Assembly (NCBI GenBank): GCA_963848295.1
Contig: CAWKDB010000002.1
Span: 544,001 to 608,000, forward strand
Direction of reading: 5' to 3'
DNA: 64,000 nucleotides
Origin: an uncultured delta proteobacterium
GTDB lineage: Bacteria; Myxococcota_A; Polyangia; Haliangiales; Haliangiaceae
Within the stretch, counting starts at the first letter, position 1; each line of letters starts with the position of its first letter. The translations under genes and the position numbers were made by a program. Under the pieces are notes generated by a model. That model was not told the DNA's origin. It ran no database searches and was given only the letters and a program-made list of their open reading frames with translations. Below are positions 1-64,000 of this stretch, piece by piece.

Positions 1-2
1 CG

Positions 3-521
3 CGCGGCGACGTTCACATCGTGCTCAAGCAGAACCACAGCGCGTGGTCGCCCGAGCAAGCGCTCAAGTCGGTCGAAGATGCGCTCACGTTGAGCGGGGG
101 GAAGCTCGACGCGATCCTCGCGAACAACTCGGGGATGGCGCGAGGCGCGGTCCAGGCGATCACCGCGGCGGGGCTGACGAACGTGTTCATCGCCGGCGCG
201 GATGCCGATGCCGCGAACGTCAACTTCGTATGCGAGGGCAAGCAGACGATCGAGATCCTCAAAGACATCCAACCGCTGGCGCGAACCGCGGCCGACGTCG
301 CGCACGAGCTGCTCGACGGTGGGGGGCGCCGCGGCTCGGTCGACGATCGCGCGCCGAGAACGGGCGAGACGATCGCGATCGGCGGGAAGAACGTCCCGAT
401 CGCTGCGGTCCGCGTCGAGGTCGTGACGCCGGCGAACGTCAAGCCGCTGCTCGTCGACTCGGGGTTCCTATCCGCCGACGAGTTGCCGGCGTGCAAAGAC
501 CGCCTCGCGGTGGCGAGGTAG
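3..521 (+). CDS. Sugar ABC transporter periplasmic binding protein (XylF/ChvE-like), 5'-truncated by the window edge
   Basis: Frame is open from the window start. Motifs DAILANNSGMARGAVQA and IAGADAD...QTIEILKDIQPLA are typical of class I monosaccharide-binding proteins. Confidence 0.85.
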   Translation, partial: RGDVHIVLKQNHSAWSPEQALKSVEDALTLSGGKLDAILANNSGMARGAVQAITAAGLTNVFIAGADADAANVNFVCEGKQTIEILKDIQPLARTAADVAHELLDGGGRRGSVDDRAPRTGETIAIGGKNVPIAAVRVEVVTPANVKPLLVDSGFLSADELPACKDRLAVAR

Positions 522-523
522 CG

Positions 524-1972
524 ATGATCCGCGCGGCGCTGATCGGTGTGCTCGTGATAGGCGTGGTGCGTATCGCGCGTGCGGATACGCCGACGCCGGA
601 TCCGGCACCGGGCTCGGGCTCGGGCTCGGATGCGGGCTCGGATGCGGGCTCGGGCTCGGATGCGACGGTGACCGCGCCGCCGAAGCAGACCGCGGCGATC
701 GAGCCGATCTCGTCGACAAACACGCTGACCGGCGAAGCGAAACCGCCGACGACCGATCTCACCACACTCAACGTCGGAGACGTCCGGTTCGAGCTTCACG
801 GTTACGCGCGCATGCCGCTGTCGACCCAGGGCACGCGCGAGCCGTATCTCGTCGATGCCGATCCGTACCTGTCTGGCTTCTCCTACACGCGGCTGTACGA
901 GCCCGACTGGTCGGAGCTGTTCTTTTCGGCGCGCCGCGGTGATTACAAGGCCGAGTTCGGATTCTTCGCGTCGCTGTACTCGGACTACGCGCAGGCCGAC
1001 ATCACGAACCAGCTCGGTGTCGCGCAAGCGTCGGTCAGCGCCGAGCACTTCCTCGGCAACCAAGATCTCTCGGTCCAAGTCGGCGTGTTCTGGGATCGCT
1101 TCGGCTACGTCGAGCCGTACGACACCTATGTGTTCGGCCGCACGCATCAAGGCGGGTTCAAGGCGACCTACAAGTTGCCCGGCGGCGGTCGGGTGCAAGC
1201 CGGGCTCGGCATCCACGAAGCGAACCTGCAACAGAACGAAGGCCTCACCCCGATCGCGCACGTCGCGGGCGCGTACCCCGTCGGCCCGGTCGAGCTCGGC
1301 GCGTACGTGTTGCGGACGTGGACCGACGACAAGCGCCAGCTCTCGCCGATCCAAGACGGCACGCTGTGGATCGCGGGCGCGGACGCTCGCTACAAGCTGC
1401 CGAACGATCGCGGCACCGCGTACCTCGCGTTCGCCTACTACGACATGGACAAGGTCCTGTACCTGTCGCCGTCGGTCGAGGTGATGAACTCCAGCGGCGG
1501 CCAAGGCCTGACCGAAAACTTCCTCGGCCTGACGAATAGCAACGACGGCAGCGGTCGGATGTACACGCTCGCCGGCGACGTCAAGGTCAAGCTCGACGAC
1601 CGCGCCGCGGTGCGCGGCTTCGGCATGGCGACGTGGGTGCGGTCGCCTCAGGTCGACGAGATGGATGCGCTCGACAACAAGGACCGCCGGCTGTACGTCA
1701 AGTGGGGCGTCGAGCCGAGCTACAAGATCTTGCCGAAGCTGGTCGCGGCGCTGCGCTACGACCGCGTGATCCTCGACATCTACGATTCGCAGGACAGCTT
1801 TCGCGTGTTATCGCCGAAGCTGTCGTTCCCACTCGACACGTGGGGCGAGATCTTCGTGCAGTACTCGCACTATTGGTACGGTGACAAGATCGCGCTGCGC
1901 CCCGGTCAGGTCCCGCTCGAGACGATGCCGGACAGCGACGTGTTCAAGGTCCAGGCGCAAGCGCGCTGGTAG
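524..1972 (+). CDS. Outer-membrane beta-barrel protein, probable carbohydrate porin
   Basis: ATG at 524, 2 nt after the binding-protein stop. Signal peptide ending ARA-D, a GS linker, alternating aromatic beta-strands and a C-terminal Trp (VFKVQAQARW). Confidence 0.7.
   Translation: MIRAALIGVLVIGVVRIARADTPTPDPAPGSGSGSDAGSDAGSGSDATVTAPPKQTAAIEPISSTNTLTGEAKPPTTDLTTLNVGDVRFELHGYARMPLSTQGTREPYLVDADPYLSGFSYTRLYEPDWSELFFSARRGDYKAEFGFFASLYSDYAQADITNQLGVAQASVSAEHFLGNQDLSVQVGVFWDRFGYVEPYDTYVFGRTHQGGFKATYKLPGGGRVQAGLGIHEANLQQNEGLTPIAHVAGAYPVGPVELGAYVLRTWTDDKRQLSPIQDGTLWIAGADARYKLPNDRGTAYLAFAYYDMDKVLYLSPSVEVMNSSGGQGLTENFLGLTNSNDGSGRMYTLAGDVKVKLDDRAAVRGFGMATWVRSPQVDEMDALDNKDRRLYVKWGVEPSYKILPKLVAALRYDRVILDIYDSQDSFRVLSPKLSFPLDTWGEIFVQYSHYWYGDKIALRPGQVPLETMPDSDVFKVQAQARW
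609..660 (+). repeat. Coding GGCTCG/GGATGC hexamer repeats (Gly-Ser linker)
   Basis: cgggctcgggctcgggctcggatgcgggctcggatgcgggctcgggctcgg encodes GSGSGSDAGSDAGSGS. Confidence 0.8.
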
Positions 1973-2016
1973 GAATCCGCGGTGGCGGGGACGAGCCATG
2001 GGCTATCCTCGAGCGG

Positions 2017-2772
2017 ATGCGACTCCTCGCGTTCGCGCTGCTGTTGGCGTCCGGCTCGGCCGCAGCGGCTCCGTCCGTTCACGTCAGCTACGATGCCGAG
2101 CACCTCGATCTCGACAAGCACGTCCTGCAGTTCAAGCCGTCGCGCGCGGTGTCCGAGGCGACGCTCACCGTGATCGACGATGCCGGCAACGACCTCGGCG
2201 ACGCGCACGTCGAGTACGACAAGCTGCCCGCGAACGGTTGGCTCGCGATCGCGTGGACGCCGTCGAGCGACGCCCCGGTCATGAAGCTCGAGCTCGAGGT
2301 CAAGACCGCCGATGGCGCCGGGACACGGGTCGAGCTCATCCCGTGGTCGGCGACGATCGATCACGACGACGTCGAGTTCCGCACCGACAGCTCGACGATC
2401 GACGACGGCGAGCGCGCGAAGGTCGATGCGAGCGCTGCCAAGATCGTCGAGATCGTGCAACGGGTCGGCAAGCACATGAAGCTGACGCTGTACGTCGCCG
2501 GCCACACCGACACCGTCGGCCCGAGCGACAAGAACCGCAAGCTGTCGCTCGACCGCGCGATCGCGATCGGCCACTACCTCGCCGCGCATGGCGTCGCCGT
2601 GCCGATCGTCGTCGCAGGTTTCGGAGAGAGCGTCCCGAAGGTCGCGACGCCCGACAATACCGACGAGCCCGCGAATCGCCGCGCCGACTACGTGCTCGGC
2701 CCAGCGGGTGGCACCCCCCCGTTCCACGGCGCCTATCTCAAAGCCAAGGCGCAGTGGCGCGCGTTGCGCTGA
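2017..2772 (+). CDS. OmpA-family peptidoglycan-binding protein
   Basis: Signal peptide; OmpA C-domain motifs GHTDTVG, NRKLSLDRA, GFGE and NRRAD. Confidence 0.9.
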   Translation: MRLLAFALLLASGSAAAAPSVHVSYDAEHLDLDKHVLQFKPSRAVSEATLTVIDDAGNDLGDAHVEYDKLPANGWLAIAWTPSSDAPVMKLELEVKTADGAGTRVELIPWSATIDHDDVEFRTDSSTIDDGERAKVDASAAKIVEIVQRVGKHMKLTLYVAGHTDTVGPSDKNRKLSLDRAIAIGHYLAAHGVAVPIVVAGFGESVPKVATPDNTDEPANRRADYVLGPAGGTPPFHGAYLKAKAQWRALR

Positions 2773-2824
2773 TCGCTTACGCGAAGCTGACACTACGACT
2801 CGGCGCGCGATCTACGCTGAGGCC

Positions 2825-3058
2825 ATGGATCGTGCTCGCATCGCTCGTCTCCTCGTCGCCGTCGTCGGCAGCGTCGCGCCCGCCGCGTGCGCTCACTCCC
2901 CGCAGGCGGAGCCGACGACCGCTCGCGCGCCGCAGCGAACCGTGGCTACGCCCGCGACCGTCGCGGCGCCCGCGACCGCGACCGCGCCTGCGCCGAAGCT
3001 GTTGTGCTGGCTGATGCACGATCCGCTGTGCGCGACGAAGGCACCGCGGATTTGCTGA
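2825..3058 (+). CDS. Small putative lipoprotein or peptide (77 aa) with Cys-rich C-terminus
   Basis: MDRARIARLLVAVVGSVAPAAC signal-like start, Ala/Pro/Thr linker and CWLMHDPLC...C tail. The stop overlaps the next start. Confidence 0.55.
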   Translation: MDRARIARLLVAVVGSVAPAACAHSPQAEPTTARAPQRTVATPATVAAPATATAPAPKLLCWLMHDPLCATKAPRIC

Positions 3059-3666
3059 GCGCGACGTGGGCCCATCGCGCGTGGAGCGAGCGCTGCGCCG
3101 CGAATCACTATCGCCGACTTGCCGAGGCGTTGCGCGCGACCCCGTTCGCATCGTTCGCGCCGGACTACGCGCGCGCGAGCGACGACGAGCTCCGCCACGC
3201 CGATCTGTGCGAGCGCACGTGCCTCGAGCGCGGCGGCGCGCCGTTCACCGAGCCGACCGCGGATCCGCCGCTGGCGATCGTCGACGAGCGCGCGCTCGTC
3301 CTCGAGCTCGCGGTCACCGGACTCGGCGAGACGCTCAACGTCGTCCTGCTCCACGACGAGCTCGTCACCGCGCCGGAGTTCGCCGCGGTCACTCGCGTGT
3401 TGTTGCGCGACGAACGGCGCCACGCGCGTCTCGGCTGGGCGGTGCTCGATGCCGCCCAGACGCGCGCCGACCTCGGATGGCTAGCGCAGCCGATCGGTGA
3501 AGCGTTCGGCGAAGCCCACGCGCGCGGAGACGGCGCAGCCGATCTGATGCCAGCGCGTCGGGCCGAGGTACTCGCCGCCGGCCTCGAGCTCGTGATCGCG
3601 CCGGCGCTCGCTCGGATCGGCATCAGCGCGCCGCTTTGCGCGTGCTCCACGTCGCCCACGCGGTGA
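3052..3666 (+). CDS. Ferritin-like (di-iron) domain protein
   Basis: TTG at 3052. Paired E...DExxH motifs (SE..DELRH; GE..DERRH) in helical context. Confidence 0.75.
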   Translation: MLSATWAHRAWSERCAANHYRRLAEALRATPFASFAPDYARASDDELRHADLCERTCLERGGAPFTEPTADPPLAIVDERALVLELAVTGLGETLNVVLLHDELVTAPEFAAVTRVLLRDERRHARLGWAVLDAAQTRADLGWLAQPIGEAFGEAHARGDGAADLMPARRAEVLAAGLELVIAPALARIGISAPLCACSTSPTR

Positions 3667-4369
3667 CCGCCGCGAGTACGACGAGGCAGCCCACGCCGAG
3701 CGCGACGTAGCGCTCGACCATGCGGTGGACGCTCCAGCCGTAGACGTCGGTGAGCTTCGACGGGTCGGACAGCCCGACGCCTTCGATCTCGCCGAACGGG
3801 ATGACCCCAATATCGCTGCGCGCCGACCACCACGTCGCGAACGTATCGACATACGCCGCCGCGCCGATCGCGACGAAGCCCCAGCGCAACCCACCGCGCC
3901 GCAACCGCGGCACGAAGAAGCTCGCCATCAGCAAGGTGCCGAGCACCATCGCGCCACCGTCGCCGCCGAAGATGATCGCGGTCTGGGCTTGGACCTCGGT
4001 CAGTCCGAACGTGCCCACCACTTGCAGGACCGCGAGCGCGATGCCGAGCGCGAGTAGCCAGCGCCGCTCGAACTTGACTCCGACGTAGCAGACCGTCACC
4101 TCCGCCGCGGCCAGCGCGATCGGCGCGAGCGTGCCGCGAGCCGCGGGGATCAGCGTCTTCCACAGCGTCGGGATCGCGGCAAATCCGCAGAACCACCCGG
4201 TCAACGCGTGACCGACCTCGTGCACCATCATCGTCAGAAACGTGCGCTGCAGGTAATGGCCGAACGCCCACGCGTGGAACGCGAGCGCGATGACGAGCGC
4301 CGCCGGGATGACCGCAGCGCGCAGCTTCCACTCGCGCTCTAGATCGACGTCACGGTCGTCCACGCTCAA
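3623..4369 (-). CDS. Membrane zinc metallopeptidase, M50-like
   Basis: HEVGH (HExxH) in a multi-TM protein, with a later SD motif. Confidence 0.7.
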   Translation of the reverse strand: MSVDDRDVDLEREWKLRAAVIPAALVIALAFHAWAFGHYLQRTFLTMMVHEVGHALTGWFCGFAAIPTLWKTLIPAARGTLAPIALAAAEVTVCYVGVKFERRWLLALGIALAVLQVVGTFGLTEVQAQTAIIFGGDGGAMVLGTLLMASFFVPRLRRGGLRWGFVAIGAAAYVDTFATWWSARSDIGVIPFGEIEGVGLSDPSKLTDVYGWSVHRMVERYVALGVGCLVVLAAVTAWATWSTRKAAR

Positions 4370-4779
4370 TCGTATTCGGGCTCGCGCGGGATCCCGAGTA
4401 AAATGTCAGCCATCGCGTCGCGGATCTCCGGCAGGGTCATCAGATTGCGAGTGACTCGCTCCGGCGCCGCGCCCCGCCGCCACGTCCACAGCCCGACCGC
4501 CTTGGGGTGCTCGAGCTCGAGGCAGTAGTACAGCCCGGTCTCGTCGAGCTCGCCCTCGGTCTCGACCCCGACCACGACGAGATCCGGCAAGTTGCCATCG
4601 CTGCGATCGTCGGCGTGCTCCGAGAAGCTGCGCAACGACGTCCACGCGGCGGGCAACCACGGCCGAAACGGCAACGCGTCCGCGATCGCGACCGTGTCGA
4701 ACACGTGGACCACGTCCGCAGGGATCGTCTTCCCGAGACGCGATCCGACCTCGTCCCACGAGGGAAGGCGGCGCGGCAC
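4366..4779 (-). CDS. Hypothetical protein, possibly SMI1/KNR4-like
   Basis: Fits the operon with a 4-nt overlap. RLGKTIPAD and LVVVG...YYCL...VGLW resemble SUKH-family elements only weakly. Confidence 0.5.
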   Translation of the reverse strand: MPRRLPSWDEVGSRLGKTIPADVVHVFDTVAIADALPFRPWLPAAWTSLRSFSEHADDRSDGNLPDLVVVGVETEGELDETGLYYCLELEHPKAVGLWTWRRGAAPERVTRNLMTLPEIRDAMADILLGIPREPEYD

Positions 4780-4783
4780 TCGA

Positions 4784-5443
4784 TCACTCCGGGGGACGAA
4801 CCTGCTCGGCCGGCACGACCTCGTCGGTGTTCGGCCGCGCCACCACCTCGAACCGCGCGTGCGCCGGAACCTTCGCTCGCTCGTCCGGCGTCATCAGCGC
4901 GAACTCGAGCTGACCGAGCCGCTCGATCTCGGCGAGAGCGTTGAATCCGCCGATGAACTGACCGCGCAGGTAGACGTACGGTACGGTCTGCTGCTTCGTC
5001 TCGTTGATCAAGCTGACGAGCTTCGCCTCGTGCTCCGGCTCCTCGAGATCGACGTTATCGAAGTCGACCTTGAGGCGCTCGAGGATGGTGATCGCGCGGC
5101 CGGTCCACGGGCAGCTCTTCTTGCCGAAGATCTGCGCCTTGACGCTCGGATCGCCAAACCCGGCGACCGCGGCGGAGGGCTTCGCGGCTGGCGTAGTCGC
5201 GGCGACTTCGGCCTTGCGTTCGGCGACTCGCGTCGCCTTCGCGCTCGCTTCGTCCTTCGACACGAAGCTCTTGCCGAGCAGCTTGGCCACCCGCTTGCGC
5301 GCCGCGACGTAGCGCGGATCGACCGCGACCTTGTCGGTGAGGTAGTCGCGAATCTCGCCACCGATCTCGTCGGCGCGGTTCAGCGCGGAGAACAGCTTGG
5401 CGGTGGCGCGCTTGGTCAGCGTGGGTTCGTCAGCAGCGGGCAT
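4784..5443 (-). CDS. Glutaredoxin-domain protein (monothiol CPWT) with N-terminal extension
   Basis: KSCPWT, TVPYVY and FIGG glutaredoxin motifs. Confidence 0.85.
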   Translation of the reverse strand: MPAADEPTLTKRATAKLFSALNRADEIGGEIRDYLTDKVAVDPRYVAARKRVAKLLGKSFVSKDEASAKATRVAERKAEVAATTPAAKPSAAVAGFGDPSVKAQIFGKKSCPWTGRAITILERLKVDFDNVDLEEPEHEAKLVSLINETKQQTVPYVYLRGQFIGGFNALAEIERLGQLEFALMTPDERAKVPAHARFEVVARPNTDEVVPAEQVRPPE

Positions 5444-5576
5444 CAGGGTTGTCTACCAGATTCCGAGCGGCTCCGGGAGCCTGATTTCTCGACGAGAAAC
5501 GGCCGGTTCACACGTCGCAACGCCTCCGCAACGAAGGCCACGGATCGCCGGCGCATCGTAGCGCTCAGGAGGTCCT

Positions 5577-6512
5577 ATGAACGTCTCGTCATGTTTCGCG
5601 CTGGGTCTAGTTGGTGCCATGGTCGGCGGCTGCACGTACGCGAGCATCGGCTCCGGCGAGGTCGGGGTCGTCCGGACGCCCAGCGGTATGGATCCGCACG
5701 TCTATACCCCCGGCGACTGGAAGATCGGCGGCGATGACAAGGCCACGATCTACAGCGTCCGCTCGCAGGAGCGCTCGGAGCGGCTCGACGTCCAGTCGTC
5801 GGACGGCCTCGGCATCACGCTCGACACGTCGATCCGCTACCACGTCGTGCCCGGCGAGGTCCTCGCGCTCGATCAGGAGATCGGGCCGAGCTATTACGAC
5901 GTGTTGATCGGCCCGACGCTGAAGTCGCAAGCGCGGCGCGTCGTCGGACGGTTCACGCCCGACCAGATCTACTCGACCGAGCGCGAACAGATCGAGAAGG
6001 AGATCCGCGAGGGCGTTGATGCCGCGGTCAAGGGCCGGCACGTCGTGCTCGAGGCCGTGCTCGTGCGCAACGTCGTGCTGCCGCCGCAGCTGCAAGCCGC
6101 GATCACGAACAAGCTCGAGGCCGAGCAGTCTGCGCTCAAGATGAAGTTCGTGATCGCCCAGCAAGAGGCCGAGGATCAGAAGTCGCTCGAGGAGAGCAAG
6201 GCGAAGGCGGAGCGCGACAAGATCGAGGCCGATGCCGCAGCGGAGTCCGCGCGCACGCGAGCGCAGACCGAGGCCGATGGGACCCGCATCGCCGCTCGAG
6301 CCGCGGCCGACGCGAAGCGGCTCGACGCGCAGGCGACCGACGACTACGAGAAGCTGGTGAGCCAACACCTGAGCGCCGCGATCTTGAAGCTCCAGGAGAT
6401 CGCCGCCCAGAAAGCGCTCGCCGATTCACCGAACGCGAAGCTCGTGCTGATGGGAGCCGGCGGCTCGGCCGGCAAGACCGTGCTCGACCTGCGCGGCGCG
6501 GGCGGATCGTAG
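5577..6512 (+). CDS. SPFH/prohibitin (band 7) family membrane protein
   Basis: AGGAGG RBS; SSDGLGITLD, VLVRNVVLPPQLQAAITNK and an Ala/Glu coiled coil. Confidence 0.92.
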   Translation: MNVSSCFALGLVGAMVGGCTYASIGSGEVGVVRTPSGMDPHVYTPGDWKIGGDDKATIYSVRSQERSERLDVQSSDGLGITLDTSIRYHVVPGEVLALDQEIGPSYYDVLIGPTLKSQARRVVGRFTPDQIYSTEREQIEKEIREGVDAAVKGRHVVLEAVLVRNVVLPPQLQAAITNKLEAEQSALKMKFVIAQQEAEDQKSLEESKAKAERDKIEADAAAESARTRAQTEADGTRIAARAAADAKRLDAQATDDYEKLVSQHLSAAILKLQEIAAQKALADSPNAKLVLMGAGGSAGKTVLDLRGAGGS

Positions 6513-6519
6513 CGCCGAG

Positions 6520-8367
6520 CTACGGGCGGATCACCGAGCGATGCGCGCCGGTCGCGAGCTCGACGCGCTCGACGAAGTCTCCGCCCGACGCCTGGCTGAC
6601 GACGAACACCGCGTCGCCGCGGACCGCGAGGTACACGCTCTGCTCGTACTCCGAGTGCTTGACCCCGAGCCCGCGCACGGTGATGTGCCAGCGAACGTGG
6701 CCGTCGACGCCGACGCGTTGCAGATCGATCCCATCGTCGGAGATCGCGCAGTACGTCGCGATCACGACGTCACCGCCGGGGAGCTCGACGAGCTCGCTCG
6801 CGGCGGCGAACGTGTCCGCCGGCGGCGGCAGCGTCCACACCGGCTTGCCGGCGGCGAGCCGCGCGATCCGCTTGTCGCTGACGACCACGAGATCGCGGTC
6901 GACCCAGTGCGCGGCCGCGACCACCTCGCGGAGCCGCAACACTTCCCGCTTGGAGCGGTCGCGCACGATCGACTCGCCGTCGACGTGGTCGATGTGGAAG
7001 GCGGCCACCTGGCTCGGGTCGACCACGGTTACCCGGTACGTGACATCGCGCGCGGCATCGACCACGACGTCGCCGACGATATACTCGGGCCCGCCGAATG
7101 ACCGCGCGACCGCCGAGCGCTCGACGCCGGCGATCGAGTGGATGACGTGGCCGTCTGGCGCCACCAGGTCGTTCCCGACGACGAATGGGACGCGAGCGTC
7201 GCGCTCGGCCAGGGTGCCGCAATCGCCGATCGGCTGGCAGCGGAGCTCGTCTGCGCCGGTCGCGAGGTCGATCCGCTCGAAGAAGTCGCCGCCGGAGGCT
7301 TGGCTGACCGCGTAGAGCTTGTCGCCCCGGATCGTCGAGTACGCGATGTTCGAGTACTTCGAATGAGCGACGCCGATCCCTGCGGCGCTGGTCTGCCACA
7401 CGACGCGGCCGTCGGGGTGGAGACGCCAGAACGCCAGGCCGCTGTCAGCGATCGAGTCGTGCAGCTCGATCACCAGATCGCCGCCCGCGATCGGCGTGAT
7501 CGATCCGGCGTCGCCGAACGCGATCTTGTCGATCGCGATCCGCCACACCATCGCGCCGCTCGGCGTCATCCGCGTGATGTCGCGATCCGTAAGCACGATC
7601 GCGTCGGCCTCGACCTGCGCGATCGCGGCCACCTCGCCATCGACGACGAAGCTCCGCGACGCCGCGAGCGCGTACACCGTGCTGCGCCGCGCCGACCACG
7701 GCCGGTTCACCACGTAGTCCTGCGCGACGAGCCTCTCGTCACAGCCGGGCTGGGTCGGCGTGACGAACAGCATGGCGCCGTCGGCGAGCGCATAACCCGT
7801 CGACCATTGCCGGGCGCCGTCGGGCGCGCACTCGCTCGCGATCACGCGATCGCCGGCGATCGTCAGCTCGTGCGGCGAGGCGTGGACGCGCCATTGCACC
7901 TTGCCGGTCGCGGCGTCGCCGGTCGCGACCGGCGCGCGACCGGCAGCGCCGCCGAAGGGCGGCGCGGTCAGATCGACACGCTGCAGCTCGCCATGTAACG
8001 GTGCCGCGATCAGGAACGAGCCGCCGACCGCGTAAGCGCCCTCCCCCGGGTCGTAGATCGCCGGGAGCCGCTGCGCCTTGGCCGCGCCCGCATCCGCGAT
8101 GAACGCGCCGATCGAGAACCGATCGCCGCCGACCGGCAGCGCCGCGTCGTAACGCTCGGGGCCCGCGACCGTCGCGACGACCTTGCCGTCGCCGTCGACC
8201 ACGTGGCTGCGAACGAGCAGCCTGACGCCCGCGGTCGCCGCGTTCGGCAGCGGTGGTGCGGGCGAGAGCTTGGCGACCGGCCCGGGCGGGCAATCGCTGC
8301 CCGCGGACGGCGCAACCGGGTCCGATGCCCCACCACACGCGGCCAGGACCACGATGAGACGCTTCAC
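6520..8367 (-). CDS. Lipoprotein with PQQ/BamB-like beta-propeller repeats, internally duplicated
   Basis: GTG start MKRLIVVLAAC (lipobox). DAATGKVQW-type repeats and two copies of the G(I/L)GVxHSxY...SQASGGDFxERxxLATGA block. Confidence 0.7.
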   Translation of the reverse strand: MKRLIVVLAACGGASDPVAPSAGSDCPPGPVAKLSPAPPLPNAATAGVRLLVRSHVVDGDGKVVATVAGPERYDAALPVGGDRFSIGAFIADAGAAKAQRLPAIYDPGEGAYAVGGSFLIAAPLHGELQRVDLTAPPFGGAAGRAPVATGDAATGKVQWRVHASPHELTIAGDRVIASECAPDGARQWSTGYALADGAMLFVTPTQPGCDERLVAQDYVVNRPWSARRSTVYALAASRSFVVDGEVAAIAQVEADAIVLTDRDITRMTPSGAMVWRIAIDKIAFGDAGSITPIAGGDLVIELHDSIADSGLAFWRLHPDGRVVWQTSAAGIGVAHSKYSNIAYSTIRGDKLYAVSQASGGDFFERIDLATGADELRCQPIGDCGTLAERDARVPFVVGNDLVAPDGHVIHSIAGVERSAVARSFGGPEYIVGDVVVDAARDVTYRVTVVDPSQVAAFHIDHVDGESIVRDRSKREVLRLREVVAAAHWVDRDLVVVSDKRIARLAAGKPVWTLPPPADTFAAASELVELPGGDVVIATYCAISDDGIDLQRVGVDGHVRWHITVRGLGVKHSEYEQSVYLAVRGDAVFVVSQASGGDFVERVELATGAHRSVIRP

Positions 8368-8420
8368 GATCGTACAGACGCCCGAGATCGACGTCCGGTC
8401 GCAGAAATCGTCGGTGCTCG

Positions 8421-8882
8421 CTAGCCGAACGCCTTTTTCTTGAGCTCGCCCGAGCTCGCGGCGTTCACCAGGTGCTCGCGCCCGCCGAGGCACTCGCCCG
8501 CGACGAACACGACCGGCAACCGGATGCCCTTGCTGTCGCGCCGCACCGCGTACTGCGCCGCCGGATCCTCCTGGATGTTCGTGACGGTATACGTCACGCC
8601 ATTGGCGTCGAGGATATCGGTGAGCTTGCCGACGTCCCGCTTCTGCTTCTCCATGTAGTAAACGATCACCGGCGCCTGCTCGGTCTTGTTCGGCGTCGGC
8701 GTAGCCGTGGGCGCAGGCGATCCCGAACCGCGCGCAAACGCCTCGCGATCGCGCAGCTCGGCCTCGTCGGCGAGTGGTCGCCCGAGCGCGTCGTTGGCCT
8801 TGCGCACGAGCTCGCCTGCCCGGCCCGGAACACGCGTAAGCGCGGCGTGGGCCCGCGCTCGCACCGAATCCAGCACGCCCAT
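8421..8882 (-). CDS. Glutaredoxin-like protein lacking the CxxC site
   Basis: ATG at 8882, 2 nt after the upstream stop. APVIVYY...LPVVFVAGECLGG...SGELKK glutaredoxin fold. Confidence 0.75.
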   Translation of the reverse strand: MGVLDSVRARAHAALTRVPGRAGELVRKANDALGRPLADEAELRDREAFARGSGSPAPTATPTPNKTEQAPVIVYYMEKQKRDVGKLTDILDANGVTYTVTNIQEDPAAQYAVRRDSKGIRLPVVFVAGECLGGREHLVNAASSGELKKKAFG

Positions 8883-8884
8883 CG

Positions 8885-10732
<1,848 letters not shown>

Positions 10733-10755
10733 GGTTGGTTCCTCTTCTCGCGTTC

Positions 10756-14337
<3,582 letters not shown>

Positions 14338-14356
14338 GGAGATTCCTCGCGCAGGG

Positions 14357-14400
14357 CTAGACTGACGCGTCAGTCTAGGCTGGACTGACGTGTCAGTCCA
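14357..14400 (-). promoter_or_regulatory. Two tandem palindromic operators overlapping a putative sigma70-type promoter
   Basis: Perfect 22-bp palindrome CTAGACTGACGCGTCAGTCTAG (14357-14378) and TGGACTGAC-GT-GTCAGTCCA (14381-14400). The minus strand reads TGGACT-N17-TAGACT. Confidence 0.8.
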
Positions 14401-14541
14401 TTCTTAAATAGCGGCAAGGAATGATCTCTTCGGCGCGCGAACCGTTACGCACCAACTGTGTTTCCCATTACGAATGCTGCACCCCGGTGCGCAGGCGATT
14501 ACGCTGCGACCCAGCTCTCAACCCCGAATAGGATGCCTGCC

Positions 14542-15006
14542 ATGAAAATCATTAGCCTGGTCTCGGTCGCGATCCTCGGTGCGTGCGGCGGCGGTAGCTC
14601 CCCCGCGATCGATTCGCCGAGCCCGCACGACGCCGCCGCTCACGACTCGAAGGTGTTCTTGGACAGTCCCGGCGCAGCGGCGCTGACCGTCAAGAACTAT
14701 GACGCGTGGTGCTCGGTGACGGTCAACGGCGGAGCCGCGTCGACCGGCGCGCAGCAAGTGGTCACGCCCGCAGCCGGTACGATCAGCCTCGCCGCGGTCG
14801 CGCTCGACGGCTTCGAGCTCGGCCCCGCGCCGTGGCACGACACCGCCGGCGATACCGGCACGGGCGATCCCGGCACGGTGACGGGCACCGGCCAGTCCGC
14901 CTCGGACGCGACGACGGTCGTATTCGGCACGAGCGCGAAGTGCGTCTGGGTGTGCTGCCCGTTCACGAATGGCACCGGGTGCCCGACCACCGATCAGTGC
15001 CCGTAG
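14542..15006 (+). CDS. Hypothetical lipoprotein with Cys-rich C-terminus
   Basis: MKIISLVSVAILGAC lipobox; ends CVWVCCPFTNGTGCPTTDQCP. Confidence 0.75.
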   Translation: MKIISLVSVAILGACGGGSSPAIDSPSPHDAAAHDSKVFLDSPGAAALTVKNYDAWCSVTVNGGAASTGAQQVVTPAAGTISLAAVALDGFELGPAPWHDTAGDTGTGDPGTVTGTGQSASDATTVVFGTSAKCVWVCCPFTNGTGCPTTDQCP

Positions 15007-15015
15007 CGGGGGCGG

Positions 15016-16583
<1,568 letters not shown>

Positions 16584-16584
<1 letters not shown>

Positions 16585-18002
16585 TAGCGGCCTCGCCGCC
16601 GGCGAGTCACCAGCGCGATCGCGAAGCCGAGCAGCACGAGCGAGCCGCCGCCCGAGCCGGTGCCGGCGTTACAGCCGCCGCCGTTGACCGTCACCGCGCC
16701 GGCCGGCTGGCACGCGTCACCGATGCCGTCGCCGTTCGCATCGGCCTGGTCGGGGTTCGCGACGAACGGGCAGTTGTCGGTCTTGTCGGGCACGCCGTCG
16801 CCATCGGTGTCGTTGCCTTTCGGCGACGAATCGCACGCGTCGCCGACGCCGTCACCATCGGTGTCCTTCTGGTCCGGGTTCGCGACGAACGGGCAGTTGT
16901 CCGTCGCGTTCGGCACGCCATCGCCGTCGACGTCGTTGTTGTTGAACGGATCGCACGCGTCGCCGATGCCGTCGCCGTCGGTGTCGGTCTGATCCGGGTT
17001 CGCGACGAACGGGCAGTTGTCGGTCGCGTTCGGCACGCCGTCGCCGTCGACATCGTTGTTGTCCGTCGAGTCGCACGCGTCGCCGATGCCGTCGCCGTCG
17101 GTATCCGTCTGGTCCGGGTTCGCGACGAACGGGCAGTTGTCGGTCGCGTTCGGGATGCCGTCGCCGTCGACGTCGTTGTTGTCCGTCGAGTCGCACGCGT
17201 CGCCGATGCCGTCGCCGTCGGTATCCGTCTGGTCCGGGTTCGCGACGAACGGGCAGTTGTCGGTCGCGTTCGGGATGCCGTCGCCGTCGACGTCGTTGTT
17301 GTCCGTCGGATCGCAGGCGTCGCCGAGCCCGTCGCCGTCGCTGTCGGTCTGGTCGGGGTTCGGAACGCTCGGACAGTTGTCGAGCGCGTCCGCGATACCG
17401 TCGCCGTCGAAGTCGCCGTTGAGGAACCCGCCGAAGAACTGGAGTCCGGGATCGACCGCGCAGCAGTCGCCGTTCCCACCGCTGATGTCGGGCGAGACGT
17501 AGTTCACCGGATTGCCGTTGTTCGCGTAGGTCGCGAGCACCCCGTTGTCCTTAGGGTCGAAAGCGTCGTATGGGAAGTTGGCGCAGTTGTCGATCATCGA
17601 GGCGACGTCGTAGTCCTGACCGGCATCCATCGTGAAAACCAGCGGCCCGTTGTCGACGAACTGATCGCCGTTCGAAACGTTCACCGGGTTGCCGTAGAAC
17701 ACCAGCGTCTCGTCTGGGTGGGTCCAGATCGCGAAGCGGACGTTGCTCGACGTCACCGGGTTGCCGTCGACGTCAGACCCGGTCGGCGCCAGGTGGCTCT
17801 TGATACCGGTGACCAACACGGTCTGGTCGGCGCGCATGTGCAGGCTGATCGCCCCATCACAACGCGCGGACCCTCCGTTGGGGACCGGCGCGGTGTCGAT
17901 CAACAGCGGCGCGCTCGCTGGCGCAGCCGCGGCTGCCCTGGTGACGAGGCTTCCCGGTACGATCAACGATGCAAGCAGCCACGTGCGCGCGAAGTTCGAC
18001 AA
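16584..18002 (-). CDS. Cell-surface protein with thrombospondin type 3 repeats and MYXO-CTERM anchor
   Basis: Signal peptide, about 165-aa N-terminal domain, six TSP3 double repeats and C-terminal GGGCNAG...[18 protein letters not shown]. Confidence 0.85.
16707..17414 (-). repeat. Six tandem ~120-bp coding repeats (TSP3, 40 aa)
   Basis: Units such as [40 protein letters not shown]. The central copies (17041-17160 vs 17161-17280) are nearly identical in DNA. Confidence 0.95.
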
Positions 18003-18082
18003 AGCAGTCCCCCTTGAAAAGACAGCGGTCAGGCTACAGCAAGTGCCCGGCGAAATGCACTCTCGAGCCGGGTACGCGTGGG

Positions 18083-18694
18083 TTACGCGAGCACGCCGCG
18101 CAGCGCGACGAGCAGCAGCTCGTCGACCACCGCTTCGACTTCCGGCGCCGCCGGCTCGGTGACGAGCATCTCGACGATGCCGCGGATCATCCCGAGCATC
18201 GCGGACGCGGCGAGCTGGGGCTGGACCTTGCGCAACAGGCCGATCTCCATCCCCGACTCGAACGCGCGCCGCAACAGATCGCGGACCTCGCCGAAGAACT
18301 GATCGAGCCGCTCGGCGGCCTCGGCATCCGGCGTGTGGCCCGCGGACAGCAGGAGCATCGCGAGCGCGCGATCGCGCACGATGTACTCGAGCGTCGAGAC
18401 GACCTGCGCGCGGAGCTGGACCTGCGGCGGCGGCGCCTTCGGATCGTCGACCTCGATGCGATACATGCGCGCGCGCAGATCGCCCATCGCCTGATCGAGG
18501 ATCGAGTCGAACACCGCCTCCTTGCTCGCGAAGTACAAGTAGAACGTGCCGCGCGCGATCTGCGCGCGCTCGATGATCGCGTGGATCGACGCGCCGTGAT
18601 AGCCGGCGTCGGCGAACACCGCCTTCGCGGCCTCGATGATCTGACGGCGGCGCTCGAGCTTCGCGCGCTCGCCGGTGTCGACGGTCATCGCCAC
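18083..18694 (-). CDS. TetR/AcrR family transcriptional regulator
   Basis: [47 protein letters not shown]. Confidence 0.95.
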
Positions 18695-18695
18695 G

Positions 18696-19874
<1,179 letters not shown>

Positions 19875-20140
19875 CTGGCGAACCCGACGCGCCCGTCGCT
19901 TGCCCGGGAACGGTCGAAAACCACGACGCGCCATCTAGATCCACTACGGTTAACCTAGGACCGGCGATCGGTCAATGAACGCGTTTTCCGCCGGGCCTTG
20001 CCAGGGCTTAAGCCGAGGGCCGGGCTGGACCCATGGGGTTGCCGTAGCCAGCTCGAGGCGTTGCGGTTTGCAACGCGCGCTCGCGGCAGGCGCTCGCGAC
20101 GCGGGGTTGCGCTGGCGCAGCGCTTGCTCATCGCGCGGGC

Positions 20141-21241
20141 GTGAGCGAGCTCGTCCTCCACGGTGTCCGCAAGATCTACGAAGGCCAGACTCGCCCGGTC
20201 ATCCCCGATCTCGACCTGACGATTCCGTCCGGCAAGATGGCGGTGCTGGTCGGGCCGTCGGGGTGCGGCAAGTCGACGACGCTGCGCATGGTCGCCGGGC
20301 TCGAGGAGCCGACCGCCGGCAAGATCACGATCGCGGGCCGCGACGTCACGAACCTGCCCCCCGCCGAGCGCGACATCGCGATGGTGTTCCAGAGCTACGC
20401 GCTGTATCCGCACATGTCCGTGTTCGAGAACATGGCGTTCGGGCTGCGCATCCAGCATCTGCCTGATGCCGAGATCAAGAAGCGCGTGCTCGCGGTCGCG
20501 ACGAGCATGGGTCTCGAGACCTATCTCGAGCGCAGGCCGAAGGCGCTGTCCGGCGGACAACGCCAGCGCGTCGCGATCGGTCGCGCGGTCGTGCGCCAAC
20601 CGAAGGTGTTCTTGTTCGACGAGCCGCTGTCGAACCTCGACGCGAAGCTGCGTGGCGACATGCGGCGCGAGATCGCGCGGATCCATCGCGACTCCGATGC
20701 GACCGCGATGTACGTGACCCACGATCAGATCGAAGCGATGACGCTCGCCGATCAGATCGTCGTGTTGAAGGACGGGGTGATCCAGCAGATCGGCACGCCG
20801 GCGGAGATCTACGAGCAACCCGCGAATCGCTTCGTCGCCGGGTTTTTCGGCACCCCGACGATGAATTTTCTCGCCGCCGATCTGACCCAACAAGGCGATC
20901 GCCAGGCCGCGCGCGGGCCCGGGTTCGAGATTCCGCTCGGTCGGCCGCCCGAGCTCCGGCCAGCGCAAGCCACGGTCGATCGCATCGTCGTCGGCATTCG
21001 CCCCGAGCGGCTGTCGCTGACTGGCGGCGCACCCGGCTCGGCTGACATCGCGCTGTCGGCCGAGGTCGCGATGCGCGAGATGCTCGGCGCCGAGGTCGTG
21101 CTTCACCTCGAGTCGCCGGCCGGCCCGCTCACCGTGCGCACCGAGGCGGGCTCCGCCGCGCGCCCCGGCGACACCGTCGTGGTCTGGCTCGATCCGCACG
21201 CGATCCATCTGTTCGACGGCGCGACCGAGGTCCGGCTTTGA
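20141..21241 (+). CDS. malK: Sugar ABC transporter ATP-binding protein (MalK/MsmX)
   Basis: GPSGCGKST, LSGGQRQR, FDEPLSNLD and C-terminal TOBE domain. Confidence 0.93.
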   Translation: MSELVLHGVRKIYEGQTRPVIPDLDLTIPSGKMAVLVGPSGCGKSTTLRMVAGLEEPTAGKITIAGRDVTNLPPAERDIAMVFQSYALYPHMSVFENMAFGLRIQHLPDAEIKKRVLAVATSMGLETYLERRPKALSGGQRQRVAIGRAVVRQPKVFLFDEPLSNLDAKLRGDMRREIARIHRDSDATAMYVTHDQIEAMTLADQIVVLKDGVIQQIGTPAEIYEQPANRFVAGFFGTPTMNFLAADLTQQGDRQAARGPGFEIPLGRPPELRPAQATVDRIVVGIRPERLSLTGGAPGSADIALSAEVAMREMLGAEVVLHLESPAGPLTVRTEAGSAARPGDTVVVWLDPHAIHLFDGATEVRL

Positions 21242-22407
21242 AGCTGTGGCTCGCCCTGTTCTTGGCGTTCGCCGCGTGCAACGAGCCGCGCGGCGTCGTG
21301 CTGTGGCACGCGTACAGCGACCAGGAGCGCACCGCGCTCGAAGCGAACGCGGCGGCGTGGAACTCCGCGCATCCCGACACTCCGCTCACGCTCGTGTTCG
21401 TGCCGCACGATGCGTTCGCCGACAAGTTGTCGTCGGCGATCCCGCGCGGCAACGGGCCGGACCTGTTCATCTACCCGCAAGATCGGATCGGCGACTGGGC
21501 CGACGCCGGCGTGATCGAGCCGCTCGAGTTCTGGGTCGACGACGCGCGCGCCGATCGCTTCGGCGACGACGCGCTCGGCGCGATGACGTATCACGATTCG
21601 CTGTGGGGCCTGCCCTTCGCGATCAAGACGCTCGCGCTGTATTACCGCACCGACCTCGTCGCGCAGCCGCCGAAGACGACCGACGAGCTGCTCGCGCTCG
21701 CGCCGCAGATGAAGGCGCGCCACGGCTTCGCGCTCGCCTACGCGAACGTCGATCTCTACGGCCACTCGCCATGGCTGCACGGGTTCGGTGGGCGCGTGAT
21801 GGACGACCACGGCAAGCTCGCGATCGCGACGCCGGAGGCCGCCGCGGCTTTGGCGTTCGCGCGCCAGCTCGTCACCACCGGCGCGGTGCCCGACGACGCG
21901 CAGGATCCGCTCGTCGCGAGCCTGTTCAACGACGGCCGCGCGGCGACCGCGATGGCCGGACCGTTCTTCGCCGCGAACATCGCGGACGGCGTGCCGTGGA
22001 ACGTGACCACGCTGCCAACCGTCAGCGCGACCGGTAAGCCGGCGGCGCCGTTCGCGAGCACCGAGGGCATCTTGATGTCCGCCCGCGCCGCGAACAAAGA
22101 CCGCGCGTTCGCGGTGATGGACTTCTTGACGGGCGATGCGGCCGCGAAGACGCGCGCGCTGGTCGGCCATCAGATCGTGCCTAACAACGCGGCGCGCGCC
22201 GACCCCGAGTTGATCCACGACCGCGTGATCGCGGCGTTCACTCGCCAGCTCGCCCACGTCGTACCGATGTCGAAGGGCTCGGGCATGCGCGTCGTGTGGA
22301 CGCCGTACAAGACCGCGCTCGGCGACGTGTTGTCCGGACGCGCCGAGCCGTACGCGCGGCTCGTCAAGCTCGAGGATGAGATCGCCGGCTATCTGGAGCG
22401 CGAGTGA
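21238..22407 (+). CDS. malE: Maltose/maltodextrin-type extracellular solute-binding lipoprotein
   Basis: Lipobox FAAC; GPDLFIYPQDRIGDWA and LALYYRTDLV..PPKT. Confidence 0.82.
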   Translation: MKLWLALFLAFAACNEPRGVVLWHAYSDQERTALEANAAAWNSAHPDTPLTLVFVPHDAFADKLSSAIPRGNGPDLFIYPQDRIGDWADAGVIEPLEFWVDDARADRFGDDALGAMTYHDSLWGLPFAIKTLALYYRTDLVAQPPKTTDELLALAPQMKARHGFALAYANVDLYGHSPWLHGFGGRVMDDHGKLAIATPEAAAALAFARQLVTTGAVPDDAQDPLVASLFNDGRAATAMAGPFFAANIADGVPWNVTTLPTVSATGKPAAPFASTEGILMSARAANKDRAFAVMDFLTGDAAAKTRALVGHQIVPNNAARADPELIHDRVIAAFTRQLAHVVPMSKGSGMRVVWTPYKTALGDVLSGRAEPYARLVKLEDEIAGYLERE

Positions 22408-23975
22408 GCGAGACCCGCGGCCCGGTCGTGCAGCGCCAGTTGCGCGACTTCGTGATCGTCGCGCTGCTCGCGATCGCGATCGTGACGGCCGCGTTCGTAT
22501 CGGCGCGCAATCGCGAGCTCGCCGAACATCAGCTCGATCTCGCGGCGCGCGCGATCGAGCGGCTCGTGTTGGACCACGAGGAGCTGCCGTCGGCGCACGC
22601 CGCGATCGTCGAACCGGCGGTCGGCTCCGCGCGGCATCCGTATCTGCGTCATCGCCGCGTGTTCGATGGAGGCACGATCCGCCAGCTCGGCAGCGGCCCC
22701 GATGACAAGCTGCTGTACGACGCGGCGAATCGCGTCGAGCGCAGCGGGCGGTTTGCCGAGCTGTTGCCCGATGGTAGCGGGCGCGCCCTCGCGGGCGAGC
22801 GCGATGGCGGCAAGACCGTCGTCGCGGTCACCGAGCCGGGCGCACCCGCGCCGTTCCCGCTGCTCGTCATGGTCGGCGTGCTCGGCCTCGGCGGCGCGCT
22901 CGCTGCGGCCGGCGCGTTACTCGGCCGCCGCGCCGCACCCGTCGGCACGTTCGCCGGGCTCGCCACGCTCGCCATTCCCACGGTCCTCTGGCACTCGCCG
23001 ATCGCCGCGACCGCGATCGCGCTCGTCGCCGCGGCGACCGCGCTCGCGCAGCGCGTCGGCCTCACCGATCGGATCGCGAACGGCTTCATCCGCGATCGCG
23101 TCGCGCTCGGGTTCCTCGCGCCAGCCGGCCTCGCGATGCTCGTGCTCGTCGCGGCTCCGTTCGTGATCGGCATCGTCTTGGGGTTCTACGATCACCACCA
23201 AGGGACGTGGACGTTCGTCGGTTTGTCGAACTTCGGAGAGATCCTGTCCGGCGGAGGCCGCGCACTCGATGATCCGTTGAACTTCTGGTTCATCCTCGGA
23301 GTCACCGTGTTGTGGACAGCGTGCAACATGGTGTTGCACGTCTCGCTCGGCGTCGCGCTCGCGCTCGTGTTGTCGCGCAAGTGGATGCGCGGCAAGGGCG
23401 TGTTCCGGATGCTGCTGATCTTGCCGTGGGCGATCCCGAACTACATCACCGCGCTGATCTGGCACAGCATGTTCACGGGCGAATACGGCGTGATCAACTC
23501 GCTGTTGCACGCGGCGCATCTGTCGGGCGTCTCGTGGTTCTCGTCGTGGGCTAGCGCGTTCTCCGCGAACGTGATCACGAATACGTGGCTCGGCTTTCCG
23601 TTCATGATGGTCGTCGCGCTCGGTGCGCTCGAGACGATTCCACGCGAGCTGTACGAAGCCGCGTCCGTCGATGGCGCCTCGGCGTGGCAGCGGTTCCGCC
23701 ACATCACGGTGCCGCACTTGCGCCCCGCTCTCGGCCCGGCGATCGCGCTCGGCTCGATCTGGACGTTCAACATGTTCAACGTGATCTTCCTGGTGTCGGC
23801 GGGCAAGCCGGGCGACTCGACGAACATCCTCGTCACCGATGCGTATCGCTGGGCGTTCGAACGCGGCGATCGCTACGGCATGGCCGCGGCGTACGCGACG
23901 ATCATCTTCTTGATCCTGCTGCTGTGGACGGTGTTCGGCACGCGGATCATGCGGACGAAGGACACCGATCCGTGA
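22404..23975 (+). CDS. malF: Sugar ABC transporter permease (MalF-like) with N-terminal extension
   Basis: LILPWAIP, NTWLGFPFMM, ELYEAASVDGA (EAA loop) and TFNMFNVI. Confidence 0.88.
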   Translation: MSETRGPVVQRQLRDFVIVALLAIAIVTAAFVSARNRELAEHQLDLAARAIERLVLDHEELPSAHAAIVEPAVGSARHPYLRHRRVFDGGTIRQLGSGPDDKLLYDAANRVERSGRFAELLPDGSGRALAGERDGGKTVVAVTEPGAPAPFPLLVMVGVLGLGGALAAAGALLGRRAAPVGTFAGLATLAIPTVLWHSPIAATAIALVAAATALAQRVGLTDRIANGFIRDRVALGFLAPAGLAMLVLVAAPFVIGIVLGFYDHHQGTWTFVGLSNFGEILSGGGRALDDPLNFWFILGVTVLWTACNMVLHVSLGVALALVLSRKWMRGKGVFRMLLILPWAIPNYITALIWHSMFTGEYGVINSLLHAAHLSGVSWFSSWASAFSANVITNTWLGFPFMMVVALGALETIPRELYEAASVDGASAWQRFRHITVPHLRPALGPAIALGSIWTFNMFNVIFLVSAGKPGDSTNILVTDAYRWAFERGDRYGMAAAYATIIFLILLLWTVFGTRIMRTKDTDP

Positions 23976-24825
23976 GCGCAGAACGCAAGCCGAGAACGGT
24001 CTGGCTCGTGCTCGCGCACGTCGCGGTCGTCATGCTCGTCGCGATCGTCTTGTACCCCGTGATGCTCGTGTGCAAGCAGGCGTTCGAGCCCGGCCGCAGC
24101 CTCGCGATGTCGTCGTCGCCGATCCCGAGCGGCGTGACGTTGGACCACTTTCGCGATCTGGTCTCGACCCGCGGTAGCCACGGCGAGCTGCTGTTCGTGC
24201 GCCAGGCGTTCAACTCGATCGTGATCTCGCTGCTCACCACCGTCGTCGGCGTCGCGCTGTCGTGCACCGCGGCCTACGCGCTGTCGCGGTTCAAGTTCCC
24301 GGGCCGCAAGGCCGGGCTCGCGAGCTTCCTCGTCGTCCAGATGTTCCCGGCGACGCTGCTGCTCATGCCGCTGTACGTGATCCTCGACAAGCTGGGCCTG
24401 CTCAACTCGATCATCGGCCTCGTGCTTGTCTACTCGACGACCGCGATCCCGTTCTGCGTGTGGACCCTGAAGGGCTACTTCGACACGTTGCCGCGCGAGC
24501 TCGAAGAAGCGGCGCGGATCGATGGCGCCTCGCCGTGGCTGATCTTCCGCCGGATCATCCTGCCGCTCGCCCAACCGGGCATCGCGGTGACCGCGCTGTT
24601 CGCGTTCATGACCGCATGGAACGAGTTCATCATGGCGTCGACGTTCATGACCGACGAGTCTGGCTATACGCTGCCGGTGTTGATCCAGTCGAGCGTCGGC
24701 GATCACACGGCGAACTTCGGGACCTTCGCCGCCGGGACGATCGTCACCTCGATCCCGGTGATGGTCGTGTTCTACGCGCTGCAGCGCTATCTCGTCGGCG
24801 GTCTCACCGCCGGTGCGGTCAAGGG

Positions 24826-24829
<4 letters not shown>
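23972..24829 (+). CDS. malG: Sugar ABC transporter permease (MalG-like)
   Basis: GTGA overlap; AAYALSRFKFPG, VQMFP, ELEEAARIDGA and GLTAGAVKG. Confidence 0.92.
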
Positions 24830-25668
<839 letters not shown>

Positions 25669-25677
25669 GTTTGCTCC

Positions 25678-26808
25678 TTAGAACGAACCGGCGACCGAGA
25701 GGCCGCCGCCATCCGGTTGGACCCACGGCGCGACCGCGGTCTTGGGTGCGGCCTCGTAAGCGCGCTCGCCGGGCCGATAGCGAAACTGATACCAGTAGGC
25801 GGTGAACCCGGCGGCGACGATCGCGCTGGCCAGGCAAGCATCGGTGACGTGCGCGAGGTCCTTGCCGTTGATCCGCGCGTCGGTGCGCTGCGCTGCGGTC
25901 GAATGCGGGGCGACGTAGACCTTGTGCTGCGAGATCGCCGACACGCCGGTGATCGACGAGACGATGATCAATGCTCCCGTCGCGCCAGCGCCGACGATCA
26001 TCGGCACGAGCGACGGCTTCGGTACCACCGGCGGCGGCTCTGGCTCGTAGCCGACCGGCTTGATCACGACCGGCACCGGCGTGAGCTCGAGCGTGCGGTC
26101 GCTCTCCGACCCTGCGTCGATCTTGAGCTCGACGTCTTTGGGCTGAAAGCCCTCTGCTGCGAGGTACGCGGTGTACGTGCCAGGCAGCATGACGAGCGGC
26201 TGGGCCAATGGCGACGTGCCGACCGTGTTGCCGTTGATCGTCACGCTCGTCCCGTCGGGCTTGATGTTCAGCGTGATCACGCCGAGCTTGCCGGAGACGG
26301 CGTCGAGCATCGCCGCCGCCTTCTTCGCGATGTCCGGCTTGATCCCGGTCGCGGCGGCGATGGCCTTGAGCTGTTGCCGTTCCTCGACGAGCATGCCCGC
26401 TTTGTCTTCGGCTTGCGCGAGCGCGAACGCCACGTTGTTGTCTTCGCCGGCGTCGATCGCCTTCTGATACGCGGTCACCGCGTTGGTGTACTCCGGCTTC
26501 GCGTCGTCGGGCTTGCCCTCCTTGGTCAGCGCGTCGCCGCGCTTGACGAGCTCCTGCGCAGCCTGCAACCACCTCTTCGCGACCTTCGGATCTTTGACCG
26601 GCGCAGCCGGCGGTGTGTCAGCCGGCGACGTACCGGTCGGAGTCGGCGGGGTCGGCGTCGGAGTCGGAGCCGGGGGCGGGGCATCGCCGTCGACGTCGAC
26701 ATCGTCACTGCCCTTCGCGCCGCTGCCATCGCCCGGTGCAGCGCGCGCGACTCCCGAGCCGATGATCGCACACGACGCACAAGCGACAGCGAGTAGGCGC
26801 ACTCCCAT
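25678..26808 (-). CDS. TPR plus PEGA domain exported protein
   Basis: Signal peptide ending ARA, TPR-like helices, PEGA ([19 protein letters not shown]) and C-terminal GLSVAGSF. Confidence 0.8.
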
Positions 26809-26855
26809 GCCGCTCCATACTACTACGGCGCACCGGCTTTCGCTCACCGCGTGGG

Positions 26856-27647
26856 CTAGGCGTCGCCGTGGAGCCGGCGTGCGGCCGCTCCGAGCTTCGC
26901 GATGTAGTCGAGCGACCGCAGTGGCTTGCCGACCAGGCTCGTGACCATCGCGATCAGCGCTTCGCGGGCGGTGCGGCGATCGCCCGGCGCGAACGCGGGG
27001 TCGGCGTCGCACGTGCGCGCACCTTCGATTCCGGCCGCGGCGATCGCACGCAAGTAGGCGAGCGCCGCGGCGTCGATCGCGCGCACGCCCGCGCTCCGGC
27101 TGTGCGCCGCGCAGCTCCGGCAGATCGCGCCGCCGCGTTCCGGATCGAACACCGCGCCGGCGAGCTCGCCCCGCCCGCACGCCGCGCAGCCGTCGAGCGC
27201 CGGGCGATGACCGGCGAGCTCGAGCAGCGCGAGCTCGGCCGCGCGCAACACGGCGGGCGACGGTCCGCCGGCGGCGAGGCTGTCCCACAACCCGACGATG
27301 ATCGCGAGCGCTTCGGGATCGGGCGCTTCGGCCGGCAGCAACGCGCCGATCAGCTCCGCGATGTAGCTCGCGTGTGCGACCGCGACCACGTCGCTCGCGA
27401 GCGCCTGCCATTCGCGCTCCACCTCGGCGGCCTCGAGCGACCACAGCTCGCCACGTGGTCGGCGCCCGAGCTGATAGCGGCCGAGCACGAGCAGCTGCAA
27501 TGCGCCCGCGAACCGGCGCTGCGACTTGCGAGCACCGCGAGCGACGGCGGAGATCCGCCCGTGCTGCTCGGTGTACAGCGTGACCAGCAGATCGGATTCC
27601 CGCAGCGGCGTCGTCTTCAAGACAACGCCGAGCTCGCCTTGCGCCAT
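26856..27647 (-). CDS. recO: DNA repair protein RecO
   Basis: GVVLKTTPLRESDLLVTLYTEQHGRISAVARGARKSQRRF; zinc finger CAAC...GGAICRSC. Confidence 0.95.
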   Translation of the reverse strand: MAQGELGVVLKTTPLRESDLLVTLYTEQHGRISAVARGARKSQRRFAGALQLLVLGRYQLGRRPRGELWSLEAAEVEREWQALASDVVAVAHASYIAELIGALLPAEAPDPEALAIIVGLWDSLAAGGPSPAVLRAAELALLELAGHRPALDGCAACGRGELAGAVFDPERGGAICRSCAAHSRSAGVRAIDAAALAYLRAIAAAGIEGARTCDADPAFAPGDRRTAREALIAMVTSLVGKPLRSLDYIAKLGAAARRLHGDA

Positions 27648-28825
27648 CAGCCCAGCGTAAGCGACGAATCAGCCATCGTCACGCCCGTACCGCCCGAGCT
27701 CGGCCGGCGCATCAAGTAGCTCAGCGTCAGCGTCGCGGCGATCAGCAGGATGATCACGGCGAGCGTCAGCCCACCTTGGCGCGCGGAGCGATCTTCGCGA
27801 TCGAGCAGGATCGGCGGCAGGAACGAGCGGCGATGCTCCTTCGCCGAGGTGCGCTGCTCTTGTTCCTGCTCCGCGGAGTCGGGGTTCGCGTCGTCGATCA
27901 CCAAGCTCGGCGAGCTCGCGGCCGCCGAGACCGGACGCGACCACGCAGGGCGACGCCACGGCACCGACGGTGCGATCGGCGGCATCGTCGGCGCCCATGC
28001 GACGACAGGGTCCTCCGCGTCGCTGCATGGCGATGCGGTTCGATCGACCACTTCGATCGGTGCGCTCGCGATCGCGGCGCTGGGTTCGGCCGGAGGCTCG
28101 ATCGGCGCATCGCCGATCGCCTCGACTACCGCCAGGGTCGGCTCGGCGATCGCGTCGGCGGTCTCGCCGATGACGGGCGCAACGACCAGCTCGCCATCGG
28201 GCGGCGGCAACGTGCCCTTCGCGCGACGCGTCCGCGGCTTCGCCGTGGCGGTCGTCGCCGCCTTCTTGCGCGGAGCGCGTTTCCTCTTCGTCGGCGCGCC
28301 GAGGTCAGCGGCGACCGCGTGCGAGTCGTGCTCGCTCACCGGCGCCGTGCCGATCGCCTCGACCGAGACCGGAGCGGCCTCGACGATGCGGGCTTGCCCC
28401 GCGCTCGCCGACGTCGGCGCGAGCTCGGCCATCGTCTCGACCAACGCGCGCGCGACGGGCGTCGGCGCTGCGGTCGCGGGTTTGGCGACGCTCGATCGAA
28501 CCTCGCCGCCATGCGGCGTCGCGGCCGGCGGTGGGCAGGCGCCGACCGTCGAGCCCTGCGCGACGCACGCGCCGTAGCGCTCGAGCGCCTCGCTCTCGTC
28601 GAGCCCGACGCAGCGAGCGAAGCTGCGCACGAACCCGCGGACGAACACGTCGGCGGGCAAGCCATCGAACCGACCCGCTTCGAGCGACTCGAGGATCCGC
28701 TGCTGGATCTTCGTGACCTTCGCGACGTCCTCGACGCTCATCTTGCGGCGCGACCGCGCGGTGCGCAGCCAACCCGCGAGCTCGCCGCGCGCGTCGCTGG
28801 ACTCCGCGGACTGCTGCGACTCCAT
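27647..28825 (-). CDS. RodZ-like helix-turn-helix membrane protein
   Basis: LRTAR..SVEDVAKVTKI..LE.G.FDGLPADVFVRGFVRSFARCVGLD, a long disordered linker and one C-terminal TM. Confidence 0.85.
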   Translation of the reverse strand: MESQQSAESSDARGELAGWLRTARSRRKMSVEDVAKVTKIQQRILESLEAGRFDGLPADVFVRGFVRSFARCVGLDESEALERYGACVAQGSTVGACPPPAATPHGGEVRSSVAKPATAAPTPVARALVETMAELAPTSASAGQARIVEAAPVSVEAIGTAPVSEHDSHAVAADLGAPTKRKRAPRKKAATTATAKPRTRRAKGTLPPPDGELVVAPVIGETADAIAEPTLAVVEAIGDAPIEPPAEPSAAIASAPIEVVDRTASPCSDAEDPVVAWAPTMPPIAPSVPWRRPAWSRPVSAAASSPSLVIDDANPDSAEQEQEQRTSAKEHRRSFLPPILLDREDRSARQGGLTLAVIILLIAATLTLSYLMRRPSSGGTGVTMADSSLTLG

Positions 28826-29667
28826 CAGTTGCCCAGACTCGCGCCGTCGGCACGGCATTGCGCGGCGATACAGCTTTGCTGCGAGAGCTTGAGGCACGCT
28901 TGTCGCGCCGCCTTGGCCTCATCCGCGAGCCCTTGCTGCATACGAGTCTTCATCAGGTAGTAGCTGGCTTCCTGGGACCCACACGACGGGTCATCGGACG
29001 CCGTCTGGAACAGTTCGGCAGCTTTTTCCCATTCCTGGCGCGCGAAGTAAACCCTGCCTAGCCGATAAGTTGCCACACACATCTTCGGTTGGAATTGCAG
29101 GACCGAGCGGAGCTCTTTCGCGGCGTCGACGTACTTCTGTTGGTGGAACAACGCCCAGCCAAGTTGCGCACGAGTTAGCGCAGCGCTCTGCAGCCGGATC
29201 GGGTTTTCGAGGGCCTTGGTGAGGTACTTCACCGATGCCTCGTAGTCCTCGAGCAGCGTGTAGATGATGCCGCGGTCTGCCCACGCCTCGCCGTTGTCCG
29301 GAGCGATCTTCGCGGCCTCGGCGAAGTCGTTGTCCGCTTTGGTCAGGCTGGCATCGAGGTCCTTGATCGTCGCGTCTCGATCGAGGCCGGTCAGACAACC
29401 ATCGATCTCCATCGAGCGCTGGGTGTCGATGGCTCGAACCATCGAGACGAGGCCGCGGGTGACGTAGGCGTCGTCGTTGCTCTTGTCGAGCGCGAGCGCG
29501 CGATTGCACTCGGCCTCGGCGGCCTCGAGTTGGTGCTTCTTCAGGAAGTCCTTAGCGAGGTCGAGCCGCGTCTCGCTCTTGTTGCGATCGCCGGCGGTGA
29601 TCGGCCCGCAGCCGGCGACCGCCAAAATCGCCAGGAAAACAAGCCTGTTGCCGCGCACGCGCTGCAC
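28825..29667 (-). CDS. tgl: TPR lipoprotein, type IV pilus secretin pilotin (Tgl/PilF/PilW-like)
   Basis: Lipobox VAGC, TPRs, ALENP...LGWALF, QPKMCVATYRLG and Cys-rich C-terminus; upstream of rodZ-like and recO. Start could be 29658. Confidence 0.75.
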   Translation of the reverse strand: MQRVRGNRLVFLAILAVAGCGPITAGDRNKSETRLDLAKDFLKKHQLEAAEAECNRALALDKSNDDAYVTRGLVSMVRAIDTQRSMEIDGCLTGLDRDATIKDLDASLTKADNDFAEAAKIAPDNGEAWADRGIIYTLLEDYEASVKYLTKALENPIRLQSAALTRAQLGWALFHQQKYVDAAKELRSVLQFQPKMCVATYRLGRVYFARQEWEKAAELFQTASDDPSCGSQEASYYLMKTRMQQGLADEAKAARQACLKLSQQSCIAAQCRADGASLGN

Positions 29668-29734
29668 CCTATCGCAGCCGTCTGTTAGCAGCAACCCAGG
29701 TAGAGATCTCGTGCGCCGGGTTATATCTCCCCCA

Positions 29735-30586
29735 ATGCCCGAGTCGAGCGAGCTGCCCGGTCCCGCTGAGCCCACCGCCACGACGACGATCGGCGATGGC
29801 CTGTACGCCGAGACGTTCCAACCGAGCGGAGCGCCGAGAGGCAGCGTCATCATCACGCATGGCTATGCCGATCACTCGGGGCGCTACCGCGAGCTCGCCC
29901 ATGTGATCAAGAACGCCGGCTGGGCGGTGCTGTCGTGGGATGTCCGCGGCCACGGCAAGTCGCCCGGCGCGCGTGGCTACATCGATCGGTTCTCGCGTTA
30001 CCTCGACGACTACGCGCTCGCGTGCACGGCGGCGCGCGCGCTCGCTCCCGGCAAGCCGTTCGTCATGGTCGGCCATTCCCACGGCAGCTTGATCGCGTTG
30101 CGCGCGCTGTGTGGCGATCGGCCCCCCGAAGCCACCGCCGCGATCTTGTCGTCGCCATTCCTCGGGCTGCGGCTCGCGGTGCCGAAGGTCAAGATCCTCG
30201 CCGGCAAGATCGCGAGCGTCATCGCTCCCAGATTCGCGCAAAAGAACGAGCTGCGGCCCGAAGACCTGACCCACGACAAGCAGAAGCAGGCGGAACGCGT
30301 CGCCGACAAGCTGTGTTTTGATATCGCCACGGCGCGCTGGTTCACCGAAGCGAGCAAGGCCCAGGCGTACTGCTACGACCACGCCGATCGGATCAAAGTC
30401 CCGACGACGTGGCTGGTCGGCGCCGACGACCCGATCGCGGATCCCGCGCAGAGCAAGCGGGTCGCCGCCCGCGCCCCGAAATCGACCTATCACGACCTGG
30501 TCGGCATGCGGCACGAAGTGTTCAACGAGGTCGATCGCGCCAAGGTGTTTGCGCTGGTCACTGGCGTCCTCGCCGCAAGCGCTTGA
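29735..30586 (+). CDS. Alpha/beta hydrolase, lysophospholipase (PldB/monoacylglycerol lipase family)
   Basis: HGYADHSGRY, DVRGHGKS, GHSHG nucleophile, D(P)I and HEVFNE. Confidence 0.9.
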   Translation: MPESSELPGPAEPTATTTIGDGLYAETFQPSGAPRGSVIITHGYADHSGRYRELAHVIKNAGWAVLSWDVRGHGKSPGARGYIDRFSRYLDDYALACTAARALAPGKPFVMVGHSHGSLIALRALCGDRPPEATAAILSSPFLGLRLAVPKVKILAGKIASVIAPRFAQKNELRPEDLTHDKQKQAERVADKLCFDIATARWFTEASKAQAYCYDHADRIKVPTTWLVGADDPIADPAQSKRVAARAPKSTYHDLVGMRHEVFNEVDRAKVFALVTGVLAASA

Positions 30587-30824
30587 GCTGCGGGCGGTTG
30601 CCCGAGGGACCTTTCGCGGTGAGGATCAACGCTTCCTTGCTGCGCCGGACGCGTGGTTCGGCTCGATTGTTACGCATTGGCGCCTGGCGACGAGCCGCCT
30701 ATACTAGAGGTCCGGAACGTGGGTTGGCGGGCGTGTGGTTCCTTGATCATCCGATTGCGCCGGTCCTGTCAGCATCGCTTTCATTGCGCGTTTGTACGCG
30801 CGAGACATCGATGCGGAGCCCGAG

Positions 30825-31622
30825 ATGAAGCTATTCGCCTGTATGTGCAACCAACCCCAGCGGCTGTCGGCCGCGCTCGCGCCCGTGCGCGCGGCGCTGG
30901 TCGCGCAACCGCCGGTCTCGCGCTGGGGCCTGGCCTATGCGCAAGCCGGCGATGTGCTGCTCGTGCGCACGCCGAAATCGAGCACGCGCCCCGTCGATCT
31001 GGCGTCGCCGCTCACCGAGATTCCGACCGACTGTGCGATCGGCCAAGCGGTGCGCGACGATCGCGAAGCGGCTCCCGGCGGCACCGACAACACCCCGCCG
31101 TTTCGGTTTCGCCGCTGGATGTTCGGGTTGACCGGGGTGTCCGGCATGGACGGCACGGCGCCGGCGCTGCTCGACCACATTCCCGACTACTTGCGGCGCA
31201 ACTTGAAGGGCCGGACCGCGAACGAGCTCGTGTTCCACGTATTCCTCGCGATGCTTCACGACGAAGGGGCGGTCGACGATCCGAACCTGACGCCGCTGGC
31301 GACTCGGCGCGCGCTCGCAGCGACCATCCGGTTGGTCACCGCCGAGCAAGAGCGCGCCGGCGGCACGATGGGGCTCGGTGCGATCGCTGTCAGCAACGGC
31401 CGATCGATGGTGGTCGCCCGGCTCAACGACACGGTCCGCCTGCGCAAGCTCACGGTCAACGGCGAGCGAGGCGAGCGCGACGAGTCGTTCCGCGGTGTAC
31501 TGCTGGTCTCCGGCGGCGATGGCGACGCCCGCGACGGCTTCGAAGATGTCCCGGCTCGACGCGCGGTCCTGATCTCGCGCAACCTCGATTTCCAGCTCGC
31601 CGATCTTGATCCGGCCGCGTGA
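30825..31622 (+). CDS. Class II glutamine amidotransferase-like protein (EgtC/YafJ-like) without the N-terminal Cys
   Basis: WGLAY, NTPPFRFRRWMF, LRRNLKGRT..ELVFHVFL and AVSNGR. Confidence 0.8.
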   Translation: MKLFACMCNQPQRLSAALAPVRAALVAQPPVSRWGLAYAQAGDVLLVRTPKSSTRPVDLASPLTEIPTDCAIGQAVRDDREAAPGGTDNTPPFRFRRWMFGLTGVSGMDGTAPALLDHIPDYLRRNLKGRTANELVFHVFLAMLHDEGAVDDPNLTPLATRRALAATIRLVTAEQERAGGTMGLGAIAVSNGRSMVVARLNDTVRLRKLTVNGERGERDESFRGVLLVSGGDGDARDGFEDVPARRAVLISRNLDFQLADLDPAA

Positions 31623-31812
31623 ATCTCGGGTTCAGCTGGCGCGCTGAACACCATTTGGCGCGATCGGTGAGTCGGAATCGAAATTGTTCCAGATCTCGTG
31701 TCGGGTGGAACTAGCCGAGAATGCACAGGTTGCTAACCCCGAGAATCTACGAACAAAGGCATGTCTCAACTTGATGCTTGACCCGTCGCGTCACCCTCGC
31801 TAAGCCACGCCC

Positions 31813-32469
31813 ATGACGAACGCTCAAGAACGCAAGGCACAGGAGCGGCTGGCTCGGCGCAGGCGGATTCAGGAGGCGGCGCGAACCGTCTTTGCCGAGC
31901 GCGGCTACGCCGGGGCGTCGATCGAGCTGATCGCCCGCGCAGCGCAGCTCTCGGTCGGGGCGATCTACCTCTACTTCCGCTCGAAGGAAGACCTCTACGT
32001 CTCGCTGGTCGAGGACGCCCTCACGGTGTTCGACGTCGAGATGGGCCAGGTCCGGGAGCAGGCCGAGGTCGCTCGCCGGTTGCGCGACACCTGGTCGATC
32101 CTGGTCCGCTGGGCCGAGCGCGACGCCGAGGGTCCGCGGATCCTTCGCTTGCTCGCTCAGCCGGCGATTCGTCCGCAGCTATCGGACGAGGTCGTGACCG
32201 CGGTATCCGCGGGCATTGCTCGCGTCCAGGACCACATCGGCGCCTGCATCGCCGACGGCATTCACGCGGGTCTGTATCGCCAAGTCAACGCGAGAGAGAT
32301 CGCGGACTTGGCATGGTCGGTCCTGCTCGGCAGCCTCGACGCGGCCGAGATGGCGACCAACCTGGGTACCCCCTCCGAGGTCCTCGTCACGCGGACCGAC
32401 CGGGCGCTGCACCTGCTCGAGACGGCGCTGATGCCTGCGGTCGCCGCCGGCCTGCGCGCCGTCGCGTAA
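31813..32469 (+). CDS. TetR/AcrR family transcriptional regulator
   Basis: AARTVFAERGYAGASIELIARAAQLSVGAIYLYFRSKEDL. Confidence 0.95.
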   Translation: MTNAQERKAQERLARRRRIQEAARTVFAERGYAGASIELIARAAQLSVGAIYLYFRSKEDLYVSLVEDALTVFDVEMGQVREQAEVARRLRDTWSILVRWAERDAEGPRILRLLAQPAIRPQLSDEVVTAVSAGIARVQDHIGACIADGIHAGLYRQVNAREIADLAWSVLLGSLDAAEMATNLGTPSEVLVTRTDRALHLLETALMPAVAAGLRAVA

Positions 32470-32514
32470 CGACCGGTAGCAGATCCTGACCGGCGCTCGT
32501 GCGTCGGATCGGGG

Positions 32515-33180
32515 ATGAGCTATCGCGATGACGTCGCCGCGCTGACCGCACGCCACCAGGCCCTCGCAGCGGAGCTCGCGGAACGCGATCGCGAGCTCGC
32601 CGCGAGCAAGGCGATCCTCGACGAGGCCACCGCTCGAGCGAATCGGCCGATCCTCGATTCGATCCGAGTCGCGGCGCCGTGCAAGGCGTCGTGGGACGAC
32701 ATGGCCGGCGACGATCGGGTGCGCCACTGCGCCGGTTGCGACAAGGACGTGTTCGATCTCTCGGCGCTGACCCGCGACGAAGCCGAAGCGTTGATCCGCG
32801 AGCGAGTCGGCAACCTGTGCGGCCGTTACTATCAGCGCGCCGACGGCACGATCATCACGAGCGACTGTACGGTCGGCATCTCGCAACGCCGCCGCCGCCG
32901 GGTGATGGCAGCCGGGCTCGCCGCGTTGCTCGCGAGCGCCGGCGGCCTCGCGATGGCGTTGTCGCGGCGATCTGGCGAGCCCGCTCCGGTCGCCGTCTCG
33001 GGCGCCGTAGCGATCGACGCGGTGCCGTCGCTGCAGGTCAGCCACGTCGAACCGCCGCCACCCGCCGGCACGACGGCAGACAACACCGCACCGCCACGAC
33101 CCGACCGGCTGATGGGTCACATCCACGTGACACCGGCGTCGGTCGCCAAGACGATGGGCCAGATCGCACTGCGGCGATGA
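32515..33180 (+). CDS. Hypothetical membrane protein with Cys-rich PCxxxWxxM-CxxC domain (paralog 1)
   Basis: Coiled coil, APCKASWDDMAGDDRVRHCAGCDKDVFDLS..LCGRYYQRADGT, RRRRR plus TM. Confidence 0.8.
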   Translation: MSYRDDVAALTARHQALAAELAERDRELAASKAILDEATARANRPILDSIRVAAPCKASWDDMAGDDRVRHCAGCDKDVFDLSALTRDEAEALIRERVGNLCGRYYQRADGTIITSDCTVGISQRRRRRVMAAGLAALLASAGGLAMALSRRSGEPAPVAVSGAVAIDAVPSLQVSHVEPPPPAGTTADNTAPPRPDRLMGHIHVTPASVAKTMGQIALRR

Positions 33181-33878
33181 GCGAGCGCGACGATGTCGAT
33201 CGAACCGCAACGGCCCCGGGCGACGCTGCGCGAGCCCCCGACGTCGAGACCCTCGCTGCCCGTCACGCCGCGCTCGCGGCCGAGGTCGCCGAGCGCCAAC
33301 GCGAGCTCGCCGCGACCGAGGCGCTCCTCGTAGAAGCGTCGGCGCAGCGCAGCCGACCTCTGCTCGATAATCTCAAGATCGCCTCGCCGTGCCACGTCGC
33401 GTGGGATGACATGGACGGCGGCGATCGCGTTCGCCACTGCGCGAAGTGCAACAAGGACGTCTTCGATCTCTCCGCGCTCACGCGTGACGAAGCGGAGGCG
33501 CTGCTCCGCGAGCGCGCCGGCAACTTATGCGTCAGCAATTACCAGCGCGCCGACGGCACGGTGATCACGAGCGACTGCACGGTCGGCATCGCGAAGCGCC
33601 GGCGCCGGCGCGTGATGGCCGCGGGCCTCGCCGCGATGCTCGCGAGCGCGGGCGGGCTCGCGCTGTTCTTGTCACGGCGGTCTCACGACACGCTCGCGCC
33701 TACCCACCCGACGTCGGAGATGCGCGCCGCCGGCGGGGTGGTAGCCGTGCCGCGGCCCATCGAGCAGCCGGTGCTCCGCGCGGGTGGAGCCGCCCCGGTG
33801 CGGATCGAGCGGATGCCGCTGCGTGCGGCTGGAGCACCCCCGCGGGGTACCAGCAATGAGCTATCACGAAGACGTTAA
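33177..33878 (+). CDS. Hypothetical membrane protein with Cys-rich domain (paralog 2)
   Basis: ATGA overlap; SPCHVAWDDMDGGDRVRHCAKCNKDVFDLS..QRADGT, highly similar to the upstream gene. Confidence 0.8.
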   Translation: MSERDDVDRTATAPGDAARAPDVETLAARHAALAAEVAERQRELAATEALLVEASAQRSRPLLDNLKIASPCHVAWDDMDGGDRVRHCAKCNKDVFDLSALTRDEAEALLRERAGNLCVSNYQRADGTVITSDCTVGIAKRRRRRVMAAGLAAMLASAGGLALFLSRRSHDTLAPTHPTSEMRAAGGVVAVPRPIEQPVLRAGGAAPVRIERMPLRAAGAPPRGTSNELSRRR

Positions 33879-33918
33879 CGCCCTCGCGCTCCCCATCACG
33901 ATGGAGCTCGACGAGTAA
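33856..33918 (+). pseudogene. Probable truncated third copy of the paralog family
   Basis: MSYHEDVNALALPITMELDE* matches the MSYRDDVAAL start of the 32515 gene. Confidence 0.45.
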
Positions 33919-33922
33919 CTCC

Positions 33923-35491
<1,569 letters not shown>

Positions 35492-35521
35492 CGCCCGGCA
35501 CGGCCCGGCCGGCGACGTCCG

Positions 35522-36061
35522 CTAGTCGCCGCCCTTGGCGTCGTCGTCGCTGAAGTTGACCTTGCCGTTGTAGTGCTCGCCCTCGCCCAGGATCTTGAAC
35601 CGGCCCGAGGCGAGCACGCGCCCCTTGTTCTCGAGCGTCATGTAGAGTTCTTTGTTGACGCCGACCTGCTCCTTGTCGAGCTTGAGCGTCGACAGGATCG
35701 ACTTCTGGCCGCGCATGTCGGTGTACTGATCGAACGTCGTGAGCAGCTGCTGACTGCGGCCTTGGAGCTCGTACAGCTTGACGACGTACTCGACGTCGTT
35801 GAGCGGCGTCTTCAAGAACGCGGCGAAGTAGATCTTCCAGGTGTGCGTCGCCTTGTCTTCGTAGAAGTTGGTCTGCGAGAGCTTGCGGACCGCCTGGGTG
35901 TACGCGCTCGCGCTCTTCGAGGTCGTGGGGAAGCTCTTGGTCGACAAGATGACCCTGCCGCCGAACGCCGCATTCGGATCTTGTGCGGCGGCGGTGCGCG
36001 CGAACCCGAGCGCGACAGCGAGGACGGCAACGACCGAGAACAGCGAGGTGCGTGCGCGCAT
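35522..36061 (-). CDS. Hypothetical exported protein
   Basis: Signal peptide MRARTSLFSVVAVLAVALGFARTAAA; strong GC3 codon bias. Confidence 0.75.
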   Translation of the reverse strand: MRARTSLFSVVAVLAVALGFARTAAAQDPNAAFGGRVILSTKSFPTTSKSASAYTQAVRKLSQTNFYEDKATHTWKIYFAAFLKTPLNDVEYVVKLYELQGRSQQLLTTFDQYTDMRGQKSILSTLKLDKEQVGVNKELYMTLENKGRVLASGRFKILGEGEHYNGKVNFSDDDAKGGD

Positions 36062-36104
36062 GGTGGCGATGCTAGCGCAGGTCGCCGGGCGAATCGACGG
36101 GGAA

Positions 36105-36992
36105 CTACGCGAGTAACGCTCGGATCGCGTCGAGCCCGGCGCGATCGGGAGCGTCGCTGCCGTCGATCCGCATCGCGATCTCGACCGCGTGTCGCGCAAG
36201 CGCTCGATAGATCTCGGCAAGGTCCGGCTTACCTTTAAGTGCATCGAGGTGCCGCTGGATCGTCGCCGCGTCGCCGCGCCGAACCGGCCCGGTCAGGCCG
36301 CGAGTCGTCCCTGCGAGCTCGACGTTCTTGACCGCGCCTTCGGCGAGCGGGATCAGCGCTTTGGCCGCGTGCTCGGGCGTAATGCCGACGCTGGCGAGCA
36401 CCTGCGCCGCGGCATCGATCGCGGCGACGAGGTAGTTCGACGCGAGCGCGGCGGCGCAGTGATAGGCGGCCATCTGCGTGATCTCGAGCGGCAGCACGAT
36501 GCAACCGATCGCGGTGACCAGCTTGTGCGCGGCGGCCCGGCCGAGCTCGTTGCCCTCGATGCCGAACACCGTGCCCTTGAGCGTGCGCATCGCGGCCTTG
36601 CCGTCGGCGATCGCGGACAACGGGTGGAACGTCGCGATACCGCCGACCTTGTCCGCGACCGGCCCGAGCAGCTCTTCGGCCGACGCCGCGCCTGCGCAGT
36701 GCAACAACACGTGGCGCTTACCGACCAGGCCCGTGCCCACGATCATCTGCGCGACCTCGGTGATGTGCTGATCGCGCACCGCGAGGATCACGACCTCGGA
36801 CTCGAGCAGGATGTCGGGCGGCGCCGACGAGAACGCCGCGACGCCGGCGGTCGAGCCCGCCGCGCGCGCGGGCCCGGGCTTTCGGGCCCACAGGCCGAGC
36901 ACCGGGACACCGCCGAGCCGCAGCGCGCCGGCGAGCGCGGTCGCGACCGGGCCAGCGCCGACGACAAACGTGGTGGGACTGCGCGCGGTCAC
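36105..36992 (-). CDS. Rossmann-like plus DUF2520 oxidoreductase (PanG-like)
   Basis: VVGAGPVA, LAVRD, LHCAGA, TFHPL, YHCAAALASN and LTGPVRRGD. The GTG overlaps the nadD stop. Confidence 0.88.
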   Translation of the reverse strand: MTARSPTTFVVGAGPVATALAGALRLGGVPVLGLWARKPGPARAAGSTAGVAAFSSAPPDILLESEVVILAVRDQHITEVAQMIVGTGLVGKRHVLLHCAGAASAEELLGPVADKVGGIATFHPLSAIADGKAAMRTLKGTVFGIEGNELGRAAAHKLVTAIGCIVLPLEITQMAAYHCAAALASNYLVAAIDAAAQVLASVGITPEHAAKALIPLAEGAVKNVELAGTTRGLTGPVRRGDAATIQRHLDALKGKPDLAEIYRALARHAVEIAMRIDGSDAPDRAGLDAIRALLA

Positions 36993-37570
36993 TGGTAGAG
37001 CTTTCGCGAGCGGATATACCTCAGGACCGACGTCGGCAGTAGCCCGGCGACGTCGCGGCCCTGCCGGATCCGCTTGCGAATCTCGGTCCCCGAAATCGCG
37101 GGCATCGCCACGCCGGTTGCGGTCTTCCCTTTCACCGCGACGCCGCTGCGGCCCACGACGATCGCGGGCGCGCGCTTCATCAGCTCGTCCCAGCGATACC
37201 ACTTATCGGTCTCGGCCAAGATGTCGGCCCCGACCACGAGGCGAAACGCCGCCGCCGGCTCTCGCGCGCGCAGATAATCGACGAGGTCGAGGGTCCGACT
37301 CGCGACGAAACCGGGTCGCTTGGCGAGGGTCTGCTCGGCGAGGCTCACGCGCACGCGCGGCTTGCTCGCGAACACCGCCGCGACGCGCTTGCACATCTCG
37401 ACGCGGTCTTCGAACGGCGCGAGCTGCTTCGCGAACGGATGCGTGTAGGTCGGCACGAACCACAGCTCGTCGATCGGCTGGGTCGAGAGGACATAGCAGG
37501 CGACCAGCTGATGCGCGACGTGCGGCGGATCGAAGCTGCCGCCATAGAGCGCGATCGTCCGCTTACTCAT
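36989..37570 (-). CDS. nadD: Nicotinate-nucleotide adenylyltransferase
   Basis: ALYGGSFDPPHVAH, VGAD..KWYRW and ISGTEIR. Confidence 0.93.
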   Translation of the reverse strand: MSKRTIALYGGSFDPPHVAHQLVACYVLSTQPIDELWFVPTYTHPFAKQLAPFEDRVEMCKRVAAVFASKPRVRVSLAEQTLAKRPGFVASRTLDLVDYLRAREPAAAFRLVVGADILAETDKWYRWDELMKRAPAIVVGRSGVAVKGKTATGVAMPAISGTEIRKRIRQGRDVAGLLPTSVLRYIRSRKLYQ

Positions 37571-38741
37571 ACAACAGATATTCCGCGCGCTCCTCGCCGA
37601 ACGCGCCCTCGTCGCGCGGCCAGCGTTCGCACAGCTCGTCGAGGCTCGCCCCCGCGGCGATCCCTTCGCGCAACCATGCCCCGCCGGCGAGTAGATCGAT
37701 CGCGGGGATCTGGTCGACGAACTCGTATGCCTTGTCGCGCCACTCGAACCGGTCGGGCGCCTGATCGCGACACGCCTTCACGAAGGCGACCCCGGTGCGA
37801 TACGAGCGGAACAGCTCGCGATCGGTCACGTGGAGCTGGACGCCGGCGCACACGGTCTTCGCGTGCTTCTGAAATTGCGGCAGGAACCCGCACGGCCGGA
37901 ACGTCACGCCCGGCAGCTGCATCGCGATCAGATCCTTCGCGAGCCGCGCGCCATCGAGGTGCGGCGCCCCCGCGAGCTCGAACGGCCGGGTCGTGCCACG
38001 GCCCTCGGACAGCTCGGTGCCTTCGACCAAGCACATGCCGGGGTAGACCAGCGCGGTATCGGTCGTCGGCATGTTCGGCGATGGCATCACCCACGGCAGG
38101 CCGGTGTGCTCGAACCACAGGTCGCGAGTCCAACCTCGCATCGTGATCACGTAGAGCTCGACATCGAGCTCTTCGACCGCGTGGCGCCAACGGGCGATCT
38201 CACCGGCGGTGAGGCCGTGGCGGACCGGACAGGACATGAGGCCCACGAAAGACTCGAACCCCGCCGCGATCCCGTTGCCCTCGACATGACCACCGCCGAG
38301 CGGGTTCGGCCGGTCGAGCACGACAAACGCTTTGCCCGCCTGCGCACATGCGCGCATCGCGAGCACCATCGTCCACACGAACGTGTAGTAACGCGCGCCG
38401 ATGTCCTGGACGTCGAACACGACGACGTCGAGGTCCTCGAGCATCGCGGCGGTCGGCGCCAGCGACGCGACGGTCTGGCCGTACAAGCTGTGAACCGGCA
38501 ACCCGCTCGCCGGATCGCGCGCATCGCCGACCGCGATCATGTCTTGCGCGTCGCCGCGCACGCCGTGCTCGGGCCCGAACAACGAGACCAACTTCAGCTC
38601 GTTGCGGCCGCGAATCAACTCGATCGCGTGGCGCAGCTCGGCGTCGACCGAGGTCGGATTGCAGACGAGGCCCAGCCTGCGCCCGGCGAGCAGGGGACTG
38701 CCGTCCGCGGCAAGTCGTGCGAGCCCGGTCTGGACGGTCAC
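37563..38741 (-). CDS. namZ: Exo-beta-N-acetylmuramidase NamZ (DUF1343)
   Basis: LFGPEHGVRG, FDVQDIGARYYTF, LDRPNPLG, PSPNMPT and SEGRGTTRPFE. Confidence 0.93.
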   Translation of the reverse strand: MTVQTGLARLAADGSPLLAGRRLGLVCNPTSVDAELRHAIELIRGRNELKLVSLFGPEHGVRGDAQDMIAVGDARDPASGLPVHSLYGQTVASLAPTAAMLEDLDVVVFDVQDIGARYYTFVWTMVLAMRACAQAGKAFVVLDRPNPLGGGHVEGNGIAAGFESFVGLMSCPVRHGLTAGEIARWRHAVEELDVELYVITMRGWTRDLWFEHTGLPWVMPSPNMPTTDTALVYPGMCLVEGTELSEGRGTTRPFELAGAPHLDGARLAKDLIAMQLPGVTFRPCGFLPQFQKHAKTVCAGVQLHVTDRELFRSYRTGVAFVKACRDQAPDRFEWRDKAYEFVDQIPAIDLLAGGAWLREGIAAGASLDELCERWPRDEGAFGEERAEYLLYE

Positions 38742-38782
38742 CGCATCACCATAGCGCCTAGCGCGCGCAGATCACGGGTCGC

Positions 38783-40304
38783 TCAGGCGAAGATCGGCAC
38801 CGGCTTCAAGGAGACCTTATTGTCCTTGGTCACGACGCGGAACCGGACGGCGCGGCACTGGTACTGCGCCTTCAGCTTGCCCTCGTTGACCTTCAACTTC
38901 GCGATGAAGTTCTCGAACGACACGTCGTCGGGCTGCCCGACCGACTTCCGCGCCGCCTGGTACTCGGTATAGACGCGCTTGTAGTAGTCGGGCTCGGCTT
39001 CCTGCGCGAGCGCGGCGAGGTCTGGATCCGGCGCCTTGGCTTGCGCCGCGCCTTCGTCGCCTTCGTCGAACTCGACGCGACCGGGCACGATCGGATTGCC
39101 GTCGTCGTCGAACTCTTCTTCACCCGGCTCGGGGCGACCGAGCAAGCGCGCGAGCATGACGTTGAGCCCGTTCGACAGCCCGTCGAGCTCGGGCCCGACC
39201 GGGCGGAACGTGCGATCGAGGTTGCCGCTGATGATGTCGGTGACCCCGAGCTCCACTTGATCGATCTGCGCGATCAGCCGGCGATTCGACAGATACAGCC
39301 CGAGCATCGCGAGCGCGAGCGCGCCGCCGCCGAGCAACAGGATCGCGAGCTTGATCGTCGACGACGAATTGCCGGACTCGACGATCGGCGCGAGCACGAC
39401 CGCGCCGGCGGTGACCGGCGGATACGTCGAAGGGATCCGCTTCGAGTTCGTGAACGCCCGCGGCATCGGTACGCTCGACGCGTAGTAGTCGGTGCCGCCG
39501 ATCGTCACCTTTTGGACATCCATCGACTGCGGGATCTTGCCGGTCTTGAGGAAGTCCGAGAGCTGCTTCGCCCTGCCCGTGTCCTCTTCGCTGCCGCCGC
39601 CCAGGGTCGTGAAGCTCGTCGCGACGACCGTCGGGCCGCTGTAGTAGGCCACGTCGGCGCCGAGCAGCGCCTTGTCGTTCTGCGCTTCCTTCGCGGTCTG
39701 CGCGTACGCGACGACGACGGCGCCGATGATCGTGACGCCGTCCGGATCGTTCGCAGGCGGGGCCTGGTTCGGATCGATGATCGGCGCGACGCCGACCTTC
39801 ATCATCCGATCTTGGTAGTACCAGACGTCGCTGATGATGACCTTGCCGCCGAGCACCGCGTCGATCGCGGGGAGGATGTTGTTGCCCTTGTCATCCTTCC
39901 ACTGCTTCGGGAACGACGTTCGCCACGTCGTTCATCGCGATCAGGTTGCCGTTACCTTCGGCGCTGACCAGCGCGATGATGTCCGGGCGAACCTCGCCTT
40001 CCTTGTCGTTCGCGGTGAACTTCGTGAAGCCCAAGCGCGCCTGATGTTGGCGCTCGCCCGGGTTGTCGACCGCCTTCAACGCCGCGACAAAGCTCGGCTC
40101 CGCGGCGAGCCGCTCGGCCTTGTTCTGAACGTCGATCGCCTCGAGCTGTGCGAGCTGACCGATGACCTGGTACGCGCGTTGCGCCTGGTTATGGGCGTCC
40201 CGCTTGATCTTCTCGTCCAAGTTGGCAGATGTGACAAACAGCGCGATGGCCGCGAGTGCGGCAATCACGACAGCAACGACGGCGGCTATGACCACGCGAG
40301 GCAT
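38783..40304 (-). CDS. MXAN_5187-family membrane protein (periplasmic domain, HAMP-like region, MXAN_5187 C-terminal domain), with one frameshift near 39910
   Basis: ORFs 39891-40304 and 38783-39856 join if one G of GGG at 39909-39911 is removed. C-terminus YKRVYTEY..FIAKL..CRAVRFRVVTKDNKVSLKPVP. Confidence 0.75.
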
Positions 40305-40366
40305 GATCCCTCCGGCGCGGATTATTCGTGCGTTATCGCGGGGCTGTCAATCGAACCACCCTCGAA

Positions 40367-42025
40367 CTACGGCGCGGTGCCGAACTTCTTCGCCATGTCG
40401 CAGATCAGCTTCAGCGCATCTCCCGCGCCCGGTTGTGCCGGGTCGAGCGGCTGAAACTCGCAGACGGCGGCCGCGAGGCCCGTGCGCAGCGCGTCATCGA
40501 GCACGGACGGATCGTCGACGATCAAGAGATTGTGGCTACCGTGAGCACCGATCGCCTGGGCGGCGAGCGTGCCGTGGCAGTCTTCTGGCGCGGCCGCGAC
40601 CGGGTACGCGCTCGGCTCGCACATCGCGGCCTGAGGGATCACCACGATCTCGTCGATCACGTCGAGCTTGGCCTGGAGCTTCGGATCGAATGCGCGCAGC
40701 TTTTCGAGCGTCGCGCGATACGCGGCCGCGACCGCGGTCGGCGTCTCCTTGCTGTCGGTCTCGATCAGCACGTGGAGATCGTTGAACCGCTTGCCAGCGG
40801 TGAGCGTCACGCCGCGAATCACGGTGACCGGCTCGTAGCTGGCGGCATGGCCGCGGATCACGAAGAACGCGACCGCGGCGCCACCTAGCACGAGCAGCCC
40901 GGCGATCCCGGCGAGCGCGTAGCGCCACGAGCTCCGCACCGCCGGGTCACGCCGCGGTGGCCCCGGCTCGAGCTGATCGGCGAGCTCGTTCGCGGTGACG
41001 AGCCGGGCGGGCGGCAGCGGTGTCGCCGGCGGCGGGATCGAGGTCGCGGCCCCACGCGCCGCACCGAGGACTTCGCGGCTGACTCGCTGGGTCTCGACCA
41101 GGCCGAGGTCGCCGTCGCGCAGCGCGCTCTCGAGCAGCTTGCGCATGTCGCGCGCGGTCTCGTAGCGGTCGTCGGCCTTCTTCGCGAGGCTCGTCAGCAC
41201 GACCTCCTCGACCACACTCGGCAGCGCGATGCCGAGCGCGCTCGGCCGCTTCGGCGCGTCCGAGAGGTGCTTCGTCATGATCTCGAAGTGCGTGCTGCCG
41301 TCGAACGGCGTATCTCCGACGAGCGACTCGTACATCGTGGCGCCCAGCGAGTACAGGTCGGTGCGCAGGTCGACCTCCTGGCCTCGGACCTGCTCCGGCG
41401 ACATGTAGCGCACGGTGCCCATCGTCTGGCCGGTCGCGGTCAGCTTCGTCGACGTCGTCATCTTGGCGATGCCGAAGTCCATGACCGTCGCGGCGCCGTC
41501 GGGCTCGCGCACGAGCACGTTCGAAGGCTTCATGTCGCGATGCACGACGCCGCGACCGTGTGCGTACTCGAGCGCCTTCAACACGTCGATCGCGATCCGG
41601 CACGTCGCGACCCAATCGAGGCGCTGCGATTCGAGGATCTGGCGCTCCCAGGTCTTGCCCTGGACGAACTGCATCGCGAGCACGAAGCTGCCGTTCTCTG
41701 AGCCGAAGTTGTACAGGTGGACGATGTTCGGGTGATCGAGCGCGGCCAACGCCTTCGCCTCTTCGAGGAACCGCGACTTGACCTGGCTGTGCGCGGCGAG
41801 CTCGGGCGGCAGGATCTTCAGCGCGACCTCTTGGTCGGTCATCTTGTGCCGCGCTTTGAACACCACGCTCATTCCGCCTTGGCCGAGCACGTCGACCAGC
41901 TCGTATTGGCCAAGGACGGTCTGGCCGAGCATGCGATGGGCGCCGGTCGCGCCCAGTGCGGCACCGCAGTGAGCGCACTTGACGTCGATATCGAGCACTT
42001 CGGAGTTGCACGCCGGGCAGTTCAT
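40367..42025 (-). CDS. Membrane Ser/Thr protein kinase with N-terminal zinc ribbon
   Basis: MNCPAC..CAHC; GQGGMSVV, VALK, HRDMKPSN, DFG, GTVRYMSPEQ; one TM. Confidence 0.93.
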   Translation of the reverse strand: MNCPACNSEVLDIDVKCAHCGAALGATGAHRMLGQTVLGQYELVDVLGQGGMSVVFKARHKMTDQEVALKILPPELAAHSQVKSRFLEEAKALAALDHPNIVHLYNFGSENGSFVLAMQFVQGKTWERQILESQRLDWVATCRIAIDVLKALEYAHGRGVVHRDMKPSNVLVREPDGAATVMDFGIAKMTTSTKLTATGQTMGTVRYMSPEQVRGQEVDLRTDLYSLGATMYESLVGDTPFDGSTHFEIMTKHLSDAPKRPSALGIALPSVVEEVVLTSLAKKADDRYETARDMRKLLESALRDGDLGLVETQRVSREVLGAARGAATSIPPPATPLPPARLVTANELADQLEPGPPRRDPAVRSSWRYALAGIAGLLVLGGAAVAFFVIRGHAASYEPVTVIRGVTLTAGKRFNDLHVLIETDSKETPTAVAAAYRATLEKLRAFDPKLQAKLDVIDEIVVIPQAAMCEPSAYPVAAAPEDCHGTLAAQAIGAHGSHNLLIVDDPSVLDDALRTGLAAAVCEFQPLDPAQPGAGDALKLICDMAKKFGTAP

Positions 42026-42957
42026 CGCGCCTTGCGTTCCCAGCCCGGGATGCGATCGAGCAGCTTGCCGAGCTCGTCGTTGACGATCGCCGGGTACTCG
42101 ACCGGCGTGTAGTGCGTGCCGCCTTCGATCACGACGAGCCGCGACCCGCGAATCAGCCGGTGCATGTGCTCGGCGGTCGCGGGCGGCGTCATGAGATCGC
42201 CGTCGGCGGTGACGATCGAGACCGGCACGGTGATCGTCGGCAGCACGTCCTCCGCGTCGTGCTCGTCGAGCCGGCTCAACAGGTCGGTATAGATCCGCCA
42301 GTCGACGGTGTGGAACCCGGCCGCGACCTGGCGAAAGATATCGACGTCGATCGTGTCCGACACGAGGCCGAAGCGCTTCATCGCCGTGATCAACGCATCG
42401 GAGCCCGCGACCACGCGTGTCGCGCGACCGATGAAGTCCGCCTGCGCGCGGATCAGGCGGAGCAGCATCGGAATGGTCTGGCCGATCAGCCGGCTGCCGA
42501 GCACGGTGCGGAACGTCCGACCGTAGGTCCCGTTGATGGCGAGCATGCCTTTGACCCGCTCGCGGTGACGGCGGATCGTCTCGAACCCGACCTGGACGCC
42601 CATCGACCATCCGATGATGACGAAGTCGCCGATGTGCTCCTGCTCGAGGATCGCCATCAGATCTTCGACCTGATCAGCGACGGTATTGGCGCGCGGGTCC
42701 TTCGGTGCGCCCGAGGTGTAGAGACCGCGGTAGTCCCAACACACCGTGCGATAGTCGGTCAGGGCGCGATAGAGGTGAGTGAACGCGACGTACGTGCCGC
42801 CCAGCCCGTTTGCGAGCACGACCGCAGGACCCGAATCACCGCTGACCTGGTAGCCGATCCTCGTGCCGTCGCGCGCCGTGACATGGCGCTGCTCGATCAG
42901 TTCGCGCCGGGCGCTACCGGTGGCGGGCAAGCCCCCGACGCTCGGTTCCGATCCCAT
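42022..42957 (-). CDS. Alpha/beta fold hydrolase
   Basis: NGLGG, WDYRG, GWSMG, D(LMTP) and GGTHY. Confidence 0.9.
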   Translation of the reverse strand: MGSEPSVGGLPATGSARRELIEQRHVTARDGTRIGYQVSGDSGPAVVLANGLGGTYVAFTHLYRALTDYRTVCWDYRGLYTSGAPKDPRANTVADQVEDLMAILEQEHIGDFVIIGWSMGVQVGFETIRRHRERVKGMLAINGTYGRTFRTVLGSRLIGQTIPMLLRLIRAQADFIGRATRVVAGSDALITAMKRFGLVSDTIDVDIFRQVAAGFHTVDWRIYTDLLSRLDEHDAEDVLPTITVPVSIVTADGDLMTPPATAEHMHRLIRGSRLVVIEGGTHYTPVEYPAIVNDELGKLLDRIPGWERKAR

Positions 42958-42984
42958 CGCTCGTCATCGTAGCCCGAACGTCCG

Positions 42985-43021
42985 AAAAACAACAACGGGC
43001 GCCCGGTTCCGGGGCCCGTTG
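42985..43021 (-). terminator. Rho-independent terminator
   Basis: CAACGGGC..CCGG/CCGG..GCCCGTTG stem followed on the minus strand by TTGTTTTT, just after the 43044 stop. Confidence 0.7.
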
Positions 43022-43043
43022 CAAGGTCAGCGACCCTGTCGCT

Positions 43044-44036
43044 CTAGAAGTAGAGGATCGCCGCGAGCCGACCGCGCGTGTAGTCCTCGCTGTCTCCGCT
43101 GTTCGCCGCCGGCGGCGTCGCGACACGGGCGCTCGCCCCGGCCGGACCCGTCGTGCCCGCATCCTGCGACACGGTCGAACGGCTGCCCGCTCGGATGTCG
43201 AGCGTGATGTGGAAGTGCGGCGTGATCGCGTAGCGCAAGCCGGCGCCGATCTCGGCGAAGTCCTGGGTCGTGTTGTAATCGCCGTCGACGTTCGCTTGCT
43301 GCACGCCGAGCCCGACCAGCACGTATGGGGCGAGCTTGTTACGCGCGCCGATTTCATAGAGCAGCGATCCGCCGAGCCGGCGATCGACGCGCTCGTTCGA
43401 TTGATACGTCGTCTTGCCGAGCTCGCCTTCGATGATGAGGCCCTCGGTCAGACGGAAGCGCGCGAGTAGACCGTAGTCGCTCGAGCCCGTCGCCGAGTTC
43501 TGCGGTGCATTGTTGACGTCGGCCATGCCGCCGAACAGGCCGACGCCGAACCGTGGCAGCGGCTGCTGGACGACGAGCGCGGCGCCGACCGAGGGATCAG
43601 CGTAGCCCGGCTGGACCGGGTAGTAGCTCGAGCCGTAGTACGACGGGACGTACTCGGGATAGTAGTAAGCGTACGGGTTGTACCAATACGGGTAGCCGCC
43701 GACCCAGACGTGGCCGTTGACGCCCCAGTGATAACCGCCGCCGTAACCTCGACCGCCGTAACCGTGGCCGCGATAGGCAAAGGCGCCGCCACCGCCGACG
43801 TGAACGCCACCGTAAGCGCGGACGCCGCCACCGCCGACGTGGACGCCGCCCGAGAAGTGAACGCCGCCTCCGAAATGGCCGCCGCCGCTGAAATGGCCGC
43901 CGCCGCCGAAATGGCCGCCGCCACCGCCGCCGTGGCCACCTCCGCCGCCGCCGCCGCGGCCTGCCTCTGCGGTCCCGAGCTGGAACATGGTCGCGACCGA
44001 GAGAACACCGATAAGAATTGGTAGGCGACGAGTCAC
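43044..44036 (-). CDS. Outer-membrane beta-barrel protein with Gly/His/Tyr-rich N-terminal region
   Basis: Signal peptide, GGGGHF repeats, Tyr/Pro-rich segment, barrel strands (PYVLVGLG, EIGAGLRY) and C-terminal LYF. Confidence 0.8.
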   Translation of the reverse strand: MTRRLPILIGVLSVATMFQLGTAEAGRGGGGGGGHGGGGGGHFGGGGHFSGGGHFGGGVHFSGGVHVGGGGVRAYGGVHVGGGGAFAYRGHGYGGRGYGGGYHWGVNGHVWVGGYPYWYNPYAYYYPEYVPSYYGSSYYPVQPGYADPSVGAALVVQQPLPRFGVGLFGGMADVNNAPQNSATGSSDYGLLARFRLTEGLIIEGELGKTTYQSNERVDRRLGGSLLYEIGARNKLAPYVLVGLGVQQANVDGDYNTTQDFAEIGAGLRYAITPHFHITLDIRAGSRSTVSQDAGTTGPAGASARVATPPAANSGDSEDYTRGRLAAILYF

Positions 44037-44330
44037 GGCATTATGCCTTTCGACGTAAGGACCATCGTGCAATGGGACGCGTGGGCGCACCCGTTGGTTT
44101 AGTTTGCACTGGGCGGGCCAGCGCGCCAAGCGCGGATCCCCCACCCAAAGGTTCTTAATAATCGCGGCTTAGGTGTTCTTAATGCGGTGATCTTTTCGGT
44201 CGCGGTGTGTCCTGGGCTTCACGAGCCAAGCTACTGTGGCGCAACGACGACAGAGCGCAACCGTGGCAATCCTGGGGCATCCTTGACAGTTGCGACGGCT
44301 GGTCCCTAAAGTGCCAGCCCGGAGGCTTAT

Positions 44331-45560
44331 TTGAGCGACTCGAAGAAGAGCGGTAGCCGAGACATCAGCGAGCTCAAGCAACGCCTTGGGCTCAAGAAAG
44401 GGGCCGCGCCCGGCGCCTCGACGCCGCGCAGCCAATCCGCCGGCGTGGTGCCGCCTCCCGGCTTGAACCTCCAGCCCCCGCCTGGGCTCGCTCCGCCCGC
44501 ACCGGCGCAGCCCGCGATTCCGAACGCGCACGACGATCCGTTCGGCGCGATGAACGCGATGGCCGCGGTCGGCACGGTGCAACGCGCGCCCGAGATCGTG
44601 ATCGTCAACGACGGCAGGCCGGTCGAAAACGTCGGCTCGGGCTCGGGCTCGATCGTCAAGATCATCATCCCGGCCGTGCTCGCCCTCGCGATCGGCGCGG
44701 CGATCGGCAACATCGGTGCGAGTGCGAGCGCGTACAACCGCGAGGTCGTCGGCGCCAAAGCAATCCTCGGCGACAGGGCGACCGGTCCGAGCTTCCTCGG
44801 TCTACGCGCGTCGCTGTCGTCGCTCGACTCGCTGCTCGAACAAGCGAAGAAGTCGAACTTCGCGCCCGACGCTGCGGTCGACAAGCAACTCGAAGCGCTC
44901 GCGGCAAAGCTCGACGTCGACGACAGCAAGATCTTCAGCACGAAGCTCGATGCATTCGAACCGGCGGAAGCGAGCCAGGTCGTCGGGTTCTACGCCGGCG
45001 TCGCCGAGATCAAGCAGATGCTCGACGACCACATGAAAGCGGCCAAGAGCGATGACCTCGCGATCAAGGCCGGCAAGAAGGCGACCCAGGACGCGACGCT
45101 CACCGACGCCGAGAACGCCTCGCTCGCCGGCAGCCTCCGTTACGCCTTCCTGATGTCCGCACCGACCGACACCGAGCAAGCGGCCTTCGGCGCCAAGCTC
45201 GTCGAGCTCGGCCCGCCGTACTGCAACGACAAGCTGTCGACCACCGGGAAGTGCGCGGAGGGCGAATCGCCGTCGGCATACACCTATCGCAACGAGCCGG
45301 GCGCGCTCTGGTCGAAGGGCGAGCTCGCGTCGCCTGGCACCGACAGCGTACCGACGAAGAAGCTCGTGATGCTGCTGCCGAACGGCATCCGCGACGCGGT
45401 GATCAAAGGCAGCGACCCGGGCGCGTCCGAGGCGCTGTACGTCCATCGCCTGAGGGCCATCTCCGAACGGACCAAGAAGCTGTTGGCCGACTCGGTGAAG
45501 CTCGAGACGACGATCTCGACCGTCGCGAACAAGGGCAAACGCTTTTCGTTCTTCATGTAG
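44331..45560 (+). CDS. Hypothetical single-pass membrane protein
   Basis: GGAGG RBS and TTG; Pro-rich cytoplasmic N-terminus, one TM, helical periplasmic part. Confidence 0.8.
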   Translation: MSDSKKSGSRDISELKQRLGLKKGAAPGASTPRSQSAGVVPPPGLNLQPPPGLAPPAPAQPAIPNAHDDPFGAMNAMAAVGTVQRAPEIVIVNDGRPVENVGSGSGSIVKIIIPAVLALAIGAAIGNIGASASAYNREVVGAKAILGDRATGPSFLGLRASLSSLDSLLEQAKKSNFAPDAAVDKQLEALAAKLDVDDSKIFSTKLDAFEPAEASQVVGFYAGVAEIKQMLDDHMKAAKSDDLAIKAGKKATQDATLTDAENASLAGSLRYAFLMSAPTDTEQAAFGAKLVELGPPYCNDKLSTTGKCAEGESPSAYTYRNEPGALWSKGELASPGTDSVPTKKLVMLLPNGIRDAVIKGSDPGASEALYVHRLRAISERTKKLLADSVKLETTISTVANKGKRFSFFM

Positions 45561-45723
45561 CGGCGCCCGCAAGCGGGCGGCCCCTCGCGCCGAGGTGTCG
45601 GCCGTCCTTGCTTCGCCGGACAGCCGATTGATCAAATGCGCTCGGGGCTGAATTCCTCGCCCGGGTTGCTCGTCTGCCTTGAGCGGTCAGACTCGTGTGA
45701 GTACGATGCGCTCCGGAGGACAT

Positions 45724-46596
45724 ATGGCACGGTTCCGTAACGCTCTCGCTCTCTCGACGGCCTTGGCCCTGGTGTCCGCGAGCGCGCTCGCGGCCGGCAC
45801 CAAGCCAGCTCCCGCCGCGAAGGCCGCACACGCCGCCAAGAGGAGGCCGGCTCCGCCGCTGTCCGCCAACCACAAGAAGGCGCTCGCCGAGCTCTATGCC
45901 GGCTTCAAGTTCGGCATGACGAAGGACGACGTGCTCGGTGTCCTGCAGAAACAGATCGACGAAGCGTCCGAGGACAAGCTCAAGGCGACGACCGACATCG
46001 CCGCCCAGGATCGCATCCGCAGGGACAGGAAAGCCGAGCTCGCGCGCATCGCATCGAGCTACACCGCGTTTGAAACGAAGAGCACGGGTTGGGACGTGTC
46101 GATCATCGCCGGCGAGTTCGCCCACAACACCGGCGAGTCGTTGATGGACCGCTGGGAGAACTCGGGCGGCAAGAACCAGCGCCGGTTCTTCTTCTTCTAC
46201 AACGGCAGGCTGTGGAAGATGTTCGTGTCGCTCGACGTGTCGATCCTTCCCGAAGACAAGAAGAACTTCGAGACGTTCCGCGGCATCCTCGAGGGGAAAT
46301 ACGGCGGCGGTGACGTCGGCGACACCACGATCACGTGGCGCGCGGGCGACTTCGACGTGCGCGCCATCGATCGGCTCAAGGACTACGACGCGCTCGGCCT
46401 CGTGATCGAGGATCCACGTACGCGCGGCGAGGTCGAAGCGCTGCGCGTGACGAAGGCACCGCCGAAAGAGCAGATCAGCCCGGTGATCAAGGCGATCGTC
46501 GATCCCGACGATAAGGATCATCCGAACGTCAAATCGGACTCGGGCGCGGTCGACGCCGTGATCAAGGCCCAGGGCGGCCCGGCCCCGAGGAAGTAA
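45724..46596 (+). CDS. Hypothetical exported protein
   Basis: GGAGGA RBS, signal peptide; FKFGMTKDDV and RRFFFFYNGRLWKM. Confidence 0.8.
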   Translation: MARFRNALALSTALALVSASALAAGTKPAPAAKAAHAAKRRPAPPLSANHKKALAELYAGFKFGMTKDDVLGVLQKQIDEASEDKLKATTDIAAQDRIRRDRKAELARIASSYTAFETKSTGWDVSIIAGEFAHNTGESLMDRWENSGGKNQRRFFFFYNGRLWKMFVSLDVSILPEDKKNFETFRGILEGKYGGGDVGDTTITWRAGDFDVRAIDRLKDYDALGLVIEDPRTRGEVEALRVTKAPPKEQISPVIKAIVDPDDKDHPNVKSDSGAVDAVIKAQGGPAPRK

Positions 46597-46610
46597 ACGC
46601 CGACCGGCTC

Positions 46611-49600
46611 CTAGTTGCCGATCGACTGCGGGCTGTTGGACATCGAGGCGGACTCGCTCGCCGTGGTCAGCGCATCTGGCGTCACGTTGACGTCGAGCTC
46701 GCTGCCGCTGACCGAGCCGTGGCAACCGGCGCACACCGAGTCGAAGAGGCGATCGCCTTGCGCATTCGTCTGCTGCACGCCCATCGACATGTGCTCGCCA
46801 GGTCCGAGCTGATGCTCCTCGCCCATCGTGACGACCGGGTTGCCACTGCTGTCTTGCAGCTCCAGCACGACGCCGGTCTCCGCCGGTAGCTTGACGAGCA
46901 CCGAACCGTCGCTCGCGAGCGGCGCGGTGCCGAGCAGCGTCCGCATCTGGTAGATGCCCATCGTGTTCGCGGTGCACGAGGTGCCGGGCGGGCACATCCC
47001 TTCGGAGTACACCGCGAGCTGCGTCGCCTTGCGGAACTGATCGACCGGGCGGCCGAGGCGCAGATTCCCGGTGAGCATGGTGAACAGCATCGGCGCGTCC
47101 GGCATGTGGAGCGTCGCATGTGCGTTGTCCATCGGGTCGACCGTGCCGTTGCCGAACACGAGCTGGCGGCGGTTGTTGTACATCTCGCGCGCCGGGTACT
47201 TGTACGCGAGCACCGCGTCGACGCCGCCGTTGATGAGCACCCGGTAGTAGTTCGGATCGGTCGCGGGGTCGCGCCGCGGGTTGACCGCGACGATGTCCCA
47301 GCTGGCGCCCCCATCGGTCGTGTACGACACCATGATCTCGCCGCTCGGGAGATAGAACGGCGCGCGATAACCGGTGGTGACGCCGGCGCGGCCGGTCGCG
47401 GCCGGATCGCCGAGGAACTTCACCGAAGGTAGATAGCCTGTGTCGTCGCGGCCGAGCGAGAACGGGCCGACGCTGCGATTGAACGTCGCGAGCGCGCCGA
47501 GCGCGCCATCGGCATCGGACAGGATGATCGTGAACGAGCCGTCATTGCCCTCGCGGATATCGGTCGCCGCGCTGTAGCCGATCGACGGCAGCGTCTTGGT
47601 CAGGTCGGTGAGATCCGCGTACGGCGAGCTCGAGCGCTGCGCGAGCAGCGGGTGGTAGTCCGTCATGTCCCAGTTCATGCGCCGGCCCGAGAGCTGGTAG
47701 AAGCCGGGGCTCACCTTCTCGGTCGTCATCGTCATCCGGCCTTCGCGCATGAAGTGCGGCGAGATCTCCGAGTTCGACAAGAACGTCATCTGCACCGGCG
47801 GCGGCATCGGACTGCCGAGGTCTTGGCGCCAGATGTCAGACTGCGGACCGCCTGCCGCGAGTCGCGCGCGCGTCAGCGACGGGCCGACGCCGGCCTTGCC
47901 GCGAGTCGAAGCGTAGACGACCGACAGGCCGTCGGGCGACCACGCCGGATCGAAGTTGTCCACGTTCAGGCCACCGACCGCCGGCTCGTCCGGCGTGAAT
48001 TGCGTGCACACGCCGGTGGAGATCACGACGGTGTACACGCTGAGCGGCTGATTCGGGCCCTTGCGTGCCGCGAACACGACGGTGTCGCCATCGTTCTTGA
48101 CGTCGGGCGCATGCACATCGGCCGTGCCGGCGACGAGCCCGGCGCAGTTCGCGAGCAGCGACACCGGCGCGCCGACCTTCACCATGCCCTGGCCGAACTT
48201 GTCGGCGAAGCTGACCGGTTGCGCGAGGAGATCGGAGCCGCCTTCGTCTTGGTCGTACTCCAGGCGGCCGAGCTTCGAGCCACCCGGCCGGCTGACGTAG
48301 ACGATCGAGACCGACGTATCGGTCGGATCCATCGCGGACACCGCCGGGCCCAGCGCGGCGCGCTCGACGTCGAGCCAGTCTTGCAACAGGCAGAACGCCG
48401 GCGTGTCGGTCGCGGGCGTCGGGGCCGCCGGATCGAACGCCGGGCACGTCGCCGGATCCGCGACGGGCCTTTGCAGCGGCGCACTGCACGCCGGGCAGTT
48501 CGGCGTCTCGAGCACCGAGCCCGCGCGGTGAGCGATGCCACCGACCTGAGTCGGATCGTTGTCGCTGATCCGCGCGTCGTCGAACAAGATCGTCTTGGCG
48601 ACCGCGCGACCGCGACGGACGTCGGGGTACTCGAGCGCCATGAAGTCGTTCCTCAGCAGCTCGTAGTTCTTCTCGAGCGAGACGTTCGAGAAGAACCCTT
48701 GGGTACCGCTGCGCAGCTTGAAGTCGTTGAACGCCTGTGGGCTGTGACACGCCTGGAACTCGCAGCCGCGCTGCAGCAACACCGGCTGGACGTAGGTCGC
48801 GAAGAAGGTCCGGCCCGGATCGCCCACGCCGAACACCGGTTGCGAACCCGCCACCGAGGTCGCCCAGTTCAGCAGCGTCACGTAGTCGCCGTCGGTCGTC
48901 GACGCGAACTGATCGCCACCGGTGTGGCCGCGACCGCCCGCGGCAACCGCGAGCGGCACGCGCAACAGCGACGAGTCGGACACCGTCGGTGCGACGAACT
49001 TCGCCGCCTGGGTGAAGTTGAACGCGATCTGAGTGTCGTCGTTGCCGCACGTGATGTAGAAGTCCGATTGCTGGGCGCCGTGGCAGTTGCTCGAGGCGCA
49101 GCCGTGATTGCCGAAGTCGGTCAGGATCGGCTGGACGCCCGACTTGAACGCGCCGAAGTTCGGATCGGCTTGCGCCGCCGTCGGGTCGAACGCCGAGCCG
49201 TCGGGGTTCGGTGGGATCAGCGTCGAGCACGCGCCGTTGCCGGTCTGCGCCGGGGTCGCCGGCTTGAGCCCGTCCTCGGTCGCACCGTTCTCCAGCCATG
49301 TCTGCAACGTGTTGAAGCCGTCGGAGTCGACCGCGAAGATCGCCCCGCCGCCGTGGAACACGTCGATCGGGATGAAGCCGTCGCCGTACTGCATCTGCAG
49401 CTTCGTGGAAGCGTCGGCCGGGTTCGGATCGAGGGTCAGTGGCGCGACCGCCTTGATCAGCAGGAGCGGATACGGATACGCGCCGAACCGGGTCAGCACG
49501 TCGCGCCGCTTCGAGATCGAGGCAAACGACGTGACGTCGAGGTTGCCGACCAAGATCTGGGCCGGGCCCTCCGTCGGATCCACGGCATGACAGCCCGAGA

Positions 49601-49751
49601 CGTTGCCGGCGCAGTGCTGCTTGAGCACGGGCTCGACGACGCGGTCGAAGTACGTCGTGCCTGGCGCCGAATCGCACGAACCGCAGCCGCCGACTGCGAT
49701 GCTCCCAGCGACACCAAGGGTGACGAGGAAGCTTACCCAACGTAGCTTCAT
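46611..49751 (-). CDS. Multiheme cytochrome c / TolB-like beta-propeller lipoprotein with hydrazine-synthase-alpha-like C-terminal domain
   Basis: Lipobox VGGC. Three V(E/Q)P(V/I)L-C...CH domains (CAGNVSGCH, CASSNCH, CEFQACH), PD40 repeats (FDPAWSPDG) and LGTAPLASDGS..LELQD..PGE..CAGCH. Confidence 0.8.
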   Translation of the reverse strand: MKLRWVSFLVTLGVAGSIAVGGCGSCDSAPGTTYFDRVVEPVLKQHCAGNVSGCHAVDPTEGPAQILVGNLDVTSFASISKRRDVLTRFGAYPYPLLLIKAVAPLTLDPNPADASTKLQMQYGDGFIPIDVFHGGGAIFAVDSDGFNTLQTWLENGATEDGLKPATPAQTGNGACSTLIPPNPDGSAFDPTAAQADPNFGAFKSGVQPILTDFGNHGCASSNCHGAQQSDFYITCGNDDTQIAFNFTQAAKFVAPTVSDSSLLRVPLAVAAGGRGHTGGDQFASTTDGDYVTLLNWATSVAGSQPVFGVGDPGRTFFATYVQPVLLQRGCEFQACHSPQAFNDFKLRSGTQGFFSNVSLEKNYELLRNDFMALEYPDVRRGRAVAKTILFDDARISDNDPTQVGGIAHRAGSVLETPNCPACSAPLQRPVADPATCPAFDPAAPTPATDTPAFCLLQDWLDVERAALGPAVSAMDPTDTSVSIVYVSRPGGSKLGRLEYDQDEGGSDLLAQPVSFADKFGQGMVKVGAPVSLLANCAGLVAGTADVHAPDVKNDGDTVVFAARKGPNQPLSVYTVVISTGVCTQFTPDEPAVGGLNVDNFDPAWSPDGLSVVYASTRGKAGVGPSLTRARLAAGGPQSDIWRQDLGSPMPPPVQMTFLSNSEISPHFMREGRMTMTTEKVSPGFYQLSGRRMNWDMTDYHPLLAQRSSSPYADLTDLTKTLPSIGYSAATDIREGNDGSFTIILSDADGALGALATFNRSVGPFSLGRDDTGYLPSVKFLGDPAATGRAGVTTGYRAPFYLPSGEIMVSYTTDGGASWDIVAVNPRRDPATDPNYYRVLINGGVDAVLAYKYPAREMYNNRRQLVFGNGTVDPMDNAHATLHMPDAPMLFTMLTGNLRLGRPVDQFRKATQLAVYSEGMCPPGTSCTANTMGIYQMRTLLGTAPLASDGSVLVKLPAETGVVLELQDSSGNPVVTMGEEHQLGPGEHMSMGVQQTNAQGDRLFDSVCAGCHGSVSGSELDVNVTPDALTTASESASMSNSPQSIGN

Positions 49752-49828
49752 AGCTTGATCCTACTCCTAAAATGCGACGAGCCGCGCTTTGCAAGCGCGG
49801 CCCGGATCACGACTCTAGGTCCCGGAGC

Positions 49829-50659
49829 TCAGTGCAACGAGGCGAGCGCGGCTTTGGCCACACCGCTGACGAAGCCCGACGGGTCCTTCGATGCCGCGGT
49901 CAGCGCCTCACGCGAGCTCTCTGCGCCGATCTTGCCGAGCGCCCACGCCGCGTTGTGGCGAACTTGCGAGTTGGCATCGTTGACGACCATCGCATCGAGC
50001 GCCCCGACCGCCGCGCCGTCGCGAAGCGCCCCGACCACAGCCGCCGCTTGAGCGCGCACCCCCGCGTCCGAGTCGGCCAACAGCGGCTCGACCGGTTGCG
50101 CGGAGAGCTGGTTCGATATTTCGCGCCACGCAGCGACCGCCGCCGCGCGGACCGCAGGATCGGCGTCGGCCATCCCGGCCTGCAAGACCCCGTTGCCCTT
50201 CACCGTGCCGAGGCGTTTGATCGCGCGGACGATCGCGAGCTTCGCGTCGCTGTTCACCTTGCCGAACGCCGTCTGCATCGCCGGCAGCGTATCGTACTGG
50301 CGCAGCGTGCCGAGGAAGTCGGCCGCGTTGCGGACCGACGTCGAGTCACTGCCCGCGAGGTTCGCCTTCATCGTCACGATCATCTGGTTGCGCAAACCAA
50401 TGCGTTTGCCGAACCACCAGGCCGCGACTTCGCGGATCTCGTAGCGCGAGTCGGTGAGCAGGCTGCCGACGGACTGCACGCAATCGCCGCAGACCAGCCC
50501 TTCGGCGCGCTCTACCTCAGCGATGATGGCGTCCGTCGAGTTCGATGCAATCGCGCTCTGAATCGCTGCCGCACTACCACCCTTACCAGCGACGGCCGGG
50601 GCAGACGAAGCAGCGATAGCGAGGGCAACCGCGGCGAGTTTTTTACCGATGTTCTTCAT
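49829..50659 (-). CDS. Exported HEAT-repeat protein
   Basis: Signal peptide; LADSDAGVRAQAA and VRHNAAWALGKIG repeats; CGDC motif. Confidence 0.9.
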   Translation of the reverse strand: MKNIGKKLAAVALAIAASSAPAVAGKGGSAAAIQSAIASNSTDAIIAEVERAEGLVCGDCVQSVGSLLTDSRYEIREVAAWWFGKRIGLRNQMIVTMKANLAGSDSTSVRNAADFLGTLRQYDTLPAMQTAFGKVNSDAKLAIVRAIKRLGTVKGNGVLQAGMADADPAVRAAAVAAWREISNQLSAQPVEPLLADSDAGVRAQAAAVVGALRDGAAVGALDAMVVNDANSQVRHNAAWALGKIGAESSREALTAASKDPSGFVSGVAKAALASLH

Positions 50660-50683
50660 GGTTGTTCTCCTTGGTTCCCGCGG

Positions 50684-52957
50684 TTACTGCGCGTTCTTCG
50701 GGTTGTTCTCGCGAGCGTAGAAGTTCACGCCCATGTCAGCAGCGAGGATCAACTTGTAGAACTCCGTCGGAGTGAGCTCGGCGTAGTTCGCACCGTTCAT
50801 CGAGTGCGGCGGGTTGGCCGCGACGTCGAACGCGCGGACCGTCGAATCGGGGTTCGGGAACAGCTGGGTCGGGTTGACCTTCTGGATGACCGGGGAGTGC
50901 GCCGCGTCGGTGGGCAGCATGTAGATCTTGAAGTCACCGACGATCATCAGGTTGTTCTTCTCGATGGCTTCCATGTCCGGGCCGGCCATCGTGAAGTACG
51001 AGTTCGAGAAGGTCTCCATGTTCGCTTCGGTGTCGTCGGCGCCGTAGTTGACGGTCATCGGCGTGTTCGACAGGTCGAAGTGCCAGTTGAGGACGACCGC
51101 GCCCGTCGCCGGGTTGATGATCTGGTAGGCGCCGATGTCGGTGCCGGTCGTCGCGTTGTGGCAGCTGACGCACTTGGCGTCGAACACCGGTTGGACGACG
51201 TCATCCCAGCCCATGCCGACGAGCTTGGCCGTCGAGGCCAGCGTCGTCGCCGCGTCGCCCGCGGGGTCGATGATGTCGGGGTTGGCGAAGTCAGCGGCCG
51301 CCATCATGCGGTCGGCGCGAGCGATGGTGCCCATGTCAGCGGTCGGGCCAACGGCGCCGGCTTGCGTGATGCCCGGGTTGATGACGGTGGTCGCGGCGCG
51401 GTCTTCGTGGCAACCGCCACACACGCGCGATTCGTTCGCGCGGCCCGAGAACCACACGGGCTCGTTGAACAGCGACATGCCGAACTTGTCGACCGTCTGG
51501 AGGTGAACCGGGATGTTGGCCGGCACCGAGGCGAGCCAGCTGCCGTCCGGTTGGACCGGGTTGACGCCGAGGTTCGCATGGCCTTCGAACATCGTCGTGC
51601 CGAACATCTCGGGGAAGCCCTCTTCCGACGAGAAGCCTTCCATCGCGCGGACGCCGAAGATCTCGCCCGGGTTGAACGTGTGGAGCGTCGAGTCGTAGAC
51701 GTTCATCGAGCCGATCAACGTTTGACCGTTGAGCGTGTTGTCGCTGGTCGAGCTCGCCAGCGCCGGCGCGTTACGCGGGGCGAGCGGGCGAGCGAAGATG
51801 TCCCACATGTTGGGATCGTCGAGGATCGGGCTGCGAGTCTGGGTCTCCGTGTTGTAGAGGTAGATGCCGAAGTTCGCCGACAGGCCAGCGGCCGCGAGCG
51901 TACCCGACTCGACCGGGCCATCGGCCCACGACACGAGCAGGTCGGCGTTCTCTTTCGCGTTCAACGGGAACGCGTCGTAGTAGCGGCCGATGGTGTCCGC
52001 CGACGGCGAGTTGTCGAGCGGGACGTCCGGGGTCCAGTTGACGTAGCTCGCGTTCGCTTCCGACATGCGGTCGGCCGCGCTGACGTTTCCGTCGGAGTCC
52101 GTCGACGGGAAGCCGAGGCGGACATCGAGCAGCGCACCGGCGTTGATCGTGCGGTTACGAGCCGTGCCGATCGCGACGAACCGGCCGGGCGAAATCTCGC
52201 GCGCCTTGAGGGTCGAGTTCGACGCCGCGGTGCCTTCTTTGCCGAAGGCTTCACGCAGGTCCGTCATGTCCGAATCGACGAACATGAGGTGGCCGGCGTT
52301 CATCGGGCCGAGGTGGTCCCACTGGGTCATGATCACGCGACCATCGGACGCAAGGCTGATGCCGGTGCGGTGCGACAGGTTGCGCGGTCCGAGGTTTTCG
52401 TTCGTGCCGTCGATACCGATCGTGCCGAGCTGCGTGGTCGTGCCGCGCTCGTATTCGTCTTCGAACTGGTTCGCGCCTGGCTCGACCACGGCGTTGCTGG
52501 TGAACATGATCTGATCGCCGGGGAGGTAGATCGGCGAGACGTAATCACGTTGCGGGTCGGTCGCGAGCGCGGTGACCGTGCCGTCGGCGATGTTGACGCG
52601 GTAGAGGCCGTACGTGCCGCTATCCGACAGCTTGCCAGCGAACACGATCTCCTTCGCGTCGAAGGACAGGTCGTAGCTGTTGATGTCGATGTTGGCGTAC
52701 TCCGGGCCCGCCTGATCGCAGCAGATGGTCGTCAGCGTGCCATCGGCCGTCGGCGGCGAAAGCTCCACGATCCTCGCGCCGGCGATGTACGAGGTGTACT
52801 GGAAGATGTCACCCATGTCGTTGCGCTTTGGGCGCTGCAGGATGATCAGGGAGTCGACATTGCCGAGCGGTCCCGTATTGTCGTCGCCACCACAGCCCAT
52901 CTGGGCGCTGGTGAACAGCGCGGCGCCGATCGCGATGCTCTTCAATTGGTTCTTCAC
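50684..52957 (-). CDS. Hydrazine synthase alpha-subunit-like diheme lipoprotein
   Basis: GAGGAGGAG RBS, lipobox MGC, beta-propeller, GVNPVQPDGSWLASVPANIPVHLQTVD..ESRVCGGCHE, then VQPVFDAKCVSCH. Confidence 0.8.
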   Translation of the reverse strand: MKNQLKSIAIGAALFTSAQMGCGGDDNTGPLGNVDSLIILQRPKRNDMGDIFQYTSYIAGARIVELSPPTADGTLTTICCDQAGPEYANIDINSYDLSFDAKEIVFAGKLSDSGTYGLYRVNIADGTVTALATDPQRDYVSPIYLPGDQIMFTSNAVVEPGANQFEDEYERGTTTQLGTIGIDGTNENLGPRNLSHRTGISLASDGRVIMTQWDHLGPMNAGHLMFVDSDMTDLREAFGKEGTAASNSTLKAREISPGRFVAIGTARNRTINAGALLDVRLGFPSTDSDGNVSAADRMSEANASYVNWTPDVPLDNSPSADTIGRYYDAFPLNAKENADLLVSWADGPVESGTLAAAGLSANFGIYLYNTETQTRSPILDDPNMWDIFARPLAPRNAPALASSTSDNTLNGQTLIGSMNVYDSTLHTFNPGEIFGVRAMEGFSSEEGFPEMFGTTMFEGHANLGVNPVQPDGSWLASVPANIPVHLQTVDKFGMSLFNEPVWFSGRANESRVCGGCHEDRAATTVINPGITQAGAVGPTADMGTIARADRMMAAADFANPDIIDPAGDAATTLASTAKLVGMGWDDVVQPVFDAKCVSCHNATTGTDIGAYQIINPATGAVVLNWHFDLSNTPMTVNYGADDTEANMETFSNSYFTMAGPDMEAIEKNNLMIVGDFKIYMLPTDAAHSPVIQKVNPTQLFPNPDSTVRAFDVAANPPHSMNGANYAELTPTEFYKLILAADMGVNFYARENNPKNAQ

Positions 52958-53109
52958 AGTGCTCCTCCTCGAAAACGAGTGAAGGGCACTAGTACAAGCT
53001 CCAGGCCAAGCTTAAATCTCGTGATTTCAGCCGGTTGATTGTGGGATCGCTCGGGGTCAGAGCCCCCTATTCGGACCCTTCGGGGGCCGGGAGCCCCAAG
53101 CCGCTGTAG

Positions 53110-55671
53110 TCAAACCAACGACTTGAGCTCTACCAGTAGGTTGAGCGCCTCGATCGGCGTCAAGCGGTTCGGATCGACGGCCACGAGCCTCGCGAGCGCG
53201 GGCGCCAACGGAGCCGCCGGGATCAGCGCGAGCTGCGCGGTCGAGCCGAGCTGCGCGCCGCCCTCGAGCTTGCCCATGATGTCGCGGGCGCGCGCGATCA
53301 CCCCGCCCGGCAAGCCCGCCAGGCGCGCGACGTCGATGCCGTAGCTGCGATTCGCGCCGCCCGGTACGACGCGGCGCAAGAACACGATCTCGCGCTTGCG
53401 CTCGTCCTCGCGCACCGCGACGTGAACGTTGCGGACCCGCGGCCGACTGTCGGCGAGCGCGACCAGCTCGTGATAGTGGGTCGCGAACAACGTGCGCGCG
53501 CCGATCGCGTCGTGGAGATGCTCGGCGACCGCCCACGCGATCGCGACGCCGTCGAACGTCGACGTGCCGCGGCCCACCTCGTCGAGCACGACCAGCGAGC
53601 GCCGGGTCGCTTGCGCGAGGATTGCCGCGGTCTCGCGCATCTCGACCATGAACGTCGAGTCGCCGCGCGACAGGTTGTCGGCGGCCCCGACGCGAGTGAA
53701 CACGCGATCACAGACGCCGACGGTCGCCGACGCCGCCGGCACGAAGCTGCCGATCTGCGCGAGCAGCGCGATCTGGGCGACCGCGCGCATGTAGGTCGAC
53801 TTGCCCGCCATGTTCGGGCCGGTCACCAGGACGAGCTGCTCGCGATCCGGATCGAGCCGGCAGTCGTTCGGGACGTAGCTGCCCGCGGCGAGCACCGCCT
53901 CGATCACGGGATGACGACCGTCGACGATGTCGAGGATGCCCGCATCGTCGACGAGCGGCCGGCAGTAGCCTCGGCGCGCGGCGACCTCGGCGAGCGAAGC
54001 GGCGGCGTCGCACACCGCGAGCGCGGCACCCGCGGCCGCGATCGGAGCGGCGAGCGTGGCGACCGCGGCGACCTCGGCCCTGAACAGCTCGAGCTCGCGT
54101 TCGGCGAGCCGTTCTTCGGCGGTCAACACCTTGCGCTCGAGCTCGGCGAGCTCGGCGGTGACATAGCGCTCGCCGTTCGCGATCGTCTGCTTCCGGACGA
54201 AGTGCGCCGGCACCTTGCCGAGGTGGCTCTTCGTGACCTCGAGGTAGTAGCCGAACACCCGGTTGTAGCGAACCTTGAGGCTCGCGATGCCGCTCGCGGT
54301 TTGCTCGCGGGCCTCGATCGCGAGGATCTCGTCTTTGCCGCCGTCGGCGAGGCGGCGGCATTCGTCGACGGTGGCGTCGTAGCCGGCGCGGATCGTTCCG
54401 CCGTCCTTGAGCTGAAACGGCGGCGCGTCGGCGAGCGCGCGGGTCAGCCGTTCGCAGATCACCGCGAGCCGCGAGTCGCTCGCGGCGGCGAGCTCGAGCA
54501 ACCCCGGCAGCTCGGCGAGGGCCCCGCGCGCTTCCGAACGCACGAGCGCGACGAGCTCGGGCAACAGATGGAGCGCGTCGCGCAGCCGGCCGAGGTCGCG
54601 CGGGGTCGCGACGCCGAGCGTGGCCTTGCCGGCGAGCCGCTCGAGATCCGCGATCCGCGACAGCGCGCGCCGCAGCTGCTCGGTCAGCGCCGGACGCGCG
54701 ACGAGATAGCCGACGGCATCGTGGCGCCGGCGGATCTGCGCGACGTCGACGAGCGGGTACAGCAGCCAACGCCGGAGCAAGCGCGCGCCCGGCGCGGTCA
54801 CCGTCTGATCGATGACGTCGAGCAGCGAGCCGGTGCGTTGCCGGCCGATCAGCGTCTCGACGAGCTCGAGGTTCGCGATCGCGGCTTCGTCGAGCACGAC
54901 CGAGTCGCCGGGTCGATACGCGACCAGCCGAGCGATCGGCAGCGCGCCGGTGGGCTGAGTCGCCCGGGCGTAGGCGACGACCGTCGCCGCGGCGCGGACC
55001 GCGAGCGGCTCGGCGTCGGTCGGCACCGCGATCGTGCGCAGCTCGGTCACCGCGCCGGCGTCGCTCGGCACGACCGCGGGATTCCACGCGACGCGATAGC
55101 GCGCGCGCACCGCCGCGAGCACACCGTCGAGCTCCTTCGCCGCGCCGAGCACCTCGCGCGGCGCGACCCGGACGAGCTCGTCGGCGATCGCGGCGAGCGG
55201 CAGCTCGGTCGCGAACAGCTCGCCGGTCGTCGCGTCGAGGTACGCGAGGCCGCAGCGCTGCTTCGTCGGCACGAGCGCGGCGACGAACCGCGGCGTCTTC
55301 GGATCGAGCACGTCGTCGTCGAGCACGATGCCCGGCGTCACGATCCGCACGACCTCGCGCCGCACGAGGCCCTTCGCGAGCCGCGCGTCTTCGACCTGCT
55401 CGCAGATCACGACCTTGTGGCCGAGCTCGGTCAGCTTCGCGATGTAGCCGCGCGCCGCGTGGTACGGCACGCCGCACATCGGCACCGCGTCGTCCTTGCC
55501 CTTGTCGCGCGTCGTCAGCGTGAGATCGAGCAACCGGCTCGCGAGCACGGCGTCCTCGAAGAACAGCTCGTAGAAGTCGCCGAGCCGGAACAGCACGAGC
55601 GCATCCTCGTGACGCTCCTTGACGTCGAGGTACTGCCGCATGAGCGGCGTGTCGGCAGGGCTGCGAGCCAC
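53110..55671 (-). CDS. mutS: DNA mismatch repair protein MutS
   Basis: [48 protein letters not shown] and FATHYHEL. Confidence 0.98.
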
Positions 55672-55702
55672 CGCGGAGCCGTATCACGCCCCTACGACAG
55701 CG

Positions 55703-56365
55703 TTACTTGCACGCGTCGGCGCAGTGGCTCTCCATACACTCGTCGGTGCTCTTGATCTCGCTCCAGCAATCGTCCGCGGGGTCGCAGGTCTCGAAGCACG
55801 CACAGGCGGCGGTGGGCGACATATTGGCGCACTGCGCAGAGCAGCTCGATCCCGCACACCCCTGCGGCCCGCACATCGAGTCTTGACACGCCGTGCAAGC
55901 GCTGCTGTACAAGTTGGAGTAGCTCTCCACGACGATGCACGCGTTGGTCGCCGTCGCGGCGGGGACTGCCTTGGACGCGCTATGGCCCATCAGGTCGTCG
56001 TACTCCAGCATCGTCCCGGTCTGGCCGGAGGGAAGCTCGAACACGACGTCGCACGACAGGCTGCCGCCGGCGGCGACCGATGCATTTCCGATGCACGGCG
56101 TCGCGAGCTCGGTCTGCTGCGCGGCGACGTCGAGGACCAAGGCATGATCGGTCTCGAGCGTGAACAGCGTCGGCAAGGTCGATAGCGGCGTCGCGCTCGA
56201 GTCGTTGTGGAGCGTGAGCGAGATCTGCTCGAACGTCGACCCCGTGGGCGGAGCCTGCCCTGCGATCTGGTCCGGCGACGTCGCGCTCTTGACCGATAAC
56301 GTGGCGCTACTCTGCGAGCCGTCGGTGCCACAGCCGACCACGATCATCAGCGCCGCGCGTATCAC
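55703..56365 (-). CDS. Lipoprotein with DUF4352-like Ig domain and Cys-rich tail
   Basis: IRAALMIVVGC lipobox; LTLHN..FTLET..GGSLSCDVVFELP; about 12 Cys in the C-terminal region. Start could be 56413. Confidence 0.7.
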   Translation of the reverse strand: MIRAALMIVVGCGTDGSQSSATLSVKSATSPDQIAGQAPPTGSTFEQISLTLHNDSSATPLSTLPTLFTLETDHALVLDVAAQQTELATPCIGNASVAAGGSLSCDVVFELPSGQTGTMLEYDDLMGHSASKAVPAATATNACIVVESYSNLYSSACTACQDSMCGPQGCAGSSCSAQCANMSPTAACACFETCDPADDCWSEIKSTDECMESHCADACK

Positions 56366-56472
56366 CGAGCTGCGCCAGGTTCGGTTCGGTCGAGCATCCA
56401 TGGAGCGGTTCATCGCACGACTAACGCGAATCGGCGGCGGCAGTCGCACGATGTCTCGGAGCTGTTACTCGC

Positions 56473-57935
56473 TCAGCCCGCCGCGATCCGCCCCGACATG
56501 CTCACGCCCGCCCCAAGATCTTCGTTCGCATCGAACGGTAGGCTCGTGCCGTCGCGCCATTGCCGGAGCTCGACCTGCGGCGGGCCACCGACCCGCGGCT
56601 GGATCTTGACGTGCGTGAAGCTGCGACGCAGTCCAGGCCGGGTCGCCGGCAGCCATGTGCCGGCGTTGACGTAGAGGCCGCCGCCGCGGATCGGTTGCCA
56701 GCGCGGGTCGTGGGTATGACCGAACACGACGAGTGGGGCGTCGACGAGCTTGCCGATCCGCTCGGGAATCGATCGCATCGGCAGCTGCGAGGTCACCATG
56801 TGCTTGCCGAGCCAGCGCTGGGTCGCGACCGCGCCCGCGACGACCGCGGCGGTCCCGAGCAGCAGCCACAACAGCGGCGCGAGGATCAGCAGCGCGAGGA
56901 TCACGACCGCACCGCCGGTGATCAGGCCGAACTTGTCGAGCATCAGCATGCGGCCGAGCCGGCGCCAGCTGATCGTGAGCGGCGAGCGCGCGAGCCGATC
57001 GATCGCACGCGCGGTATCGAGCGGCACGCCGCCGGCCTCGGCGACCTGGACGATGCGCTCGCGATGGACCCGGCGTCGGCGATCGCGGCGGCGCAGCGAC
57101 TGATGCAACGCGCGCGCCCCGACGAGCGACCACGCGAACCGCGCGTACGCGACCCACAACCGGGTCGAACGAGCGAATGCCCGAGCTCCCACGCGTAACG
57201 CAGGTAGCCGCTGAAGCCCCACTCCTCGATGCCGTGCGGATCGAGATCGGGGACCGCCCTGCCGAGGTAACGGATCGCCGCGTAGTCGGCGTTGTAGACC
57301 AGGCGGCCGTCTTTGGGATCGGTCGGCGCGAGGTTGAACTCGAACGAGCAGCCCTCGTCGTAGACGTGGCCGTGCTCGATCCAGGCGACACCCGGCACGT
57401 AGATGAACCACGGCACGACGCGGATCCGCGCGAGCGCCCGATCGGCGGCGGCCCGGCCGCTGCGGGTGACGTCCGACGGCGTCGCGCTCCGCAGCTGGCG
57501 CTCGAATTCGGCGATGACCTCGGGCTCGAGCAGCTCGACGTCGTGGTTGCCGACGATGACCTCGATCGTGTGCCCCGCCGCCGCGAACCGCACGAGGTCG
57601 GCGAGCAACGGCACGTGGTGCTCGCAGATCTCCCGGACCCGCACGACGCCCGCCTTCACGCCGCGCCCGAGGCCGAGCCGACGCTCGTCGGCGGACCGCG
57701 CCGGCAGCTCTTTGGTCGAGGCGACCACGACCGACATGAAGTCGAACAAGTCGCCTGCGATCACCAGCCGCCACGGGCGACCGTCACTGCGCCGCGCCGC
57801 GTGGTACCGCAAGAACTCGCGAAACGCGGCGTCGCCGAGCTCGACCGCGCGCCGGCGCTCCGACGATGCTCCGGGCAAGAGCTCCTCGCCGAAGTGCAGA
57901 TCAGACACGACCAAGATGTTGGAGACTTCAGCCAC
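56473..57935 (-). CDS. Calcineurin-like metallophosphoesterase with membrane insert, frameshifted near 57180
   Basis: SDLH, GDLFD, GNHD and EHGH lie in one frame; VFGHTH and YVNAGTW lie in another. Confidence 0.8.
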
Positions 57936-58070
57936 GCGCGCTCACTCTCACTGTGACGGTTCGAGCGGCACGGTACAATGATCAGATCCGCATCGCGACC
58001 CGTTATCCGCGATCCAGCATCTGTGGCTAACGCCGCGCCCGGACAGTAGATTCCGTGGTATTTCGGCACG

Positions 58071-60217
<2,147 letters not shown>

Positions 60218-60221
<4 letters not shown>

Positions 60222-60589
60222 TTTCGCGCTCGATGACTCGCTGGCTGTTGTTGTGCCTGGTCGCGGGCGCGTGTGGTGGAACGGGGGCGCGCTCGGAGTG
60301 CGCCGAGGGCGGCGCGCTCACCGATTGTCCCGACGCCGATCACACGCCCGAGGCGGCCTGTTGGCGGCTCGTCGATTGCGGCGCGATTCCGGCACAATCG
60401 ACCGGGGACAACAATGCATTCGATTACGGCCGATGCATCGATCGGATCGAAGGCCTCGACGACGCGGCGGAGGAGCTCGCGATCGATTGCATCGCCGCCT
60501 CGACGTGCGACGCGCTCAAGGTCGACGGCTCACCGGATCAACCGAACGCCGGCCAGATCCATTGCTTCTTGATCGCGGGGCAGAACTAG
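60218..60589 (+). CDS. Small Cys-rich lipoprotein
   Basis: ATGA overlap; WLLLCLVAGAC lipobox followed by eight further Cys. Confidence 0.7.
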
Positions 60590-62316
60590 TGCGCGCGGTC
60601 GTCGTGGTCGGCGTCGCGCTCGCGGTGCTGATCGGTGCCGGTCGTGCCCACGCTCAGCCCGCCGATGTTCCGGGCCTGATCAAGCTCATCACCGATCAGC
60701 CGGCAGACATGGATCGGTCGACGTGGAAGGAGAAGCGCCGCGACGCCGCGCGCAAGCTCGCCGAGACCAAAGACAAGCGCGCGACGCCGGTGCTCACCAA
60801 GCTCGCCGAATCCGAGACGTTCGACATCATCGGCGAGATCGCGATCGAGGGGCTCGGCACGCTCGGCGACCAGGACGCGGTCCCGACCCTGCAACGGATC
60901 GCGGCCGACAGCTCGCGCGACAAGGATCAGCGCGACCTCGCCCGCAAAGCGCTGGCCAAGCTCGGCGCGGCGGAGCTGCCGCCCGGCGCGACCGGCGGCG
61001 GCACGACCGGAGGTAGCGGCGACACCGGCACGACCGGGCTCGACACCGGAAAGCCGCTCGACACCGGGACCACGCCGCTCGACACGGGATCGACCGGCTC
61101 GGATCTGACCCGCAGCCATGGACCGACCGATCTGCCGCCGCTGCCGGAGCTGCCCGACGACACGCTCGCGTCGTACGACCGGCTCCAGATCGCGGGCGGG
61201 ACCGCCGGGCTGCAATACGACACGGTCCGCAAGGAGCTCGACTTCAACGCCGACATCGCGGCGAGCTTGCAGCGTCGCGTCGAGCGCACGAAGCTCGCGT
61301 GGGGCTACGATGCCGGCGGCGAGCTCGTGACCGGGTTCATCAACCCCGAGGGTCGCGCGCAGTCGCGCGGTGCGCAACTCGATGTCAGCGGCGACGGCGA
61401 GGGTCGCTACTACCTCGGCGACGCCTACGGCATCGCGCGCGCCGCGGTCGCGGTGCAGATGGACTACACCGCGTATATCGACGGCAACAATCCGGGCAAC
61501 GACTTCAAGGACACGCGGTTCTCGGCCGATGGCGAGATCGCGGTCGGCGGTGGCTATGGTCGCCAGCTCGATGTCGGCTCGGCGATCCGCGTGCGCCGGC
61601 TCGCCCGCGCGCTCGACGCGAATCGCGCGCTCGGCCGACCGATCGACGCCGCGACCGCGAAGAAGCTGCAGCTGACCTGGTGGGCGCTGCGCTCGGAGCG
61701 GACCACGTATCGCACGCTGATCGCGACCGTCGCGATCCTGCGCGAAGCCGGGATCTTGTTGAGCGAGCCCGACGCCGGCCTGACCTACGAGATCCTCAAC
61801 GTCTTGCGCGACTCGTGGCTGTACGCGCGGCCGAGCGGGTTCGATGCGAACCTCGTGTTCGGCGAAGGCTACTTGCAGCGCCCGGCCGACCCGATGATCG
61901 AGAGCGGCCAATACTCGCAGCTGCTGCTCTCGGCCGGCTACGCCACGAGCATCGACGACGACAAGTTGCAGCTGTCCGGCAACGCCTACGGGCGCTATCG
62001 CCTGCTCGCCCCGATGGGCGCGCCCTCGCCGTGGGCGCTCGGTGCGACCGGCGAGCTCCAGCGCTTCACGTATGCCGAGCACGGCGATCCGATCGGCGCG
62101 ATCGACCTCACCGCGACGCTCGCGACGTCGAGCGACGACATCATGGGCGTCGACAAGGGGCTGAGCATCGGCGGGCAGATCGGATTCACGTATTTTCTGA
62201 ATCCGGCGTCGGGAATTCGGCTCGCGGGATCCCTGGTGGAAGATGGCGGGAACCTATTTGTCGGGGCGCAGCTGCAGGCGACCTACGGGCTGCTCGAAGG
62301 ATCGTTTGCGAGGTGA
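60589..62316 (+). CDS. Exported protein with N-terminal HEAT repeats and C-terminal beta-strand-rich (barrel-like) domain
   Basis: GTG at 60589, signal peptide ending AHA, AIEGLGTLGD..ARKALAKLG, G/T linker and amphipathic strands. Confidence 0.75.
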   Translation: MRAVVVVGVALAVLIGAGRAHAQPADVPGLIKLITDQPADMDRSTWKEKRRDAARKLAETKDKRATPVLTKLAESETFDIIGEIAIEGLGTLGDQDAVPTLQRIAADSSRDKDQRDLARKALAKLGAAELPPGATGGGTTGGSGDTGTTGLDTGKPLDTGTTPLDTGSTGSDLTRSHGPTDLPPLPELPDDTLASYDRLQIAGGTAGLQYDTVRKELDFNADIAASLQRRVERTKLAWGYDAGGELVTGFINPEGRAQSRGAQLDVSGDGEGRYYLGDAYGIARAAVAVQMDYTAYIDGNNPGNDFKDTRFSADGEIAVGGGYGRQLDVGSAIRVRRLARALDANRALGRPIDAATAKKLQLTWWALRSERTTYRTLIATVAILREAGILLSEPDAGLTYEILNVLRDSWLYARPSGFDANLVFGEGYLQRPADPMIESGQYSQLLLSAGYATSIDDDKLQLSGNAYGRYRLLAPMGAPSPWALGATGELQRFTYAEHGDPIGAIDLTATLATSSDDIMGVDKGLSIGGQIGFTYFLNPASGIRLAGSLVEDGGNLFVGAQLQATYGLLEGSFAR

Positions 62317-62331
62317 GGTTTGGGCGTTCGG

Positions 62332-62943
62332 GGAAATTGATCAATTGATCAACAGGCGACGGGCAACAGGCAACAGGCAACAGCAGGCGTTTGCGCGCGC
62401 GTTCGGAGCGCAGCGGCTCATCTCCTCCGAACGGAGACCGCTACTGCGAGTAGGGCGTGCCGTCCCAGGTGATGACGTCGCTCTCGACGTCGTAGCTCGC
62501 GCCGTTGGCGAGCGCCGGGGTCGTCCCGACGATCACGACGCCGGAGCACTGGAGCGTGCCGGTCGCGTCCACGTCCATGATGAGCGACTCGAAGGCGGTA
62601 TCGGTCGCGTCGGCGGCGCTGAACCGCAGCGTCCACCGGCACGGCGGCGTGTCGCTGGGTCCGCAGGTCATCGCGTTGACCGACTGATAGGTCGTGCCCT
62701 CGAAGATCGAGCAGCGACCCGGGCCGGTGATCGGCGCATCGACCGCGACCGCCGCGCCGCCACCGCAAGCTGCTACCGCACACAGCAACGAGGCTATACG
62801 CACCCGCAAATCGTAACGCCGTTTCTCCAGCTCGGGCGGGCCCGACCGCCGACTGCCGCGATCGGCGATCGGTCGTGCGAGCCCCGGGCAAACCTCCGGC
62901 ATTGCCTGTTGCCTGTCGCCTGTTGATCAATTGATCAATTTCC
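62332..62943. repeat. 42-bp inverted repeat pair (62332-62373 / 62902-62943) enclosing one gene
   Basis: GGAAATTGATCAATTGATCAACAGGCGAC(G/A)GGCAACAGGCAA, 41/42 identical in inverted orientation. Confidence 0.95.
62441..62803 (-). CDS. Small hypothetical lipoprotein inside the inverted repeats
   Basis: GTG start MRIASLLCAVAACGG; 120 aa; ends WDGTPYSQ. Confidence 0.7.
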   Translation of the reverse strand: MRIASLLCAVAACGGGAAVAVDAPITGPGRCSIFEGTTYQSVNAMTCGPSDTPPCRWTLRFSAADATDTAFESLIMDVDATGTLQCSGVVIVGTTPALANGASYDVESDVITWDGTPYSQ

Positions 62944-62982
62944 GCCCTTGAATTGGTCGGACCTTTCGGGCAAGCTGTCGAT

Positions 62983-64000
62983 ATGAGCCGACTAAGCGCG
63001 CGCCAGCACGAGACCCTCGTGGCCGTGGCTGAGGCCGCGCTTCCCGCCGGACGGATCTTGCCGGCGGCCGGCGAAGCGACAGTCGACAAGGTCGAGCGCT
63101 TCCTCGATCACCTGCCGAGCATGCTCGCGCACGGGCTCGGCGGCTTGCTCGCCGGGCTCGACGCCGCGGCGTGGCTCCATGGCTCGCGATCATTCGCGCG
63201 GGCGTCGGCGGATAAACGGCTGCGGATCTTGGAGAGCTGGCGCACCGGCGACGCGGTGCGTCGACTGGCGCTGCGCGCGGTGGTCAGCCCGCTCAAGATC
63301 TCGCACTTCGACAGCCCGGACCTTTATCGCCAGCTCGGTTGCGTCTACGACACGAGCATCAAGGCCGAGGCGAAGCCTGCCTACATGCGCGAGCGCGTCC
63401 ATCGCGGTGATCAGCTCGGCGGCGACCTCGCGGTCGAGTGCGATGTCGTCGTGATCGGGACCGGCGCGGGTGGCGCGGTGGTCGGGCGCGAGCTCGCCGA
63501 GGCGGGCCTCGCCGTGGTGTTCGTCGAGGAGGGTCACTACTTCGACCGCTCGCACTTCACCGGTCGCTCGTTCGACATGCAGCAACGGCTGTATCGCCGC
63601 GGCGGTTCGACGTTCTCCATCGGCAACGTCGCGATTCCGATCCCGATCGGCCAGAGCGTGGGCGGCACGACGACGGTGAACTCCGGCACCTGTTACCGCA
63701 CACCCGAGCGCGTTCTCGAACATTGGCGCACCGAGCTCGGGCTCGACGAGCTCGGCGCCGCCGCGATGGCGCCGTACTTCGATCGCGTCGAAGCCGTGCT
63801 CGGCGTCGAACCGGCGAAGCGCGAGCTGCTCGGCGGCAACGGCCGCGTGATCGCGCGCGGTTGTCGCGAGCTGGGATTCACGAAGCACGGGCCGCTGCGC
63901 CGCAACGCGCCCGCGTGCGACGGCCAAGGCGTGTGCTGCTTCGGCTGCCCGACCGACGCGAAGCGGTCGACGAACGTGTCGTACATCCCGCTCGCGTTGC
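62983..64000 (+). CDS. GMC-family FAD oxidoreductase (long-chain alcohol oxidase-like), 3'-truncated by the window edge
   Basis: ATG at 62983, open to the window end; CDVVVIGTGAGGAVVGRELAEAG, VGGTTTVNSG and CDGQGVCCFGCP. Absent from the ORF track because it has no stop. Confidence 0.92.
   Translation, partial: MSRLSARQHETLVAVAEAALPAGRILPAAGEATVDKVERFLDHLPSMLAHGLGGLLAGLDAAAWLHGSRSFARASADKRLRILESWRTGDAVRRLALRAVVSPLKISHFDSPDLYRQLGCVYDTSIKAEAKPAYMRERVHRGDQLGGDLAVECDVVVIGTGAGGAVVGRELAEAGLAVVFVEEGHYFDRSHFTGRSFDMQQRLYRRGGSTFSIGNVAIPIPIGQSVGGTTTVNSGTCYRTPERVLEHWRTELGLDELGAAAMAPYFDRVEAVLGVEPAKRELLGGNGRVIARGCRELGFTKHGPLRRNAPACDGQGVCCFGCPTDAKRSTNVSYIPLAL

Follow-up and report, generated by a model that had tools for sequence, protein, structure and literature searches.

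The origin of hydrazine synthase (HZS) is an open question. Homologues of its alpha subunit outside the anammox bacteria are collected in Pfam family PF18582 and were described in 2025 as clades I–IV (Hagglund et al. 2025, PMC12758564), which lowers the surprise of meeting an HZS-alpha fold elsewhere. According to the accessible part of that paper, none of these homologues has an experimentally confirmed function, and Cys303 of HZS alpha is missing in the Scalinduaceae. In its main text, as available, Myxococc-, Haliangium, Sorangium, Polyangi- and Kofleri- do not appear; Sorangium, Polyangium and Sandaracinus stand with Bacteroidota and Bacillota in a large supplementary tree, which we take to be the beta-gamma tree. 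No paper on the three-gene locus described here (the trio: genes A, HEAT and B) was found in the open-access PMC and bioRxiv literature.

The trio lies in a 64,000-nucleotide window, the whole stretch of DNA that was analysed. As a first-pass annotation had described, the three genes are co-oriented on the minus strand with all ORFs in place, and the gaps are short (24 bases between A and HEAT, 77 between HEAT and B). A Shine-Dalgarno-like sequence lies upstream of each of the three starts. The features of the locus are as follows.

53082..53098, minus strand: palindromic box 1, GGGG-N7-CCCC, 89 bases upstream of the sigma-54-type site; a likely activator (enhancer) site
53052..53068, minus strand: palindromic box 2, GGGG-N7-CCCC, 59 bases upstream of the sigma-54-type site
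52993..53009, minus strand: sigma-54-type -24/-12 element, TGGC-N7-TTGT (TTGC in some relatives), with putative sigma-54 use
50684-52957, minus strand: gene A, 757 aa, GTG start, intact ORF; six-bladed propeller (residues ~33-395), then HZS_alpha middle domain, then C-terminal cytochrome domain
51407..51421, minus strand: A haem I motif CGGCH (residues 513-517), invariant in 83/83 sequences, with E-x-R after the motif
51158..51172, minus strand: A haem II motif CVSCH (residues 596-600), likely second ligand H718
49829-50659, minus strand: HEAT gene, 276 aa, intact ORF
46611-49751, minus strand: gene B, 1046 aa, intact ORF; three cytochrome domains, propeller (~480-855), HZS_alpha middle domain
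48354..49655, minus strand: the three cytochrome domains of B (residues 33-466), mutually related, with probable bis-His haems
46719..46733, minus strand: B haem 4 motif CAGCH (residues 1007-1011) in the middle domain, invariant in 53/53 sequences
46599..46626, minus strand: weak terminator-like hairpin, spanning the B stop and facing a convergent 305-aa gene

The hairpin was graded weak because one was found against 3.3 expected in shuffled sequences.

Relation of A and B to hydrazine synthase alpha

Both A (49.5 bits) and, marginally, B (27.0 bits) exceeded the Pfam cut-off for HZS_alpha (PF18582; 26.6 bits). The first Foldseek match of each structural model was chain A of 5C2V (A: E 3.8e-28, TM 0.64; B: E 1e-19), and comparison of the A model with this chain gave a Z of 33.6 over 577 residues, with an rmsd of 3.9 and 21% identity. 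In a second, wide structure search with B, the matches listed were propellers only and did not include 5C2V. The PF18582 and 5C2V matches show the HZS-alpha fold across the whole of A and across the propeller and middle domain of B. The domain layouts first proposed for the two lipoproteins were borne out, in both motifs and fold for A (propeller, CGGCH middle domain, CVSCH C-terminal domain), and for B in motifs (three N-terminal cytochrome-like domains, CAGCH middle domain) and in the fold of the propeller and middle domain.

By sequence, a C-terminal bis-His haem alpha-II domain is present in A and missing from B. Among 83 aligned A sequences, C596, C599 and H600 are invariant, and H718, aligned in 82/83, falls at most three columns from His772 of HZS. 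The cytochrome domains of B, which match one another in cross-comparison, carry C47-X6-C54-H55 with H133 as second His (domain 1), C218-X4-C223-H224 with H276 (domain 2) and C330-X4-C335-H336 with H408 (domain 3); these six Cys and six His are invariant in 53/53 sequences, the first motif reading CX6CH in 44/53 and CX8CH in 9/53. By language model, their neighbours are proteins of the small cytochrome c and PSCyt1 types. Six invariant motifs over A and B make six haems likely, as had been proposed ("up to six"), and counting CxxCH alone would overlook three of the four B haems.

All three proteins carry export signals, as claimed earlier: the lipoprotein-type Cys is conserved in A (C22, 62/64 sequences) and B (C23, 54/54), the HEAT-repeat protein has a signal-peptide-like N terminus, and the signal peptides were judged by eye. 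The propellers contain invariant residues, D167-E168-Y169, H196, W213, H215 and R267 in A (placed on a single propeller face as read from secondary structure) and E662, K679 and Y699-H700 in B.

Conversely, the residues that HZS needs to make hydrazine are missing. The NCBIfam equivalog NF052339 (hydrazine_alpha) gave A a score of 69 bits, where its cut-off is 800, and did not match B. The equivalent of Tyr591, the haem alpha-I ligand four residues after the motif His, is never Tyr at position 521 of A (A, T, S, V, D, G or K; 83/83), and position 1015 of B is S, T or E in 53/53. For Cys303, which in HZS holds zinc together with His587, no Cys occurs in A between residues 81 and 512, and no column of the matching region of the A alignment has Cys in more than 9/83 sequences. 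A search for the HAO/HDH-family octahaem profile PF13447 found nothing in the source genome (85% complete) and nothing in 14 controls either.

No beta- or gamma-like gene was found in the trio operon or its conserved surroundings; the first-pass annotation was right on this point, but an unlinked gene for a beta-gamma-like lipoprotein lies on another contig of the source genome (G000:C4:157720-159663; 5C2V chain B, E 5e-8; chain C, E 5.5e-7). Proteins of this type occur in 12/51 A-carrying genomes and also in four without A. Either of two beta-gamma types, unlinked, was found in at least 19/51 carriers, a floor since a stricter first look went into the count, and an obligate in-trans partner is unsupported at this frequency. 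The single CCP_MauG match was set aside; it is a dihaem protein that stands alone and is encoded on another contig. Because the Tyr ligand and the zinc Cys, which set haem alpha-I apart, are missing and there is no obligate beta-gamma partner, the N-N chemistry of hydrazine synthase type that had been suggested for the locus is unsupported.

Conservation, descent and promoter of the trio

Among 151 genomes of one myxobacterial class, A occurs in 51, B in 50, HEAT in 50 and all three in 49, with no case of B or HEAT without A. The order A-HEAT-B is complete in 42/51 carriers, in agreement with a conserved three-gene synteny; the trio is single copy in most, and the invariant ligands hold over 27–70% identity. 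At least two genomes (G114, G059) have B away from A-HEAT, and in G124 it was not found within the 20 kb examined. Flanking genes (mutS upstream; 305-aa, 409-aa, barrel, hydrolase and kinase genes downstream) were rejected as members, being conserved chiefly in the closest relatives and not across the class. Next to the trio, neither a membrane electron donor gene nor any further partner gene is conserved.

A and B are very distant from each other (BLASTP 27 bits; hhalign 99.75% over 466 columns, 18% identity), and their subtrees, read by eye, largely mirror each other. An AU test (27 rows, 539 columns, LG+G4 without mixture, two long rows excluded, no true HZS-alpha outgroup) rejected A and B as one clade (p 0.0075), and a quick tree of 60 rows again placed them apart. 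These data are moderate evidence that A and B stem from separate branches of the HZS-alpha family and are not sister lineages, moderate only because of the ~18% identity, the two omitted rows and the lack of a true outgroup. They argue against simple tandem duplication of one gene; the earlier term "two paralogs" thus holds only loosely. A related Myxococcota family of single-chain alpha-like proteins (family C) consists of two CX4CH domains, a propeller, a middle domain and a C-terminal haem domain. It adjoins a gene for a beta-gamma-like dihaem protein, with DUF3570 at 15/20 loci, ApbE at 6/20 and sometimes a thioredoxin-like gene; DUF3570 with ApbE is described, in the accessible part of PMC8238504, as an extracytosolic electron-transfer module. 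Given the AU rejection, it is not established that family C simply split to give A and B.

In the HEAT protein, C57-x-x-C60 and W81-W82 are invariant. The A-HEAT pair model scored 0.87 against 0.00 for the best control, at a mark attained by 116/157 solved pairs and 2/215 mismatched pairs; the runs had at least 74% of contacts in common, and partner pLDDT was at least 89. In the model HEAT is predicted to clasp the propeller of A. The predicted interface is not above the rest in conservation (A 0.48 versus 0.55; HEAT 0.50 versus 0.55), a comparison that takes in buried core residues. Of the scaffold or chaperone role proposed for HEAT, what stands is a binding partner, predicted for A only.

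The sigma-54-type promoter with its two palindromic boxes was absent from the first-pass annotation. The boxes keep a fixed distance in aligned upstream regions, with at least one GGGG-N7-CCC box in 42/44, and the loose pattern TGGC-N7-TTG(T/C) occurs in 42/59 upstream regions against 0.55 in shuffles. The -12 part reads GT, not the GC of GG-N10-GC, in the window and most relatives. The genome has an rpoN gene; matrices trained without the trio promoter had that promoter as their sole genome match, and no co-regulated genes with the same boxes were found in the genome beyond it. A sigma-70 scan gave no match on the coding strand.

Proposed function and alternatives

We consider it somewhat better than an even chance (roughly 0.55) that the trio forms an inducible, lipid-anchored periplasmic six-haem oxidoreductase that acts on a small oxidant and does not make hydrazine. 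A sigma-54 activator bound at the two boxes would turn the operon on, and the Ccm system (ccmE, ccmF and ccmB are present in the genome) would attach the six haems. The four putative bis-His haems (B1–B3 and A-II) may store or relay electrons; A-II may not belong to the relay, since haem alpha-II in HZS lies beyond electron-transfer range of the other haems according to the accessible part of PMC12607021. Neither middle-domain haem has a conserved second ligand within its own domain; these two haems would be the reactive sites under the invariant propeller residues, and B would act together with the A-HEAT pair. Our best guess for the oxidant is peroxide or a nitrogen oxide, by analogy with family C only.

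A bolder picture, put forward tentatively, is that in myxobacteria of this class two separate HZS-alpha lineages were combined into a new, beta-gamma-independent haem enzyme. The HEAT solenoid would replace beta on A, and B would be a three-haem wire feeding electrons, with a CX6-8CH attachment that the usual lists of motifs lack. A His/carboxylate propeller pocket, possibly metal-binding, over the middle haem would carry out chemistry not described before, and a sigma-54 activator would be dedicated to the operon. If true, such an enzyme would show the role of the alpha fold before and beside anammox.

We regard it as unlikely that the haems are instead structural or sensory. The trio would then be a scaffold of the envelope or a complex for ligand binding, and its propellers would attach to a partner or a surface. 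Sigma-54 control is frequent for motility and development genes of myxobacteria, which would suit such a role. The trio occurs in single copy, is inherited vertically and is present or absent across whole families, all of which fits a cell-biological machine, and no electron donor is encoded nearby. Comparable is TfcP of Myxococcus xanthus, a repurposed cytochrome c and an unlikely electron carrier according to the accessible part of 10.1101/2021.07.28.454143. However, four domains each with two invariant His are the pattern of electron-transfer haems, and the nearest family with context, family C, is associated with genes for dihaem peroxidase-like proteins and for flavinylation.

That pattern, in the three tandem bis-His-type domains of B, would also suit a mere electron conduit or store, linking membrane respiratory chains to surface acceptors without a catalytic site. 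The genome is rich in multihaem proteins, and single B-type cytochrome domains elsewhere in it adjoin DUF3570, thioredoxin-like and Rieske genes. We judge this improbable, since the invariant polar and aromatic residue clusters in the propellers of A and B suggest binding pockets and the trio has neither a porin gene nor a quinol dehydrogenase gene linked to it.

Less probable again is HZS-related nitrogen-oxide chemistry (binding or conversion of NO or hydroxylamine), perhaps with the unlinked beta-gamma-like protein. The fold is that of the subunit of a proposed hydroxylamine reaction (accessible part of 10.64898/2026.02.25.707902), and the source genome encodes that lipoprotein, but its patchy occurrence, the absence of FNR- and CRP-type sites (0/59 upstream regions) and the absence of a conserved nitrogen-cycle gene near the trio argue against it. 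It is scarcely credible that the trio is a true hydrazine synthase serving a hidden anammox-like pathway: the three HZS-alpha domains and both ligands of haem II are present in A, yet the hydrazine_alpha score, the missing Tyr and propeller Cys, the lack of a linked beta/gamma gene and a host that is, by named homologues, a Kofleriaceae-type myxobacterium all speak against it.

The trio is a compact test case, with three genes, mostly single copy, and a predicted A-HEAT pair expressible without beta-gamma; the activator of its promoter could be sought to reveal the inducing signal. HZS_alpha matches from soil and sludge metagenomes frequently belong to myxobacteria and are no marker of anammox.

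Comparison with known systems

TolB and other six-bladed propellers match the trio in the propeller only (Z ~24-27) and lack haem domains; the TIGR02800 score was 17 bits, with the cut-off at 343. PSCyt1 (PF07635) has helical domains with wide CXnCH motifs, as in B, and among the nearest language-model clusters of the B domains one has PF07635 on 16% of its members; Pfam does not assign PF07635 to B, and the CX6CH/CX8CH spacing of its first motif is outside the known-motif list quoted in PMC11492766.

In family C, CX4CH domains of the B type share a polypeptide with a propeller, a middle domain and a C-terminal domain of the A type (hhalign E 6e-100 to B, 6e-55 to A). Unlike the trio, it is a single chain with four haems, is closer to 5C2V chain A (profile E 6.7e-52), has both a beta-gamma-like dihaem gene and an outer-membrane/flavin module linked to it, lacks a HEAT gene and is patchy across the phylum.

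The Hagglund clades I–IV, PF18582 and the 'HzsA-related protein' clusters resemble A and B in fold and in the canonical middle-domain CxxCH, and the clades, as far as the accessible part of PMC12758564 goes, likewise lack Tyr591 and Cys303. Unlike the trio, the clades were selected for adjoining beta-gamma genes; clade I lacks His772 and clades II–III lack haem II, whereas A retains both haem II ligands. A HEAT partner, a two-alpha operon and CX4-8CH domains were not found in that part of the paper.

Kuenenia stuttgartiensis HZS alpha (PDB 5C2V/5C2W chain A) has the three domains of A in the same order and both CxxCH motifs, with a His of A near His772, and has the propeller and middle domain in common with B. 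A and B differ from it in lacking Tyr591, a conserved Cys303 equivalent and linked beta/gamma, in being lipoproteins, and in having a HEAT partner and, on B, three added cytochrome domains.

Gene content and co-inheritance of the locus

The locus consists of two lipoprotein genes (A and B) with the fold of the hydrazine synthase (HZS) alpha subunit and a gene for a HEAT-repeat protein (HEAT), arranged in the window as follows:

50684–52957, minus strand: gene A, 757 aa, intact ORF
49829–50659, minus strand: HEAT gene, 276 aa, intact ORF
46611–49751, minus strand: gene B, 1046 aa, intact ORF

As described in the first-pass annotation, the genes are co-oriented and closely spaced; 24 bases separate A from HEAT and 77 separate HEAT from B. 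The upstream neighbour is mutS, a 305-aa gene converges on B, and the GC content of the trio resembles that of the remainder of the window. Named homologues identify the host as a Kofleriaceae-type myxobacterium, and we take its class to be Polyangia, in line with Polyangiaceae and Sorangiineae labels on remoter matches. At 43044–46596, three genes without a Pfam match, encoding an exported protein of 305 aa, a membrane protein of 409 aa and a Gly-rich protein of 366 aa (likely an outer-membrane barrel), remain together beside the trio in many Kofleriaceae-type loci, with the 305-aa gene inverted in some. Genes that look broken by frameshifts occur outside the operon (38783–40304, 56473–57935 and 58071–62316), and include an MXAN_5187-family gene split into two ORFs, a likely phosphoesterase gene, and an Fe-S/CCG oxidoreductase running into a HEAT gene. 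In other parts of the genome, genes for haem-copper oxidases are likewise in pieces. These breaks are likely assembly indels; A, HEAT and B are all of full length.

The three genes are co-inherited. When used as a single query, A had a match in 20 of 251 genomes of the phylum, all from the window's class. Profile searches of 151 genomes of this class, which are related by kinship and whose counts are not independent, identified A in 51, B in 50, HEAT in 50, and all three in 49, and none of the 151 held B or HEAT without A. A and HEAT were adjacent in 48 of the 51 A-carrying genomes, and the full order A–HEAT–B was seen in 42, supporting a conserved three-gene synteny. Of the nine others, six were fragmented or at a contig break, one had HEAT below threshold, and two (G114, G059) had B located elsewhere. 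Presence followed family (16/17 in the window's own family; 14/19, 7/19 and 6/6 in three others; 0/20, 0/11 and 0/10 in three more), and no fourth gene was conserved class-wide beside the trio.

Fold, haem sites and a predicted A–HEAT complex

Both lipoproteins scored above the 26.6-bit cut-off for PF18582 (HZS_alpha), at 49.5 bits for A and 27.0 bits for B, and were the sole matches in the window's genome (85% complete). The likeness to anammox HZS alpha noted at first pass was also borne out by structure models. The top match of the A model (pLDDT 88.9) was 5C2V chain A, the alpha subunit of Kuenenia stuttgartiensis HZS (E 3.8e-28, TM 0.64; Z 33.6 over 577 residues, versus 24.7 for the runner-up, TolB), which was also first in Foldseek for the B model (pLDDT 82.6; E 1e-19). 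By hhalign, A aligns with B over 466 columns (99.75%, 18% identity), which cover the propeller and the middle domain.

Across 83 A sequences, C513/C516/H517 and C596/C599/H600 were invariant, and H718 was kept in 82. A profile alignment puts H718 no more than three columns away from HZS His772, where HZS residue numbers are the chain numbering plus 27. Across 53 B sequences, four sets were invariant (C47/C54/H55/H133, C218/C223/H224/H276, C330/C335/H336/H408 and C1007/C1010/H1011), the first motif reading CX6CH in 44 and CX8CH in 9. The list of known spacings in one review, as far as its text was available, holds CX3CH, CX4CH, CX11CH, CX15CH and CX17CH, and neither CX6CH nor CX8CH (PMC11492766). 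Because these motifs and histidines are invariant and ccmE, ccmF and ccmB are present in the window's genome, the trio likely carries six haems, the maximum previously suggested; four would have two His ligands and two would lie in the middle domains. For the latter, no second ligand is conserved inside the respective domain: M456 and M494 of A vary, as does H980 of B. Likely disulfides, in pairs that we infer, are C57-x-x-C60 of HEAT, kept in 61/61, and three more conserved Cys pairs of B (175/235, 436/454 and 536/582).

ESMFold2 placed HEAT (residues 25–276) on A (27–757) with an ipSAE of 0.87 in three runs, whereas the highest value among three controls was 0.00; at least 74% of contacts agreed between runs, and the partner pLDDT was at least 89. 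Of solved pairs, 116/157 reached the ipSAE mark, versus 2/215 of mismatched ones; with the alignments used here, these counts are only approximate. Predicted contacts fall on the A propeller (46–48, 84–87, 127–136, 161–171, 183–185, 268–269 and 351–358), the middle-domain loop 447–450 and the C terminus; special conservation of these interface residues was not seen. HEAT is therefore predicted to bind A. Of the scaffold or chaperone role first proposed for HEAT, the model supports a predicted partnership with A.

Regulation and proposed function

A TGGC-N7-TTG(T/C) element was found upstream of A in 42/59 regions, versus 0.55 in shuffles, mostly at Kofleriaceae-type loci; 11 remoter loci (L054, L056–L067) gave no pattern match, partly because their start positions are uncertain. 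Two GGGG-N7-CCCC boxes lie ~90 and ~60 bases above the element, also at loci without adjacent mutS (L013, L023). When matrices were trained without the window's promoter, that promoter scored 63 against a threshold of 24 and was the only match in 7.8 Mb. Looser settings gave 204 candidate sites, and none of these was a second promoter bearing two good boxes. With rpoN present in the genome, the pattern suggests a putative sigma-54 promoter served by a dedicated activator; at -12 the window reads GT, not GC.

The trio is best read as a six-haem oxidoreductase of the periplasm, inducible and lipid-anchored. A and HEAT would form one module and B a second, with a three-haem wire, and the reactive sites would be the middle haems beneath invariant propeller residues. 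The gene set, the fold, the motifs, the joint inheritance and the lack of the HZS residues are demonstrated and A–HEAT binding is predicted; haem attachment and ligation, electron flow, the partnership of B and the substrate are features that we infer. A non-redox role, as reported for the cytochrome TfcP (10.1101/2021.07.28.454143), is a less probable alternative.

Relatives and comparison with hydrazine synthase

Profile searches with B identified family C, related single-chain alpha-like proteins of Myxococcota (~950 aa; two CX4CH domains, propeller, middle domain and C-terminal haem domain) that are spread across the phylum and nearer to 5C2V A (profile E 6.7e-52). B is more like family C than like A, and in trees A, B and C form separate, well-supported groups. 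A single clade of A and B was rejected with moderate evidence (p-AU 0.0075; 27 rows, 539 columns, ~18% identity, LG+G4 without mixture, two long rows left out and no true HZS-alpha outgroup). Two genomes (G089, G394) hold two B-type genes each, together with family C. At family C loci, the profile of a propeller-dihaem gene is similar to HZS beta (1.8e-23) and to HZS gamma (1.2e-11), and DUF3570, described as a flavinylated ApbE substrate tied to extracytosolic electron transfer (PMC8238504), occurs in 15/20 and ApbE in 6/20.

In family C operons of other Myxococcota (L079–L098), a four-haem alpha-like gene and a beta-gamma-like gene are accompanied by DUF3570 and by genes for two lipoproteins, one small with CX4CH and the other of 180 aa, at times with an ApbE or thioredoxin-like gene; a longer subtype adjoins FGE-sulfatase-domain and RidA-like genes (L089, L096, L097). 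Among other HZS-alpha-like families of the phylum (L102–L110, 700–1330 aa), L109 adjoins a beta-gamma-like gene and L107/L108 cluster nearest to A with modest support.

The window's genome (G000) also encodes an unlinked 648-aa beta-gamma-like lipoprotein (G000:C4:157720-159663, minus strand; L099:7721-9664) with a seven-bladed propeller, two CxxCH motifs and a weak match to HZS beta and gamma, just downstream of another lipoprotein without a Pfam match. Its relatives occur in 16/151 class genomes and 12/51 A carriers, and either beta-gamma type in at least 19/51 carriers. The CX4CH cytochrome domain of B also exists in stand-alone form (L077:6943-11195; L078, G000:C2:199988-200740, L078:9723-10994), one copy lying amid CxxCH, thioredoxin-like and Rieske genes and the other beside a DUF3570 gene. 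Very large multihaem cytochromes are clustered at G000:C10:437915-456277 and C10:4198029-4206215, where a single ORF has as many as 31 CX2-4CH motifs. The gene at G000:C2:661681-662932 (825-aa frame) is a divergent member of the haem-copper oxidase superfamily and may be of the quinol NO reductase type.

In the HZS alpha-I motif, His587 binds zinc and Tyr591 binds iron (PMC12607021). Tyr at His+4 was absent from A (83/83) and B (53/53), the A propeller has no conserved Cys, and the HzsA equivalog score of A was 69 versus a cut-off of 800. On these grounds the trio was rejected as a hydrazine synthase; N-N chemistry, as raised in the first-pass annotation, is not supported for the HZS type. Hagglund et al. 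2025, who studied genes linked to beta-gamma homologues, report >600 structural matches to the alpha subunit and loss of Tyr591 and Cys303 in non-anammox homologues, with function confirmed for none; their main text, as far as available, makes no mention of myxobacteria (PMC12758564). The HZS-alpha family was already known, and no publication on the A–HEAT–B arrangement was found in open-access PMC and bioRxiv literature.
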